A DNA stretch of 64,000 nucleotides from Haliotis rubra (taxonomy: Eukaryota): positions 5,642,001-5,706,000 of the forward strand of contig NW_025766968.1 of assembly GCF_003918875.1 (NCBI RefSeq), in the 5' to 3' direction. The notes under the pieces were generated by a model. It was not told where the DNA came from. It searched no databases and worked only from the letters and a program-made list of their open reading frames with translations. Both the position numbers and the translations under genes were made by a program. Each line of letters starts with the position of its first letter. Within the stretch, counting starts at the first letter, position 1. This document shows positions 1 to 64,000 of the stretch, piece after piece.

Positions 1-420
1 CTATATTGAAGCCATCGTAATTTTATGTAGTCTTGAAAGGATTTAGATAAGTGTTCGGCCAATCCAAAGTTTGAAATAACATTGTGTCGTTTTGCCATTT
101 TATCTGTGATTTAATATAGCAATATGAAATAATATCTTTTCGAGCCCTTTTTAATAGATGTAAGTTTGTTGAAACTTATTTTTCACCAGGGGCAGCAGGA
201 TCACTTGGTAAATCAAATTCCTTTTTTTCTTCAGAAAAATTTTCACAGAACTTATCACACCATAATCTTCCAAAAAAATACTTTCTTTAAAATCTTTAAA
301 ACACAAAAGTATTACGATCATTAAGAATATCAATTATTTGAGTTATGCCTTTTTCGCTGATGCTTTTGTTAAAGAAAGTCAGTTTACCAATAACAATATT
401 GGATTATAAAAATAATATAA

Positions 421-985
421 ACAAGCAGTTGCCACTAAGGTGACATAATCCCCCGCCGCATATTATCAAATCAAACGTAAAGAGTAATGAAAGTGAAGGT
501 CGTAGTTTAAGATGAAGTTAAATGTCAACAAAATCATGACCAGTCAACCTCTCTTGATATCTTGCTCTTTAGCTGTTCAAACACACTTTGACCTTCACAT
601 GAATGTCATGGTGTATGAAATATGCAAAAAATGGTAATAGAGAAATTGCTTATCAAAAAACATTCAAGAGAAGTCTTGAAAATATATGTAGAAAATCCAG
701 TGAACCGTTCTTGAGATATCTGGCTGACAATCTTAACATACTGAAATCTTCAAAGTGTCGTTGTGACCTTGACAATTACGTGAAGGTCACTAAACTCGAC
801 TGGGCCCTGCACCTTCCCTATATGAAGCTTAGTGTCAAATATGATGAAAATCCAGTAAACGGTTCTTGAGCTATCTCGCTGACAAGCTAAACATGCAGCT
901 TAACATGCTGAAATCTTCAAAGTGTCGTCGTGACCTTGAAAACTATTGGAAGGTCACCAAAATCGACTGGGCCCTGCGCCTTCCA
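421..985. repeat. Dispersed element with about 155-bp internal tandem repeats (Helentron/pearl-like)
   Basis: Units start at 691 and 846 (gaaaatccag...gtgaccttga...gaaggtcac...gggccctgc). Confidence 0.6.
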
Positions 986-2529
986 TTGCTATTTCTTTGT
1001 GAACCAATGCAAACAACTTGTGACTTATTATAATTAATTTTTAACCCTTCGTCTAACATAAAATCAGTATCATCTGCATATTGGGAAAAAATGCAAGTGA
1101 TTTGGTCAGTGGTAATTCCAGTTATATCTTTGTTGTTTGGAACTATAAGTTTGCAAGTATTTCAGCACACAGCTAAAAAAATGTATGTTGAGAGAGGATC
1201 ACCTTGTCTACAACCCAGCTGAACAGAAATCTGAGATGACATGTTTCCATTTATTAACAAATTAGAGTGAATAACATTATAAAAGACTGAAACCCATTTT
1301 CACATTAATCACCGATTCTCAGTCAGCGTGCACATCTGTGATCATAGAAATCGGAAGAAAAACATTGCATCTCAACACAATTTCTTCGATATGACAACAA
1401 GTATATTCACCTGCCCTATGTGCAGAATGATAGGACACAATGTCTTATGGTTTGTTAATAAACGGCAGTGACTAGCAGCTAAAATCCTTTATCAAACTCA
1501 AGTTAATTTCAACACAAATAAATCAAAAGAGTAATCAGATGTTATTTAGAATTTGACCGTTATATTGACAATTGTTGAAACTTCAAACAGGTTTTCCAAA
1601 TAGAATCTCTAGTTCATCTAAAGTAATACTGAAAGCCTTTCACTGGCATTTCTATATTTAAAGAACATCATCATGGAGTTATGTGACCTGGAAACATATC
1701 TATTTGTCCCACAGTAGTTATAAAATGTATCATTGTAAGGTAATGAACATACAATACAACTGTTACGTAAATGCTGTCGAACATGACGGCTGCAGGTTTT
1801 GCCATTTTCAGAACACTGCAAATGCATATAAATTTATTACATATCTTTAACAAACGTTTAGCGACAAACGTTGGATTCTATAGGCATTTCTGTTCATTTG
1901 TCGCCAGTACAATCTTTGTATTTTACGTTACAGCTACTATAATTTACGTTAATACGAAAGCCACGTGGTAATTTCAGTAGATCTATATTTTTCATTACCG
2001 AGCATTATTATTCATGATTCATCTCATTAGAATACCTTCACGCATTGATAAACGTTTAACAGTTTGAGTTGTGATACATATACAAAAATCTTAAGGTTGG
2101 AGGTTCAGCACTTACATACCGATGATTTAACCCGACAGAGCTTCAGATCATGTGCAGCACGCACATTGAAATCAGCATGACTCAACATGTTTCCATGGCG
2201 ACATTAAATTTGTTAGTGACTTATGCACATCATGTGATGATTACACAATGCCATTTAGAAAGTGGTCAAATGTAACCTATGTTATATTTGGGATTACACT
2301 TTCTTAGTGAAGTACAAATTCTAGTACTTTTAGAGTTGAGCCCCATCCGGGATTCGAACTCACACTGGCAAGTTAGTGGTGTGCCCAATGCTGGCATGTC
2401 ACTATGGCTGCTTGTCATCCATCGACCAGCCAGAAAGCATCAGTAAACTAAGGACGTTAAGAACCGCCCTCGTTCAGGTGAACCACGAGTGACAACTCAA
2501 AAGGAGCTACAGCCTTTCTCAGAACCACA

Positions 2530-2895
2530 GACCGCCTCCGTGGTGTAGTGGTTAGAGCGTCCGCCCGGAGAGCGGAAGATCTCGGGTTCGATCCCCGACC
2601 GCGTCATACCAAAAGACATTAAAATATGGTACTTGTTGGTCCCTGCCTGGCGCTCGGCATTTATGGGTACGACAAGGACTGGTCGGTTCGGAGTCAGTAT
2701 ACTGTCTCTGAGTGGGGTATTCATGCTTCACTGCGGCATGGTATCTCAGTGGGCTAGCACTATAAAACCAGCTTAAGTCTGGGCTAGTACAAGCAGCCGC
2801 ACATACACATACCGCACATACACACGCATGCACGTCGTCATATGAGCGAAATATTCTCAAGCACGACGTTAAACCCAATTTCACCTCACCTCACC
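2530..2895 (+). mobile_element. tRNA-derived SINE family A (about 360 bp, body resembles Meta-domain SINEs), full length
   Basis: A box tggtgtagtgg, B box ggttcgatcc, (tcacc)n tail, 13-bp TSD tctcagaaccaca (2517-2529 and 2896-2908); homologous to 16157-16509. Confidence 0.9.
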
Positions 2896-2999
2896 TCTCA
2901 GAACCACAAGACTTCATCCATTCATTTCACTAGATTCGTTTCCACATCGTCGTTTGTCCAACAGAACGGTCCGAAATCGCCTAAAATCGACGAGTATAG

Positions 3000-3570
3000 A
3001 GCAAAACGACCTGTCATCTACATAGCACAAAGCAGAATGACGTGCTTGGTGTCAATCTGGAGTTCATGGGGAGGGGTCCACCGATTTGTTTTGGCCGAGT
3101 TGGTGTGTTGGCGCCGCAGACACAAACGCACTATTAGTAGAATATCTTGGAGCCAGGACCGGGGTACATTGATGGTGACTGTAAATTTGACTTTGTGATG
3201 ATCAAACAAAATCAGAATGGACAACGGGACATCACTGACATCCTAGACAGTGTTGTGCTACATTCCGATGACCATTCCGAAGGCCAGTCATCATGGACGA
3301 CAATGCCACATCGTGCACGTGCCGTTGGTGATTTCTTACGCCAAGAGGCAGTAGCAACTTTACCTTGGCCCACCTGCATATGGAGTCCGAGTCTAAATCC
3401 CATAGAGCATGTTTGGGACATCATCAGTCCCAGGTTACGCCAGAGAGATGCACCGGTACTAAGCCTTCCATCGAGAATGTATCGCAAAACCTCAACGTCA
3501 AATTAAACGTCTACTATAGTCTGGGATGACGATGATCAGTGATGTTATTGCATTTGGCGGGGGTTACTCC
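3000..3570 (+). mobile_element. Decayed Tc1/mariner transposase fragment
   Basis: PHRARAVGDFL...LPWP...SPSLNPIEHVWD, the Tc1 C-terminal DD34E motif region; frameshifted. Confidence 0.8.
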
Positions 3571-4877
3571 AGGTTGTGCTGTTATTGACACTAATGCCAT
3601 TTCTTGAGGATTGTATTCCAGAATCTTGAAAATGACAGCACATGTTAAGGCCATACGTCCATCGTTATCAGCACGACAAAATGAGTCAATGTTTTGCCAT
3701 GTTTGCTTCTCCGAATAAACTGTTCGTTCTTTCTGCGCTTATATTTGCCATTGATTTATTACCCGAAGGACAGTTTATCCAGATAGTAAGTTGAAAGGGG
3801 GGTTTGGATAAGTTCCTTTTGTTTGGTTAAAGGCCGGGGTTCAAATCATAACACAAATTGGGTGTGGCTACATTGCCTTGTGAAAGCTGTCTTTCGATAC
3901 ATAGCAAAGCTGTATTCAAGTACATTGAATTATCACCAAATCGACTTACCTGTCCATAGTGATATTAAGCCATAGTATACAAAAGGATGTTGTGAAATAA
4001 GACTCACTTCAAAATGTGTTGATGCAGACAGTCTCCAAAATACATTTTGAAAATACATTTCTCTTTTTGAAACACTGGTTTTAATTTGCCACTGGATCAG
4101 TCAGGTGACCAGAGGGGATGCGTTGTCATAGAAACAAGCCTGTGGGTGGAGGTTAAAGCCTCATTGAGGGTTTCTTTTTTAATTTTTTCCTCCCCTCCCC
4201 CACTCCTTGATCCCCTGTTGTACAGGGATATACATTGATTTGACTCGGACATCCAGCGGAACATTTGATTCTTCCCAGTGGGCTGACATTGGCTTGTATT
4301 TCTGTTATCATGATCAACACATCAGCTGGGCAAATTTAATTCTGTTCTAAAGTAAACCTTTGTCGTCCTAACTTCAATATGATAGCATAAAATGCTCTAA
4401 ACCGCATTAATAACATAACAGTTGTACCCGAACCCCTAAAGCCCCAAATGAACCTTGTTAGTTTTAGCATGCATTTCTACTAGCGTGTCAGATCACACTT
4501 CATTGTCTCCTAGTACCGGAATATACTTGACATTCTCATTTTCTGGCCGAACATACTGATTTCCCCACAAGATGGATCCAAGTAAGCGACCTGCTCGTTT
4601 TACAATGGAAATACCTGGTGATCATGAAGTCTGAAAGCTGAAACAGGTTACCGCACACCTGAAAGCAGAGACAAACATGCCTGTTTATAATGCTGAGGTA
4701 CTGGGCCGGGCACTGTAATATTATCTCCAGCATCATGGTGTGATTGCCCCAAAACAACCACCAGTTACACACCTGACCGCCAAACCTGGTGACTGATGAC
4801 ACGTTTATCATCATATCTGAATCATCTATGAAAATGTGTTTGGATGTAGCGGAGGAGCATGGACGAAAATGTTCCAA

Positions 4878-5011
4878 GAGTGAGTGAGTATGGTTTTATG
4901 CCGCTTTTAGCAATATTCCTGCAATATGACGGCGGGTACACCAGAAATGGGCTTCACACATTGTATCTATGTGGGGAATCCAACCCGGGTCTTCGGCGTG
5001 ACGAGCGAACG
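4878..5011 (-). mobile_element. SINE family B (tRNA-Asp-like head, about 160 bp), 5'-truncated
   Basis: Shares body gaagcccatttctggtgt and the (actc)n tail with other family B copies. Confidence 0.85.
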
Positions 5012-5203
5012 TAGATTATTTTGACCTGAAGCCTTGTTGCCATGAGATAATTCGTTCTCCCAGATTGTAAATATGACAATACTACAACGACAAATTTGTT
5101 TACATAGAGTATCACTGAAGTAATATGATTGAATTTTGATATGACTATTTCCTTCAGCTGCAACACCACCTTATATTGCTCATCCACCCATCCAGAGACA
5201 GAG

Positions 5204-5204
5204 A

Positions 5205-5230
<26 letters not shown>
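5204..5230. repeat. (GT)n microsatellite
   Basis: Direct read. Confidence 0.95.
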
Positions 5231-5235
<5 letters not shown>

Positions 5236-5401
5236 CCTACAGAAGGACTAATATGAACTCCGTAACGTTCAACAAATAAAGAAGTTGATATCAGCAAATA
5301 TCTTGACTCGCTGTCAAGTTGGAAAATTGTTGAGTGCGGAGCTAATCACTACACAGGCACAAACAACAATTGTAGTGGACCCACTCCGCTATATGATTGA
5401 A

Positions 5402-5546
5402 TGAGTGAGTATGGTTTTACGCCACTTTTAGCAATATCAAGGCGGGGGACACAAGAAAAGGGCTTCACACATCGTACCCATGTGAGGAATCGAACCCGGG
5501 TCTTCGGCGTGACGAGCGAACGCTTTAACTACCCCGCCGACCCGCC
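5402..5546 (-). mobile_element. SINE family B, upstream of CPQ copy A
   Basis: B box (gaatcgaacc on +), family body and tail. Confidence 0.85.
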
Positions 5547-5913
5547 ATATGAATAACACCAAAGCACGCTGAAGCTTGTGGTGATGTATGCTATTCAGCA
5601 GAACATTTGTTGACGTCAGTTTGGGCAGACAGCAAGTGGTTGAGTTAATATATTGTTTTTTAATTGTTAAAATAGGAAATCGGAGGATTATATCCACGTT
5701 CGGGCTTTGTACCAGCAGCGAAACGCAGTGCACAGCTTGACGCGAAGGCGTCACAGGTCCACAGGTATATGGACTTAAAACGTGATGAAAGCTGCTACAA
5801 GCTCATCAATTGGGCTTCAGATGCCGCAGTAGCGACCTAGTTTGTGGTCATTTGTGGTCGAGGTCTCCTTGGATTGTTCAGTCACTTGGTTGTCAGTTTC
5901 AGTGCATCAAGCA

Positions 5914-7311
5914 ATGGAGGCGTTAGGTATTTTGTTACTCGGTTCCATTTGTTGTGTGTCTGCGGGGCCAGTGAAGGTTACCAGTGTGAAAGACGAAATC
6001 AAAAGCCACCGCGCTGATGCGGAACGTATAATTAACCTGGTGGTCAATGGAAGTGCTAAAGGACAGACATACAACCGACTGGCCGAGTTTGTGGACACAT
6101 TCGGGAGTCGTATTGCGGGTTCTCAGAATCTTGAAAACGCCATTGATTACATGATGAAGAAGTTGAATGAGGATGATCTGGAGAATGTACACGGAGAGTC
6201 CGCCATGGTGCCCCACTGGGTGCGAGGGAAGGAGTCAGCCACCCTGGAGCAGCCACGGATCCTACCCCTCAACATACTGGGTCTTGGGGGTAGCATCGGC
6301 ACCCCTCCCGAGGGCATCACGGCTGAGGTCATTGTGGTCAAGACGTTTGACGAGTTGAAGCGGAGAGCTGCCGAGGCCCGCGGGAAGATAGTGGTGTACA
6401 ACGAGGACTGGGTAGGGTATGGAGCGACTGTCCAGTATCGTTCACTGGGAGCTGTGGAGGCGGCCAAAGTGGGTGCTGTGGCCTCTCTCATACGTAGTGT
6501 GACCCCCTTCTCTATAGACAGCCCCCACACCGGCTGGCAGGACTACAGCGACAACGTCACCAAGATACCTACAGCCTGCATCACGATAGAGATCGCCCAG
6601 ATGCTGCATAGGATGTCCTTGAGAGGGGAGAAGATCGTCATCAACCTCAAGATGGAAGCTCAGAACCTGCCCATGGTCAAGTCCAGGAACACAGTGGCTG
6701 AGATTAAGGGCAGTACATACCCGGATGAAGTCGTGATCGTGAGCGGCCACCTTGACAGCTGGGACGTGGGGCAGGGGGCGATGGACGACGGCGGCGGTGC
6801 CTTCATTTCCTGGCAGGCCCTGTCTCTCGTCCGCCAACTGGGACTTCGCCCTAAGCGTACCCTCAGGATGATCATGTGGACTGCAGAAGAAGAGGGGGTT
6901 TATGGAGCGAAGCAGTATTTCAAGGACCACCAGGACGAAATCCCCAAACACGATCTGGTGATGGAATCGGATCTCGGTACGTTCAACCCAAGAGGTCTCC
7001 AGTTCTCCGGCAACAAGGCAGCCACAGCTATCATGAAGGAGGTCGCCCAACTTCTCAGTTCCATCAACAGGACAACCCTCTACAGTCCCGCAGATGTCAG
7101 CGACACCGGTCTTTGGAAGAACATCGGTGTCCCAAGCGGCAGCATAGAGAACGACAACGAAAACTACTTCTACTTCCACCACAGCAACGGTGACATGATG
7201 ACAGTGGAGAACTCCGGCGTCCTTGACCTTTGTTCCGCCATCTGGGCAGTGGCGGCGTATGTGGTAGCTGACCTTGACGCTATGCTTCCACGGGACATTG
7301 TGAACGGTTGA
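5914..7311 (+). CDS. CPQ: Carboxypeptidase Q (M28 metallopeptidase), copy A; intronless CDS, 465 aa, signal peptide
   Basis: ATG at 5914 (gcaATGG) begins a hydrophobic signal peptide; the ORF-track start at 5842 is a TTG. PA domain (RGKIVVYN...ASLIRSV). M28 metal-binding and catalytic motifs SGHLDSWD, GAMDDG, WTAEEEG, MESD, FHHSNGD; C-terminal MLPR as in animal CPQ. Confidence 0.95.
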   Translation: MEALGILLLGSICCVSAGPVKVTSVKDEIKSHRADAERIINLVVNGSAKGQTYNRLAEFVDTFGSRIAGSQNLENAIDYMMKKLNEDDLENVHGESAMVPHWVRGKESATLEQPRILPLNILGLGGSIGTPPEGITAEVIVVKTFDELKRRAAEARGKIVVYNEDWVGYGATVQYRSLGAVEAAKVGAVASLIRSVTPFSIDSPHTGWQDYSDNVTKIPTACITIEIAQMLHRMSLRGEKIVINLKMEAQNLPMVKSRNTVAEIKGSTYPDEVVIVSGHLDSWDVGQGAMDDGGGAFISWQALSLVRQLGLRPKRTLRMIMWTAEEEGVYGAKQYFKDHQDEIPKHDLVMESDLGTFNPRGLQFSGNKAATAIMKEVAQLLSSINRTTLYSPADVSDTGLWKNIGVPSGSIENDNENYFYFHHSNGDMMTVENSGVLDLCSAIWAVAAYVVADLDAMLPRDIVNG

Positions 7312-7453
7312 CTATTTATTTCAAGGTAATACATGTTAAGCTTTAAAGTGTGTATGTCTGTAATATGTAACAACTGCCTAATTTTGTGTCTTATTAGATG
7401 TAACTTCATTTTGTTGCTGCAAATCTATTTCAAGTTGGTACATTTGGAAAGTA

Positions 7454-7611
7454 ACGTATTTCCTCTAATAAGCGCCCGGACGCTTATTTTTTCAACAGAC
7501 TTATTAGAGGCCAAGCGCTTATTGCGCTTACTGGGCGTAATTAATTATTTCTTAATCGCTGCTTAACCTCCGGCGCTTATTAGTTTCCGGCGCTTATTAG
7601 AGGAAATACGG
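7454..7611. mobile_element. Tc2/pogo-like MITE just downstream of CPQ copy A
   Basis: 22-bp TIR cgtatttcctctaataagcgcc (7455-7476 and 7589-7610), TA flanks, internal cgcttatt repeats. Confidence 0.8.
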
Positions 7612-7674
7612 TATATGTCCTTGCCGTCACAGGCTCTCGTGTCTTTGCGCAGATTCTTTAAAACTATATAAAAA

Positions 7675-7763
7675 TTTGAGATGACCCCCCGACTCTAAAT
7701 GCTCCACCATATGTCATGATGTATATGTACTGTGAAGCATTTCGAGTCCGGGGTCATCTCAAA
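7675..7763. repeat. Short inverted repeat (about 33-bp arms)
   Basis: tttgagatgacccc..gactc.aaatgct.cac pairs with gtgaagcatttcgagtccggggtcatctcaaa. Confidence 0.75.
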
Positions 7764-8203
7764 AACAATATTTTATTAATCTTTAATCCTCGCAAAGACA
7801 CGAGGGCATGTGCTCGGGGTACGTTTTCCACGTAGCATACAACTGCTCAAGCTCGAAAGATATTTCTGCTTCAATTATGACTTCGAAATCAACAGCGTAT
7901 ATTGCATACGATTTCCAAAGCCTGTGTTTGTTTTCTAGCTTGTTATATAACGCCGGCATGAGTCCCGCTCTGTGACAGCGGCCCATAATAATCGTGCCTG
8001 GACAGGGATTGATATCAAGAGCAATTCTCCACCCCATCGGGCTACGTTAACACGCCATCCGTCAAGCCCCCAAGCTGGGCCAAGCAATCCATTTGGTAGT
8101 CTTTTACAACACGCATATGTTACTAGGATTCGGGCCTGACCCGGAGGTACACCATGACTTCGTTGGTCATTTCAAACATCGTTCTGCTCGGTGTAGCGAA
8201 GAA

Positions 8204-8367
8204 GACTGATTGAGTATAGTTTTACGCGTCTTTTAGCAATATTCCAGCAATATCACGGCGGGGGACACCAGAAATGGGCTTAACAAATTGTACCCATGTC
8301 GGGAATCGAACCCGGATCTTCGGCGTGATGAGCAAACGCTTTAACCACTATGCAACCCCACCGCCCC
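8204..8367 (-). mobile_element. SINE family B
   Basis: Full-length match to family B. Confidence 0.85.
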
Positions 8368-8792
8368 AATGTAGCAAGGATGAAAAGTAGCGGTCAGATG
8401 CGTATCAGAGGTACCTATTACCAGTGTGTGCATTCTCAAGCCCGAAGCATCGTGTGGTAAGGCCTCCGACCTACATTCCCTATCTGTGTTTTCTGTACAG
8501 ATAATGTTGGCTCTAGAGGAAACACCCCGACTTCAGTGGTTCGACATTTGCGTGCATGTCGTTTGACCTTGTACTTACTTATACGTAAAACCCAAGATGT
8601 CTTTTGAGGTAAGCAGTCGGCTCACACTTAGTCTGATACGTAGTTCAAGAAATAAAGTCTTAAGGTTAAAAAATATATACCCTCAAAAAATGTATGACAC
8701 CAGGAGCCCAGAACAATGGCTGAGACTTGCCCAATCATTCTAGACTTGAGTTGGGCTCCTTTCTTAATACCTCGGGGATGGGAAACAGACTG

Positions 8793-9035
8793 AGTGAGTG
8801 AGTTTGGTTTTACGCCGCACTCAGCAATATTCCAGCTATATGGTGGCGGTCTGTAAATAATCGAGTCTGGACCAGACAATCCAGTGATCAACAGCATGAG
8901 CATCGATCTGCGCAATTAGGAACCGATGACATGTCTCAACCAAGTCAGCGAGCCTGACCACCCGATCCCGTTAGTCGCCTCTTACGACAAACATGGGTTA
9001 CTGAAGATCAATCCTAGCCCGGATCTTCACGGGTA
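8793..9035 (-). mobile_element. SINE-like family C (about 245 bp, no tRNA head)
   Basis: 13-bp TSD gggaaacagactg (8780-8792 and 9036-9048); (actc)n tail shared with family B. Confidence 0.9.
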
Positions 9036-9727
9036 GGGAAACAGACTGCTACATACTGGTGGGAAGACTGAACCAAAACTATCCGTGGTATGGACTCAAA
9101 CTGTTGCATTTCCTAGCAACACCGCATGATACAGGACTGCCCGCGCCCGCTGATGACACATGACATGATCATGAAGACAAAGAGAGGAACCAAGGAATTT
9201 ACACTGCATGCAGGGGATAAAACCCGTCGGGAAATTGTGGACCTTCATGGGTGTCATGGCCGTGAAAGGATTAGTGGAAACTATTCATTTGAGTGTTGTG
9301 GGATGTGTGCCCAGCACCCCATTTTATTTGGTGAAATGCCTTGGGCTGTGCCCCTGCTTCGGTGAGGGAAGGGAGCTGGTAGTTTAAGAATACTCGCTCC
9401 AGGAACGAGGTTCCACTAACACACTCCATTGACACTCGCTCCATTTAGAAGCGTAGTGGGATAGACCAGTACTATCACTCGGCCGGTCATGCCAAGCCCC
9501 GTGTACTATCTCCTTTAGCCTGGATTTGTCCTTATTCCATTATCATTTTGCAAATTATAAATGTCTGTTTAAATTCTTTTCAAATCGGATATACATGTTT
9601 TCGATATATGCAATATTTCTGAAATCCCCCAAAACGGTGGCTCATAGCTCATTGTGGTGGAACATTATATATAATGTTTCTGGCAAAGGGTACACTCTTG
9701 GTATTCTTGGTGCTGCTTGGGAGAAGA

Positions 9728-9890
9728 GTGAGTGAGTTTAGTTTTGAGCCGCTTTTGGCAATATTCCAGCAATATCACGGCGGGGGACACCAGAAATGGG
9801 CTTTACACGCTGTACCCATGTGGGGAATCGAACGCTGGTCTTCGGCGTGAAGAGCGAACGCTTTAACCACGGGACTTCCTCATCGTCCCT
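9728..9890 (-). mobile_element. SINE family B with TSD
   Basis: 12-bp TSD cttgggagaaga (9716-9727 and 9891-9902). Confidence 0.88.
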
Positions 9891-10606
9891 CTTGGGAGAA
9901 GAAAATACATGTAACAAAACAGAAGAATGATGTTCTTGCAAGAAGAACGGTCTGAGGCCTTCTCCAATAACGCACCCTGAAAGGCTATCATGCTAATGCC
10001 ATGGTAGCTTGAAGCTAAACCTCCAACTAAAATACTCCGGTATGTCTTTTAGAGCAATTGGTCGGGAAATGAAGGTCCACTATACAGTCCGTTTGATTTC
10101 ATTAGAGACCGATGAATTGCTCACAAACACAAAAATCAAATAAATGCAACAAAACCAAATTTTGTACAGTCACATGAAATCGACGACCAACTCTGATGAT
10201 TTGTCTCATAATTTTGGACACCCGAATAAAAAAGTTGTTTTACACACACAGTCATTTCACTGCCGCACACACATTATACACAGCTTTGTACTATGTGCAT
10301 TGGTCCCATTATGCTGGGCATATTTTGCATGATTGTGTTGATTTGTACTTATCACACAACGTTTTAATGATAATGTTCATATCTTATCCGGACGTTTCAG
10401 GAGAGTTTCTGACCACTTGAGTTAAATGTATGCAAAAGAAATCAATATTTGCGATAATTCATACTACCAACGCGAGAGGCATTAATATAGGCCATGTTCG
10501 GCCTGTTTGCCAATCCTTTTTGTTCGTTCTGTATTGTCTTTCAAATGTATTGTCTGTATTTAGAATAAATACTGTTTAAACCATATACCACTTTTTGTGT
10601 GCTTAA

Positions 10607-11365
10607 AGGTCACATGAAACGTAAAACACAACTTTGCAGATTATGATACCTTTCGGTATGGACTTACAATAACAAATTATCAAAAATGTAAATATAACTT
10701 ATAAAGTTGAAAAATAACGCGATGAAAAAAACCCCGCGAAATAGTTCAAACGATTCACTAAATGCACCCCACGCAGCTGGTGAAAAGTGGTTTCCACAGC
10801 TATGCTGCGCTGCACTGCGCTTATGGCGCATGCGCAGTGAATACGTTCGCACAGCTTGAAGCGGGGATTCCCGGATTATAAGGTCGTGAGCAGGAGTAGT
10901 CTAATCTTGGTTGTGTACACAATCACCAAATAGTGAATAATCTACTCGTTACATAAAAGAACCTTGTTAAGGATCTAGATTTACTCAGTTACGTGTCAAC
11001 CAGTGAAGCGTTCGACATTTCAAGACGGAAAACCGCCGGCGGTGAGTACTCGGGGTAGGCTTTGATGTGAGCTTTTTTTCTAATGTTTAACTGTTTATAT
11101 AATTTCATTTGACTATTTCACACGTTCTTTTTACGGAATCACTTTCTCAGTTCGACACTTAAAAGTAACGTCATTATTTAGCATTGTCAGAATTTCTAAC
11201 TGTGATATAGATATGCCTCTGACACAGACAAAACTCAATGTCTGTTTTATTGACACATGTGCGTCTGCCAGCCTGTCTGCTAATGACAATATGCAATACA
11301 CAACTTCGATCACTGACCTCATGCAATTTGAACTTAACACCTATCAGGCTATACACCATAAACAA
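10607..11365. mobile_element. Truncated copy of the Kolobok-like element
   Basis: ttaa-aggtcacatg start, colinear with 31694-32310; right end missing. Confidence 0.85.
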
Positions 11366-11768
11366 CTGTGATCTATCAGTTGTAATTGTTCGAATGTAAT
11401 ATTTATGTTACTGACTATTAGAACTATAACAAAACTTTGTTTACATCCAGTTAGACTAATGACCTTCCTTGTCGCGGACATCTGCAAACCTACTGGTGCT
11501 GCGTTACACAGTGCTCTCTTCATGCGGTGATTGAAGTGTATTGTCGAACAAACTAACAATGACAAAATCGAACAAACAGAATGGATATTTTATTAAAATT
11601 TGAAAAGTACATATCGCACAAAGGAACAGATGATATCAAGTGACTGATTGGCATTGAAAAGGTGCAAAACATTGACACACATTTTCCTTATCAAAATACT
11701 GTTGACTATGTACAACATTCGTGGATAATGGCCGACTCCGTAGTCCAGTGGATAGCGCGTCTGCCTAG

Positions 11769-12017
11769 AGAGTGAGTATGGTTTTACACCGTTTTAGTTC
11801 AAAGCAATATCACGGAGGGGACACTAGAAATGGGCTTTAAACATTGTACTCGTGTGAGGAATCGAACCCATTAGTCGTTAAAGCGTTCGCTCGTCTCGCT
11901 GAAGACCCGGGTTCGAATACCCACATTGGTACAATGTGGGAAGCCCATTTCTGGTGTCCCCCGTCGTGATACTGCTGAAACATTGCTAAAAGCGGCGTAA
12001 AACTGAACTCACTCACT
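11769..12017. mobile_element. Two abutting family B SINEs, head-to-head
   Basis: Minus copy about 11769-11869 and plus copy about 11871-12017. Confidence 0.8.
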
Positions 12018-13280
12018 TCACGTGACCGCACCCCCTCGGCAACACCGACATCATGTATCGGTACACGTTGGTGCATGCCCTCGGACACTACCAGACAGAG
12101 AGGAAAAATAAATACATTTACGAGTCCAATTATCCTGACTACTAAGATACACATTCTGGGAGAGAACGGTGACAGTTCAAGGGTTATGCTAGCAAACCAA
12201 GCCTATCGAGGAACTGATCATTTTCAGCAATTTTTCCACTGACAAAACATGTATTCGAGAATAATATCAACAGAATTCTGTTCAGAACAGCGTGTATGTC
12301 AATGTACTTCCACGCATGTAACATGTTATATCGCGGATTACACATTCTCAGTACCGACTCTCGTACTTTCGTTAGGATGAGTCCCATCCACACTCTGAGA
12401 GAGTGGGTTCGAATCCCGGATGTGACTCAAACTAACAAAGGTACTAGGATCTGTATTTTACTGAGACAGCGATCCAAAATATTACATGTTACATTTGAAC
12501 ACTTTCTAAATGGCATTGTGTATTCATACCTCCTCACGTATTATTTATTTATTATTATCATATCATACTTCCCCACGTATTATTTAATTTATCCTGTATG
12601 TAAATCTTAACACACACACTAATGTATTTTGTATCCTGTAGGTAAACTCGGGTGAAAGACACACACTCGTGAAAACGTTGATATATAACAGATTTAACTA
12701 AATAATTCTGCTCATGTACTCGGGCAGAAAAATATTGAATATACTCGCCGAAACAATCCATACATACAGCTGTTACCACGCATGTTCAGACAATAAACAT
12801 TGCAAAACATATTAACGTCCAGTACACCAAAGTTCAAAATTAGACTTGCATTCTGTGTCGAATAATTGTGCTTTCCAGAACTAAATACGAATAAGTTGTC
12901 GAACCATATTAACAAAACGGATCCTCCATGTATATGCGCATCAAATTTAGATGCAAATTTAACTAAATAATATATTATTGCAAACATGTGACCAGAGCTC
13001 TGCAACATACAATATCAATGCTAATGTTGTCAGACCCTACCTTTCAAACATTACTTCCATTCGCGACATCTGAGATTGAGCCAATACCGTGAGCTTGTCA
13101 CGATTGGTACCCTTTGAAACAGTGATCGAGTTGGTGTTATACCATGACAAACTAATGTGATCGTTGATTTCCAGGTTGTGCTATCGTGATTTAGGGGCGT
13201 TAACAGGAGTGGATATAATATGCAACATATTCGTACGAGCATCGTGACGCGTCGAAATCGGACGGATATGAACTACTTGA

Positions 13281-14690
13281 TCATAGTTGAAGTCGACCTT
13301 GTGCCGTATCCCTTGGGAGCAAGGTGTCAAGGTCAGCCACTACGTACGCCGCCACTGCCCAGATGGCGGAACAAAGATCAAGGACGCTGGAGTTCTCCAC
13401 CGTCATCATGTCTCCGTTGCTGTGGTGGAAGTAGAAGTAGTTTTCGTTGTCGTTCTCTATGCTGCCACTTGGGACACCGATATTTTCCCAAAGGGTAGTG
13501 TCACTGACATCTGCGGGACTGTAGAGGGTTGTCCTGTTGATGGAACTGAGAAGTTGGGCGACCTCCTTCATGATAGCTGTGGCTGCCTTGTTGCCGGAGA
13601 ACTGGAGACCTCTTGGGTTGAAGGTTCCCATGTCTGATTCCATTACCAAGCTCTGTTTTGGAATTTCAGCTTTGTGTTGTTTAAAGTACTCCTGTGCGCC
13701 CCAGAGCCCTTCTTCCTCCCCAGTCCACATGATCATCCTGAGGGTACGCTTAGGGCGAAGTCCCAGTTGGCGGACGAGAGACAGGGCCTGCCAGGAAATG
13801 AAGGCACCGCCGCCGTCGTCCATAGCCCCCTGCCCCACGTCCCAGCTGTCAAGGTGGCCGCTCACGATCACGACTTCATCCGGGTATGTACTGCCCTTAA
13901 TCTCAGCCACTGTGTTCCTGGACTTGACCATGGGCAGGTTCTGAGCTTCCATCTTGAGGTTGATGACGATCTTCTCCCCTCTCAAGGACATCCTATGCAG
14001 CATCTGGGCGATCTCTATCGTGATGCAGGCTGTAGGTATCTTGGTGACGTTGTCGCTGTAGTCCTGCCAGCCGGTGTGGGGGCTGTCTATAGAGAAGGGG
14101 GTCACACTACGTATGAGGGAGGCCACAGCACCCACTTTGGCCGCTTCCACAGCTCCCAGTGAACGATACTGGACAGTCGCTCCATACCCTACCCAGTCCT
14201 CGTTGTACACCACTATCTTCCCGCGGGCCTCGGCAGCTCTCCGCTTCAACTCGTCAAACGTCTTGACCACAATGACCTCAGCCGTGATGCCCTCGGGAGG
14301 GGTGCCGATGCTACCTCCAAGACCCAGTATGTTGAGGGGTAGGATCCGTGGCTGCTCCAGGGTGGCTGACTCCTTCCCTCGCACCCAGTGGGGCACCATG
14401 GCGGACTCTCCGTGTACATTCTCCAGATCATCCTCATTCAACTTCTTCATTATGTAATCAATGGCGTTTTCAAGATTCTGAGAACCCGCAATACGACTCC
14501 CGAATGTGTCCACAAACTCGGCCAGTCGGTTATATGTCTGTCCTTTAGCACTTCCATTGACCACCAGGTTAATTATTCGTTCCGCATCAGCACGGTGACT
14601 TTCGATTTCGTCTTTCACACTGTGGAAAGTTAGTGGGATCGAAAACACAGACACGAAAGCTACTGTTAACAGCAATAACGTAAACTCCAT
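13281..14690 (-). CDS. CPQ: Carboxypeptidase Q, copy B; intronless CDS, 469 aa, signal peptide
   Basis: Same motifs as copy A (SGHLDSWD, GAMDDG, WTGEEEG, MESD, FHHSNGD); different signal peptide MEFTLLLLTVAFVSVFS; inverted relative to copy A. Confidence 0.95.
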   Translation of the reverse strand: MEFTLLLLTVAFVSVFSIPLTFHSVKDEIESHRADAERIINLVVNGSAKGQTYNRLAEFVDTFGSRIAGSQNLENAIDYIMKKLNEDDLENVHGESAMVPHWVRGKESATLEQPRILPLNILGLGGSIGTPPEGITAEVIVVKTFDELKRRAAEARGKIVVYNEDWVGYGATVQYRSLGAVEAAKVGAVASLIRSVTPFSIDSPHTGWQDYSDNVTKIPTACITIEIAQMLHRMSLRGEKIVINLKMEAQNLPMVKSRNTVAEIKGSTYPDEVVIVSGHLDSWDVGQGAMDDGGGAFISWQALSLVRQLGLRPKRTLRMIMWTGEEEGLWGAQEYFKQHKAEIPKQSLVMESDMGTFNPRGLQFSGNKAATAIMKEVAQLLSSINRTTLYSPADVSDTTLWENIGVPSGSIENDNENYFYFHHSNGDMMTVENSSVLDLCSAIWAVAAYVVADLDTLLPRDTAQGRLQL

Positions 14691-15432
14691 GTTAATTATG
14701 TCTCATACAGTTTGCCACTAAGACATTCACAGATAACCTGTATCGCAGTGACCCAATGACCCTATCGTCGCTGAAACAAACTCACCGCGCTGCCTGCTGC
14801 TGCGGGCGTGAACTGAGCGTCATGTGACCAACACTACTGTACCGAGCGCTGAACGAACTCCGTGCTTTGTATTAACTCGCACCTGTACAACGTGACACAT
14901 GCTGAAATGCTTGATATGAACACACGCTATCAGGTGGAATGATATACATCCGGAGTGGTATAAATGATATGTGTTGTGTACGATATCCTCTGATCCATTC
15001 GTCAAAACTCGCCCTTTTCCGTAACACGGGATGACACGAGAGGTCACAAATGAAACATACTTTTTTCAGAAGGCAACGTTTTCGTGCATGCAGTTGGCCT
15101 CTGCTTTAATTATACTGTCCCGATCTACTAGAGCATACAGTTCTGCCTTCGTTGATCTGACACTAGGATTTGTTACAATCGTTATTATTGGTGGTTGGAC
15201 TGCATGCCTGTCAAACAATTTGATGAAGGGACAGAAGGTCGGTCATTCTGGGACAGTGGGTCGCAGGACAATACATCTTTACAAGTTAAGGAGACCGTAT
15301 CGTTTGCACTCCGCTGGACCTCCATGTCAGCACGCGGTGGATAAATACGCAAATAATGATGTTTTTCAATTTCTCCCAAACCACTATACTTTGCGCAGGG
15401 CTTGTTTTGTCGGCAACTTATCTTTACCTATA

Positions 15433-15721
15433 GGGACCGTTCATAATTTATGGCTTTGATGATTTTCAATTCTGTACACGTGAACTAGGGGGTGTCAGCA
15501 ATTTTGTAAATACAAATATTAAAACTTTATGCTAAAAAGTTGTGGGAAAGAAGGGGAGGGGGGGTGTCATTGATTTTGTACATGACATGCAAGGGGGGTC
15601 ACTTACTTTGTACATAAATTTATAAATTTTAGGGGGGTCATTAACATTGTACATGCTTCTCCATAAAAATCATCATCACACACCCCACCCCTTCCCCTAG
15701 CCATAAATTATGAACGGTCCC
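15433..15721. mobile_element. MITE with GGG termini (PIF/Harbinger-like) upstream of CPQ copy B
   Basis: Perfect 22-bp TIR gggaccgttcataatttatggc (15433-15454 and 15700-15721). Confidence 0.8.
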
Positions 15722-16048
15722 CTATCCATCCATCCATCTAATTCGTTTTAACTAAATGTCTACTCCAACCAAACTTAGTTTCCATCTTCCCTCTCCATCT
15801 CTCTGCCTTACAAACACGAACATGTTTCTGATCTCTTACATATTGAAACGGCAAGTTTATACATATTTTGCCTTAAGTGCGCTCCAAGTCAGACCCACAT
15901 ATGACCCTATACCCAGTATCAGCCAACAACAAATAGTTCTTCAGCAAGATGTTCCTACTATCGTTTACAATGATTACCACGCCTGCGCCTGGTGATGTTA
16001 TATGGCTCAGTTGAGACATGAGAGGGTTTTTAAAAACTACCATTGCAT

Positions 16049-16530
16049 GTCACACTAAGAAGGAGAGAGGCCACAGCACCCACTTTGACCGCCCCCACAG
16101 CTCCCAGTGAACAATACTGGACAGTCGCTCCATACCCTACCCAGTCCTCGTTATAGGTGAGGTGAAATTGGGTTTGACGTCGTACTTGAAAATATTTCGC
16201 TCATATGACGACGTGCATGCGTGTGTATATGTGTATGTGCGGCTGCTTGTACTAGCCCAGACTTAAGCTGGTTTTATAGTGCTAGCTCACTGAGATACCA
16301 TGCCGCAGTTAAGCATGAATACCCCACTCAGACACATTATACTGACTCCGAGCCGACCAGTCCATGTTGTACACATTAATGCCGAGCGCCAGACTGAGAC
16401 CAACAAGTACCATATTTTAACGTCTTTTAGTACGACGCGACCGGGGATCGAACCCGCGACCTTCCGCTCTCCGGGCGGACGCTCTAACCACTACACCACG
16501 GAGGCGGTCTCCTCGTTATAGACCACGATC
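16049..16530 (-). pseudogene. Short CPQ gene fragment (about 120 bp) interrupted by a SINE
   Basis: 16049-16156 plus 16522-16530 align to 14101-14217 of copy B and translate as IVVYNEDWVGYGATVQYCSLGAVGAVKVGAVASLLLSV. Confidence 0.88.
16157..16509 (-). mobile_element. SINE family A, full length, inserted in the CPQ fragment
   Basis: 12-bp TSD tcctcgttatag (16145-16156 and 16510-16521); same 5' end gaccgcctcc as the copy at 2530. Confidence 0.9.
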
Positions 16531-17289
16531 GTTTACAGTGATTAACACGCCCATGGTTCAGTTGAGAACATGCGAGGTAAGGGACACTAGATTCGGACAC
16601 CCATGCCTGCCCTGTCACTTCTGGCTTTTGTCCTACATTAAGCTGATACATCCTGATTTTACTGGAAGTTAAACCACGTTAAACCACTCCACATACCCCA
16701 TCCCTTGAAAACAAATTTTAGGCCCCAGTGACATGAGATAAGCAATACAACATATTTCATCATGAATGACGCATACATGTAGTGAAATACCGAATAGAAC
16801 TGTAGCAAGCCATGCTCCTTGTAAGATGCGACTACAGGCTCCGCTGGTCAGGCTAGCTGAGATGGTTGTTTCATGTTATCGAATCCCAACCACATAGATC
16901 AGTGCTCGTGATGTCAGTCATAAAGATATTCAGAACTTGTATGTAATAAATACTCACGCAAGTCTATAATATGGATCAAGTCTACAAAATCTGAAGTTGC
17001 AGGATTTCTGAAAATGAAGAAAATTTATGGGCTCCTGTTAATTATATTTTATACTTACGGAAAAAAAGTAACTGTGCATAACATAAAATTGCAGAATAAA
17101 AAGTTATTTGAAAAGTTATAAAAATAACATGTTGCAAAGCATTTTGCATGAAATGTGATGTCACTCATCGTGCGTGGCAGGCGCACTTTGTGCACAATTA
17201 ACTTAATATCTTTTGCATGCTTTTGAAAAATTAAAAACAGTTCATTATTCTCTAAAATTAGCTTCTGAATACCGTGGAAAATACATTAA

Positions 17290-18415
17290 TTTCAACTTAA
17301 ACTGAGAATCAGTGTATCCGCGCTGTTGGTATGTTGGAGACCGGAATGGCCCAAAATGAAGTGGCCAGACATTTTGGTGTCAATCGAAACACGATCTCAG
17401 CTCTAAGGAGGTATATGCACTGTATGGAACCGACTGAAGGAGCACAACAGCCGGCCCCCACGACCTGCAATACGTCCAATTTTGCTCCAACGTCACCGAC
17501 AGGCACGTCTTGTCCGATGCAGACATCATCTACGGTACAGGAGACAAGATTGGGATAGCGGTTTCTTCACTGACGAGTCGAGATTTCATCAAGGCAGCTC
17601 AGATGGCAGGGCAAGGGTGTACAGACGGCTAGGTGAATGGTATGCTAACGCGTGCGTTGTTTAAAGTCGACAATTTGGTGTCGAAAGCGTTATATTATGG
17701 GGAAGCATCACATCTCATGGTCGGACACAACTTGTCATTGTCGATGACAAATTGACAGGTCTGCGATACAGGGTGAGATTACTGGGCCTCGTGTGCAGCC
17801 GTTCATTCAAAGACAGAGACTTAACTTCACAGTTCAGCAAGATAAATAATGCACGTCCACATGTCGCCCATGTTGTGACAGATTTTCTGAGACAGCAGAA
17901 TAGTCCGGTGCTCCCCTGGCCAGCTGTTTCTCCGGACCTGTCGGGAAGGTGAAATGGAGCGACGTGAAATGGAGAGACGTTTACGTCAAACCCAGAATCA
18001 GCCATTGACGTTAGATGAATTGGGACAAGCGTTGGTTCAGACATGGAACAACATTGAATTCCCAAAGCTTTCTTTAATCCCTTAGTGTCGTCTATGCGTC
18101 TGCACCAACGGCAATAGTGGACGCACACGAGTGGGTGAGTGAGTGAGTTTAGTTTTACGCCACATTCAGCAATATTCCAGCTATATGGCGGCGGTCTGTA
18201 AATAATTGAGTCTGGACCAGATAATCCAGTGATCAACAGCATGAGCATCGATCGGCGCAATTGGGAACCGATGACATTTGTCAACCAAGTCAGCGAGCCT
18301 GACACCCGATCCCGTTAGTCGCCTCTTACGACAAGCATAGTCGCCTTTTGTGGCAAGGTCGCTGAAGACCTATTCTACTCCGGATCTTCACGGGTCTGAC
18401 GCACACGATATAGAA
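17290..18415 (+). mobile_element. Decayed Tc1 transposase spanning HTH and DDE domains
   Basis: GMAQNEVARHFGVNRNTIS (HTH), FTDESRF, NARPHVAHVVTDFL, WPAVSPDLS across shifted frames; interrupted by a family C SINE. Confidence 0.88.
18131..18397 (-). mobile_element. SINE-like family C inserted at the 3' end of a Tc1 transposase
   Basis: 11-bp TSD gacgcacacga (18120-18130 and 18398-18408). Confidence 0.9.
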
Positions 18416-19254
18416 TTTGTGAACTGACTTTTGACAAGGGCGTGTCACAATGCCTAGTGTCAAATCATACAGATTTCGATATTATCCTGTCGTCAGCTGA
18501 ACATGTACAGTGATTAATGAAAACACCACAAATCACGTTATCATTTCGCAGTAAAAATGGCATAACATAAAATATGCACATTTGCCATATTCCAGTAGTA
18601 TATACAAATACTTTAAGCATTTAAAATGCTGTGAAATATGTTCATATCAGAGACTTGACAAAACAAAATCACCGAGTGTCCAGTCCTTTCACGCTTCTCG
18701 CGACATTTTTTGTTGTCTTATATTCATTGAACAAAATAGCTATCCAAACTCTTTACAAAACACATTGTAATTATGATAATTATAGCACGTTTGATGTCTT
18801 ACAAACTCTACAAGTAGACGAACGTTATGATAATGACTTCACAATATAACTAATTGTTCCTATGTATATATGTATATATATATATTCAGTTGTCATGCAA
18901 ATTAGTATCGTTGATGATAAGACACTTTTCACACAGGTTTAAGGTATCTTTTTTCAAATTCATAAATCTTGAAACTTACTGGTACAGGGAAGATATTTAC
19001 AAACCATAAAACTGTGTAGACGCGCCCATGCAGTAAATCGTAAAGATAACCTAGGCTAGGTTATTATCACTCCTCGGGTTTTTAAAATTTTCGGTCTAAA
19101 TCATTCAGTTTATTCACTCGTAAAGAATTTAAACATTTTACATATTATTTTGACAATAAGTGTAATGAATTGATGCCATTTAAAATAAAACAACTGTTTG
19201 GTTTTTCTCGTTTTGTTATCCAATGAGATAAGCTCTGGACATATTATGCAGGGC

Positions 19255-19365
19255 TGTAATAAACATGGCGACTTTTGTCGCTGGAAAGACGTAGTTGCAT
19301 CGTATAACACAGAAGAATCTAGAAATCCGACGTTTTTGTTACGGTGTGTTACCTTTTTAAGGTAA
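19255..19365 (+). promoter_or_regulatory. Candidate SNUPN transcription start and non-coding first exon
   Basis: YY1-like AACATGGCG at about 19262, locally CpG-rich, donor AAG|gtaaac at 19361; coding exon 1 has an acceptor 3 nt before the ATG, so an upstream exon is expected. Confidence 0.4.
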
Positions 19366-20042
19366 ACTGTGAATATGATTTAAACTTATCACTGAAAGAA
19401 AGACCATTGTCACTCGTTATATCGGGTTGTTGAACTAGTTGTCCGGAATTCGTGCACCTGATCCACCGAAAACATCAACAAGAACTTAAGAAGTTGTTGT
19501 TTTTTAAAAAACAAAATTGGAAACAGCCTTTCTTATTGTTCAGAAACCGGAAACCCGATACAAAATGAAACATAAAATCTGGTTTCATATCTTGTTCACA
19601 GGTTGAACATATTTGGAATAGTATCGATATTATGATTATGGTTGTTGGCACAACCTCAATTTGCCGAGAGCCGCGATGCAGTGCGTCCTCGTACTATAAT
19701 AGTTCGGGGCAAAAGTGTACTCTATTACACAATACATGCTGGAAGAGCGAACTGTATTTCTTAATGAATGTATATGTGTAAGATTGTTTTGTAAAATGTC
19801 ACCTGAATGACATGAATGATTTATATCTTCAAGTCTTTGACTGGCATTTAAAAGGGAGGGAATCTAAGGATGTCATTGTCAACTTCATTGTATAAGGAAG
19901 ACTTACAGTGTTCTAAAATGTAATAACAATGTTTTCTTCTATTATTCATTGTGTTAAAAACGTTTATTTCTAGTGTTGGTTATAATAAGGAAGCTATTCA
20001 AATTCTTTCCCTGACAATTGATATTTTGTGTTGTTCCAGAAG

Positions 20043-20203
20043 ATGGAGGAACTGACCGCAGCTCTTGCCACCAGCTTCAGTGTGACGAGAGAGCTGAACA
20101 CAACGGCAGCAGAGCACCCACGCTTCTCCCAGTATAAACTCAAGCTGAGTCCATCAGAGAGGCAGGAGGCACGCAGAAGGAAGATTTTAGAGATTCAGAA
20201 GAA
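20043..20203 (+). CDS. SNUPN: Snurportin-1 coding exon 1 (importin-beta-binding region)
   Basis: MEELTAALATSFSV...HPRFSQYK...RRRKILEIQK matches the snurportin N-terminus; acceptor ttccag ending 20039, donor gtatgt at 20204, phase 2. Confidence 0.92.
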
Positions 20204-22509
20204 GTATGTTATTGTTGATATCTTTTCCCATTTTGCTGATATGAAGTAGTAATTGTTCTAATAATTTCCCTTTGGTGTCCACTGATTGGAGGTAAGAAGT
20301 GTATAAGTTTGGCCACAGCAGTGTAGATTTCTGACGGATGGTCTAAATTTACAGCTTGCTAGTCTGATGGTCTGGTCAAAATTTTAGATGTTCCCTACAT
20401 CTGAATAAATTCACCATATCTTGGTGTCTGCTCTGGTTAAGCCCATTTTGGGATGGTAACATTATGAACTTGAAGTTGAGGGGGTTTTTGGCTTATTTCA
20501 TACACTGGCCACTGTTTAGAAAAAGTTTATTTAGTGTTCCTTGAGATTCACTTGTTTTTCGAATGAGTAATCTGATCTGTCAATGCCTGGCAACTTATAA
20601 GTAAGAACTGTCAGCCTTTGCTGATTCTGCTGCTGGATCTGCATGTTGCCATTTACCTTCAGAATATAAATACTGATATTTAATAGTATTTGAATTCAGT
20701 GTTGTTTAATCTATGAAAAATACTTCTTAGACAACAGTACACAATTTATGACATCATTCATCGCAATAATCCAGCACAAGCCACATATATTTCATCATCA
20801 AGGGGCAGTATTCTTTTACTGGGCATAGCTTAAATATTATTTTTTTATGTTGGATAGGCAATCAAATGCCATGAAGTCACTTGTAATTATTCATATATGG
20901 GTGTATGTGACCAGGGGACCAATGGATAAGTGGGAAGAAGATTCATTGGGATTTCTTTACTTGAACCCAAACTGACTGAGTGAGAATTATAAACACAGAC
21001 AGACAAGCTGGTGATTAAAACTGGAAAATATTGAAGGAACACTTGGTTTTCCTGTGTTCCTTTATTTGTTTCTCTCAGTATATCTAGTAAAAATGTCTGG
21101 TTTGACATTTCATACTCCATGGTACATGGGCACTGACAGACATATATTTAATATGTGATATACTCAAGGGCATGTGATCGTATCCATTCTGACTGACAGT
21201 TTATTTGTACCCATGATAAAAGATACATTCTTTTGACTTGATATTTCACTGTTGGTTTGTCTGCACAATATCAAGTTTCTGAATGTGACACATCCTAACT
21301 ATGCATGAGCATTTGAATGTTTCTGTCATCAGACTCAGTCACCAGGAATAGTGTTTGACTCTCACTTTCACCATTGGTTTGTCAGCACCAGATTCAGCAC
21401 TCTGTCACTTTGTATTTGCATTCTTATGTTGGGTTAGGTTGACCGTACATCCATGGTTTGAACGTGGACCAAAAAAAAAAACTGCGACAGAAAATGGCAA
21501 AGATATAAGGAAAATCAAATGATCAGCTATTTACACATGCGCTCTTTTTGGTGCTTTGTCTTGACAATACTGGGAGAGTAACATGAAAAATCTCTATACT
21601 TTTTAAAGGAGGACAGTTTCTGTAAATGGTTGGTTTCACATGGCGATGAAAAATTGTATCATTGGCAATTTAAATCCAGGATAATTTTAAAGAATACACT
21701 TGACACTTCAATAAGACACTTGCATCAGTCTGTACTAGTTTGAACAAAGCATTGAGGGGACTGTGAAGTACATTTCATTGTCTTTGTAACATGTTTCAGT
21801 CAGGAGGAACTTCATGTGATTTTTGGAGGATAGAAGTGCATGTTAATGTGTGATTGTCTGTATTCATAAATCTCTCAATACAACTCCCTGCTTCCATAGG
21901 CTAGGTGAGACGCAGTTCCCCAAATACTCTGTGTGAAAATTGGCATGTGTCACTACTACTTCAATCATGTCTACAGCCTTGTATTGATGGGTGATTGAGG
22001 AACAAAGTATCCCCCTCCATGAAGTATTGATGTTAAGTTCCACAATCTCCACTCCCTATTCTATAGCTTTGGTCACAATTTGTTCTATTTAGTCAATGAA
22101 GTATGCACAAATTGCTTGAGATTTTGTGAAAAAGTCACAGGGAAATATAGAGTTTCGTAAGGAATTTGGAAATAGATTTAGTATATGTAATGGGTATATA
22201 CTTTACTCTTCAATCTTATAACTCTTCCATTCTGTCTGAGTAAGAGGAAACGTGACAACAGATGGATTCCCATGTGGTGGTCGGGCTTCATGAGTGTTTG
22301 CAATGTTTTGTAGAACAAGGGAGACAACTGATAGTCCAAAGTGTGTCCCTGCAGAGAAGTGCTCTCCCACTTCAGGAGATTCTCATTCCCAGAGATGTAC
22401 TGAGTGAGCTCTGAATCCAGGGACTTGCCACTTGCTTTGTGTCTGTGTTTATACCGCACTCCATGTAAATAACACCCCATCAAAATACAATGCCATTTAT
22501 TACTCAGTG

Positions 22510-22670
22510 CGGTTGGGTATCCTAGTGGTTAAAGTGTTCACTCGTCGCACTGAAGGCCTGGGTTTGATCCCATGTAGGTACAATGTGTGAAGCCCATTTC
22601 TGGTGTCCCCTGCTGTGATGTTCCTGGTTTATTGCCAAAGGATGTTTAATACCTGACTGACACACTTACT
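22510..22670 (+). mobile_element. SINE family B, degenerate
   Basis: ctagtggttaaag head and gtacaatgtgtgaagcccatttctggtgtcccc body. Confidence 0.75.
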
Positions 22671-23129
22671 ATTGACTGCTCAGGATGATGGAGGTGGGGT
22701 ATGGAGTATTAACAACCTCATTCTAAGGACTTACCAATATACCTTCTTTGAGCGTCTGACTTCGAAACCCAGGGCTAATTATACTGAATACGGTATTCAT
22801 ACATGCTCGTATTAAAGGTACATACCCATTTCTGTGTTTTAAATTTTGGTGTTTGAGACTTACGTGATTAGTTAACTTTTGGTCATGTCTGTGACTTCAA
22901 AATGGAGAATGGATCTGCAAAGGGGTGTTGACAGGGTCTGTAGCTTTAATACCATTGACAGTGGTGCAGATGATTTTATTTTTTTCCACATTAACACCTT
23001 CATGAGCATGATATGGTTCAATTTGTTCCACTAACACTTGTATCATGCATGCATATTGCCATGGCGACTTCAGTCAGAATAGATCATTAGAACCTCATGC
23101 TTGTGATTGAGGATAGCTGACATTGTGAC

Positions 23130-24720
23130 AGAGTGGATCATAGCTGTCACATGACATGGATCACAGCTGTCCGTTAGACATGACATGGATCATAGCAGTC
23201 TGTCTGTCATGACATGGATCTTAGTCATCTCTCTGTCATGATATGGATCACAGCTATCTTTTTGTCATGACATGGAACATAGCTGCCTGTCATGACACGG
23301 CGGGGCGATGGGGTAGCCTAATGGTTAAAGCGTTGGCTCGTCACGTCGAAGACCAGGGTTCGATTCCCCACATGGGAACAATGTGTGAAGCCCATTTCTG
23401 GTGTACCCCGCCGTGATATTGCTGGAATATTGCTAAAAACGGCGTAAAACCATACTCTCTCACTCATTCACTCATGAGATGGATCATAGCTGTCTTTCTG
23501 TCATGACATGGATCATAGTTATCTGTCTGTCATGACATAGATCATAGTTATCTGTCTCTCATGACATGGATCACAGCTGTCTTTCTGTCATGACATGGAT
23601 CATAGTTATCTGTCTGTCATGACATGGATCACAGCTGTCTTTCTGTCATGACATAGATCATAGTTGTCAGTCTGTCATGACATGGAACATATCTGCCGTT
23701 CTGTCATGACATGAATCATAGTTATCTGTCATTATATGGATCATAGCTGTCTTTCTGTCATGACATGGAGCAGCTGTCAGTCAGGACATGGATCATAGCT
23801 GACATCTGGCATGGCATGGAACATAGCTGTCAGTCATGACATGAACATAGCTGTCTTCTGTCATGACATGGATCATAGTTATTTGTCTGTCATGACATGG
23901 ATCACAGCTGTCTTTCTGTCATGACATGGATCATAGTTATCTGTCTGTCATGACATGGATCACAGCTGTCTTTCTGTCATGACATAGATCATAGTTGTCA
24001 GTCTGTCATGACATGGAACATATCTGCCGTTCTGTCATGACATGAATCATAGTTATCTGTCATTATATGGATCATAGCTGTCTTTCTGTCATGACATGGA
24101 GCAGCTGTCAGTCAGGACATGGATCATAGCTGACATCTGGCATGGCATGGAACCAAGCTGTCAGTCATGACATGAACATAGCTGTCTTCTGTCATGACAT
24201 GGATCATAGTTATTTGTCATGTCATGACATGGATCATAGCTGTCTTTCTGTCATGACATGGATCATAGATGTCTGTCCGTCATGACATGGATCATAGCTG
24301 TCTTTCTGTCATGACATGGATCATAGTTATCTGTCAGTCATGACATGGATCATAGCTGATCTGTTTCTGTCATGACATGGATCATAGTTATCTGTCCGTC
24401 ATGACATGGATCATAGCTGTCTTTATGTCATGACATGGATCATAGTTATCTGTCTGTCATGACATGGATCATAGCTGTCTTCTGTCATGACATGGATCAT
24501 AGTTATCTGTCTGTCATGACATGGATCACAGCTGTCTTTCTGTCATGACATGGATCATAGCTGTCTTCTGTCATGACATGGATCATAGATGTCAGTCATG
24601 ACATGGCTCATAGCAGTTTATAAGAGATGGATCATAGTTGTCTTTCTGTCCTGGATCATATCTGTCTAATATGGATCACATAACTATATGTCTGTCTTGG
24701 ATCATAGCTGTCTGTCAGCC
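23130..24720. repeat. 29-bp satellite in the first SNUPN coding intron
   Basis: Unit gtcatgacatggatcatagctgtctttct with palindromic core TGTCATGACA. Confidence 0.95.
23300..23473 (+). mobile_element. SINE family B inserted in the 29-bp satellite
   Basis: Complete head, body and tail, with satellite units on both sides. Confidence 0.88.
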
Positions 24721-25703
24721 ACAAGCGAATCATAGGTGTGATGAATGTGGTATATTTACTGTCTCCAACTGTAGGGATGCATCTAGGCCGCAGGATATAT
24801 GCAGTTGTGTCATTACTTCCGCCAACTGAAAAGACAGTGCACCATGTTTCATTCAGATAAAGTTGATTCGGCTCACTTTGTTGAACTAGTGTAAAATATC
24901 ATTCAAATAAAAATATCAATATCAAACAATATCATCCCAACATATTACCATGTCAGTCATATACTGTGACTTTTATTATGAATAAAAACAATAGTCAAAG
25001 CTTATCATCATACTATACCGAGGTATCTATGGTCAAAGTCAAATGTTCCCATTGTTTTCTTGGAATTTTTAGTGAGCATGATCACATGACAGCGTTTTCC
25101 TGCATTGCTCAAGTTGTGAGGTTATAAATATACATGTTGACCCTTGTTCAGATAGGCGTTGGCCCACTCTCTGAAATCAGTGGACCAAATCGACCAGTTT
25201 TGCAAGAAGCTGGATGCATCCCTGTAACTGCAACAATAAAATCCTCACATGACACTGCACTTGTTTTGTTTCTGCAATGCATGTTTGACAAAACCAAATG
25301 TTTCCCTTTGAATTATGTGCAAATAGATGTTTAAAGTTGCATGTATTGAACTCATGTATATTTGTGAAATTCTTCAATCAGCTCAACATGAATAGTACTA
25401 GTATCACACATTCTATTTTATCTGTAAACCAGGAGTCCACAAAACACTGTGGGGATTCCAGGGGAGAGTGGGACCCAGTATGCCATACTTGTAACAACCG
25501 ACCATTTAGGATCAGAATGGGTGACTTGGCTCATTGTGTTTCATTGTGTCATTGTGGTTTGTGTCTTGTGCTTTCAGTCAATGGTTGTCTGGTAAAGCTC
25601 ATATGGCTGCCATATTGTGGTGTGTTGTTCAACAACGATCACTTCCGTGCGTAACTCATGGTATGATTTGGCTTCTATATTTGATTGGTTCTTCTGATTT
25701 CAG

Positions 25704-25860
25704 CCGAAGGTTCGACTTCTCTAACCATGCCCGGAACCTGACGGAGGGAGTGTGGGACAAGCCCCAAGATGAGCAGAAAGTCGAGGACGAGGAGGTTGTG
25801 GAGGAGGACATGGAGGTGCAGACGTCTCTCCACAAACCCGGACGCTACTACAAGGACCAG
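25704..25860 (+). CDS. SNUPN: Snurportin-1 coding exon 2
   Basis: RRFDFSNHARNLTEGVWD...YYKDQ; tttcag acceptor, gtgaga donor; frame continuous with exon 1. Confidence 0.9.
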
Positions 25861-25934
25861 GTGAGACAGGGAAATGTGATCCTGCACTGTCATAGTCATG
25901 ATGTTGATGGAGTCTCTATTCATTCCTTTGTCAC

Positions 25935-26175
25935 GGACCTGTGAAGGTCCGGGTTAGAATATTGATCTTCAGTAACCCATGCTTGTCGTAAGAGGCGACT
26001 AACGGGATCGGGTGGTCAGGCTTGTATACTTGGTTGACACATGTCATCGGTTCCCAATTGCGCAGATCGATGCTCATACTGCTCATGATTGTCTGGTCCA
26101 GACTCAATTGTTTACAGACCGCCGCCATATAGCTGGAATATTGCTGAGTGCTGCGTAAAACTAAGCTCACTCACG
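25935..26175 (+). mobile_element. SINE-like family C
   Basis: Full-length match to the 8793 and 18131 copies. Confidence 0.88.
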
Positions 26176-26219
26176 TCTTAGTCACAATATGGCTGAAATA
26201 CTCACTCACTCACTCACTC

Positions 26220-26935
26220 CATTCATTGCTTCTGAAATATGAGTGAAATATAGTGCAAAATGTGCTGCATTGATGGAGCAAAATGTTAACATTAGGGTTC
26301 AAGTCAGTTTTGGACAGTGGAGCAGTGTTCCGTAACGCGTATGACCACCATGAGCACAAATGCAAGCTTCTACACACCTTTGCATTGACCAAATGAGCCT
26401 TTAAAGTTGCTGTTGTGGAATGTTCTGCCATTCTCTCTGTAACACCTTTTCAAGTTCATCCAGAGTCTGGGGGTGAATATGGAGTCCGTAAACACGACTT
26501 CCAATAATGTCCCAAGCACTTTTAATGGGATTAAGATCAAGTGACTTTGCAGGCCTGTCCATATGTGTGATGTTGTTGATCTAAACAACATCGTTAACTC
26601 TTTCTCGGGCATTTTAATCCATGGACGGGCATTATCATCCATAAAAAAAGAAGTTAGGACCCGCTTGTTCTACCCGAGGAATGATTACATGTAGGTTTTA
26701 ACCGATCAGAAGAGTGGAGCACATTCATACCACACATTTTGCATTTTGTTTCTGAGGGTGGTTGTGTTCGGGTGGTGTTGTCAATGTTATCAGATAAATC
26801 AATTTGACAGTCACAAACGGTTATGTATTCTTTGAATATTTACCTTTCAGTAACATGTCGGCAAAAATCGCTATCGAGATTGATAAAGATATTACACTGA
26901 AAATACTTGTTGCTTAATTTTTTGTGAGGAGTATA
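26220..26935 (-). mobile_element. Internally deleted Tc1-like element
   Basis: MDDNARP and DLNPI-like motifs on the minus strand; TA-flanked terminus tatactcctcacaaaaaattaag near 26935. Confidence 0.65.
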
Positions 26936-27211
26936 TGTTGGATGGATGTAGAGGGTGTGGTCAGGCTCTTTGACTTGGTTTAGGCAGGTCAGTGTAGCTG
27001 TGGATTGGTTTTCAGTCAGTGGATTGTGCGGTCATGAGGCAGGAATATTTTTAAGTGTGTCATTGTGTGTCAGCATTGCACCACACACACGGGCAGAGGT
27101 AGCCAATTTTCCAGAAGTAGCCAAGTTATCCTTGCGGTTGCATATTGTGCTGCAGAGTTGCATCTCTTAGTCACGCCAGAAACCTGCGATTGTTGGTACT
27201 CATCCCAGGTC

Positions 27212-27490
27212 CTCCTGTGAAGATTCTGGTTAGATTTGCTCCACAGAAACCCATACTTGTCAAAAGAGATGTATTAGAGTACGTCAGCAAACCTCACTCA
27301 CTAAAGATGGTCATCGTATCCCAATTCCATAGATCGATGCTAATAATGTCAACCACTGGATTATCTGATTCAGACTGCATTATCTGGTTCAGACTGGATT
27401 ATCTGGTTCAGACTGGATTATTTACAGACAGCCGTCATATAGCTGGAACATTGCTGAGTGATGCATTAAATAATAAACTAACAAAACTTC
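27212..27490 (+). mobile_element. SINE-like family C, degenerate
   Basis: gtgaagat head, cccaattccatagatcgatgct body, catatagctggaacattgctgagtg tail. Confidence 0.7.
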
Positions 27491-27857
27491 AAATATGACT
27501 ATGATAGTATGAATCTTTTCTTCTAGACCAAAGTGGTCATCTTGTATTCATTCACTCACTGTCAGAATACAAACAGCTATTCGCTGATAGTTTTAGTTCT
27601 CTTGTAATCTTGTCACAAAAAGTAATGCTGAATTATTGCCATGGTAAAATAATTATTGTTACAGGTAACAAAGTTTTCACTTTTGTTAGAAATGTATTTT
27701 AAACCAGGAACAGTTGTGCCTGAAACTAGTAAAACAACGTTTCATCCATTTCACCATGCTGATCATACAAATGTTTGTCGTCCAAGACAGTTATATAAAT
27801 CTGAAAACTGGGAACATTGAAGATGACATGATGTGAAGGATGACCCTTTCTGTGTAG

Positions 27858-27962
27858 TTGATGTACTCTGAGTGGCTGGTGGAAGTGCCCCAGGACCTGG
27901 AGAAGGAATGGCTTCTGGTTGTCTGCCCCACTGGAAAGAGGAGATTGGTCATAGCTGCCAAG
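27858..27962 (+). CDS. SNUPN: Snurportin-1 coding exon 3
   Basis: [35 protein letters not shown] (conserved LMxSEWL and CPxGKR); AG/GT borders, 105 nt. Confidence 0.92.
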
Positions 27963-28451
27963 GTTTGTCCTTAAGGGGGGATGGAGTGGGGATTAGTTTG
28001 GTATGGTTAGGGTATTTGTTCATGAAGCCTGGATCAATTCCACTGGTATCACATTTTGTGTTCAGTCTTTATTTTGCCAGAATTTCGTTGAAAGAAGCAG
28101 TTATAAATTTTACCTGCATTAACTTGATTTGGCAACAGTGGAGCTCTGTGTGTCTGAACCCAAATTGTGTGGTGATGTGTGTTTATCAACCACGTCACAG
28201 CCAACATCAGAGGGACAGGTGGTATTCGATCCCAGTGGATTATGGATAATGATTAATCTGATTATTATTCAGCAGTAAGTGTCACTTGTTGAAATAAGTG
28301 GGGTTCCACTGTGATATATCTCAGACAGGTTGTGTCAACTTAAAGTCTTTCTCTGGGCATGATAACTATCCATTATATACCAGGTAAAGTTCAACTGAGT
28401 TTTGTTTAAATTGATGTCAAAATGTCTAACTCTTTCTGTCAACTCCTACAG

Positions 28452-28553
28452 GGACAAACCACAGCATACTCCAAGGGCGGCTTCAAGTGCATGACATTCC
28501 CCTCTTGTCTCCCTGGAGGTAACAGAGGTCAGGGGGGAAGGGAATATATGGGG
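28452..28553 (+). CDS. SNUPN: Snurportin-1 coding exon 4 (3' border uncertain)
   Basis: GQTTAYSKGG...FPSCLPGGNR; best donor gtaagt at 28554, but its phase conflicts with the next acceptor (see findings). Confidence 0.8.
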
Positions 28554-28948
28554 GTAAGTTGGATGTAAAAACCACAGCTATCCCATAGTTGGTCATGGAA
28601 CAGAATTTGTCTGCTACTCATTGCCAGTCTCCCATTGGGATTTATAGGACATAGGTCATCCATGTAGCAATACACATACTTTGGGATTTTTTTGGAATTT
28701 CTAACACATAATTGGTCCCTATTAAAAGACACCAATCTCCCATTGGGATTTATAGGACACAGTTCATCCCTGTAACAATACACAAATATTCCAACTGGCA
28801 TATGTATTGGTCCCTGCTACAATATGCATAATGTGATTCTTTTACTTTAAATTGAGAAATAAGTCCTCAGTAGATTTTCTTACCTTCCATGCTAATACAG
28901 AAACTTTTAATGATCTATGATAACATGTGATCTGTATGACTATTTCAG

Positions 28949-29046
28949 AGAGTACAATCCTTGACTGCCTGTACTGTGAGAAGAACAAGACGTACTATGT
29001 GCTGGACATGATGTACTGGAAGAATATGCCCATCTACGACAGTGAG
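28949..29046 (+). CDS. SNUPN: Snurportin-1 coding exon 5
   Basis: STILDCLYCEKNKTYYVLDMMYWKNMPIYDSE (conserved TILDC and YYVLD); acceptor tttcag ending 28948, alternative AG ending 28950. Confidence 0.88.
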
Positions 29047-29208
29047 GTACTTCTCTCATTGGACTATTACCCCATGCAGACTTCATGGAATCAAATAACA
29101 TGTCTATATTGGTGTACATACTGAGTATCAAATGAGTCTGGTTTAGTTCAGATTGCCTTGCGTTTGTACAGTCTTGTATGTATGTTGTAATGTGATCATT
29201 GTTCGCAG

Positions 29209-29286
29209 ACAGAGTTCCGCTTCTACTGGATGCACGAGAAACTTCAAGAGATAGAGATGGTGTCTGTGGCTAGGAAGACAAATCCA
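29209..29286 (+). CDS. SNUPN: Snurportin-1 coding exon 6
   Basis: TEFRFYWMHEKLQE...KTNP; cag and gtaagt borders, 78 nt. Confidence 0.92.
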
Positions 29287-29497
29287 GTAAGTTGACAAAT
29301 GTTTTTGATAAATATATGTAATTTCTTTTGCAGCACCTGTTAAATTACAAATGAAACATACTTGCTCATGGTAGGAATTCCAGAACTCTGTGTTCCACCA
29401 AAATCTTTCTTTGTGAACTGTCACCTAACAGGAGGGGGTGAAGCATGGACTGTTTGTCCCTCAAGAAAAGAAACTACATCTCAGATTTATGTTTCAG

Positions 29498-29575
29498 TAC
29501 CGGTTTGTCCCACTGCCAAGCTTCCCCTGTACAGCGGTCAACATCTCTAATGCCATCTCGTATGCCAACTTTGAT
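29498..29575 (+). CDS. SNUPN: Snurportin-1 coding exon 7
   Basis: YRFVPLPSFPCT...NFD; tttcag and gtaagc borders, 78 nt. Confidence 0.88.
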
Positions 29576-29777
29576 GTAAGCTAAAGTCGTGTTTGTTTGA
29601 TTGTTTTTTAAGTAATATTCCAGCATGATAATGGTGGTCTGTAAATATTTGAGTCTGGACCACACAATGCAGTGATTGACATCATGAGCATTGTTCTTCT
29701 TATTTTTTGCCTTGTAAAATGAAAATGTCATCTCAGTTTCTGAAAGTATGTATTTAATTTGTGTATTTCATTGACAG

Positions 29778-30053
29778 ATTGATGGCCTCCTGTTCTACCA
29801 CAAGCGCACCCACTACACGTTCGGATCCACGCCGTTAGTCGTGTGGCTGAAGATGTACATGGTGCCTGATGTCCTCAACATCGCTGTCCCTTACAAGGAG
29901 GTAGCAAAGGCTCCTCAAAACTACACCAACTACGCCAAACATCTGGACAATGTCAAAAACCAAACATACGGCTCACCACCTGAAAAACCTCGACCTCAGT
30001 CTGCACAGAGGGGAAGAGGTCGTGGACGGGGGGGTCGGTCGAGGTCGTGGTGA
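29778..30053 (+). CDS. SNUPN: Snurportin-1 last coding exon (may extend to 30618 if the frameshift is an error)
   Basis: [25 protein letters not shown] (cap-binding domain C-terminal motif); TGA at 30051-30053 after an RG-rich run. Confidence 0.85.
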
Positions 30054-30636
30054 TGGGCAAGGTAGTTCAAGGAATGACAAAAGCATGGATGCATGTGAAA
30101 CGGTTGAGGACAATAGTGCAGCTACCACCAGCCTCAACTTCGGGAGTCCTGATGTTAAGACGCCCCAGACTGAGAGAGGTATTATTCAGATGCCCAAAGC
30201 TTTTGACTTTGGAGCAGCTTCAACATCTCCATTTGAGTTGTCCAGTCCGGGAACGTTACCGTTGAGTGTCCCAGTCACAGAGACAGAGGCAGCAGTTGAG
30301 GGCAATTCCAGCAACTCTGCAGAGACCACTTCTCAGGGCATGGAGATGTCAGCTGACAGTGGTCAACCTGCTGGGCAGGAAGATTCAGAGAGAAAAACAA
30401 GTTCAAAGAAATCAAAAATCGGGTCGGAGGGGGGCACAATAGCAGAATGGATGTGGGGGATAGTCAGTGAGCAAGACAGAGCCATGGGAGTACAGAATCG
30501 AGTTCCTTGTGGAATCAACTTATGTTACAAACATTGTTTGTCTGAAAGGAACTGGATCAGCTGGACTGAAGTCGATGTGTGTAACCCTGGTGTATTTGAA
30601 TGGATGTGGAGTGAATGACAAGAGAAGACTTGCTGT

Positions 30637-30787
30637 CGGGCAGTGGGGTAACCTAGTGGCTAAAGCTTTCGCTTGTCACGCTGAAGACCAGGGTTCGATT
30701 CCACACATACAATGTGTGAAGCCCAATGGTTGTCCCCCACCGTAATATTGCTGTAAATTTTATAAGCATCGTAAAACCATACTCACA
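30637..30787 (+). mobile_element. SINE family B, probably in the SNUPN 3' UTR
   Basis: A and B boxes plus the family tail. Confidence 0.8.
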
Positions 30788-31048
30788 TTTGCTGTATGTT
30801 TACTTGGCAAGCAGAAGCCATTTATTTGTACAACCCCACAGCAGGGATTACCAGCATTAATGCTTATACATGTATGTATGTCCTGGGAATGATATGATAT
30901 TGCTTTTTTTCTACTGCGTACATGGATGATAGTTTATATGTTTAAGTGTTAGTTCAAAGTTTGAACTTTCAAATATTCTTTAGGAAGGCAGGATACCAGA
31001 ACTGAAAATGTATTGTGTCCCCTAGAAAGTCACTTTCCAACAGGTGGC

Positions 31049-31606
31049 CATTCTCTTCCCACAGAGGTTACTCCTGTCATATCTTCCTACGTAACCTCTG
31101 TTCTAATACAGCCCTTTCATGGTGTGAGCGTTCAAGACTCGTGATTGGAGGCCATCAGATTTAGTTGTGCAATCAGCGACATTGTTTCAAAAGTGATCAT
31201 TCGCAAGGCCTCAGTAATTTCCGTATGCTTCGAGAAAACTAAACTTCTTCCCCTGCACGATGCGCAAACGTTTCTTCTAGACAGAACTCAGTCATGTTCT
31301 GGCGGATCAGTGGCGTCTCCATCGCCCTCGTTGACAACGGACAAGCTAGCCATTAAACGTCTTGTGTGTAACATCAACACAAGTCTCCGGCAGATGGGGG
31401 GATATTTGTGGCCCCACATTTGCTTGTGTTAGTCAAGTTAAATCTAAGTCGATGTAACACGTGTTCTTATTGGATAGAAAGAAGGGAGATAATTCGTGTT
31501 GCGATCTTTTGCCGCTAGGGGATTTTACGAGAACCGGGAAATATGGCCGTATTAGAACAGAGGTTCGTAGGAAGATATGACAAGTAACCTCTGTGGGAAG
31601 AGAATG
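31049..31606. mobile_element. Non-autonomous DNA transposon with about 65-bp TIRs and a 9-bp TSD (Mutator-like)
   Basis: TIR cattctcttcccacagaggttac...; TSD acaggtggc (31040-31048 and 31607-31615). Confidence 0.88.
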
Positions 31607-31693
31607 ACAGGTGGCAGGCAGACAAGTATTTCAAATCTGAAGGGGACAAGATTATTTGTCAACAGTTTTTAGGTATCCTATATTTTCACTTAA

Positions 31694-32748
31694 AGGTCAC
31701 ATGCAACGTAAAACACAACTTTGCAGATTCTGATACCTTTCGGTATGGACTTACCGAGACAAAGCGTCAAAAATGCAGATTCAACTTATAAAGTTGAAAA
31801 ATAACGCGATGAAAAAAACGTTCAAATGTTTCACTAATTTTCCCCAGACTTTTCTGGGGAATACGGTTTTCAGCAGCTGGCTGCGCTCATAGCACGTGCG
31901 CAGTGAAATAGGTTCGCGCAACTTGGAAGCGGGCTGTCTGGTGAATACTCGGTGAAGGCTTTGGTGTGAGCTATTTTCATAATGTTTTGTTGATATCTCA
32001 CAGGCGCGAGCTTTTTGTATGTTATGACAGTAAATAAACTGTTTATATAATTTCTTTTGTCTATTTCACCACACGTTCTTCTTACCGAGTCACTTTCTCA
32101 GTTCGATGCTTAAAAGCATTATTTAGAGTTGACACGATTTCTAACTGTGATATAGATATGTCGCTGTCACAGACAAAACTCAATGTCTTGTTTTATTGAC
32201 ACCAGTGTGTCTGCCTGCCTGTCTGCTAATGACAATATTCAATACACAACTGCGATCACTGACCACATGCAATTTGAACTTAACACCAATCAGGCTATAC
32301 ACCATAAACAAAAGCGCATTGATTTATGGCCCGAAGTTCGGTCTCTGTCACATTATGTAATTACACAGACAGGCAGGTGTGATACTTGAACACATGACAT
32401 GTTATGATGTCTGTTGATTGCAAAATGTTATACACAAAAAATGAGCATGTATTTACAAAACCCAACTTTCTATATACACACACACACTGACCCGTGAAGG
32501 CGGCATCTGCTAATGAACCAGCCGTTACACTTGAGTGCACACCCACCCGCTCTGACTGGGTTCGGTATCCCGGCTGCTTCGTTTCGAGGGCGGTAAACCC
32601 AAGTACAAAATATTGCACTTTTGATTTGCGATTATACGCTTATAATTTTGTTTATTTGTTTTTTCATAATCAGCAATGCATATAATATGTCATGAAGAAG
32701 TGATAATTGTGTTTTAATTATGTTTGATTTTTTGGTTGCATGTGACCT
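31694..32748. mobile_element. Non-autonomous Kolobok-like DNA transposon
   Basis: TTAA on both sides; 14-bp TIR aggtcacatgcaac with AG..CT termini (not the CCC of piggyBac). Confidence 0.85.
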
Positions 32749-34223
32749 TTAATTACACATTTGAAATTTAGAAGTGACCCTGAAAGTGGTTGCTTTTTTG
32801 TTAATTCTTTTTATTTATTTTGTGGTACGGATGTAAAAAAAGCACCAAATATTAACTATACATTGCAATTCATGATGAAGTTATAATGATACAAAGTTAG
32901 TCATACAATGGTTTGAGTAATATTTGTTAGGTATTATATTCTTCTTGTATGCATGTGATGTCTCAAGCCACTGTTTCATGAAATGACTCCATTAATTAAA
33001 TATGTATTTATTTCAGACCACTATTTGTTTCCCTTGAGAACTGACTTCCTAAATACGTCATGTTTTCATTTATCGTATAATTTTTACAACTTAACTATTT
33101 GGATATGTATCACATCGCAACACTGTATCATCACTGCTCTGTTTTCAATTACGATTGTGGTAACAATGGAATGGAATAGTTACGTTAATAAACTAAATGC
33201 AGATCATCTACGATATGAGCTTACATTATGACAGCACATACATTCCATGTATCTTTGAATACACAACTAGTTGTAGACATGTATTTTCTTGTGTTGATTT
33301 CTGCTGCATCATGTCCACACACATGAGGACGACAAATGATGGTCTTGTTTCAGTTATTTTATTCTTGGGTGTGAATGCTGGGGTTACCCTGAATTCTGAT
33401 CCTTGCTCTGTCACAAAGGTGAAAATGTCCAAGATAAATGGTACTATGGGTCTTTCTGTGAGACAAAACTGGCATACTGTGGCATGCATAAACTAGTGCT
33501 GCATTAAACACAATTTTATTTTGTCATTTGTTGGACATCACCTAAAATATGTTTTTTTTAAATATTTTGATTACCATTTCCTTTGTGGTACAACTTGTAA
33601 AGTAAATATATGCTGACAGTAAGCAAGCCTTATTGAAAGTGAATAGCTGAAGAAGTTGCAATTCCTCTCTTTCAGTGATGTGAAAGAATAATTTAAAAGG
33701 AATTTAGTTTTATTGTCACTTGAATGAGTATCATTGTCTTTTCTGTAATTCTTAAAATGCAGGAAAGTTTTTAAAGAATTGTTTCTTATTGTGGAGACAT
33801 TTTATTTCCATGTTGGACTACAAGTTTGTATGGAAGGTATGTTTTTATTAAAGGTGACAGGTTGTTTTTGGTATCTCTGGAACAGGATTATTTTCATACA
33901 TTTTCAGAAACAGTAAAAAATGGTTTGAAATGACACTTTCTTCATCAGTGAAGTACAATCTACACAAGTTTTCATGTGAATAGTATTATAATTGTTGGAT
34001 AACATGTGATATGATGTTTAATTCTTTGCCAAAGTTGTCATGATGTGGACTCCAAGTCTGTTTTCTGTAATACTGAAACATTAAATTTTATAATCTGATA
34101 GTTATACTTGAGATCTTAAAACAAACATTTCATCATCTTCCTTAGAACAATGGATTTTCAAGAAATATACCTGAAGCATGGTTTTGACCAGTGGTGTGAG
34201 TTACTGTAATTTGCTGTTCAGGG

Positions 34224-34398
34224 CATAGGCCCCCACTGCGGGTCAGAAAATTGATAAACAAAACCCTGGTTTACTATCCAGCCCCCTCCTATATATGTAT
34301 TATATATTTTGACCTACAGTAGGGGCCTATGGTCTGGTCTATATAGGAGGGGGGCTGGATAGTAAACCAGGGCTTTTGACCTGCAGTCGGGGCCTATG
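34224..34398. mobile_element. Rearranged palindromic MITE with CAT..ATG termini
   Basis: TIR cataggcccc.actgc.ggtca; right end present twice (ending 34331 and 34398); internal inverted repeat of about 32 bp. Confidence 0.7.
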
Positions 34399-35789
34399 GT
34401 CCAGAGTTACTTCCCTTACCTGCCAGAATCTATGTGGGTTTGAATTTCACCATTTACATACTCTTGGGTTTCATCAGTGATACATCAATGACCTGCACCA
34501 CTTTGTATTTATGCACCCTCTGTGGAGTTATATGAAACACTTCATGAGGGTGTCATTCACTGTTTTCTCTGACATGAAGCCAACACTGTGATCAGTTGGT
34601 TTGATGTTAAGCGAGCCTGACCACCTGATCCCGTTAGTCGTCTTCCTATGACAAGCACGGGTCGCTGAAGACCAATTATAACTAGGATCTTCAAGGGCAT
34701 CACTGTGATAAGATGTATCAGCAGGCTGCTAGCCTTGTGGTTCTAGCGAAAACACTTCTGGTGTTCCCTGATGTGCCATTGCTGAAATACTGCAGAAAGC
34801 AGCTTAAAACCATACTCATTCACTGTGGTGGTAAGGAAACACACATGAAGAGAAACATCAAAGCACAAATTTCTCTCCCATTGGTCAAGATCAAATGGTT
34901 TCAGTAAACAGGTTGCACAGCTAACTTGAGTCTTCAGTACTTCCGAGTGATGTAATAAGTCATGTAAGTTCAGACCATTCAAAATGACGGAATTTGTTTT
35001 TAGTAACAGCTGTGTGGTTCTGAATGTAGATTATGTCCAGATGTTTGACATAACATTCATTGTGTATGAAGCTTATGATCAATATTTCTCTCTGGTGCTG
35101 TGAGTTTTAGAGCAGTGTATGAATGTCATTGCAATAAATATTTGCTAACAACACTTTCTTTTTTGTTGTTGTTACATTCACCAAATAAAGTGCTTGGGAG
35201 AGAATGATCTGTTTTATGTTGATCAGTTGTAAAAATGATGGCAAAAGTGTAAAGGTAAGAATGGATGGTGGAAATACGAAACTACACCACTACAACAACA
35301 GTTGTATTCTATTACATGTGGGAAAAATGTTTTATGGCATGATATTGAAAACTAAAATCAGTTCCAACCAAATGAACAGTGGGAACAAGCATCTGAAGTT
35401 TCAGCTTCAGTGTTCTAGAGGCTTCTTGGGGAGAGGTATTTACATACAGGCTATGACACAGGTCACATAATATACTTCCTAATTTGTTAAGACTTCAAGC
35501 AGAAGTGTAAACCCACCTTGCTCTATCAGAACAAACACAGTCATCTCCGATATTCCATTGACTTTATTGTACTGCACAATGTCAAAGATGTAACATTTCT
35601 GGTACAACATGAATAATAAATCAATAAGACATTCAAACAATGCTGAAAGTAAAAATATATTTGTAATAATATAAATGATTGCATTCTCGGTCAGATTTAC
35701 AATAATTTGTGACTCTTCTACCCTGTCCATACGGCGACGCCTCCTCAAACCCCTCTAATTCTAGGTACCAAACCCCCTTATACGCTGCA

Positions 35790-36290
35790 ATATACAGCGT
35801 CTCTTGTAACATGTCAGCAATTCAGTTTCGACACAAATAGCTGAAAAATTGCTGGTGAAGTAACATTGAACGGTTTTAAAGTTCTGCTCCGGAAAAGAGC
35901 GCACCAACACCATTTTCAGTGAAAGTCAAACTTACTGCCATGGAAATGCAGAAACCCAAAAGTTTCAAAAGACACCAGTTCATGACCAGATCTATCCATG
36001 TACCAAGTTTGGTAAAGAAACATTGTATGGTTTTAAAGTTCTGCTTCGGAAAAGAGCACCAACATCAATTGCAGTCAAAGTCAAATTGCCATGGAAACAC
36101 AAAACATGTTTTATTCAGATATCCAAAAGTATCAAAAGGCACTAGTTCACCACCAGGCCTATCTATGTGCGTTTGGTAAAGAAATATTGAACGCTTTTTA
36201 TGTTCTGCCCCGGAAAAGACGAATTTGTATGGACGGTTGGACAGAGTCCAAAATAATAACCTAGCAAAATGTGTTGCAGGGGATAAAAAT
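35790..36290. repeat. Element with three degenerate internal repeats of about 160 bp
   Basis: gttctgc..cggaaaaga recurs at about 35881, 36038 and 36202. Confidence 0.6.
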
Positions 36291-37306
36291 ATTGAATTGT
36301 GCTGATCAGTGTTGAATGTTATCAGGTCATCTCTTGCAGTGAGTGAGTCAAGATTTGTAGTCACAACGGCAATATTTCAGCATAAAATGACTTAATAAGT
36401 TATAAATTCAGAATAAACACAATTTAATTATAGAAAAACCTGTTGACGAAGGACTGTAAAATAACAAGATTATTACAGGTAGAGAATTAAAACTAGCGTG
36501 TAACTAAATTAAATTAAACAAATATTATGGACAATACAATATTAAAACAGGCTGGAGATCTTCCTTCTTGTGTTTATGAAGGGGTGACCATATTTCCAGA
36601 CACTCCTTATAATTAAAGGTTGTAAGGTTGAGATATTACCCAAGATCTTGAATATGTAGGCTGCCATAATCTGACTAGTAAATGTCTGAACTTGGTTCAT
36701 GACGTGTACAGGTGAATTAATTCATGTGGTCACCATCACCCATATACTGTTTATCTGAACAAAACAAATTACAATTATCAATAAAGTTGTACCAATTAAA
36801 AAATCAAATGTGTAATCTTCAGTGCTGATATATACAGGCATTATCTGTGATTAGAGTAAACATTTTCAATTAACGGAGTAAAAATAGTTCAGAAGTGAAA
36901 GAATCATTGCTAAAGAAGCCAGGAAGTACTATGGGAAGATTCTGTCGACAAGCCTTCTCGAGCTTCAGTTTTCTGTTTAAGTTCCATTCAAATTCTCATC
37001 ATATGTAAGTAGTGATTTTACCAGTGTAGTTGTTTTAAATTAGATTTGTAAATTTGTAAATTTGTCCCTGAACAACTAAAAAGCAACAGTTCTCGTTTGT
37101 GACCATGCCCTGCCTCATCCAGAGTCACAGGTGCATCTATGTGTGTACCTTACACTGCGCATCTAAAACTTACATCCCTTTGTAGCATAACTGGTTTATA
37201 CTGGATGTGATACTGCGCTGGCATGTGTGATAAATTTGTGATAACATGCCTGGAAACATTTATTCCCACTCAATCACCAGTGGACTCTTTCAACATCCAG
37301 CCTCAG

Positions 37307-37661
37307 TTATGACACGTCACTTTTCACGGATCTGCTCAGACGTTTCTCACACTCCTCGATAACCAACGCTACAATGTCATCAACGCTGATGTCAATGGAA
37401 ACAGTTACAGCCTCTTCAGACTTGTCTGGTTCTTCTAGTAGAGCCAGCTGTGAATCCAGGAGAGATACTGGCATAAAGTGTCCCGAACGACCTTCCATAC
37501 GTTTAATAATGAGGTCACGGTCTCCCTTCAAATATACAAACAGAACAGGAAGCTTCTCAGCACCTTTGTCAGCAGTTACCTCCCCTGAAGTGAGAATCCC
37601 CCGATACATTTTCTTCAGTGCAGAACATGTGACCACTCCATTGTTTCCTTCTGTGTTTAAC
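37307..37661 (-). CDS. IDNK: Gluconokinase exon 5 (last)
   Basis: VVTCSALKKMYR...R(SG)HFMPVSLLDSQLALLEEP; the five exons sum to 555 nt (184 aa plus stop). Confidence 0.92.
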
Positions 37662-38454
37662 CTGTGGAGGAAGTGATGGACTGTTGACTTAAATAAACAG
37701 CATATAACTGTTTCAGTGAAATTTGGGGTGATGGGGTACCTTAGCTCAAAATGCTGAACCATTGTTTTATTACTTCCTTCATAGGTCCAGTGGGTGAAGT
37801 CGCTTTCAGATGTCCCCTGGGGTGATATTGCTGTAATATATAAATAAAATACTAAACGATGTCCCGTGTAATACTATATTTATGGAATGAGTGAATGTCT
37901 TGGTACCAATACCATTCACGAGTGTCATGTATGGTATTATAAGGGACATGTTATTACTTATTACTCACCCAACATTAGCACATTGTTTAGTATTTTATTG
38001 ACTACTGAGTTTGGGTTTACCAACATTAGCAAATTCCATATAAATATCACCAGAATTCACAGCTTACAGAACAAGCTTTACATTATGCCATTATAACAGG
38101 GGTCATGCACATTGATGATTGTCAACATTCGCTATTTAATCTGAGTTATCAAAAATAAACACGCAGGTATGAAAATGGGACCCAATGACTTCAAACAACA
38201 TATCACTTTTTTTCACATAAATGCTATTACACGCAACCGAGCAAAGAAAAGTTTAAACATCTTTACTACGAAATGCAAAGAGTGCATTACGCCTGAACAC
38301 CTGGGTCACGCAAGTGCAAATAGTTCCAGCAGCACACAATGTTATTACACAATTTGTAATAACATTGTAGGATTTATTAAAGGGTGGTATCTCCAACAGG
38401 TGGGTAATGAACGAGGGACTTCAATATGAGCTCCAGTAGCTATAATTACTGTAT

Positions 38455-38681
38455 AGACTGAGACACTCAGCAATATTCCAGCTATATGGCAGCAGTCTGT
38501 AAACAAACAAGTCTGGACCAGACAATCCAGTGATCAACAGCATGAGCATCGATCTACACAATTGGGATACGATGACATGTGTCAACCAAGTCAACGAGCC
38601 TGACCACCTGATCCCATTAGTCACTTCTTACAACAAGCATGGGTTACTGAAGATCAGTTCTAGCACACATCTTCACGGGTC
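38455..38681 (-). mobile_element. SINE-like family C
   Basis: Near full-length family match ending cttcacgggtc; partial copies also near 16800, 29600, 34610, 38700 and 41850. Confidence 0.85.
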
Positions 38682-38932
38682 AGGGTAGGTTACAAGCAAC
38701 CTATGCTAGTCACAAGAGGCGATCAATGGGAACGACAGGCAGTCTTGGAGACTTAATAGTTATACCTTTACATCAGTCACTGTATGGTCCAGACTTCATT
38801 ATTTACATATCGTTGCCATGTAACTGGAATACTGTTGACTGTGGCATTCGATAACAAACAAACAAAACAACACAAAAGATAGACATTGAGTATGAAGAGT
38901 GTTTAAATACAATTTTCAGTAACAGTACTTAC

Positions 38933-38976
38933 GTTTTAATGTATTGGTGGATGGATGTCAACCAGGGAATTCGGTC
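38933..38976 (-). CDS. IDNK: Gluconokinase exon 4
   Basis: DRIPWLTSIHQYIK; ttgcag and gtaagt borders, phase 2. Confidence 0.9.
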
Positions 38977-39107
38977 CTGCAAAAAACAATTCTTTATCAA
39001 CATTCTCACATAAGTGAGTGAGTGAGCTGGGTTAAATCCAGCTTTGAACAGTTTTCAGTTATATCACTGTGTGTCAGTATAAACCATGCCAGAGACTATA
39101 CATCAAC

Positions 39108-40183
39108 AGTCTCTGAACACAGATTCTGAACACACTGGTCTCTGAAGACAAGCTCTGAACACACAGGTCTCTGAACATAGATTCTGAACACACTGGTCTC
39201 TGACGACAGGCTCTGAACACACTAGTCGCAGAACACACTGGTCTCTGAACACAGATTCTGAACACATTGGTCTCTGAACATAGATTCTGAACACACCGGT
39301 CTCTGAACACACTGGTCTCTGAACACACTAGTCTCTGAACACACTAGTCTCTGAAGACACCGGTCTCTGAACACACTAGTCTCTGAACACACTAGTCTCT
39401 GAACATCTCTGAACACACTGGTCTCTGAACACACTGGTCTCTGAACATACTGGTCTCTGACGACAGACTCTGAACACACTATTCTCTGAAAACACTGGTC
39501 TCTGAACACACCGGTCTCTGAACACACTGGTCTCTGAACACACTGGTCTCTGAACACACTGGTCTCTGAAAACACAGGTCTCTGAAGACAGAGCTGACAG
39601 ACTCTGAACACACTAGTCTCTGACGACAGACTCTGAACACACTGCTCTCTGAACACACTGGTCTCTGAACACACTGGTCTCTGAACACACTGGTCTCTGA
39701 ACACACTGGTCTCTGAACACACTGGTCTCTGAACACACTGGTCTCTGAACACACTGGTCTCTGAACACACTGGTCTCTGAACACACTGGTCTCTGAACAC
39801 ACTGGTCTCTGAACACACTGGTCTCTGTACACACTAGTCTCTGAACACACTGGTCTCTGAACACACTGGTCTCTGAACACACTGGTCTCTGAACACACTG
39901 GTCTCTGAACACACTGGTCTCTGAACACACTGCTCTCTGAACACACTGGTCTCTGAACACACTGGTCTCTGAACACACTAGTCTCTGAACACACTGGTCT
40001 CTGAACACACTGCTCTCTGAACACACTAGTCTCTGAACACACTGGTCTCTGAACACACTAGTCTCTGATCACACCGGTCTCTTGACGACAGACTCTGAAC
40101 ACACTAGTCTCTGAACATACTGGTCTCTGCAACACACTGGTCTCTGAAGGCAGACACTGAATACACTGCTCTCTGAACACACT
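39108..40183. repeat. 16-bp minisatellite in IDNK intron 3
   Basis: Unit ctctgaacacactggt; homogeneous core about 39650-40060 with degenerate edges. Confidence 0.95.
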
Positions 40184-40412
40184 ACTCTGATTGTAGCTAA
40201 TGATTGCTACGATCGCTTTGAGGAACAGGGCCCAGATCAGTTGTAAGCCCTACGATCAACTTTATAATTATCGTAAATAATAATATATTGTCGTTCCTGA
40301 AAGCTATTGTAAGGGAATTGTAAGTATCGCAATTGTAATTCTTTCGATCGTAAATTACAATCGTGATCTCCTGTGCGAAAGTTAGAAATAATTGCTTTGA
40401 GGAATAGGGCCC

Positions 40413-41761
40413 GGGCCCACTTGCACAGAACGATCTTAGCGCTACAATTATTGTTAATCTTTAAGATCGCGATCTTAGGCTTCGGCTGCAATCGCCATCC
40501 ACTTGCACAAAGCGATTGTAGGCTAAAATCATTGTAAGTTACAATCTAAACCTACAGTTGGTCCGGACCAATTGTAAGGAGCTGAGATCATTGTAGTCTG
40601 TGTAAAATTGCGTTCAAGTTAGTCACTGTTGCACGCAAATAATCAGCTTTATGTTTGGAGATTGCTTTTAAATTGCATAAAACTGTATGATTCGTTCAAC
40701 AACACGGAGAACGCACCACCGATTTAAGGTCAGATACACCGTTATTTGCGGTAGTGAACTACATAACTATCGAGTCGATATCATAATGTACTATCCCCAC
40801 TCGGTTCAGTGTTGGAAGATGTGTGAAACAACATACCTTTTGGATAGAAACGAAAGGTGTCTGCATTTGAATAGTAATGGCCGTGACCTTTTCAATAACT
40901 CAAGGGCAGCTAATCTTAGTTTTACGCAAGATGGGAGTGGTTTCTCTTGGTATGTTATGTCATGCTCTGCCATGTCCAATGCATTAAAGTTGGAGATCTC
41001 CACATATATTTTTCCCGGTCACATTTGTGTCTTTGAATTTGTCTTAGTTTATAATTAAAATAATCTACAATGAGATAACGCGCAAAATCAAGTTTCTTTC
41101 TCTCATTTTAAATATAAAATTGAGTCGGACGAGAGACGAGGGTTTTAATCTATGCATTTTAGATATAATACAAGTATTCATCAAACAGGAAAATACACTT
41201 GCTAATGCATTTGAAATTTGTGTAAAAAGGAATTTCACAATAAGAAAAAATAATTATTAAGTCACTAAATCTAGACCCAAATTTATTACTTTTTTTTTTC
41301 TTGTAATTCAATATTTTCAAAAATCACAGGTTAGGTATTTCTGGGAGTTGCAATGTCTTTGTTCATAAATCAAGACAGTTAGAATGTAGAAAAATGTGTG
41401 TTATCTTCCACATAATCTTTTCCTTCAAACATTTGTGGGATTTTTTTTCATGAAAATTCTGCAAGGTGCGATTGAGGGAGGTATGTGTTGTGTGCAGTAA
41501 CCAGTTCCACTCTTTATTTGCGCAGCATGTTATGCGCACTTGCAGACAACTGTAGACAGGAGTCGAGTTCAAGAAATTCCTACCTCCACCGTTGAATAGT
41601 TCGATCTTAGTCAAGATCGCGATCTTAAATCCATGCCGTCTTACAATCACGCTAAGATCAGCTTTGTGCAAGTGGATTAGGGCAATTGTATGGTGATTGT
41701 AAAGTTGATTGTAGGGGCCTAAGATTGATTGTAACTAAGATTGCTTTGTGCAAGTGGGCCC
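40413..41761. mobile_element. PIF/Harbinger-like element with GGGCCC termini
   Basis: TIR gggcccacttgcaca...cttag at both ends, repeated sub-terminally; related ends of other elements at about 40232 and 40412. Confidence 0.75.
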
Positions 41762-42391
41762 TGGAACCCACTATGTTCTAAGGTGTAATGTCATCATTAC
41801 AAGCTTATGTCACCGCTTTTCTACTTTTACAAAAAGATAAAGGGTAAGCTCCATTTGGTTGGTTTGTTGTATGACACTGTCTGTAATTAATGTGCCAGAC
41901 AATCCAGTGATTGAACATCAATATATTCAACTGGGATACAATAAACAAGTCAGCGAGCCTGACCACCTGATCGTGTTTGCTACATCTTATGACAAGCATG
42001 GGTTGCTGTGGACCAGTTCTAACCCTGATCGTATCGTATGACAATATGCTTCTTTAAGTTTATTCATGATCCTTTCACATCTAAACCTGGTCTCTAGTAG
42101 CTTTTCATAAATAAGCACAGCTGACAGAATTTTGAAGACAACTTATACTGTTTATACCAGGAAGTTTTGTACATGCTATGCCACATCTGAGGGGAATCTA
42201 GCACTCATCATACATTTAGGTCAAGGCCATAAGAGGTCACACAGTTCATAAGAAATCAATTTCAGTTATGTACATTTATTGCCATAAAAGAAATAAAACA
42301 CAAAAAAATATTTTTCCTAGGATTGGAAAATAATAATTATGAAAAAGCACTTTTGAAACAGTTGGTAGCCTATGTGTCGGTCTCCACCCAC

Positions 42392-42478
42392 CTCGTCTGT
42401 AAGTGGTATAGACTTGCCCATCTTCACCTTGTTGGCCTCAGGATGGAAATCATCAGCATCAGCAAACTGCCACTGCAG
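42392..42478 (-). CDS. IDNK: Gluconokinase exon 3
   Basis: [29 protein letters not shown], the typical gluconokinase motif; AG/GT borders. Confidence 0.92.
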
Positions 42479-43131
42479 CTACAAGCCAGATGGAGGGAGA
42501 TTTTACTCACCTTCAAACAGTTACAGTCAACTTTCTAAAACCGGGCTTTCCGTAAAGGAAATGATGAATCAGTTATTCATTGTGCATCTACATAAACAAG
42601 GTATAGAGACGCTGTAGCTTTCCTCAGTGTCTGGTTACTGGAGGTTACATTATTAAAAATATAGAGCATGAAAGGTTAGTGAGTGAGATGAGCAAACACA
42701 TTAACCACTAGGCTACCCCACCACCCCTCATGAAGGGTTAAAACTTGAGATGTACGAAAGCACCACCTCTGTTAGGACACCTGCAAATTACATGATATAT
42801 AAACTTACAACTGTGTTTTCTTTGTTAGTGAACACTAGTCAGCAAGATTCTAGCTGTACCACTGTGACTGATAAAAAAAGTCAAACCAGTGGTCGATGTC
42901 ATGAAGTCAATGTTCCACAAGTAAAATACCACAACCAGCCAGGTTACAAAGTTTGACCAGCAGATCCAGTCTAGTCACCTACCATAACAAAAATCCTTTG
43001 GACTGACACCAACCCACATCTCCTGAGCAATAAGAAACATGGCATCATGATGGCTGCTTGTACCACAGTTCATTGATACATTGTTACACATAACAACACT
43101 TGGTTTTCTAGGCATACTGTTTGTATTTTAC

Positions 43132-43162
43132 CTTTTTAGCCATGGCTTTTCCTACTGTGGTT
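43132..43162 (-). CDS. IDNK: Gluconokinase exon 2 (31 nt)
   Basis: (K)TTVGKAMAKK; tttcag and gtaaaa borders; restores phase 0. Confidence 0.85.
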
Positions 43163-43875
43163 CTGAAAGTGGCAAAAAGAACAATAGCAAGTTCAATGGT
43201 AGTATCACTCACATTTCACGGCCATGACAGAGTAACTATTGCCAAATAATAGATCGGCCATGACAGAGTAACTATTGCCAAATAATAGATCAGCTGTCTC
43301 TTAACATCATTTGAATAGAATATATATCCAATATCAAACAAAACCTGCAACAAAAAATCCCTAAATTACATTCACCATCAGCCAGAAGCAGTGAAATACT
43401 TTCATCATATATTTTTACCTACTGAATTACTATTTTTATAAATGACAATAGATACATGATCTACTGGCAGGAACACCAAATTAGCAATGTGTGTACACTT
43501 GCACAAGTTTCTAAGGTAAATATCAATAGTTTAAATGATTATTTCTAAAACAATAATAAATAACAGACTGGGGTCCTGTACTGTCCCCATATCTAGACTT
43601 GCCTCTTTAAAGGATAGAATTACTATACATGAATGGACTTAGCATTCAGTACAGCCTTGGAGCAAGGCTACAATGTGTAAAATTCTAATCGTTTGACTTG
43701 TTTAAGGAAGAGATCATGCCTTTTAACAGCTGGAAATATATACTTAGCAAGATGACAAACAAGACTACATTGTAAGCTGAGGGAAGGTGGAGGATGAGTA
43801 GGTTTGGAATGGAACGTAGGTAAGTGTCGAGTGTAGGTGTGGAGAGGTTAGCAGGTGGTTCAATTATCATTTGAG

Positions 43876-44031
43876 TGAGTGAGTATGGTTTTACGCTGCT
43901 TTTTAGCAATATTCCAGCAATATCACGGCGGGGGACACCACAAATGGGCTTCACACATTGTATCCATGTGGGGACCCGGGTCTTCGGCGTGATGAGCGGG
44001 ACGCTTTAACCACAAGGCTACCCCACCGCCC
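43876..44031 (-). mobile_element. SINE family B with TSD
   Basis: 15-bp TSD caatta(t/c)catttgag (43861-43875 and 44032-44046). Confidence 0.88.
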
Positions 44032-46471
44032 CAATTACCATTTGAGGGCAGAAAGTCTTAAACAACCATAGAAGGGGCAATCCAACCAAAAATGGTTCTC
44101 TGATCTTTATGTACAGGTTACACAAACAGGGCAGTGTCTCTTCTCTACAGTGACCCATCATACTTCCTTTCTCTAACAGCAAATTATAACTAATTTTCCT
44201 TATACCATGTATTGTTTATCACTACTGTTTGCTATATTTCTGTAATATCATGGCTGGGAGCACTAAAACTAAGTTTCACACAATGTACCCATGTGGAGAA
44301 TTGAACCAAGGCCTAAGTTTATGAGAGAATGCTTTAACCTCTAGGCTACCCTATGCAATGTTCCTGAAAATTTTGGTTTGAGAAACAATCAGTACATTAT
44401 ACAAGAGATACTTTACAACAAGTTCAATATACAATTTGATGAAGAAAATTTCAAGGTTTTGGCAAAATTCTTGTAATCACCTCATTTCCTTTATACAAGT
44501 GTTCCACATGGGAATCTAATGAAGGGGAAGTAACTCTTACAATCCTATCATGCATACCTAGGTCTGGTATGTAAACTTCATTGCTGAAGACTTAATCATT
44601 TGAAAAAACATGCCTTTTTCACGTTTGTTGAAGCAAATTGTTACCACACATGTGTATGGATAATTAGGACAGCCACTGATATGCCTACATCATTATGTGT
44701 AAGATATATCAGTATGTGGATGGCTAACAGGAAGTTGGAGATTCTCCCATTTCAAACTTCCCACTATATTACAGTATGCTAATAGTATTTCATGTGAGCA
44801 GTGTGTGTGATACCTAGCATCAGTAAGATTATAGCACATGGGTCTTCCTGTATGAGAACTGCAATTCACTAAACCAACGACAAAATTAGACCAGAATATC
44901 AGCTGCATTTGCCAGCAAAACATACGTTTAGCTTTTTGCAACTGCTGAAAGATTGTATGAGGGAATGGGGATTATTTTTATCAAATGATGTTTTGAATAT
45001 GATTTCCTATATAATCAATTTATTATCGGTTTAAGTGCTATGAATCATGGTTGGTATAAATTCTGTGCTTTTTGTCAACTTAGCTTTCCATCTTTATTGT
45101 GAGATTGAAACTAAATCTCAGCATTTCTCTTATAGTCCGGCTTTTGAATTTCTGTTTTCAAAAATGAAAGCCTATCACTTTTCCCTAAGCTTTCCAACCC
45201 TGACTATGGAAGATGAAGAGCTCAATATTTACGTGTTAACTACATCCTACAATTTGTCACTATATTGTATATTGAAATTAATTTAAAAGAGTGATCAAGT
45301 TTAGTTTTACACCGCACTCATTTAAAAGAGGCATTTACATGTCAGTCTGATACTCTTAAGTCAAATATTGTTAAAATTAAATTTGTGTGCCCCATAAAAC
45401 AAAGATCGATAGAATCAGACCACCTGAATCAAACTGGTTTTTGGTTGTGGCATGAAACTTATTCATTCTTATCGTAAGTGAGTGAGTGAGTTAGTGAGTT
45501 TGGTTTTAACCTCCTTTCCGGGGGACACCAGAAATGCTTAAACCACTAGGCTATTCCTATTGTGAGTGCGTTAGGTTTAATGAAGCTTTAAACACTATTA
45601 GAGATTTATCGTGGCATGTTAGCTTAATGTGGGAGGAACGACTGAAGTAATACTGATTTCAGACATTTACCACTGTGGTACTGACAAACCAAGAAACATA
45701 AATGAAGTGAGTGGGATTCAAACTCATGACTCTCCCATAGTGGGTGAATGTCTAATACTGCAGTGAACAAACCCACACCATGTCAGGACCAGGGAGACGT
45801 GTAACTGAAGACATGGGCAGCAATCCACTAAACTACACACCACTAGCAGTCACAGGCAGTCAGCCCGGTCATAGGGCCTGATCACATTCGTCCTTCTGCT
45901 CCTTACTCCAATTTTCAATTCTTACTTTGGAGAACAGTCATTATGGGATGTAATTGTCACCTTACACCATAAATCTATTTATCTTATGTCTTGGTTCTTT
46001 GCAATAAAAACTCTTCATGGGCTGGTATCTAAACCTGCTTGTACCCAACGTCATCAGCAAATGTCAGTAAATAGTGAAACATTCCCAAATCATGTCAGTA
46101 CAGCTCATTATTGTGTCAAGTTGTTGTCTACTAATATCAGGACCCAATAATTAAATGACGACAAATAACATGTAGGTTTACCACCAAACAAGGGTTACAG
46201 CAAGAGAGTAGTAATCGCTGTATTGCATGAATGTCTGAAATAAAAACTTATGGGCTGACACTGTATTGCTTGAATGTTTGAAAAAGAAATTATGGGCTGA
46301 CACTGTTTTGAGGATACGAACGGATCAAACTTCATTGTTACACAAGAAATATATATAAGCGTTTGCTGTGTACTTAGTTAAAAACTGTATATACCTAAGT
46401 ACCTAAGTAAAATTTCAGAATGTTTTGGGCAATGGCAAAGTGGGGTTGTTTAGTTTATGGATTCAAATATA

Positions 46472-46892
46472 CTACCCATCAAAAGTTTAGACTCACTAGT
46501 GTAAATGTAGCCACTTACTTGTCCACTGTTCTAAACTAGCTTTTTGCAAAATATTCCATACTGTTTAAAGGTACTGTTTAGTTATGAACTGGTGTATTGT
46601 AAAACATATTCGTAACATTGAAAAGATTATTGTCATGAGTTCAGTAAATGATTAAAATCTGTGAAAATTGGCGAATTCTTAACAAAACTTTACACCAAAA
46701 CGCATCTGTTCACATGCACGACATTTGCTCATGCCTTTCGCAATTTGAAGCATCATCCTTGTGCAATTCATCTGCATAAGGTTTTCAGTTGGTTCCCCCA
46801 AGTTGGTGGAGAAATTCATCTTCGATGTAACCACATACATATACATAACATATAGTGAGTGCTTTAAGTGAGTCTAAACTTTTGATGGGTAG
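46472..46892. mobile_element. Tc1/mariner-type MITE
   Basis: Perfect 26-bp TIR ctacccatcaaaagtttagactcact; TA on both sides. Confidence 0.9.
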
Positions 46893-48011
46893 TATATATC
46901 AAATGTGTGTTTTTGATATCATAGCATACGTAGTACATATCATATTTTTTCATGATTAAATATCGAGGTAAAAAACACAGAAATACGATCAACTATTGGA
47001 TCAGTCACTATACCATCCAAACATTTGAAAATCTGAAAAAGCCTACACTTCTGGGATACTTTATTACAATCAGAAAAGGACTGTAGGGGATATTTTAAAA
47101 AAACGGCATCTGATGGGCATATCCACCCTTCCTAATGTCCCACTGATTAGGTTGAAGAAATTCTGCCAAGGTGGACAGTAGCCGAGTCCCCGTGTCCGTC
47201 AGGGTCAAGGGAGCAGGGGCTGACCAGTTTGCAGCTAGGTTTCGTAATTAGACTGTTGGCTGGAAACATTAATCGCTCTGGATCAGTGGCCCTTTAATGT
47301 TGAAAGGTCTCTAAATCTAAGGAAATAGAAAGTCTGAAGTTTGCACAAAACGACAATTTTATGGCCCAGTTTGCATGCCAACTTCTTATTTTGAAATCCA
47401 AGATACCTCCCTTGCATATGTGTACAGGTTACAATCAGTGCCTGAAATTGGGTGCAAATGAGATATGGTGTGAATAATTTGGTTAATTATCAGTTACTTC
47501 TAGATTGGTGTGGGTTGTTAAACTCTTAGCAGCAAATATGAGTTCATTGTTATTCAGATGACTTTTGTAAAACTGTAAATTGGTCCAAACTTTATTTACA
47601 CCTTATTCCTAGTATAACATGTGGAGGACAAATAGGTCACAGTGTTTAGTACCCAAGTACTTTAGTGACTTATCAAAACTGTTAAAGTTTTTGTTATAAA
47701 TATTCCGAATCATTTCAGTGACTGTGCACATTTCCAAATTGTACCATATATACGAAAAAATATGGAGTCGATTATTCATGACAAACACCTCGTACTGCGA
47801 TGACCTTATACTACCAGCATGCGCGTGGATAGCGTGCGCAACGTGCTCACAGAACCATTACTTGTCCATTAATCCTGATTGACACTGTGCGGTACATGCG
47901 GAGAAATCGTGCTCAGTGGAATATTGAGTGATTTGACAGCTGCGCTACAGCTTCCGCGCACGTTGCGTCACCATCGCTGCAGCACGTGCACTTGAGTTGT
48001 ATATTACATAC

Positions 48012-48049
48012 TTGCCACACCCACAAACCCCCATAATGATTAAAATCAT
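48012..48049 (-). CDS. IDNK: Gluconokinase exon 1 (start of P-loop)
   Basis: MILIIMGVCGCG-K, donor gtatgt, phase 2; completes Walker A GxxGxGKTT with exon 2. Confidence 0.88.
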
Positions 48050-48532
48050 GGTGCTATCTCTGCCTCTTCTATGGTAGTCTATTTCAGCCTGTCGTGGTTG
48101 TCTGTTCAAGGCCGTAGATGCAGTAGACTACCTGAGCCTGTTTACCACGTGTTACATTCCGGAATCCGTCTCAAAACGAGGCAAATGCCGCACAAAAAAC
48201 TAAACGCATCGCATATCTGTGTTCACCAATACATTAGAGACAAATACAATGTATATTAGATAACAACGTGCCAAATATATCGTACACTGTTAAAATTTAA
48301 CGGCAAGAGCACTGGCACCTCAAACTCAGCTGATAATCGGCTCGAGCGTGCCGTGGAGCACCTGCCGTGACCGTTGACCCTTGACCTAGCTGAGTCATGT
48401 GACCTGCTTCGCTCTCCATCTTGAAACAAGGTTGGAGATTCATCGACAACTTGGATGCGGTAGCCAGCCTTGCTTTTCTTCTCTCTCTCGCGACAGCATC
48501 TTTTGTGTGGATTGTTCACAAAACCGGATAAA
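48050..48532. promoter_or_regulatory. Probable bidirectional promoter between IDNK and the FERM gene
   Basis: 483 bp between divergent ATGs; CpG-enriched relative to flanks; motif cluster at 48368-48405. Confidence 0.6.
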
Positions 48533-48631
48533 ATGTTCCGGAAAAGAAGTACGAAGGGTGAAGTTCAAACGGAATACTCATGTAGTATCCGTTTTCTGGA
48601 CGATTCGGAACCAATTCAACTAAATTTCAAG
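48533..48631 (+). CDS. First coding exon of a FERM-domain protein (FRMD3/FRMD5-like)
   Basis: MFRKRSTKGEVQTEYSCSIRFLDDSEPIQLNFK resembles the FERM F1 start of FRMD5 (EYSCTVRLLDDSE, recalled); strong donor AAG|gtatgt at 48632, phase 0; no second exon found before 64000. Confidence 0.75.
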
Positions 48632-50285
48632 GTATGTAACTGTTCACTGACAGAGTGCAACTGTGCATTGAGCAGATGTTTACCGGTGCTATTTAGTAAA
48701 CAAAGGCAAGGCTTTAGTGGTCTTTGAAACTGACAACACCCATCTTCACACTGTTTTACGTAGCGTTACACTGTGCAATTATCAATATCTTCACCCCGAT
48801 CAAAGACGCTTTCAAACGGCCTTGTATGGATATGCACACACCAATTTCAATTTGAGGCGCGATTTCGTTAACAGTGGTAATCGCTCTTCAAAGAAATCTA
48901 ACGGGCTGCGCCTTGGCGTTTTGCAGAAATGTGTGCATTTGCTAGGGACGTCACATCTGCAAGCAAACTAGCTAACGAAATTGTTTTTCACGGCCTGTGA
49001 ACATTCAGGCCAGTCTGAAAGTTTTAGAATAAGTCAAATACGCACAGTAGTTGTAGTGTATCCGAGTGTAACGGTGCACTGTTATGTTTTCACCGTAACT
49101 GTAGCAGAGGCTATCTTTCGGGACTGATATTCCAAAACAATGCAGGAACATTTCTATAGGTGCAACATTGTTAAACACTAAACAGTATTCTTTCTTCACT
49201 TCCTAATATAGTTTACATGTTATTTGATGCAGTTCTATGTGTTAAAGGATATTTTTGCCAATAGGTTTGTCATTACTCTTTCACTGAATTTTATAAACCA
49301 ATGTACTGTTGCTTCTAAATAAGGTTAAATTAAGAATTCCCAATCAGTATAACAACTTGTAACAGTGTACATTAACATGGTTTGAAACTACTGTTCTCTA
49401 GGTCTATCAAGATAACATTGTTTGAATTTATACTCTCTTATTGATTGAAACCTGAGTCAGAAATTCATTGCACACATAGATTAATTGCACGCTGCAGTGA
49501 TAAAATGCTGTTATACTGTAAATAGCTTTGGCTACTTGGACACATTAACCATAGTCTGAAACTAACATGATACAGGTAAACTTGATTTCAGTTAGGTAAT
49601 ACATTGTTATTTACAGTTTCTCTAAATCATCTGAAACATATTTTAATGATGTGAGCCTCAAGTGTTTGGGCACCATTGTTTGGCTAAATATCTTCATGTA
49701 TCATTCCTGTATATATGTTCACCTGTACACCAGTACCCAGATTTAGATGAGACAAAGGTTTAGCTATCCTTCTGCTCCGTGTGAGACAGAGATATGCAAT
49801 ATGTCCCCTATGAACTTTGATACCCCCAGATATCATCCCTCTTGAAAAGTAGACGGTAAAATGTTTAAGACTATTTAAAGACTATTAGTGGATATTCCAT
49901 GCATCAATGTGACATGAACAATCACATTTATTCGTTCTCTGTTTGATCATGTCTATTAATCTTTAAATAGGCTTTGTATTGTAAACAACAGGAATAGGAT
50001 ATTTATACTTTAAATTATAACCACTGAACTAAAGGAAGTGACATGTTTTTCTGTTCATTGATATTTTCTTATCATAGAGGATAAAAGTGTTTGTGCCTTC
50101 CTTTTATACCAGTAACCATGCTCAATATTATCCTGTGGTCTAGGAAATATATCCCACAGCACTACAATTGTAAGTCATCCATATCATTTTGTGGTTAGGT
50201 ACACATCCGCATACAAAAGGCCAGACACAGTTAGTGCAAGACATTTCCAGAACAATGCCAGTGGAATATTTGTCAAATAGTTAAT

Positions 50286-50445
50286 GGGCGTGGGGGTAGT
50301 CTAGTGGTTAAAGCGTTGGCTCGTCACGCCGAAGACCCGGGTTTGAATCCCCACATGGGTACAATGAGTGAAGCCCATTTCTGGTGTCCCCCGCCGTGAT
50401 ATTGCTGGAATATTGCTAAAAGCGGCGTAAAACCAAACTCAGTCA
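50286..50445 (+). mobile_element. SINE family B, young full-length copy
   Basis: Perfect 14-bp TSD gtcaaatagttaat (50272-50285 and 50446-50459). Confidence 0.92.
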
Positions 50446-53400
50446 GTCAAATAGTTAATTTTGTACATGGGTGCATGTGGAGAAAATGGCAGTTACTGGT
50501 CCTGTTGATGCCTCAGTAACTTGTTATGGTCATTCCATTTTTCCAAACTGCTAGGGACAACTCCTTTCCCTCTTGCCCCACCCTGGCAGTGACAAGGAGC
50601 TTGTGAGTAACGGTGCATCAGGCTTGTGGGTGTGAGCAAACATTGTCCGCCCACTCAAAGCTGAACGGCCTCTGTACATGAGCTCGGCCCCCAAAAAGTA
50701 AATATCCACTGTGAACTTGCGGGTTTAATTCTCTCCAGCTTTGGTTTGAATTATTATGTCATGTTGGGGCAAAATGGATCATTAGCTTAAAAGAAAATGT
50801 CACGGAAACTGGCAGATGTGCACTCACCAGTAACTGGGATGAAAGGCCTGAATTTTCCTTGGGATGCATTGAATTTTCCTTGGGATGCAACTCATTTGCA
50901 TCTTTTCCAGTATATTAACTTGTTTGACAGAAATTTTGTTTTGACTGTTGTTCTAAATTGAAAAATTAAATTGAGTTACAAAACCAGTTCAGAGGGAGCA
51001 CAAGTGTGAATCATTGAAGTTTTTATACCATTTCATCAGGAACAGTTAAAAAATGTAGACATTTTCCAATCAAGAAGCGTTTGTGTTTTAAGCTGGCTAA
51101 GAGCTGATTTATTATTCATTAGGACTCAATTGTCTGTGTTGTATATACAACATCACATGATGCAGCTGTTCATTGGAGCTGTAAACCTGCCCAGAATATA
51201 ATGACAGGGGCCCTAAGGAATTGAAATTACGTTGAGGTAGTAGGACAATGGCATTGCAGTAGTGTTACCGGTACATGTGGCTTTCTAAAGCTCCCACCCT
51301 CCCCCATTTTACACCTGATACAAATGTTACCACTGTAACCAGATGTAGGTTTGATTACCCTGAGCTAGGTGGTGAAAGGTATTTCATTGCCAAGGGGTAT
51401 TCTTTAGGGGGAGATTGGTATTGGGGCCAACATTGATGGCCAGCGATGCGGAACACTGGTGGTCACCAGTTTAGCAGCCAGGAGTTGCTCAGATGTTGAT
51501 AGGATAGCAAAAATGTTTGTGTCAAAAGTTCAAAAAGCTGGGTGTTTTTATTCAAGGGGTGCAAAGTTGAAAAACATCATGGTTATGATGCTGGATCAAA
51601 TTGTATGGGGATTACTTTTCAGTGTTAATTACACATAATACTAGTATGTACCAAACAGTTGCTGTAGTTTCATGGAATCATAATTTTGTGTAAAAAGAAA
51701 CAATGCAGTTTTGAAAACAGGTGAAATCGGAACCATGCCATTATTCTCATTAATAGGCCCAATCTGTCTGAGGCAGTTGTTGTGAAAATAGTATGACTGA
51801 TTGTGCTGTACTGTTGTGAGAGATAAAATCATTTTTTGTGAGATGACATAATTCGAAATACGGTGCAACGTTAAATAAATAGTATATGTTTTGCCAAATT
51901 TCTTATCAGAAAACGTCAGCATAGAATTAGACGGTAGGGGTGTGTATCTGATGTATGAGATGTTGCATTCCCAGAGCAAGAGTTAGTTGTGTGTGTGCCG
52001 AGCGCAGGTGCAGACCATGCGTTTACACCGTGGTGCGAGTGTGCCTGTGGTGTGCGTGTGTGTATGTTGGACTATGCAGTCTCATAGCAAACAAAGTGTG
52101 CATCTAGGGTGGCTGTGATTCCTACACCCAAAACTGAACATCTCCCTACAAGCAAGGTTTACCCCGACTCACAAACATGGGGGTCCGGGGGGACCCCTAA
52201 TTATAAGTTTTAGGGGTCCTGTGAAGTGACAGTGTTGAGAACTGTACGTTTCGATCATTTCTTCAGAGCCTGGAATGAATCATTGATCATATGGACTGGT
52301 GGATGAAATGATGCATGTAACTGTTCTGATAGAAACAACCAAACACTTTACAAAGTCAAAGATATGTTGTGGGTACACTGAATAATATTGTGCATCCCTC
52401 AGGACGCGGTGAATGTTTTTTCTGCATCCATTCTCTACATTTGTGCGTACTGGACACACATTTGTGTGTCGTGTAAAACCCTGCTACAAGCATGTCATAA
52501 GCAAAAGCTCCACTTTGTTGTAAGTTCGTCGACATCCCTGTAATCCCTGTCTAAGTGTGAACATCATGTTGTCACAGATTAACTTCAGGGTCAAGTTCAC
52601 ATTCTCAAAGTGATGCTAATGGTGTGCTAAGTTCGTCTCTAAAGAGTTTAACATGACCAAATGGTAATGGTCACTTGACAATGAAAAGAATGATTATATG
52701 TATAAGAATTTTATTCAGTATATGTTACTTATTTCCTAGAATGTCTGTGGGACCTCCTGTAAGGTTTGGTTTTGTGTGTGTCTTAAAGATTTTTGATGGG
52801 ATAATCTAGACTATTGGTATTCCTGCTATAACTTTTAATCTTTTCCTCCTCTCTCATGTGGCAATACTAGACTGGCCCTTTGTATCAGAAATAAAGATAT
52901 TCTTTTTGAAAAAATACCCACAGAAATACATCAAATTTAAATTCAGTCTGGAACCGGTGTTTCATTTGAAGTTAATTAATGATGTAATCAGGACTTGCCC
53001 AGTCTTAAGTTGGATTCCCTTCTGATATATTCCTAAGGGACTGGGAGACAGTCTTATTGAGCACCTGAACCAATTATGGTTTGATTGTGTTATATTATAT
53101 TCAGTCACACTTGGAGTTAGTCTTGCTGTTCTAATTTCGTATAGTGATCTTTTGCACTGAATCTGACACAACTAGAAGTTCCTGATTCTCAAATTTAACA
53201 TGTTGGGCACGGTGACATTGACCTCAGATAATCTCCAACATGGAGAGTTTTAATTGGTGTGTAGTATCTTGTCTAAATCAGACATTCTGTTACCATGGAA
53301 ACTTGGGATTGTGTCCAGAAACAAACAGTGATAGCAAAACTGGCTGTTTAATCAGAAATCTACAACTATTCCTACTTTGTGCAACAGATGGACTTTCAGG

Positions 53401-54364
53401 CTGTGAAAGCTGTCAACAGATGCTTTGTTGTGGTGATGGGTCTATATTGGGAGCTCTCTGCAAGCCTCAGCCACAGTTGTGCTTTATTGGCAATATCGCT
53501 CATGTGCTATGAGTGTATATGATACTCCTTGAGCTTGTTCAGTAAAGCATGCAAACAATGTGAAGACCTAGCATCCATGTGATAAACATGGTTCAATCAG
53601 AGAAACATCCTGGCTTATTACATGGCAGATATATTAAACCACAAACCTACACTTGCACAAATGATTTCATCACTTATTCATTTACATGAAAATAGTAAAC
53701 CCATATGTTATTTTTAATATTTATTTTCAATCCTGAGATGTCATTGTGGGTATTTTGAAAGAAAAGATGTTGATATTTATTAGCAGGAAACAAGTATTAG
53801 TTCATTGTTGCTGAAGTAAGAAACTGATTGAGTGTTAAGAAATACAGCATTTATTTCTTGTCAGCTATTTGATATTTTTTGTTTGAGAGGCATTTCTTGT
53901 TTGAAGGGCATTTTAGAAGTTGAGACTTATTAATTGACTGAATTACACCTCTTTGTTCAATGCCTCAAGGCTGTAACGTTGTCAAGCAAGAGTGAAGATG
54001 TTTCGCTTCGAGCTGAAGGTCTAACCTGACTGAATTACAGAACAAGTGTTTGATAGAACAAGTGTTTGATTGCTCTCTTATACAATTACACACAAACCAG
54101 GAAGATGTTATGTAATATGCCCTCTGCAGCTGTTGGAGATTTCATGCTTGATTACAGGTGTGTATTTTCCCTACAGCAATTGTTAATCAGTGGGTGGTTT
54201 TCCTGTCGACAAGGGTTGTGTTGAGGAGGTATTAACTGGATCAAGTTTTTAGTGATTCATTCAGTTTCCATTTACGAAGTGCAATGTTTGTATGATAAAT
54301 GAAACTGGGAACAATGAGGAAACATCTTGTGTGTGTGAAACTTTATATCTCCTATTGGCTAGAG

Positions 54365-54577
54365 TGCACTTTACCGGGCGCAGTCCTCGCTGCTCCCTTT
54401 ACGATCCTTAGGGTTAGGGTAGGGGGTATGCCACCCTTTACGATCCTTAGGGTTAGGGTTAGGCACCCTTTACGATCCTTAGGGTTAGGGTTAGGCACCC
54501 TTTACGATCCTTAGGGTTAGGGTTAGGGAACCCCAGCAGCGCTAATTAATCTGAAAAAGTGCGCCCAGTAAAGTGCA
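54365..54577. mobile_element. TIR element containing telomeric TTAGGG in a 32-bp tandem unit
   Basis: 18-bp TIR tgcactttac(c/t)gggcgca; three exact 32-bp units at 54432, 54464 and 54496 plus one partial unit. Confidence 0.8.
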
Positions 54578-55009
54578 GTACTTCCCTCCTACTTACACTG
54601 GAGTTTCACTTTTCATGAAGGAATTCTGTCATGCTCAAACAGATGGTTCAGGCAGTAACAATATTTATGTCTCCAATATACAATTAGTGGTGTTTTCATC
54701 ATGTTGAATATACTTACACAGCTTAAATTTGAGGAAACTTGTTGACTGGATAAACTGTTTCAGGGTCATGATTAAGTTGACTGCATGCTAAGAAGGGTTA
54801 CTATTGTCAGAGATTCAGAATGAGTGAAAATAGGAATATAATTTACATAAAAGTTAGCAAGCGTGAAAAGTGTATTTTTTTAAAGTAACACATTAACCAA
54901 ATAAAATAAAACATGTCTTTTGTTTAAAGTATATTTATTTCAAAGCAAATCTTTTGAAAATTAAAACTGTAATTTATCCTTGCAGCTTTATGTAGTTCTT
55001 TTGTTGTAT

Positions 55010-55171
55010 GGAGTGGTGGGGTAGTCTTTGGGTTAAAGTGTTTGCTCGTCACGCTGAAGACCCGAGTATGATTCCCCACATGGGTACAATGTGTGAAGAC
55101 CATTTCATGTGTCCCCTGCCGTGATATTGCTAGAATATTGCTAAAAGGTGCGTAAAACCAAAGTCACTTAC
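55010..55171 (+). mobile_element. SINE family B
   Basis: Family match; near-perfect TSD tcttt(t/c)gttgta. Confidence 0.85.
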
Positions 55172-57626
55172 TCTTTCGTTGTAATTAATTTAGCAATTGT
55201 GAATCTGCAGATGACTGAAGCAGTTTGACCCCAGGTGTCTTAAAAACCTATACTGAAATGAAGATGTGCAAGTGTGTAGTATCTCTATGACAATCTCAGC
55301 TGAAAGCAGGACCCCAGTAAGGCCTGGTCGCTGGTCTGTTACCCTGGCGTATCAGGTAATCGATGCAGGGAGCTTGCATTTGTAGATGTACTGGCGTGTC
55401 ATTCAATACAGAAGGTATACAGGGCTCCTATTGTTCCATTAAAACACAAACTGAAAGTAAAGATGTCAAAGATACCAAGATTTCAGGTTAACTCTTACAC
55501 TGTTCAACTGGAAACAATGTGAGAAATTAAGGTTCCTGATTTTATTTATAAAGTGTTTCAGTGGGTAACATTAGCACTTGAAATACAGTCAGTTGGCAAT
55601 ATCAAAATTTACCAGCCGAACCTGATATGCTGAAACTATTAGAGATGCTAGCTGTCTTTGAAGATAAGAGTTTTCTTTGAAAACCCAGAGCCATAAACTA
55701 AACCACTAAACCAGCATTTACACAGAATCAAAAAGGACACATGTTATTATGGGTGAGTAAAAGAAACACCAGTTATGTTACTATGGGTTTTAAATACTGT
55801 ACTTTACAAGATTTCCACCCTGGTCACCATGACATCGTTGCCATATAGCTGGACTATTGCTGAGTGGCGTTAAACATCTAACACAGTAAAATACAAAAAT
55901 AAGAAATTAAGTGTTAATACTGGTAAGAAAGAGAAGACAATGGTCAACAGGTATTGTTTTCTAATTAAGTGACATTTTGTTTCAACTCTCTGCCCCAAAT
56001 TCACTGGGTCATTGTTTTAATAAGTCATAGCCTCTGAGATGAACTGGCATTTGCCAATGTGGAATATTAATCATTTATGAAATTACTTCTGATTGGTAGT
56101 CGTCCAATTTTGAGCATGTCTTCCCAAGGGAAGTAGGTCATTTATAATTGATGCCATTTTCTTCTAAGTGTTGGTGATGCTGACTGATTATTTTTGCGTG
56201 GAGTTTATCATTGGCCCGTCTACCTCTGACAGACTCACATTATTGATTTTGTGGAGAATTATACAAGCACCTGTCAAAAATGCCTGTCTGCAAAGATAAC
56301 TTTTTCCTCAAATGGTTCTTTTTGTTTAGAGAATTAGATTAAAGGGAAGTGTATATTTGTTTGATTCCCAATTCAGCCTTGAATCAGACAGATGAAACTG
56401 CCAGTGGAGTCTGCATGATTGGGTTTACAAGATGTGAAGAAAATATGCAAACAGAAAAAAACAATGTTATTACTTTTATGAAGCTTTTGTAGACTAGAAA
56501 ACTTTTTTCATGCATGTGTTGCAATAACCAGAAAAGTATTCATGGTTTTTCACAGGTTACAAGGTGGAAGGCCAAGCAGATATGCATTTGCCTTGGAATT
56601 TGCCTCCCGATATTTGCAGGATTATTGTATTATCATATCTTGCCTCTTTGAAAATTGAGAAATGGGACCTTCATTAACACGACACACCTACTGATCTCTG
56701 AGCTCAAGTGGGAGAGAAAAGTGATATTTCAGGTGTTAATATGCCTGCTGCATGCAATGTTTCACAAAGTCTGATTTACTGTCACACCCTTGTATGCAGC
56801 TGGGGATTTTTTGGGTGTTCTTGTGGTCGAAAATATGTTATACAAAAGAAAATAGGACTATAACATTATGTAACTTTAGCTCTAAGTATGGGATGCTTAT
56901 GTCACAGATTGGTCTAGCAGCTGGCCAAGGAATGTGCTTAGAATATGGCAATTACGGTAGCACTTTGTTTTGGAGTCCACCATCATGGTAAGGCTGCTAA
57001 AAATACCTAAAGTGTAGTCAAGTGTGTTAAGACAAACCCTAGGTGAGGCTTTCTAAAGGAAGTCACACATCTCCAGATGATGATTTAAGCCATGGAATAT
57101 GTACTTGTATGTTAACATTCAATTTGGCATTCGATATATTTTCATTCTAATGGGTCTAGCCTGTTGGGTATTTTGAAACCAGTGAGTGACCCTTTTAAAA
57201 ATATACTGGGTGACGTTTAATGTGCATCTTGATGTATGGTTGTTTGATGTATAGATCACGACCACATCACAGTAGTCAGTGTGAGGGTTGCAGGAGACTC
57301 CTTGACCAGGCCTGACCTGGACATGATAGGAGCTGTATATCCAATCACACTGCCTCGTTAACCCAAGTCTCACTGGCCGTTCAAACCTTGTACATGGTTT
57401 TCAGGGGACATTCATCTCACTGACATTAATTGCCCCTGGGTTTTAACATGTACTGTTGTTGATAATGACTAGGACTAACAGGAAGGATTTAGATTGCCCT
57501 GTCTGTCTTTAGCAGTGGAGATTACTCTGTAGATTTGATGAGCATTTCCAGTGAATACATGAACAATACTATCGTGACTCTGGCTTACTCAGTGCAACAT
57601 TATACAGAAGTTCTGTAAAACAATCA

Positions 57627-57800
57627 CAGGGATTGGGATAGAGAACTTTGACAATAGGCCATTTTCAGGATTATTAGCCATTTTTTGAATTTAGAATTGG
57701 CCCCTGCCCTTGTATTAATAGTAAACTTCAAAATTTTAATGGGCCATTTATTATTCTAATGTGCAAAATGGCCCATGGCCCGTGCCTTCCCTAATCCCTG
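57627..57800. mobile_element. Short CAG..CTG MITE with 6-bp flanking duplication
   Basis: TIR cagggatt(g/a)ggga; caatca on both sides. Confidence 0.6.
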
Positions 57801-57979
57801 CAATCATTTCTGCCCATGTTTAACTGTGTCATGGTGTGTGTTATTTTCATAATTTTAGTTGTGCTGCCAGGGCACATGAAAGTATTTCATCTGTAAATAT
57901 TTCAATATTTACCATGCCATGGCACAAAAATTAACCACTATTTTGATCCCTGGTTATATTTGAAAAGTTTGATACTATC

Positions 57980-58380
57980 AGAGGTGAATCCAAGATTTGG
58001 AAAATGGGGAGTCCACATCTTCGCATTTGGTGCAGTAATTTGGCCAAGGGAGCAGCTAATATGTAATATGTCTGTGTTTACACCCTCTGCACCCACCTTC
58101 TAGATCCTCCAGTTTGCAATGCTTCATGTGTAGACTTTGGACTTTATGTCATAGTGGCTTAGTATAATGTTCTTTCAGGAGTGAATCCAGGACTTAAAAA
58201 AATGTGAGGAGTGCACTTATTAGTATGTGGTAAAGTAATTTCCCCAAGAGAACATGTAATATGTAATATGTCTGAAAAAGGTGTGTGGACACCCTCTGCA
58301 CCTCCCTTTTGATCCTCCAATTTGTATTAAAAACTGAAAAATGCTTCATGCGTAGACTTTGGACTTTATGTCATAGTGAC
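57980..58380. repeat. Imperfect tandem duplication of about 200 bp
   Basis: gtgaatcca, taatatgtaatatgtctg, acaccctctgcacc and tagactttggactttatgtcatagtg each occur twice in the same order. Confidence 0.8.
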
Positions 58381-59249
58381 TCGTTATGTCCTTTCATTAC
58401 TCATTGCATGAAAACACATTAATATTCTCCTGATGAGGTTGATGACATGTCCATGCTTTAGTCATGCCAGTCATGGAGAAGGACATAGATATTCATTAGA
58501 ATACACCAGCTGGTGTCTCTGTGCATTATCATAATGTACCTTTCTGCATCGGATGGGTGGAGTCAACTTTGAGATCCACCAGGATTCTGTAATTAAATCT
58601 AATCTAACTGCTGCAGCTGTATATTGTCACAATAAACTCATTTTCATACAAGGAATGAGATTTTACGAAATTTCAAGTCATTAAAACAGACACACCATAG
58701 TCTTTGACCATACTCTTTCTTGAAATACACAGACAATTAGAAAGCAGTTAAGATTGATTTCTCATTGAATAAACCTGTTAAAGCAAACCTATCATGACCA
58801 GTCACCAGTGATGTAACTCCAACCATCCACAACACTGCTTGAGAAGATTTCATGGTTACATGGCTCTTTACCATATCTATACCAGCACACTATGGAGTGA
58901 ACTTATCGGTCGAAGGGAGAGAGGTGCAGATATCACTAATGAAATTGAACCTTGTGCACCTATAATCTCATTAATAAGGTTAATTATCAATTATCACCCT
59001 GTTTTATGTTTGCAAAATATCAGGGCGAGCAGGTGTCTTATTATTGGAAATCAGTATAAAATGGGCAGTTTCCTCTATGTGAGTTTTGCATATTTCTTGA
59101 CCCTGCAACCCTCAACACTTTCATAGGATTGTCTTTATGGAGGAGATATTTGAAGTGAAGCCAATTCTTGGTGCCCAGCACCCCTTGACCCTTGCTCTGG
59201 TAGTAAACGGTGTGCAAGGATGAAGGTTTTTCTAGTTTTTTTACCTTTT

Positions 59250-59405
59250 GGTGGGTTAGCTTAGTGGTTAGAGTGCTTGCTTGTCACGTCAATGGCTCTG
59301 GTTTGATTTCCTACTTTAGAACATAGTGGACCCCATTTCTAATGTCTCCTAACATAGAATTGTTGGAATAGTGCTAAAAGTGGTGTAATACCATACTCAG
59401 TCACT
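59250..59405 (+). mobile_element. SINE family B, degenerate
   Basis: Head ttagtggttagagtgc and tail gctaaaagtggtgtaataccatactca. Confidence 0.65.
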
Positions 59406-60647
59406 ACATGCCGAACATACAGCCTCTATAATTAGATTGTACGACTTCCTCAGGATGGTCATCAAGTGGTTTGATCACTGCAGTATTGTACAGGCTAGCC
59501 AGGGAGAGGTCAGAGTACACTCCCTTTGTTGGTACATCCAGTATGTGTGTCATTTAAATGAAGTAGTGTTTGAATTGAGTGTTGTGCGTGAATATCACAA
59601 ACCAGGCATGTATTTGAGTGGTACCTGCTTACAACTACTCCTGACTGCCTTTTGTGGCTTCCATAGTAGCTGTGACTTTTAATAGGTGCCGCGTCAGCTC
59701 TGCACTCAGTGTGGGCCATATCGAATTACATAATTGAAACTGTGCATTTAGGACAGGTGTCGCCATGTTTATGATGAATAGTGGCCATGTTGATTTTCCC
59801 AATTTGGTTGGCTCATGGTAAACAGATGCAGTTATGGTTTATGACTAATGGAGCACTTGAGTGACAATAGAAAAAACAATTTGCTCAAGAACATGTTTAC
59901 AATGATAACAGTCTCCCTGTGTTCAGCAACAGTTTGCAGTGTTGAGGACCTTACACTAAAGGCAGCTAATACTATAAGCATGAAGCATTTGACAGTGATG
60001 AAACACTTGTGCTTCTTTTCCAGCTCTGTGCTGTTCATTGTTATGTAAACCATTTATATTTACATACAGTTTGCTATGAAGTCAGCTTTATAGGAAGCCA
60101 ATATATTAAGCATTGTACATGTTGCAATGGTAAAACATTTAAGTTCGATTTTTCATTTAAGCTTCTGGTTTTGAAATCATATTTTATTATTTTATGCCAA
60201 CTTTAAGGAAGGACACATTGCAAGAAGTGTTCATGGGCATTGCATAAGGTACCATGTCTCTATGTCCATAAACGTGTATCAGAATATAATAGCAAATACA
60301 GCTGAAACTACCAAATACGCTGCCATGGTGAAACAGTAGATATTCTGTTCCAAAGGTCTTATGCATTATGCATTATGTACTCCTGTACAGGTACAGTAGG
60401 TGACAGGTCTCACAGCAGGTGACACACAGGTGAACTTGAATATACCTTAACAAACAGTAGCTGTGTAAGTAATGCCAAGTAGTAATACTTGTACCAAAGT
60501 ACTGTAAACTCTGCTTGTAACAACCATGTAACAAACCAGCAGATACAACAGATTGTTCTATTTCCTTAGTAACTTGCTGTAAATTGTAGTCACATATAAT
60601 GAACCATGGTTATAAAACTGAACTTATTGGTCCTTTGGAGCTTGTTA

Positions 60648-61140
60648 CAGAGCTCCAGATAAGATTTAGCTCATGTGGGTACTGTACCCACTGTATTTTT
60701 TTGGAGTGGGTATTATGAATGTTGAGTGGGTATTTCATTTTCCGTTACCCACTGCTTTCAAATATGTGCGTATTTCAGTCATTTTACTCACCTAAGTATT
60801 ATGTCATTGAGTAAGTTTACTAAGCAGGTATGTTCTACCTTATGTCATACCTAATCAAAACCAACTTAAATATAATGGAAATGATTTCATAAAAAATCAC
60901 TCATCCTATACTGACAGTACAACACTAGTCCTATACTAACAGTACAACTTGATAGCAATCGATGTCTTTTTTCATTACGCAAGCGATTTTTATAAATATA
61001 TTCCGTACGCATTTGTTTTAAACATTTTGCGTATCTAACATTTTAAATGCGTAATTGGTACGCAACAAATATTTTTCAATGCGTAATTAGAAATTTTCTA
61101 TGCGTATTTTACCCGGACACGCAGCTTATCTGGGCCTCTG
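60648..61140. mobile_element. CAG..CTG MITE with 5-bp flanking duplication
   Basis: TIR cagag..ccagataag; tgtta on both sides. Confidence 0.65.
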
Positions 61141-61154
61141 TGTTATATGCATAG

Positions 61155-61319
61155 GGACAGCGGGGTAGCCTAGTGGTTAAACATTTGTGAAAGTGTTCTC
61201 TCGTCCCGGGTTCGATTCCCTACATGGTACAATATGTGAAGCCCATTTCTGGTGTCCCCCGACCATGATATTGCTGGAATATTGATAAAAGTGGCATAAA
61301 ACTAAACTTACTCACTCAC
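61155..61319 (+). mobile_element. SINE family B with TSD
   Basis: TSD tgttatat(g/a)catag (61141-61154 and 61320-61333). Confidence 0.85.
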
Positions 61320-62063
61320 TGTTATATACATAGTTTAATATATTGATTCATATTGTGAGTCTTGATGATGAAATACATCAGTACAAAGATGTATTGTATT
61401 CACACTAATGTGTTCTTTGTTGTCCATTTCCTCACCAGACAGGCAGTACTATAGTTAGACCCAAGCGCTACAATCTCACCAGTTTCCTTAATTATTATAA
61501 TAACTTCAGCAATTAGCACGCACCACCAACCATATCAATGTCTCTTTAAACTGTTTCGTCACATTCCATATGACCGTGGTGTTAACATCACCAACGTGTA
61601 CTTGAGGTTTAATACAGATTAAAGGCTCCTATGCTTGACATATCGTTTTGTCACAGCAGGGCAGGTAGGTTATGTAGCCATGACCCTGTCTGAATAAGAG
61701 GTCAGGAGGTCCTGGGGCAACACTAAAAGGAAAGGCCAATAGTTTATGAACTTTGGATGGGATGTGAACATGCATTTTGTATGTATAGTTAGTAATCATA
61801 TGTACTACTAAAAATTTATTAAGGAATACTTTTCTTACAGTAGATAATTTTTAATGAAATGACAAATGATCTATTGTATTATGAGAGAATCAAGGGATCC
61901 TCTTTATTTTTTAAGTAGTATATCTCCTAACTCATAAATCATTGGGACTTTAATGCTACAATTACGATCTTAATCTCGATCACCACCATCTTGAGGGTGG
62001 AACAAGGACTGCAGTTTGACTTTGTTATTATAGTAATAAGAAGTATGTTTCCTACCCTCCAAT

Positions 62064-62232
62064 GGCGGTGAGGTAGCCTAGTGCTTAAAGTGTTTGCTCT
62101 TCATGCCAAAGGCAGATTCCCCACATGGGTACAATGTGTGAAGCCCTGGTGTTTCCTGCTTTGATATTGCTGGAATATTTCTAAAAGCAGTGTAAAACAT
62201 CACTCACTCACTCTCACTCACTCACTCACTCA
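62064..62232 (+). mobile_element. SINE family B with expanded (ctca)n tail
   Basis: Family head and body with internal deletions. Confidence 0.8.
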
Positions 62233-64000
62233 CCCTCTGAACATGGCTCTTGCACATTTGACAAGCAATGTCAAGGACATGTTGTTCAGAGTGTGTGAAT
62301 TGACAAAATGTGTAGCAAACCATGACACTCAAACAGGTTACATTGATTAAAACCGTGAGCACTTCTGTACTCATCAGCAGAAAGCTTTCTGAAGTTCCTT
62401 TTCATTTATACATTCTTTTATGCATTTATGGATTGACCTGTGTTCTGACAGAGATGCTATTTTACTGGTTCAGCAACAGTAAATGAGGCTTCACTCACTG
62501 GGAATCAAACCCAAGTGTGTCCATAACAAATGACCACCTTGCTGTCCCACCAACTAGAAGTAGGTTTCCCTCTCTCTGCATCCAGCAGATACCAGCACAC
62601 TAGTACTAATGGCTGGGTTCAGTTCACATGCTTTCCACAGCCATATGACCTTGCTGCCATGCTTGCCGATAGTTGGCCACTTATCTGTAAGCAAACCAGG
62701 AAGGTTATTGAGCTAAATACCAACATCAAAGGAGAAATCTGATTAGTGAGCCTGTGAAAATGTAGGGAATCTTGTATTTTGTTGGATGTGTTGCCAGGAA
62801 ACCAGTGTTTGGTGGTTGGTCAGCCATTGTGCTTCAATTAGGTTGTGAAGCAGTGGTTCAGGAACTCCAGTATGTCTGGATTCAATGCTTTGTCAACCAT
62901 GGAACAGCTGGTATCATTGAGTTGTCAACCATTGATGGACATCAATGAATCATCAACTATTGATGGACATCAATGAATCATCAACTATTGATCATATTGG
63001 GCATATCGCGATGAATGGTAATCCTGGAATCAGTTTAGATAATTAATGAAAATCATGTATAATGAAACAGACTCATAGTCAGGTATGTTTAAGCAGATCC
63101 TACCTAGTTATGGTCCAAGCAATCTTATCCTCCTCCCCTCGTTATTGTTTTGTGTTTTCTTGAATTTAATATTTTCATGATGAGCGAATCATGTATAGAA
63201 AATAAAAGATGTACTGCTTAATGTCTTTGAGTGAGGATTTGAATCAACAGATGCTCACAAGTATATTTGGTTTTCACGATTGGAGTGAGTGTTGTTCTAC
63301 TGCAATATTCAAACAATATCATGACAGGGGACCAGACGATGGGCTTCACACATTGGACCCATGTGGCTAATCGATTCTGGGTTTTTGGGGTGACAATTTA
63401 CCCAATCGGCTACATCACCGCTCGCTCATGTTATGGAACAGACAAAAGCTTAGACCCTGAATATATATAATTTTGACAGTAACTAATAAACCCATGTAAA
63501 ATGAAAGGGAGCCCCAGTGAGATGGGAGATTCAGAACCTGAGGGAATCTAGACTTGCTTCACTTTGGGCTTTAGCATTGCAGGGAGGGCTAGGCTGTAGG
63601 GACAATAATGTGGTTGAGGTACTATGAGACACACTAGGTATGGAGGTACAGTGTCCTGTTGCCTGTGTTGTAGAACAAGGAAGGCAACATCAGCATCATC
63701 TTACAGTGTCTCCTTACTGTGTTTATCAAGCCATTACTTGAACCACTTGCCTTGGTGCCTGTCATGTGGGACTGTGATGCCCAACAACCTGATCCCCTGT
63801 AGGAGCCAGATCGCCTTTCTAATCTTACTGATGAGAGATGACAAGGAGATCTCTAGCTCATTTTTCTTCGAACATGTCAGAAATCCTCCTGACATAAACA
63901 CATCCAATGGACAGACATGTAATTGGATTACACACGGCAGCCAGAGGAGAATTGGGTTATGTATCTAAGGCGACATATTTCCATACATTAAAAGCATTGC

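What the first reader, a model, noticed from the sequence alone, without database searches (positions are those of the whole stretch)
6884..6981. Divergent island sits on the catalytic segment of CPQ
Seen: 35 differences in 33 codons (counted by eye, partner 13623-13720), with most synonymous sites changed: AEEEGVYGAKQYFKDHQDEIPKHDLVMESDLGT versus GEEEGLWGAQEYFKQHKAEIPKQSLVMESDMGT. Established: in M28 peptidases the EE pair supplies the catalytic base and a metal ligand, and the MESD Asp is another ligand. Inference: selection rejects conversion here and maintains two specificities on a shared scaffold (VY versus LW next to the catalytic Glu, L versus M after the Asp).
Basis: partly seen in the sequence, partly recalled or inferred. 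Interest (0 to 1): 0.78.

Follow-up and report, generated by a model that had tools for sequence, protein, structure and literature searches.

The report
Ancient unconverted island in abalone CPQ pair
Two neighbouring abalone peptidase genes are kept almost identical by copying from each other, except for a 98-base block over the catalytic core that has stayed different in every abalone species examined, a clean new example of a known evolutionary pattern.

Summary
There are 35 differences in 6884-6981 against partner 13623-13720. Eleven of 33 codons differ in amino acid, and 15 of 21 degenerate conserved codons differ synonymously. The neighbouring 890 bp has 10 differences and the next 119 bp has none.

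The window is Haliotis rubra. Genes A (5914-7311, +) and B (13281-14690, -) are intronless, convergent, CPQ-like M28 peptidases.

In H. rufescens and H. cracherodii the same pair exists. Outside the island, A and B share species-specific substitutions (64 such sites, no paralogue-fixed sites), which is concerted evolution. Inside the island 23 sites are paralogue-fixed and none is species-type (p = 1.6e-21). Unitigs from three further coded organisms fork at or within about 10 bases of the same edges.

The island is one of four unconverted blocks. The others are the 5' end, a 22-bp mini-island at 7101-7122, and the 3' end.

The block encodes the Glu-Glu loop, the following helices and the strand up to the Asp ligand. 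Two differing positions align with pocket residues of GCPII, but the changes are conservative.

Selection against conversion is the best explanation but is not shown, and "two specificities" is untested. The kind is known (opsins, RHD/RHCE). The scan had already noted this mosaic in the same window (s1-339722).

The parts
5914..7311 (+). Gene A: intronless carboxypeptidase Q-like M28 peptidase, 465 aa (P0002)
   Evidence: ORF. Pfam PF04389, E = 9e-32. Orthologues are named carboxypeptidase Q-like in H. rufescens and H. cracherodii.
13281..14690 (-). Gene B: intronless carboxypeptidase Q-like M28 peptidase, 469 aa (P0121), convergent with gene A
   Evidence: ORF. Pfam PF04389, E = 6e-33. AF2 model pLDDT 88, with TM 0.87/0.92 to the M28 peptidase 3iib.
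6884..6981 (+). A-type divergence island: Glu-Glu loop, following helices and the strand up to the Asp ligand
   Evidence: 35 differences in 98 bp. Across three species there are 23 paralogue-fixed sites and 0 species-type sites. Synonymous sites are saturated and dN is 0.19-0.21.
13623..13720 (-). B-type divergence island, the partner of 6884-6981
   Evidence: The B-type islands of three species form a clade with 100/100 support.
5994..6883 (+). Left homogenised block (partner 13721-14610, -)
   Evidence: 52 species-type sites and 0 paralogue-fixed sites. A-B dS is 0.025-0.04, against 0.31-0.33 between H. rubra and H. rufescens.
6982..7100 (+). Middle homogenised block of 119 bp between the two islands (partner 13504-13622, -)
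   Evidence: 0 A-B differences in H. rubra. There are 7 species-type sites and 0 paralogue-fixed sites.
7101..7122 (+). Mini-island (DTGLWKN in A against DTTLWEN in B; partner 13482-13503, -)
   Evidence: 8 differences in H. rubra, and 5 paralogue-fixed sites in three species.
7125..7292 (+). Right homogenised block (partner 13312-13479, -)
   Evidence: 5 species-type sites and 0 paralogue-fixed sites.
5914..5993 (+). Diverged 5' end (signal-peptide region), paralogue-specific
   Evidence: 18 paralogue-fixed sites and no species-type sites.
7293..7311 (+). Diverged 3' end, paralogue-specific. B carries four extra codons.
   Evidence: 5 paralogue-fixed sites plus a 12-nt length difference conserved in three species.

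Best explanation
Shown. The block is a relic of the original divergence between two old, convergently oriented, intronless CPQ-like M28 peptidase genes of abalone. Three blocks of the coding sequence (890, 119 and 168 bp) are continually homogenised by gene conversion between the inverted copies. The 98-bp block that encodes the catalytic Glu-Glu loop, the following helices and the strand up to the Asp metal ligand has been left out since before the H. rubra and H. rufescens/cracherodii lineages split.

Inferred. Conversion tracts that carry the block across would produce a chromosome with two A-type or two B-type active-site segments. Such chromosomes are removed by purifying selection because the two variants are not interchangeable. 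The likely targets sit at the two edges of the block: A/G before the Glu-Glu, V/L and Y/W after it, D/S before the Asp ligand and L/M after it. Once dense, the mismatches also reject heteroduplex and make tracts end at the edges, which keeps the borders sharp. The interior synonymous sites and the surface residues have diverged as hitchhikers.
For: Concerted evolution in the flanks. All 64 sites where the species differ consistently have A = B within each species, and none is paralogue-fixed. The island has 23 paralogue-fixed sites and 0 species-type sites (Fisher p = 1.6e-21). Five sites separate even H. rufescens from H. cracherodii with A = B in each, so conversion is recent on both sides of the island.

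Rates. A-B dS in the flanks is 0.025-0.04. The rubra-rufescens dS is 0.31-0.33, or 0.48 in the unconverted copy C. In the island, synonymous sites are saturated.

Trees. The flank tree does not separate A from B: the two H. rufescens copies pair (80/82), and the rufescens and cracherodii copies group apart from the two H. rubra copies (84/71). On the islands the three B copies form a clade at 100/100.

Edges. The fixed edges are the same to the base in three assemblies. Unitigs of organism C fork at 6883|6884 and 6981|6982. Those of organism B fork at the left edge. Those of organism D fork at 6873 and 6981.

GC3. GC3 is 0.67-0.69 in the converted blocks against 0.49-0.51 in the same columns of copy C (p = 4e-8). 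It is not raised in the unconverted blocks. This fits long-term biased conversion that skipped the island.

Constraint. Both island types are constrained: orthologue dN is 0.013-0.025 against dS 0.34-0.60, and 8 amino-acid differences are fixed in all three species.

Homogenisation of the short block. The 119-bp block enclosed between two heterologies is as homogenised as the 890-bp block. That is hard to reconcile with heterology acting as a simple mechanical wall.

Active-site homology. V/L aligns with Leu428 of GCPII, and L/M follows the Asp ligand as Ser454 does. Both are in the GCPII active site or contact the inhibitor.

Theory and precedent. Innan 2003 and the divergence peak on opsin exon 5, as reviewed in PMC3924837.
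Against: No functional difference between A and B has been measured. The pocket-position differences are conservative and lie within the family's normal variation.

dN/dS gives no sign of positive selection. The McDonald-Kreitman-like contrast (p = 0.04) is biased by synonymous saturation.

Very sharp edges fit tract termination at heterology better than the smooth divergence peak expected from selection alone.

Three other blocks also escape conversion. Two of them, the ends, probably do so for purely mechanical reasons (the edge of homology).

I could not measure distances in the model because no coordinates are available.
Confidence: 0.55

Rival explanations
1. Neutral, self-sustaining heterology. 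The block became strongly diverged once, for whatever reason. Since then its 36% mismatch density alone prevents strand invasion and heteroduplex extension, so conversion tracts stop at its edges. The two variants are functionally equivalent.
For: The borders are extremely sharp: 0 differences in the 119 bp right of the island, and the last left-flank difference in H. rubra is about 100 bp away. The amino-acid differences are conservative. New differences appear just outside the old edge, at 6882 in rufescens/cracherodii B and around 6874 in organism D. This looks like slow outward creep of a protected zone.
Against: This does not explain how an internal 98-bp block diverged in the first place while the flanks are re-homogenised at dS of about 0.03. 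Double-strand-break repair can copy across heterologies that are flanked by homology (established knowledge), so exclusion over a span more than about 6 times the rubra-rufescens split needs more than a partial barrier. The enclosed 119-bp block is converted as efficiently as the long block. The edges coincide with amino-acid differences next to catalytic residues.
Confidence: 0.3
2. Imported patch. In the common ancestor, a short conversion tract from a third paralogue, now lost or unsampled, overwrote the block in A or in B. The island then persisted for either of the reasons above.
For: It would give an instant, sharply bounded, saturated block. The B-type motif EEEGLWGAQEYFK is identical in a sea-spider CPQ and nearly so in a mayfly CPQ, so one type could be a foreign, old-looking sequence.
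Against: The whole-genome search finds only A, B, copy C and a 39-aa fragment. Copy C is not the donor: island dN to C is 0.42-0.51 against 0.21 between A and B, and C is the outgroup in the island tree. The mini-island and both ends show the same saturated age, so one old divergence explains all four blocks more simply than several separate imports.
Confidence: 0.1
3. Artefact or exon-level origin. Either the assembly collapsed or chimerised two copies, or the island is an alternative exon captured by two retrocopies.
For: None beyond the block-like shape.
Against: Three independent assemblies and unitigs from several studies show the same structure. The CPQ coding sequence is intronless in Haliotis copies A, B and C and in Patella vulgata, so no exon border lies at the edges. 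Species-specific substitutions shared by A and B prove ongoing exchange, not two static retrocopies.
Confidence: 0.02

Closest known systems
Divergence peaks kept under interlocus gene conversion (Innan 2003 two-locus model; RHD/RHCE; red/green opsin exon 5; reviewed in PMC3924837)
   Same: The duplicates are homogenised over most of their length, with a short block of high divergence around functionally relevant amino-acid differences that persists across species.
   Different: This pair is an inverted, convergent, intronless pair in a mollusc. The block spans an enzyme's metal-ligand segment. The edges are base-sharp rather than a smooth peak, and a second 22-bp mini-island lies 119 bp away. 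Selection is not yet demonstrated here.
Carboxypeptidase Q (CPQ/PGCP), MEROPS family M28
   Same: The proteins are 58-66% identical to metazoan proteins named carboxypeptidase Q, with a Pfam Peptidase_M28 match and conserved His, Asp, Glu-Glu, Asp and His positions.
   Different: The abalone lineage has three intronless copies. The A/B lineage is separate from copy C, which groups with one Gigantopelta copy. No activity data exist.
Glutamate carboxypeptidase II (PSMA) and bacterial M28 aminopeptidases (3iib, SGAP, AAP)
   Same: They share the catalytic domain fold (TM 0.87/0.92 to 3iib and about 0.65 to GCPII). The Glu-Glu and Asp motifs align. The GCPII positions equivalent to V/L (Leu428) and to the residue after the Asp ligand (Ser454) are in the active site or contact the ligand.
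   Different: Identity to GCPII is only about 15%. The Ser454 equivalence rests on ligand spacing, not on a printed alignment. The substrate pockets of CPQ itself are not characterised.

Membership tests
Peptidase family M28 (Pfam PF04389) | Profile match above the curated threshold | tested here: met
   A scores 110.8 bits, B 114.7 bits and C 95.2 bits, against a cut-off of 21.3.
Peptidase family M28 (Pfam PF04389) | Co-catalytic metal ligands (His, Asp, Glu, Asp, His) and the catalytic Glu are conserved | tested here: met
   H279, D291/D292, E325, E326, D353 and H422/H423 are invariant in 50 CPQ sequences. The Glu-Glu and Asp align with those of 3iib, GCPIII and SGAP.
Peptidase family M28 (Pfam PF04389) | Fold of a solved M28 peptidase | tested here: met
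   The AF2 model has pLDDT 88. The Foldseek match to 3iib has E = 6e-44 and TM 0.87/0.92.
Carboxypeptidase Q (CPQ/PGCP) | Closest relatives are CPQ orthologues across Metazoa | tested here: met
   The best hits are named carboxypeptidase Q or Q-like, from molluscs to vertebrates, at 57-68% identity over more than 90% of the length.
Carboxypeptidase Q (CPQ/PGCP) | Dipeptidase or carboxypeptidase activity | not testable with these tools
   This needs recombinant enzyme.
Selection-maintained divergence island under gene conversion | In the flanks, paralogues within a species are more alike than orthologues between species | tested here: met
   64 species-type sites and 0 paralogue-fixed sites. 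A-B dS is 0.025-0.04 against 0.31-0.33 between species.
Selection-maintained divergence island under gene conversion | Island sites group by paralogue across species, with stable edges | tested here: met
   23 paralogue-fixed sites and 0 species-type sites, with a B clade at 100/100. The fixed edges are 6884 and 6981 in three assemblies, and unitigs of three further organisms fork at or within about 10 bases of them.
Selection-maintained divergence island under gene conversion | The island holds amino-acid differences that are fixed between paralogues and conserved within each | tested here: met
   8 differences are fixed in three species. Orthologue dN is 0.013-0.025.
Selection-maintained divergence island under gene conversion | Evidence that selection, not heterology alone, removes converted haplotypes | not testable with these tools
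   This needs population haplotypes, gamete typing or enzyme assays. The McDonald-Kreitman-like test (p = 0.04) is biased by saturation and does not count.

The most novel reading that the evidence does not exclude
The pair works as a shared scaffold with a protected active-site cassette. Conversion keeps about 85% of the two enzymes identical, so improvements and repairs spread to both. Selection holds two alternative catalytic-pocket segments (the 98-bp island plus the 22-bp mini-island in a neighbouring loop) apart for many times the age of the sampled abalone radiation. The result would be two substrate preferences, possibly used in different tissues.
Probability: 0.4. Interest if true: 0.55.

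Novelty: new member of a known kind. Interest (0 to 1): 0.45.

Why it matters
This is an unusually clean natural experiment. The edges are base-sharp, the interior is saturated and the flanks are freshly homogenised. The arrangement is replicated in several abalone species and centred on the metal-ligand segment of an enzyme whose substrate pockets are poorly known.

If the two segments differ in function, the pair points directly at the residues that set specificity in carboxypeptidase Q. It would also give a tractable system, with short intronless genes and simple swaps, for separating selection from mismatch-driven rejection in the escape from concerted evolution. If they do not differ, it shows that a 98-bp heterology can shield itself for a very long time.

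Tried and rejected
- **Copy C as donor of either island.** Rejected: it differs more from both A and B than they differ from each other.
- **Alternative-exon or retrocopy origin.** Rejected: the CPQ coding sequence is intronless in Haliotis A, B and C and in Patella.
- **Assembly artefact.** Rejected.
- **dN/dS and a McDonald-Kreitman-like contrast for positive selection.** Uninformative, because synonymous sites are saturated.
- **Mapping the differences onto the 3D model.** The model and fold match were obtained but coordinates are not exposed. Only secondary structure and homology to GCPII residues could be used. The equivalence of the L/M position with Ser454, and of the mini-island with the Gly518-Asn519 loop of GCPII, rests on motif spacing recalled from knowledge, not on a printed alignment.
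- **Expression.** A probable RNA run of organism A holds a 1859-nt B-type contig. That run and two others of the same study hold none of the A-island words. A probable RNA run of organism D holds an A-type island unitig next to B-type ends. The run kinds are guesses, so this is only a hint of differential expression.
- **A/B pair in H. asinina.** No annotated protein was found, but B is also unannotated in H. cracherodii although intact, so absence is not shown. That genome could not be searched.
- **Literature.** A search for Haliotis plus carboxypeptidase Q found nothing.
- **Binding job.** None was run, since no binding is claimed.

Full report
**What is there.** The window comes from Haliotis rubra. 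The third copy of the gene in the same genome carries that species name in NCBI. Two intronless open reading frames face each other tail to tail. Gene A is 5914-7311 (+), 465 aa. Gene B is 13281-14690 (-), 469 aa. Both match Pfam Peptidase_M28 far above threshold. Their nearest relatives are proteins named carboxypeptidase Q from molluscs to vertebrates, at 57-68% identity. An AlphaFold model of B (pLDDT 88) superposes on the solved M28 peptidase 3iib with TM 0.87/0.92. A whole-genome search finds only one further full copy: C, on another contig, 65% identical and also intronless. It also finds a 39-aa fragment upstream of B.

**Check of the observation.** The two genes align without gaps over 5955-7313 against 13291-14649, with 87 differences. 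Exactly 35 of them lie in 6884-6981, whose partner is 13623-13720. Eleven of the 33 codons differ in amino acid. Fifteen of the 21 degenerate codons that keep the amino acid differ synonymously, which is saturation. The 890 bp to the left hold 10 differences and the 119 bp to the right hold none. The clustering has p of about 3e-22, or 4e-19 after correction for window position.

**The wider mosaic.** The island is not alone. The 5' end (signal-peptide region, to about 5993), a 22-bp mini-island at 7101-7122 (DTGLWKN in A, DTTLWEN in B) and the last 19 bases plus a four-codon extension in B are equally diverged. They are separated by homogenised blocks of 890, 119 and 168 bp.

**Related species.** H. 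rufescens and H. cracherodii carry the same convergent pair, with spacers of about 6-7 kb. B of H. cracherodii is not annotated but is an intact 469-codon frame. I aligned the six coding sequences and classed every variable site.
- In the three homogenised blocks, 64 sites have A = B within each species but differ between species. None is fixed between A and B.
- In the island, 23 sites are fixed between A and B in all three species. None is of the species type (Fisher p = 1.6e-21).
- Five sites separate even H. rufescens from H. cracherodii while A = B in each, on both sides of the island. Conversion has therefore continued in each lineage very recently.

The rates agree. Synonymous divergence between A and B in the flanks is 0.025-0.04 in every species. 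Between H. rubra and H. rufescens it is 0.31-0.33, or 0.48 for copy C, which has no conversion partner. In the island it is saturated.

Maximum-likelihood trees say the same. On the flanks A and B do not separate: the two H. rufescens copies pair (80/82), and the rufescens and cracherodii copies group apart from the two H. rubra copies (84/71). On the islands the three B copies form a clade with 100/100 support. The A-to-B distance in the island is roughly six to seven times the rubra-rufescens distance.

Logan unitigs extend this to three more coded organisms.
- In organism C the graph forks exactly at 6883|6884 and rejoins at 6981|6982, with k-1 overlaps.
- In organism B it forks at the same left edge.
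- In organism D it forks at 6873 and rejoins at 6981. The A-type island unitig has about a third of the depth of the shared flanks, and the loose ends are B-type.

The island is therefore older than the deepest split sampled. Its fixed edges are the same to the base in the three assemblies, and the unitig forks of the other organisms lie at or within about 10 bases of them.

**Signature of long-term conversion.** GC3 is 0.67-0.69 in the converted blocks of A and B. It is 0.49-0.51 in the same columns of copy C (p = 4e-8). In the unconverted blocks it is 0.48-0.58, no higher than in C. This fits GC-biased conversion acting for a long time on the flanks and not on the island.

**What the island encodes.** In the model, the strand 315-322 ends just before the island. 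The island then covers three elements:
- the loop with E325 and E326;
- helices 330-338 and 340-345;
- strand 346-351, up to D353 and the next three residues.

E325, E326 and D353 are invariant in 50 CPQ sequences. They align with the Glu-Glu pair and the Asp of 3iib, GCPIII and the Streptomyces aminopeptidase. In GCPII these are Glu424 (mutated in inactive forms), the ligand Glu425 and the ligand Asp453. The rest of that assignment is established knowledge.

By the printed alignment to GCPIII, and by the identical GCPII motif (my knowledge), V/L corresponds to Leu428 and Y/W to Leu429. The residue after the Asp ligand (L/M) corresponds by spacing to Ser454. Leu428 and Gly427 belong to the GCPII active-site cluster, and Ser454 hydrogen-bonds an inhibitor's P1 group (PMC10865363).

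However, the changes are conservative, and the same positions vary widely in the family: G/L/H/V at one, V/I/F/W at the next, and I/M/G/E/L after the Asp. Most other differences are charged residues in the helix and the loop.

Eight differences are fixed in all three species, and a ninth position differs in all three. Each type is under purifying selection: orthologue dN is 0.013-0.025 against dS 0.34-0.60.

**How it most likely works.**

*Shown:* ongoing conversion between the inverted copies, and long-standing exclusion of the block.

*Inferred:* why the block is excluded. I favour selection against converted haplotypes, reinforced by heteroduplex rejection at 36% mismatch (confidence 0.55). 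There are four reasons.
1. An internal block cannot drift apart while its surroundings are re-homogenised at dS of about 0.03, unless something protects the first differences. This is the logic of Innan's two-locus model and of the opsin exon 5 peak (PMC3924837).
2. Both edges coincide with amino-acid differences next to catalytic residues: A/G at 6884-6885, and L/M at 6973-6975 with the last difference at 6981.
3. The 119-bp block shut in between two heterologies is as well homogenised as the 890-bp block. Heterology therefore does not simply wall off conversion.
4. Both types are conserved.

*Against:* no functional difference is known, the substitutions are mild, and the edges are sharper than selection alone predicts.

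The main rival is a neutral, self-sustaining mismatch barrier (0.3). It explains the sharp edges and the small outward creep seen at 6882 in rufescens/cracherodii B and near 6874 in organism D, but it does not explain the origin of the block.

An imported patch from a lost paralogue (0.1) is not excluded. It is favoured only by the curious identity of the B-type motif EEEGLWGAQEYFK with a sea-spider CPQ. Copy C is not the donor. The four unconverted blocks share the same saturated age, so one old divergence is the simpler account.

Artefact and exon-based origins are rejected.

**Expression hints.** One small run of organism A, which can only be RNA given a 1.9-kb contig at depth 11 in 57 Mb, holds a B-type contig with B-type ends. 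That run and two others of the same study hold none of the A-island words. Organism D's probable RNA run holds both types. The run kinds are guesses, so a regulatory difference between A and B is possible but not shown.

**Comparison with what is known, and novelty.** Divergence islands inside concertedly evolving duplicates are an established kind: RHD/RHCE, red/green opsins, yeast heat-shock genes. The theory is in place. No paper in the library links Haliotis and carboxypeptidase Q. I class this as a new member of a known kind. It is unusually clean and sits on an enzyme's catalytic segment. Interest is 0.45.

**Rules.** Read laying was given 1,801 letters.

Noticed in passing
window 16045-16510: A 39-aa fragment of a CPQ-like coding sequence lies at 16045-16161 (-). 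It is 93% identical in DNA to 6397-6503. It is joined directly to an inverted copy (93-95%) of 2529-2891, which is DNA lying 3 kb upstream of gene A. This may be a remnant of a larger original inverted duplication or of a partial third local copy.
   Followed up: no
window 7101-7122 (partner 13482-13503): A second, 22-bp paralogue-fixed mini-island (G/T and K/E) is conserved in three species. It lies two residues after the invariant Asp397, in a loop that may lie near the active site, by a GCPII motif-spacing guess that was not checked against an alignment.
   Followed up: partly
window 5994-7292 against L003:1504-2904: GC3 of the converted blocks of A and B is 0.67-0.69, against 0.49-0.51 in copy C. 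The unconverted blocks are not raised. This is a signature of GC-biased gene conversion.
   Followed up: yes
window 13281-14690 and 6862-7003: Probable RNA runs of organism A hold a 1859-nt B-type contig but no A-island words, so the two copies may be expressed differently.
   Followed up: partly
window 4879-5011, 5426-5532, 8207-8350, 9727-9870, 11872-12017; also 7408-7500: There are several copies of a SINE-like repeat beginning AGTGAGTGAGT. The stretch 7408-7500 is a very high-copy repeat by unitig depth.
   Followed up: no
L003, L007, L008, L009: The CPQ coding sequence is intronless in Haliotis copy C of three species and in Patella vulgata. In H. rufescens, copy C lies on the same chromosome as A/B, about 40 Mb away.
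   Followed up: partly
P0012, P0065 against window 13623-13720: The B-type motif EEEGLWGAQEYFK is identical in a Nymphon striatum CPQ and nearly so in Ephemera danica. The A/B clade groups weakly with these in a protein tree, while copy C groups with one Gigantopelta copy.
   Followed up: partly
L006:18074-19483 (-): Gene B of H. cracherodii is an intact 469-codon frame, but no gene is called there in the record that was read.
   Followed up: yes

What the first reader, a model, noticed from the sequence alone, without database searches (positions are those of the whole stretch)
5914..14690. Inverted CPQ paralogue pair is a mosaic of homogenised and deeply diverged blocks
Seen: about 5984-6883 of copy A matches copy B with only about ten substitutions in 900 bp, including synonymous sites, and near-identity resumes downstream. 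The signal peptides, C-terminal tails and flanks are unalignable. Inference: the duplication is old, and ongoing gene conversion between the inverted copies keeps most of the CDS identical.
Basis: partly seen in the sequence, partly recalled or inferred. Interest (0 to 1): 0.8.

Follow-up and report, generated by a model that had tools for sequence, protein, structure and literature searches.

The report
Abalone CPQ gene pair, patchwork conversion
Two neighbouring, oppositely oriented carboxypeptidase Q-like genes of the abalone Haliotis rubra are an old duplicate pair in which most of the coding sequence keeps being copied from one gene to the other, while four short segments stay distinct; it is a clean example of a well-known process.

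Summary
The window is Haliotis rubra scaffold QXJH01000003.1. Copy A (5914-7311, +) and copy B (13281-14690, -) are intact single-exon M28/carboxypeptidase Q-like genes.

They differ at 10 of 902 bases in 5982-6883, 35 of 102 in 6884-6985, 0 of 115 in 6986-7100, 8 of 25 in 7101-7125 and 13 of 167 in 7126-7292. Signal peptides, tails and flanks do not align.

The same convergent pair, with orthologous flanks, is present in H. rufescens and H. cracherodii. In the near-identical blocks, every informative site groups the two copies within a species (56 such sites in a row in the first block). In the divergent blocks, sites group A with A and B with B. That gives 9 runs, against at least 39 in 100,000 shuffles.

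Synonymous divergence in the main block is 0.03-0.04 between paralogues and 0.32 between orthologues. In the divergent island it is saturated. Block boundaries agree within about 12 bases between lineages.

Short-read contigs from three organisms show the same junctions, so this is not an assembly artefact.

Interlocus gene conversion with escaped islands is a known kind of event; this is a new, tidy member. Whether selection or mismatch density protects the islands remains open.

The parts
5914..7311 (+). Copy A: intact single-exon carboxypeptidase Q-like gene, 465 aa, Peptidase_M28 domain
   Evidence: ORF and translation. Pfam PF04389 at E 9e-32. Annotated as one CDS in GCA_003918875.1. Orthologues in H. 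rufescens and H. cracherodii.
13281..14690 (-). Copy B: intact single-exon carboxypeptidase Q-like gene, 469 aa, convergent with A
   Evidence: (PF04389, E 6e-33). Orthologue P0001 in H. rufescens is 95% identical. An intact but unannotated orthologue lies in H. cracherodii at L003:18074-19483.
5914..5981 (+). O1: signal-peptide codons of A; the B counterpart is 14623-14690. Not homogenised.
   Evidence: A and B are 43-51% identical, orthologues 78-79%. Site patterns here are almost all orthologous. In H. rufescens and H. cracherodii the boundary lies about 11 bases further in, at 5992.
5982..6883 (+). C1: main homogenised block; the B counterpart is 13721-14622
   Evidence: 10-13 differences in 902 bases between paralogues within each of three species, against 65-69 between species. 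56 consecutive concerted sites. dS 0.03-0.04 against 0.32. Four-fold sites 3% against 21-22%.
6884..6985 (+). O2: divergent island from the catalytic Glu-Glu motif to the ESD metal-ligand motif; the B counterpart is 13619-13720
   Evidence: A and B are 66-70% identical in all three species, orthologues 91-93%. 24 orthologous sites and 1 of the control pattern. dN 0.18-0.20 with dS saturated between paralogues; omega 0.02-0.07 between orthologues. Motifs are conserved against PDB 3IIB.
6986..7100 (+). C2: 115-base homogenised block between two divergent islands; the B counterpart is 13504-13618
   Evidence: 0-2 differences between paralogues against 8-9 between species; 7 concerted sites.
7101..7125 (+). 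O3: second, small divergent island (DTGLWKNI in A, DTTLWENI in B); the B counterpart is 13479-13503
   Evidence: 8-10 of 25 bases differ between paralogues and 2-3 between orthologues; 5 orthologous sites.
7126..7292 (+). C3: partly homogenised block; the B counterpart is 13312-13478
   Evidence: 13 differences in H. rubra, 6 in H. rufescens and 4 in H. cracherodii out of 167. There are 5 concerted sites. In H. rubra dS is 0.36, as high as between species, so conversion is older or rarer here in this lineage.
7293..7311 (+). O4: C-terminal tail and stop of A (RDIVNG*); the B tail, 13281-13311, is longer (RDTAQGRLQL*)
   Evidence: 58% identity between paralogues in all species and 84-100% between orthologues.
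7312..13280 (.). Spacer of about 6 kb between the convergent genes, rich in interspersed repeats, with the same orientation in the three species
   Evidence: Repeat families. Two collinear, same-strand anchors align to H. rufescens and H. cracherodii: 7877-8145 and about 12040-12240.

Best explanation
Copies A and B are an ancient duplicate pair of secreted M28 zinc peptidases (carboxypeptidase Q-like), lying tail to tail about 6 kb apart. The pair already existed in the common ancestor of H. rubra, H. rufescens and H. cracherodii.

Recurrent non-crossover recombination between the inverted copies (interlocus gene conversion) overwrites three coding blocks: 5982-6883, 6986-7100 and, more weakly, 7126-7292. 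As a result these blocks evolve in concert within each species.

Four segments are never overwritten and keep the old divergence:
- the signal peptide;
- a roughly 100-base island running from the catalytic Glu-Glu motif to the next Asp metal ligand;
- a roughly 25-base island;
- the C-terminal tail.

Shown here: the age of the pair relative to speciation, the block structure, post-speciation homogenisation in both lineages, and near-identical block boundaries.

Inferred: the molecular route (synthesis-dependent repair of breaks using the other copy) and the reason the islands persist. My preferred reading is that both mechanisms act. The one-in-three mismatch density in the islands stops heteroduplex formation. 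In addition, convertants that replace an island are removed by purifying selection, because the islands carry copy-specific functional residues.
For: Pair and age:
- The same convergent pair with orthologous flanks is present in three species.
- The protein tree puts A plus B in one clade (SH-aLRT 100), apart from the unlinked paralogue C.

Block structure:
- Site patterns in the CDS fall into 9 runs, against a minimum of 39 in 100,000 shuffles.
- Block trees and AU tests give p 7e-63 and 1e-62.
- C1 dS is 0.03-0.04 within species against 0.32-0.33 between orthologues. In O2, dS is saturated and four-fold sites are 64-80% different.

Conversion after the split:
- It occurred in both lineages. 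Paralogue differences of 10-13 (C1) and 0-2 (C2) compare with 65-69 and 8-9 orthologue differences.
- There are 5 concerted sites and no control-pattern sites between H. rufescens and H. cracherodii.
- Boundaries agree within 12 bases between lineages.

Selection on each copy's island: omega is 0.02-0.07 between orthologues, with 9-11 A/B amino-acid differences out of 34 in each of the three species.

Independent read data:
- Contigs of three organisms end at 6883, and in two of them (X1, X12) the A-type island contig ends at 7011, exactly 30 bases either side of the island.
- An A-type island contig is joined to both neighbouring blocks.
- A 1859-nt contig from another organism carries B's signal peptide, both B islands and B's tail.
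Against: - No conversion event was observed directly; the case is comparative.
- Only two deep lineages are sampled, since H. rufescens and H. cracherodii are close. 'Both lineages' therefore rests on counts, not on many replicates.
- The blocks were delimited from the same alignment that was then used for the trees.
- The exact number of A/B differences inside C1 could not be verified from reads, because Logan contigs drop minor variants.
- Nothing here separates selection from a purely mechanical mismatch barrier as the reason the islands persist.
- No A- or B-type protein from H. asinina came up in the protein search, although its C paralogue did. Whether that species has the pair is unknown.
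Confidence: 0.9

Rival explanations
1. The islands persist only for mechanical reasons. Once a segment has diverged to about one mismatch in three, heteroduplex rejection stops every tract at its edge, so the mosaic perpetuates itself and says nothing about function.
For: - Boundaries coincide exactly with the first dense mismatches in all species.
- The islands are saturated at synonymous sites too, as expected if they simply never recombine.
- Boundaries jitter by about 10 bases at the 5' edge between lineages, as expected for a stochastic mechanical limit.
Against: - The 115-base block C2 lies between two islands yet was homogenised after the split in both lineages: 0-2 paralogue differences against 8-9 orthologue differences, with 7 concerted sites.
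- Tracts started and ended inside 115 identical bases are expected to be rare (established knowledge of minimal homology lengths, not tested here). Longer tracts that also replaced an island must then have been lost.
- Each copy's island is under strong purifying selection (omega 0.02-0.07).
Confidence: 0.4
2. The near-identity is an assembly or polishing artefact: collapse of two diverged copies, or cross-polishing of one copy with reads of the other.
For: - The H. rubra assembly is a scaffold-level long-read assembly, and near-identical inverted copies are prone to cross-polishing.
- The exact 10 differences in C1 could not be confirmed, because contigs show presence only.
Against: - The same mosaic with the same boundaries is seen in two other species' chromosome-level assemblies.
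- Short-read contigs of three organisms break at the island edges. One A-type island contig spans both junctions, and one B-type contig spans all B junctions.
Confidence: 0.02
3. The pair is an invertible cassette. Crossing-over in the inverted repeat flips the 6-kb spacer and swaps the 3' (catalytic) halves between two promoters and signal peptides. This is another first-stage note, s1-339825.
For: A 0.9-kb, 99% identical inverted repeat could physically support inversion by crossover, and inverted orientation is what such a switch needs.
Against: - In three species' assemblies, A's signal peptide is always linked to A-type O2, O3 and tail, and likewise for B.
- The alignable spacer anchors keep the same order and strand.
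- The one long contig from another organism is B-type throughout.
- No joints or strand changes were reported in the laid contigs (table 5).
- Inversion would not homogenise sequence, so it cannot explain the concerted sites.
Confidence: 0.03
4. The duplication is recent, and the islands were pasted into one copy from a third, diverged paralogue.
For: - A third paralogue, C, exists in the genome.
- In the divergent blocks B sits on a long branch of 0.66.
Against: - Both copies, with their islands and orthologous flanks, predate the H. rubra / H. rufescens split.
- Neither island version resembles C: in O2, A is 63% and B 51-55% identical to C.
- The unalignable signal peptides, tails and flanks also need an old origin.
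- An import from an unknown fourth paralogue before the species split cannot be excluded, but it would not change the finding of ongoing conversion.
Confidence: 0.05

Closest known systems
Interlocus (ectopic, non-allelic) gene conversion and concerted evolution of tandem or inverted duplicates, for example the Drosophila duplicates reviewed in PMC3924832 and primate class I ADH in PMC3409193 (titles and abstracts seen; neither paper was read)
   Same: Paralogues are more alike within species than orthologues are between species, including at synonymous sites. Tracts are confined to coding sequence, flanks are diverged, and the block structure is a mosaic.
   Different: Nothing differs in kind. 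Particular to this case are an intronless M28 peptidase pair in a mollusc, boundaries conserved to about 12 bases between lineages at dS 0.33, and a 115-base converted block enclosed by two unconverted islands.
Arm-to-arm gene conversion in inverted repeats and palindromes (human Y-chromosome palindromes, PMC8600007; title and abstract seen)
   Same: Inverted orientation, a spacer between the arms, and non-crossover homogenisation of the arms.
   Different: The arms here are only 1.3 kb, coincide with the CDS, and are interrupted by old islands. They are autosomal as far as is known. The Y palindromes are tens of kilobases to megabases long and nearly uniform.
Carboxypeptidase Q (plasma glutamate carboxypeptidase, MEROPS family M28)
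   Same: About 62% protein identity to the amphibian carboxypeptidase Q proteins that are among the vertebrate hits, and 65-68% to mollusc CPQ-like proteins, over the full length. The M28 domain is present and the metal-ligand and Glu-Glu motifs are conserved.
   Different: The A/B lineage is separate from the other Haliotis CPQ-like gene (C) and split from it before Haliotis and Gigantopelta diverged (the grouping with Gigantopelta_1 has only 86% support and involves a long branch). No activity or substrate is known for any of the three.

Membership tests
Interlocus gene conversion (concerted evolution of paralogues) | Both paralogues are present at orthologous positions in the compared species, so the duplication predates speciation | tested here: met
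   The convergent A/B pair is present in H. rubra, H. rufescens and H. cracherodii. The flanks of A (5631-5913, 7312-7434) and of B (14691-14792) align only to the orthologous copy.
Interlocus gene conversion (concerted evolution of paralogues) | Within the tract, paralogues of one species are closer to each other than to their orthologues, at synonymous sites too | tested here: met
   In C1, paralogues are 99% identical and orthologues 92-93%. dS is 0.03-0.04 against 0.32, and four-fold sites differ at 3% against 21-22%. The AU test rejects an orthologue clade, p 7e-63.
Interlocus gene conversion (concerted evolution of paralogues) | Outside the tract, orthologues group together | tested here: met
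   The B clade has 99/100 support, and a within-species paralogue clade is rejected at p 1e-62. O-pattern sites fill O1-O4.
Interlocus gene conversion (concerted evolution of paralogues) | Significant spatial clustering of shared and unshared sites (GENECONV-type test) | tested here: met
   9 runs against at least 39 in 100,000 shuffles. The longest matching fragment has p = 7e-5 by permutation.
Interlocus gene conversion (concerted evolution of paralogues) | Direct observation of conversion events (pedigree, sperm typing, or segregating convertant haplotypes) | not testable with these tools
   Only contigs, not raw reads, were available, and contigs drop minor variants.
Carboxypeptidase Q / peptidase family M28 | M28 catalytic domain above the curated threshold | tested here: met
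   PF04389 scores 110.8 and 114.7 bits against a cut-off of 21.3.
Carboxypeptidase Q / peptidase family M28 | Co-catalytic zinc ligands and catalytic Glu (motifs HxD, DDG, EE, ESD, HH) intact in both copies | tested here: met
   The motifs HLDSWD, DDGGG, EEEG, MESD and FHHSNGD are present in A and B. They align to the same motifs of PDB 3IIB. Assigning them as ligands rests on established knowledge of M28 enzymes.
Carboxypeptidase Q / peptidase family M28 | Full-length similarity to named carboxypeptidase Q proteins | tested here: met
   58-68% identity over 93-99% of the length to animal CPQ proteins.
Carboxypeptidase Q / peptidase family M28 | Secretion and peptidase activity | not testable with these tools
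   Hydrophobic N-termini are seen in both copies. No signal-peptide predictor or assay was available.
Programmed invertible DNA segment | Both orientations, or chimeric linkage of the flanking parts, are observed | tested here: not met
   The linkage of signal peptide, islands and tail is the same, and the spacer anchors have the same strand, in three species. A long contig of a further organism is B-type throughout, and no joints were reported.
Programmed invertible DNA segment | A dedicated recombinase and short specific crossover sites | not tested
   Not looked for. The repeat is the coding sequence itself.

The most novel reading that the evidence does not exclude
The four unconverted segments are held apart by selection because A and B have become different enzymes (different S1 pocket or partner contacts around the Glu-Glu to Asp ligand segment, and different targeting through the signal peptide and tail). 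Conversion keeps the rest of the fold identical. Boundaries conserved over dS 0.33 and a 115-base converted block between two protected islands would make the locus a natural experiment on how short a conversion tract can be and how finely selection can edit it.
Probability: 0.4. Interest if true: 0.5.

Novelty: new member of a known kind. Interest (0 to 1): 0.33.

Why it matters
Gene conversion between duplicates misleads dating of duplications and orthology calls. Whole-gene DNA comparison here would suggest a duplication at dS of about 0.07, while the islands show it is saturated.

This pair is a compact, well-delimited case, with three species already showing the same boundaries. It could be used to measure tract lengths, direction and GC bias of conversion in a mollusc. 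It could also be used to ask whether short islands next to catalytic residues are protected by selection.

For abalone genomics, it warns that short-read assemblies and RNA-seq quantification will confuse the two genes except in the islands.

It does not open a new kind of biology.

Tried and rejected
- Assembly artefact: rejected on three assemblies plus read contigs.
- Invertible cassette: no chimeric linkage, no inverted spacer, no joints.
- Import of the islands from paralogue C: the islands are no closer to C than the rest of the gene.
- tRNA or Rfam identity for the interspersed repeats around the genes: none found.
- Literature on Haliotis carboxypeptidase Q: no paper in the library holds both terms.
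- NG86 dS for the islands is undefined because of saturation, so I used raw four-fold differences instead.
- Polarising concerted substitutions with paralogue C was not attempted, because C is saturated at silent sites (four-fold 65-70% different). The direction of conversion is therefore inferred only at the 5' edge. There H. rubra A carries B-type states at 5986, 5988 and 5992.
- GC-biased conversion: GC3 is 0.65-0.69 in the homogenised blocks against 0.47-0.49 in the same columns of C. This is suggestive but confounded by gene-specific codon usage, and concerted changes between the species are balanced (30 against 22), so no claim is made.
- Depth of contigs as copy number: A-only island contigs have roughly 0.35-0.7 of the depth of the C1 contigs beside them. 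The tool warns that depth is not a copy number, so this is not used as evidence.
- Structure prediction was not run, because the tools return no coordinates and island-to-active-site distances could not have been measured.


Full report
**What is there**

The window is part of Haliotis rubra scaffold QXJH01000003.1, assembly GCA_003918875.1. Copy A is the ORF from the ATG at 5914 to the stop at 7311 on the + strand (465 aa). Copy B runs from 14690 to 13281 on the - strand (469 aa). The genes are convergent, with about 6 kb of repeat-rich spacer between their stops.

Both proteins carry a Peptidase_M28 domain far above Pfam's threshold. Both are 58-68% identical over their full length to animal carboxypeptidase Q proteins. 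The motifs that hold the two zinc ions and the catalytic Glu of M28 enzymes (HLDSWD, DDGGG, EEEG, MESD, FHHSNGD) are intact in both. They align with the same motifs of the closest solved structure, 3IIB. Assigning these motifs as ligands is established knowledge of the family, not a test made here. Both CDS are single exons in the public annotation.

**The observation**

The two genes form one ungapped inverted repeat of 1359 nt at 94%. B coordinate = 20604 minus A coordinate. Differences are strongly clustered:

| Block | A coordinates | Differences between A and B |
|---|---|---|
| C1 | 5982-6883 | 10 of 902 |
| O2 | 6884-6985 | 35 of 102 |
| C2 | 6986-7100 | 0 of 115 |
| O3 | 7101-7125 | 8 of 25 |
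| C3 | 7126-7292 | 13 of 167 |

The signal-peptide codons are 43% identical and the tails 58%. The flanks give no alignment. A permutation of variable sites equals or exceeds the longest matching fragment in 7 of 100,000 trials.

**Related species**

The protein search found close relatives only in Haliotis. H. rufescens has the same convergent pair (L001: B at 10001-11410, A at 18529-19926 on the other strand). H. cracherodii has A annotated (L003:10001-11398). It also has an intact but unannotated B at L003:18074-19483.

DNA alignments run beyond the CDS into the flanks only between orthologous copies. Both genes therefore already lay at this place in the common ancestor. A third paralogue, C, is about 67% identical at the DNA level, also has a single exon, and lies elsewhere (L004 in H. 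rubra, L002 in H. cracherodii).

**Site patterns**

In an alignment of the six A and B sequences, I classified each site with two states shared by two pairs (H. rubra against H. rufescens). 'Concerted' means A = B within each species but different between species. 'Orthologous' means A = A and B = B but A differs from B.

Along the CDS the string runs as follows:
- orthologous up to 5981;
- 56 concerted sites in a row (5994-6852);
- 24 orthologous sites, interrupted by one control-pattern site (6884-6981);
- 7 concerted (7008-7092);
- 5 orthologous (7108-7122);
- 5 concerted (7159-7290);
- orthologous from 7296.

That is 9 runs among 124 sites. None of 100,000 shuffles had fewer than 39 runs. 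This test needs no pre-set blocks.

**Distances**

In C1 the paralogues of each species differ at 10-13 of 902 bases, whereas orthologues differ at 65-69. In O2 the paralogues differ at 31-35 of 102 and the orthologues at 7-9.

Nei-Gojobori dS in C1 is 0.03-0.04 within species and 0.32-0.33 between orthologues. In O2, dS between paralogues is beyond the range of the correction, and dN is 0.18-0.20.

At four-fold degenerate sites, C1 differs at 3% between paralogues and 21-22% between orthologues. O2 plus O3 differ at 64-80% between paralogues, as much as the comparison with paralogue C. The duplication is therefore several times older than the species split, while the last homogenisation of C1 is about a tenth as old as that split.

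**Trees**

| Blocks | Hypothesis tested | Result |
|---|---|---|
| Homogenised (1184 columns) | A orthologues form one clade | Costs 205 log-likelihood units, p-AU 7e-63 |
| Divergent (226 columns) | The two H. rubra copies form one clade | Costs 101 units, p-AU 1e-62 |

In the divergent blocks the B orthologues form a clade with 99/100 support. The blocks were chosen after seeing the data, so these p-values overstate the case. They agree with the runs test.

A protein tree with other molluscs puts A plus B in one clade (100). Haliotis C sits in another clade together with one of two Gigantopelta paralogues (96). The A/B duplication is therefore younger than the A/B versus C split, which predates Haliotis.

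**Conversion in both lineages and recently**

If one lineage had stopped converting at the split, its paralogues should by now differ about as much as orthologues do. Instead all three species show 10-13 differences in C1 against 65-69, and 0-2 in C2 against 8-9.

Between the closely related H. rufescens and H. cracherodii there are 5 concerted sites (6057, 6299, 6330, 6741, 7251). None show the control pattern (A of one species = B of the other).

At the 5' edge the boundary lies at 5981/5982 in H. rubra and at 5992/5993 in the other two. H. rubra A carries B-type states at 5986, 5988 and 5992, which points to a B-to-A tract in that lineage. The other boundaries coincide within a few bases: 6882-6884, 6981, 7101-7107, 7122-7125 and 7282-7296.

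C3 is less homogenised in H. rubra (dS 0.36) than in the other two species (0.07-0.11).

**Not an artefact**

Three assemblies from different projects show the same mosaic. In addition, I laid Logan contigs of four public runs, from three coded organisms, on 5700-7500.

- In three organisms, contigs end at 6883.
- In two of them (X1, X12), the A-type island contig covers 6854-7011, exactly 30 bases either side of the first and last A/B difference of O2; in X4 it covers 6854-7038. A de Bruijn graph gives this when two copies share the neighbouring sequence.
- This contig joins A's island to C1 and C2 in short-read data.
- Two variants of 7053-7179 or 6996-7167 are present, fitting the A-type and B-type forms of O3.
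- In run X8, which the tool only guesses to be RNA, a single 1859-nt contig lies on 5982-7295. It carries B-type letters throughout O2 and O3. Its loose ends read exactly as B's signal-peptide end and B's tail.

Contigs cannot show absence or copy number, so the exact ten differences in C1 remain unverified.

**Why the islands persist**

Two explanations are compatible with the data.

The first is mechanical. At one mismatch in three, heteroduplex formation stops at the island edge, so the mosaic maintains itself.

The second is selective. Each island is under strong purifying selection within each copy (omega 0.02-0.07 between orthologues). Nine to eleven of 34 residues differ between A and B in every species. 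The O2 island runs from the residue before the catalytic Glu-Glu motif to just behind the ESD metal-ligand motif. It includes the residue next to that ligand, which is Leu in A and Met in B.

C2 is only 115 bases long, is enclosed by two islands, and was homogenised in both lineages. This suggests that longer tracts which also replace an island do occur and are removed. That step rests on general knowledge of the minimal homology needed for recombination, not on a test here. I put roughly even odds on selection contributing.

**Rivals**

- A programmed or frequent inversion that swaps gene halves (another first-stage note) finds no support. The linkage of signal peptide, islands and tail is the same in all assemblies and in the long contig. 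The alignable spacer anchors keep order and strand. No joints were reported. Inversion would also not homogenise sequence.
- Import of the islands from paralogue C is not supported.
- An import from an unknown paralogue before the species split cannot be excluded, but it would not alter the main conclusion.

**Novelty**

No paper in the searchable library mentions both Haliotis and carboxypeptidase Q. Concerted evolution of duplicates with escaped segments is well documented in other systems; one search lists examples by title and abstract only, and I did not read those papers. This is a new and unusually tidy member of a known kind, of moderate interest mainly as a model locus and as a caution for annotation and expression work in abalone.

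The window holds no N runs.

Noticed in passing
window 16049-16155 (-): An orphan 107-base piece of the CPQ-like coding sequence, equal to A 6397-6503. It has 7 differences from H. rubra A, 9 from B and 11-12 from the H. rufescens/cracherodii copies. It is absent at that place in the other two species. Read contigs pile up two- to three-fold over 6371-6553, so further copies may exist elsewhere in the genome.
   Followed up: partly
window 4876-5011, 5384-5551, 8200-8367, 9722-9889, 11804-12017: A short interspersed repeat of about 170 bases, on both strands, around and between the two genes. It has no tRNA or Rfam match, so its class was not determined.
   Followed up: partly
window 7455-7500 and 8802-8994: A very high-copy repeat starts about 145 bases behind the stop of copy A (summed contig depth 4,000-13,000 against about 300 for the gene). 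Another repeat at 8802-8994 occurs many times in the H. rufescens and H. cracherodii loci. The orthologous alignment of A's 3' flank ends at about 7434-7437, some 20 bases before the first repeat.
   Followed up: no
window 5982-7292 and L004/L002: Third-codon GC is 0.65-0.69 in the homogenised blocks of A and B. It is 0.47-0.49 in the same columns of the unlinked, non-converting paralogue C. This fits GC-biased gene conversion but is confounded by gene-specific codon usage.
   Followed up: partly
L003:18074-19483 (-): The H. cracherodii orthologue of copy B is an intact 469-codon ORF, but no gene is called there in the collection's gene table.
   Followed up: yes
L001, L002, L003, L004, L005: All three Haliotis CPQ-like genes (A, B and the unlinked C) have single-exon coding sequences. 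The protein tree suggests two old gastropod CPQ lineages. No A- or B-type protein from H. asinina appeared in the protein search, although its C-type protein did.
   Followed up: partly

What the first reader, a model, noticed from the sequence alone, without database searches (positions are those of the whole stretch)
5984..14622. Possible invertible cassette that swaps catalytic halves between two promoters and signal peptides
Seen: about 900-bp near-perfect inverted repeats lie between each copy's unique 5' part and its divergent catalytic island, and enclose a spacer of about 6 kb. Established: a crossover between inverted repeats inverts the enclosed segment. Inference: a flip would give two in-frame chimaeras (promoter and signal peptide A with active site B, and the reverse), so the locus could be an inversion polymorphism or somatic switch. 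No recombinase is present, so this would depend on homologous recombination.
Basis: inference. Interest (0 to 1): 0.7.

Follow-up and report, generated by a model that had tools for sequence, protein, structure and literature searches.

The report
Converging abalone peptidase gene pair
Two tail-to-tail copies of an abalone carboxypeptidase Q gene are kept almost identical over most of their length by gene conversion, and although a flip between them is geometrically possible, three abalone species all show the same unflipped arrangement, so this is an ordinary conserved inverted gene pair rather than a demonstrated switch.

Summary
Two intronless carboxypeptidase Q-like (M28) genes, A (5914-7311, +) and B (13281-14690, -), converge on a 5,969-bp repeat-rich spacer. 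Their coding sequences form a 1.36-kb inverted repeat with a mosaic of identity:
- 5' end: ~56%
- tract 1 (871 bp): 99.2%
- island (98 bp): 64%
- tract 2 (119 bp): 100%
- tail: 86%

However, each chimaera differs from its 3' parent at only 19 residues, 17 of them in the signal-peptide region. A flip would therefore swap promoter and signal peptide, not create new enzymes.

The same pair exists in Haliotis rufescens and H. cracherodii. Tract 1 evolves in concert within each species (55 concerted, 0 orthologous, 0 crossed sites). The 5' end, island, tail and flanks are strictly orthologous, and the spacer has the same orientation in all three assemblies.

The best explanation is an old inverted duplicate pair homogenised by non-crossover gene conversion. 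A rare inversion polymorphism is not excluded. A somatic switch has no support, and no recombinase is present. Earlier first-reader notes of this scan on the same stretch describe the mosaic and the island, and I reproduced both.

The parts
5914..7311 (+). Gene A: intronless carboxypeptidase Q-like gene, 465 aa (P0002)
   Evidence: ORF. Pfam Peptidase_M28 E=9e-32. 58-68% identical to CPQ of molluscs, cnidarians and vertebrates.
13281..14690 (-). Gene B: intronless carboxypeptidase Q-like gene, 469 aa (P0121), convergent with A
   Evidence: ORF. Pfam Peptidase_M28 E=6e-33. 95% identical to H. rufescens XP_046350835.
5914..6012 (+). Copy-specific 5' end of A (signal peptide and first residues). 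B counterpart is 14592-14690.
   Evidence: 56% A/B identity. 20 orthologous vs 2 concerted sites. Hydrophobic N-terminus.
6013..6883 (+). Tract 1 of A, the homogenised inverted repeat. B counterpart is 13721-14591.
   Evidence: 7 differences in 871 bp. 55 concerted, 0 orthologous, 0 crossed sites. dS 0.035 between paralogues vs 0.29-0.32 between species.
6884..6981 (+). Divergent island of A (residues 324-356: catalytic Glu-Glu loop, two short helices, strand to the Asp353 ligand). B counterpart is 13623-13720.
   Evidence: 64% identity. 24 orthologous, 0 concerted sites. Synonymous sites saturated, dN 0.2. First and last differing base identical in three species. Secondary structure from the model.
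6982..7100 (+). Tract 2 of A, second homogenised block. B counterpart is 13504-13622.
   Evidence: 100% identical in this genome. 7 concerted, 0 orthologous sites.
7101..7311 (+). Tail of A, partly converted 3' end. B counterpart is 13281-13503.
   Evidence: 86% identity. 11 orthologous and 5 concerted sites.
7312..13280 (.). Intergenic spacer between the two stop codons, rich in interspersed repeats
   Evidence: SINE-like copies at 8200-8367, 8791-8994, 9722-9889 and 11872-12017. Dispersed ~760-bp repeat at about 10603-11366 with dozens of genomic copies. Seven short unique blocks collinear and in the same orientation as in H. rufescens.
16049..16155 (-). 107-bp fragment of the CPQ coding sequence (from tract 1), abutting a repeat copy at 16155-16510
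   Evidence: 93% identical to A and 92% to B. Absent from the equivalent place in H. rufescens and H. cracherodii.

Best explanation
The locus is an old inverted (tail-to-tail) duplication of an intronless carboxypeptidase Q gene. It arose in the abalone lineage well before H. rubra separated from the Californian abalones.

The two arms still interact by homologous recombination. Non-crossover gene conversion repeatedly overwrites most of the coding sequence (tract 1, tract 2 and part of the tail), independently in each lineage. This keeps those parts about 99% identical within a genome.

Three parts escape conversion and stay copy-specific: the promoter and signal-peptide end, a 98-bp island around the catalytic Glu-Glu loop, and the extreme 3' end. 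The reason is either selection keeping two isozyme types or the dense mismatches themselves blocking heteroduplex extension (inferred).

A crossover in tract 1 would invert about 6.8 kb and exchange promoter and signal peptide between the two enzyme bodies. The arrangement seen is the same parental one in every available haplotype, so such crossovers are rare, selected against, or both.

Shown: the anatomy, concerted evolution, the conserved linkage and spacer orientation, and the in-frame outcome of a crossover. Inferred: that conversion is non-crossover, and why the island is spared.
For: - Inverted repeat and mosaic.
- M28/CPQ identity.
- Same convergent pair in H. rufescens (L005) and H. 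cracherodii (L006).
- Quartet site patterns, given as orthologous/concerted/crossed: tract 1 0/55/0; tract 2 0/7/0; island 24/0/1; 5' end 20/2/0; tail 11/5/0. The flanks are orthologous.
- dS between paralogues in tract 1 is 0.03-0.035, against 0.29-0.32 between species. Island dS is saturated, while island dN between species is only 0.013-0.025.
- The residual tract 1 differences lie at different sites in each species, and the island boundaries are identical to the base, 6884 and 6981.
- The spacer is collinear and in the same orientation in all three species.
- GC3 is 0.65-0.70 in converted tracts, against 0.48-0.61 in the 5' end and island and 0.51 in the third paralogue. This fits long-term GC-biased conversion.
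- A and B form one clade with 100/100 support.
Against: Only three haplotypes are available, and two of the species are close relatives. If flipping were frequent and neutral, agreement of all three would still occur with probability about 0.25-0.5. The comparison therefore disfavours frequent flipping only about 2-4 fold.

Gene conversion shows that the arms do pair, and in other systems some such events resolve as crossovers. In primate X palindromes, about half of the spacers are inverted between species (PMC8327919).

Expression of either gene was not tested.
Confidence: 0.8

Rival explanations
1. Recurrent inversion polymorphism ('flip-flop'). Crossovers in the 871-bp tract occasionally invert the 6.8-kb segment in the germ line. 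Abalone populations would then carry both orientations and four gene forms (A, B, A5'-B3', B5'-A3').
For: The geometry and reading frame allow it. Ongoing arm-to-arm conversion proves that the arms recombine. There are precedents with comparable or larger repeats: the yeast FF region (PMC9731477), primate X palindromes (PMC8327919), and human inversions mediated by inverted repeats, including one that exchanges the first exons of AQP12A and AQP12B and one whose likely breakpoint is a 782-bp tract at 99.9% (PMC3961182).
Against: All three assemblies show the parental linkage and the same spacer orientation. There are no crossed site patterns in the 5' end, tract 1, tract 2, tail or 3' flank; the island has 1 and the 5' flank 2. 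No chimaeric protein occurs among the database clusters above 70% identity, which hold five proteins, all parental. No alternative haplotig is present in this assembly.
Confidence: 0.15
2. Programmed or somatic switch: the segment is flipped within an animal, in some tissues or conditions, to re-pair promoters with enzyme bodies.
For: Only the geometry supports it.
Against: The window contains no recombinase and no short specific recombination sites. Pfam finds only sub-threshold DDE_3 and HTH remnants of transposons. The repeats are simply coding sequence. A chimaera's mature protein would be almost identical to its parent, so little would be gained. Even the yeast flip-flop region is stable over about 53,800 mitoses and 950 meioses (PMC9731477).
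Confidence: 0.02
3. Artefact: the near-identity of tract 1 comes from assembly or polishing that collapsed two paralogues, or from protein-level constraint alone, with no recombination between the arms.
For: Polishing hybrid assemblies with short reads can homogenise paralogues, and the segment encodes conserved protein.
Against: The same mosaic, with boundaries identical to the base, appears in three separate genome records from three species. 55 mostly synonymous species-specific substitutions are shared by A and B, which constraint on the protein cannot produce. Patella's pair has the same conserved protein segment but much lower third-position identity.
Confidence: 0.02

Closest known systems
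Palindromes with arm-to-arm gene conversion (primate X and Y chromosome palindromes; PMC8327919, PMC8600007)
   Same: Inverted arms carry paralogous genes around a unique spacer. Arm-to-arm identity within a genome exceeds identity between species, which is concerted evolution. The structure is conserved across species. NAHR within a chromatid would invert the spacer.
   Different: The arms here are only 1.4 kb, not tens of kb to over a Mb. Each arm is a single coding sequence. Homogenisation is interrupted by a sharply bounded, conserved 98-bp island. Spacer orientation is conserved in all comparisons here, against about 50% inverted between primate species.
Saccharomyces chromosome XIV 'flip/flop' region (Salzberg et al. 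2022, PMC9731477)
   Same: Inverted paralogous genes are continually homogenised by gene conversion within each species. Inversion depends on homologous recombination, with no dedicated recombinase. The region is stable on short timescales.
   Different: In yeast both orientations are documented within every species, the repeats are 4 kb, and the breakpoints do not create chimaeric genes with different bodies. Here only one orientation has been seen.
[quoted passage not shown] 2014, PMC3961182), e.g. HsInv0241 exchanging the first exons of AQP12A and AQP12B
   Same: A crossover inside inverted paralogous genes would exchange their 5' parts, where most of the differences lie, with little change to the proteins. 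High-identity tracts of about 0.8 kb are plausible breakpoints.
   Different: Those inversions were genotyped in populations. Here inversion is only a possibility.
Site-specific invertible switches (bacterial invertases, shufflons)
   Same: The outcome would be formally similar: inversion re-pairs 5' and 3' gene parts.
   Different: There is no recombinase and no short specific sites. This is a eukaryotic nuclear locus, and the repeats are ordinary homologous coding sequence.

Membership tests
Peptidase M28 / carboxypeptidase Q (CPQ, plasma glutamate carboxypeptidase) | M28 catalytic domain | tested here: met
   Pfam PF04389 at E=9e-32 for A and 6e-33 for B, well above the cut-off. The best solved relative is 3IIB, 'Peptidase M28', E=2e-66.
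Peptidase M28 / carboxypeptidase Q (CPQ, plasma glutamate carboxypeptidase) | Two-zinc site: His, bridging Asp, catalytic Glu followed by ligand Glu, Asp, His | tested here: met
   H279, D291, E325, E326, D353 and H423 are invariant columns in a 59-sequence CPQ alignment and are identical in A and B. Assigning them as ligands rests on established knowledge of M28 enzymes, not on a structure with metal.
Peptidase M28 / carboxypeptidase Q (CPQ, plasma glutamate carboxypeptidase) | Full-length orthology-level similarity to named CPQ proteins | tested here: met
   58-68% identity over 92-99% of the length to CPQ of molluscs, cnidarians, echinoderms and vertebrates.
Peptidase M28 / carboxypeptidase Q (CPQ, plasma glutamate carboxypeptidase) | N-terminal secretion signal | tested here: inconclusive
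   A hydrophobic stretch covers about residues 2-17 in both copies, modelled as a helix followed by a low-confidence linker. No dedicated signal-peptide predictor was available.
Palindrome / inverted paralogue pair under arm-to-arm gene conversion | Inverted arms around a unique spacer | tested here: met
Palindrome / inverted paralogue pair under arm-to-arm gene conversion | Paralogues within a genome are more alike than orthologues between species (concerted evolution) | tested here: met
   Tract 1 is 99.2% identical within the genome against 92-93% between H. rubra and H. rufescens. There are 55 concerted and 0 orthologous sites. The residual differences are lineage-specific.
Inversion polymorphism mediated by inverted repeats (NAHR) | High-identity inverted repeats long enough for homologous recombination | tested here: met
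   871 bp at 99.2%, without indels.
Inversion polymorphism mediated by inverted repeats (NAHR) | Both orientations observed among haplotypes or species | tested here: not met
   One orientation in three assemblies of three species. No second haplotig.
Site-specific invertible switch | Dedicated recombinase gene at or near the element | tested here: not met
   Of the 8 ORFs of 160 aa or more in the window, four are the two CPQ frames and their antisense overlaps, and the other four gave no recombinase hit in Pfam. The smaller flanking ORFs gave only a DDE_3 hit at 18 bits (cut-off 28.6) and weak HTH hits.
Site-specific invertible switch | Mixed orientations within one DNA sample | not testable with these tools

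The most novel reading that the evidence does not exclude
The pair is a natural flip-flop locus in abalone populations. Rare crossovers in tract 1 repeatedly re-pair two promoters and signal peptides with two enzyme bodies. The distinct 33-residue segments of those bodies, around the catalytic glutamates, are protected from conversion by selection. Individuals would then differ in which isozyme is made where.
Probability: 0.15. Interest if true: 0.45.

Novelty: new member of a known kind. Interest (0 to 1): 0.3.

Why it matters
The locus is a clean small-scale example of concerted evolution in an invertebrate. Gene conversion between inverted paralogues homogenises most of a gene independently in separate lineages, yet stops at the same nucleotides on either side of a 98-bp island next to the active site. 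That could serve as a compact model for how duplicated genes keep functional differences despite conversion. It also flags a site where short-read variant calls, PCR and transcript assemblies in abalone will be unreliable. The proposed inversion would matter only modestly if real, because it would exchange regulatory and signal regions rather than create new enzymes.

Tried and rejected
2. Alternative haplotig in the same assembly. Protein and spacer-DNA searches of G000 found only the locus itself, plus the 66% paralogue, the short fragment and dispersed repeats.
3. Chimaeric proteins in public collections. The only clusters above 70% identity hold five proteins, all parental. Shorter fragments were not searched, because de Bruijn assemblies are expected to break at the identical tracts.
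4. Island imported from the third paralogue: rejected. Neither island resembles the paralogue C sequence, and A and B share residues (EIPK) that C and Patella lack.
5. Fast evolution or positive selection in the island: rejected. Synonymous sites are saturated, dN/dS is well below 1, and each island type is conserved between species.
6. Recent retrogene origin as the reason for the missing introns: rejected as something special. Patella's CPQ genes and abalone paralogue C are also single-exon.
7. Patella's convergent pair as the orthologue of A/B: not supported by the tree.
8. No paper mentions carboxypeptidase Q in Haliotis.
9. No fold search was run on the structure model, because sequence already identifies the family.
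Full report
**What is there**

The window is eukaryotic, with about 40% G+C, many SINE-like repeats and no N. It belongs to an abalone. The best protein matches are Haliotis, and the third paralogue of the same genome is named Haliotis rubra in the source records, while the window's own proteins are anonymised. The genome has 1.378 Gb in 2,855 contigs.

The repeat finder gives inverted arms at 5955-7313 and 13291-14649: 1,359 nt at 94%, 5,977 nt apart. Each arm is almost exactly one open reading frame:
- Gene A: 5914-7311 on the + strand, 465 aa.
- Gene B: 13281-14690 on the - strand, 469 aa.

Both are uninterrupted, and both hit Pfam Peptidase_M28 (E about 1e-32). Both are 58-68% identical over their full length to carboxypeptidase Q of molluscs, cnidarians, echinoderms and vertebrates. 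The genes converge: their stop codons face each other across a 5,969-bp spacer (7312-13280) made largely of interspersed repeats.

**The mosaic**

Identity along the arms is strongly non-uniform:

| Segment | Window coordinates (gene A) | A/B identity |
|---|---|---|
| 5' end | 5914-6012 | 56% |
| Tract 1 | 6013-6883 | 99.2% (7 differences in 871 bp, no indels) |
| Island | 6884-6981 | 64% |
| Tract 2 | 6982-7100 | 100% |
| Tail | 7101-7311 | 86% |
| Flanks | outside the genes | unrelated |

The contrast between the island and tract 1 is far beyond chance (Fisher p = 4e-31). The corrections are that the repeat is the coding sequence itself, that the genes are tail-to-tail, and that homology resumes after the island.

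**Comparison with other abalones**

H. rufescens carries the same convergent pair 7.1 kb apart (L005). H. cracherodii carries it 6.7 kb apart (L006). Its copy B is intact but was not called by the annotators.

For the H. rubra / H. rufescens quartet I counted three kinds of informative site:
- Orthologous: A matches A and B matches B across species.
- Concerted: A matches B within each species.
- Crossed: A of one species matches B of the other.

| Segment | Orthologous | Concerted | Crossed |
|---|---|---|---|
| 5' flank | 42 | 4 | 2 |
| 5' end | 20 | 2 | 0 |
| Tract 1 | 0 | 55 | 0 |
| Island | 24 | 0 | 1 |
| Tract 2 | 0 | 7 | 0 |
| Tail | 11 | 5 | 0 |
| 3' flank | 18 | 1 | 0 |

Further points:
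- Synonymous divergence between paralogues in tract 1 is 0.03-0.035, against 0.29-0.32 between the species.
- The few remaining tract 1 differences lie at different positions in each species, so they are new mutations since the last homogenisation.
- The H. rufescens / H. cracherodii quartet shows 3 orthologous and 4 concerted sites in tract 1, so conversion has continued on the timescale of that recent split.
- The first and last differing bases of the island are the same, 6884 and 6981, in all three species.
- Within the island, synonymous sites between A and B are saturated. dN is about 0.2, and each island type is conserved between species (dN 0.013-0.025). The island is therefore old and constrained, not fast-evolving.
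- GC3 is 0.65-0.70 in the converted tracts, 0.48-0.61 in the 5' end and island, and 0.51 in paralogue C. This is compatible with GC-biased conversion but is only suggestive.

**What this says about the flip**

A crossover inside tract 1 would invert everything between the two crossover points: island, tract 2 and tail of both genes, plus the spacer. That would attach 5' end A to island B and the reverse. I simulated crossovers every 10 bp through tract 1.

The consequence is smaller than the title suggests:
- The chimaera A5'-B3' differs from parental B at 19 residues. Seventeen lie in residues 3-23, the hydrophobic signal region and the few residues after it. The other two are K30E and M80I.
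- All zinc-ligand and catalytic residues (H279, D291, E325, E326, D353, H423) are invariant across 59 CPQ sequences and identical in A and B.
- A flip would therefore exchange promoter and signal peptide between two enzyme bodies. It would not build new active sites.
- From memory and unverified here: human CPQ is annotated with a signal peptide and a short propeptide. If the same holds in abalone, the mature chimaeras would be nearly identical to the parents.

**Evidence on whether flips occur**

- Every available haplotype has the parental linkage of 5' flank, 5' end, island, tail and 3' flank.
- H. rufescens and H. cracherodii are collinear through the whole spacer. Between H. rubra and H. 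rufescens, seven short unique spacer blocks all align in the same orientation and order.
- The protein collection holds only five proteins more than 70% identical, all parental.
- This assembly has no second haplotig of the locus.
- In primate X palindromes, about half of the spacers are inverted between species (PMC8327919). Here none of roughly two independent comparisons is.

This is modest evidence, about 2-4 fold against frequent neutral flipping. It does not exclude a rare polymorphism. Precedents show such polymorphisms are plausible:
- The yeast chromosome XIV flip/flop region is flanked by continually homogenised inverted paralogues, yet is stable over about 53,800 mitoses and 950 meioses (PMC9731477).
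- Among human inversions mediated by inverted repeats, one exchanges the first exons of AQP12A and AQP12B, and another has a likely breakpoint in a 782-bp tract at 99.9% (PMC3961182).

**Recombinase and switch**

Of the 8 ORFs of 160 aa or more in the window, four are the two CPQ frames and their antisense overlaps. Pfam scans of the other four, and of the smaller flanking ORFs, found no recombinase. The only hits were a sub-threshold DDE_3 match (18 bits against a cut-off of 28.6) at 3147-3506 and weak HTH matches at 17331-17558. These look like decayed Tc1/mariner-like elements. Nothing suggests a programmed or somatic mechanism.

**Origin**

In a 23-sequence maximum-likelihood tree, abalone A and B form one clade (100/100). 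They are separate from abalone paralogue C, which lies on another contig, is 466 aa and is intact. The island's saturated synonymous sites place the A/B duplication well before the H. rubra / H. rufescens split.

The limpet Patella vulgata also has two single-exon CPQ genes, convergent and about 1.7 kb apart (L007). They are 76% identical, with patches of raised third-position identity: up to 0.95 around residues 288-307, against a background of 0.3-0.5. In the tree, Patella_1 groups with Lottia and excludes Patella_2, so that duplication is separate from the abalone one.

**Structure**

An AlphaFold2 model of A, built from the 59-sequence alignment, has mean pLDDT 89.5. It places the island on the loop carrying E325 and E326, two short helices (330-338 and 340-345), and the strand (346-351) leading to D353.

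**Limits**

No reads, no expression data and no population data were examined.
- Signal peptides were judged only from hydrophobicity.
- Why the island escapes conversion is inferred, not tested. Selection and mismatch-dependent rejection of heteroduplex are both possible.

**Verdict**

This is a real and neatly structured inverted paralogue pair under ongoing gene conversion, conserved in at least three abalone species. The invertible-cassette idea is mechanically valid but unsupported by the available haplotypes, and its effect would be a promoter and signal-peptide swap. It is a new member of a known kind and of modest interest.

Noticed in passing
L007:3001-4473 (+) and L007:6147-7473 (-): Patella vulgata also has two single-exon CPQ genes in convergent orientation, about 1.7 kb apart and 76% identical. 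Third-codon-position identity is raised in patches (up to 0.95 near residues 288-307), which suggests older, partial gene conversion. The tree indicates a duplication separate from the abalone one.
   Followed up: partly
window 16049-16155, next to 16155-16510 and 2529-2891: A 107-bp fragment of the CPQ coding sequence (from tract 1; 93% identical to A, 92% to B; carries the H. rubra-specific 'YGATV') sits 1.4 kb upstream of gene B. It abuts one copy of a 363-bp repeat whose other copy lies inverted at 2529-2891. The fragment is absent from the same place in H. rufescens and H. cracherodii.
   Followed up: partly
L006:18074-19483 (-): Copy B of H. cracherodii is an intact 469-aa ORF (98.5% identical in DNA to H. 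rufescens B), but no gene was called there in the record's annotation.
   Followed up: partly
window 5914-7311, 13281-14690; L003:1507-2904: All three CPQ genes of this abalone, and both of Patella, are single-exon. GC3 is 0.65-0.70 in the converted tracts of A and B, against 0.51 in paralogue C. This is a possible trace of GC-biased gene conversion.
   Followed up: partly
window 23116-24000 (continuing to about 24700): A long minisatellite with a 29-bp period. A similar array lies at the corresponding flank in H. rufescens (L005:82-730).
   Followed up: no
window 3147-3506 (+) and 17331-17558 (+): Decayed Tc1/mariner-like transposase remnants (sub-threshold DDE_3 and HTH hits) lie on either side of the gene pair.
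   Followed up: partly
window about 10603-11366: A dispersed repeat of about 760 bp in the middle of the spacer has dozens of copies at 78-92% identity across the genome.
   Followed up: no
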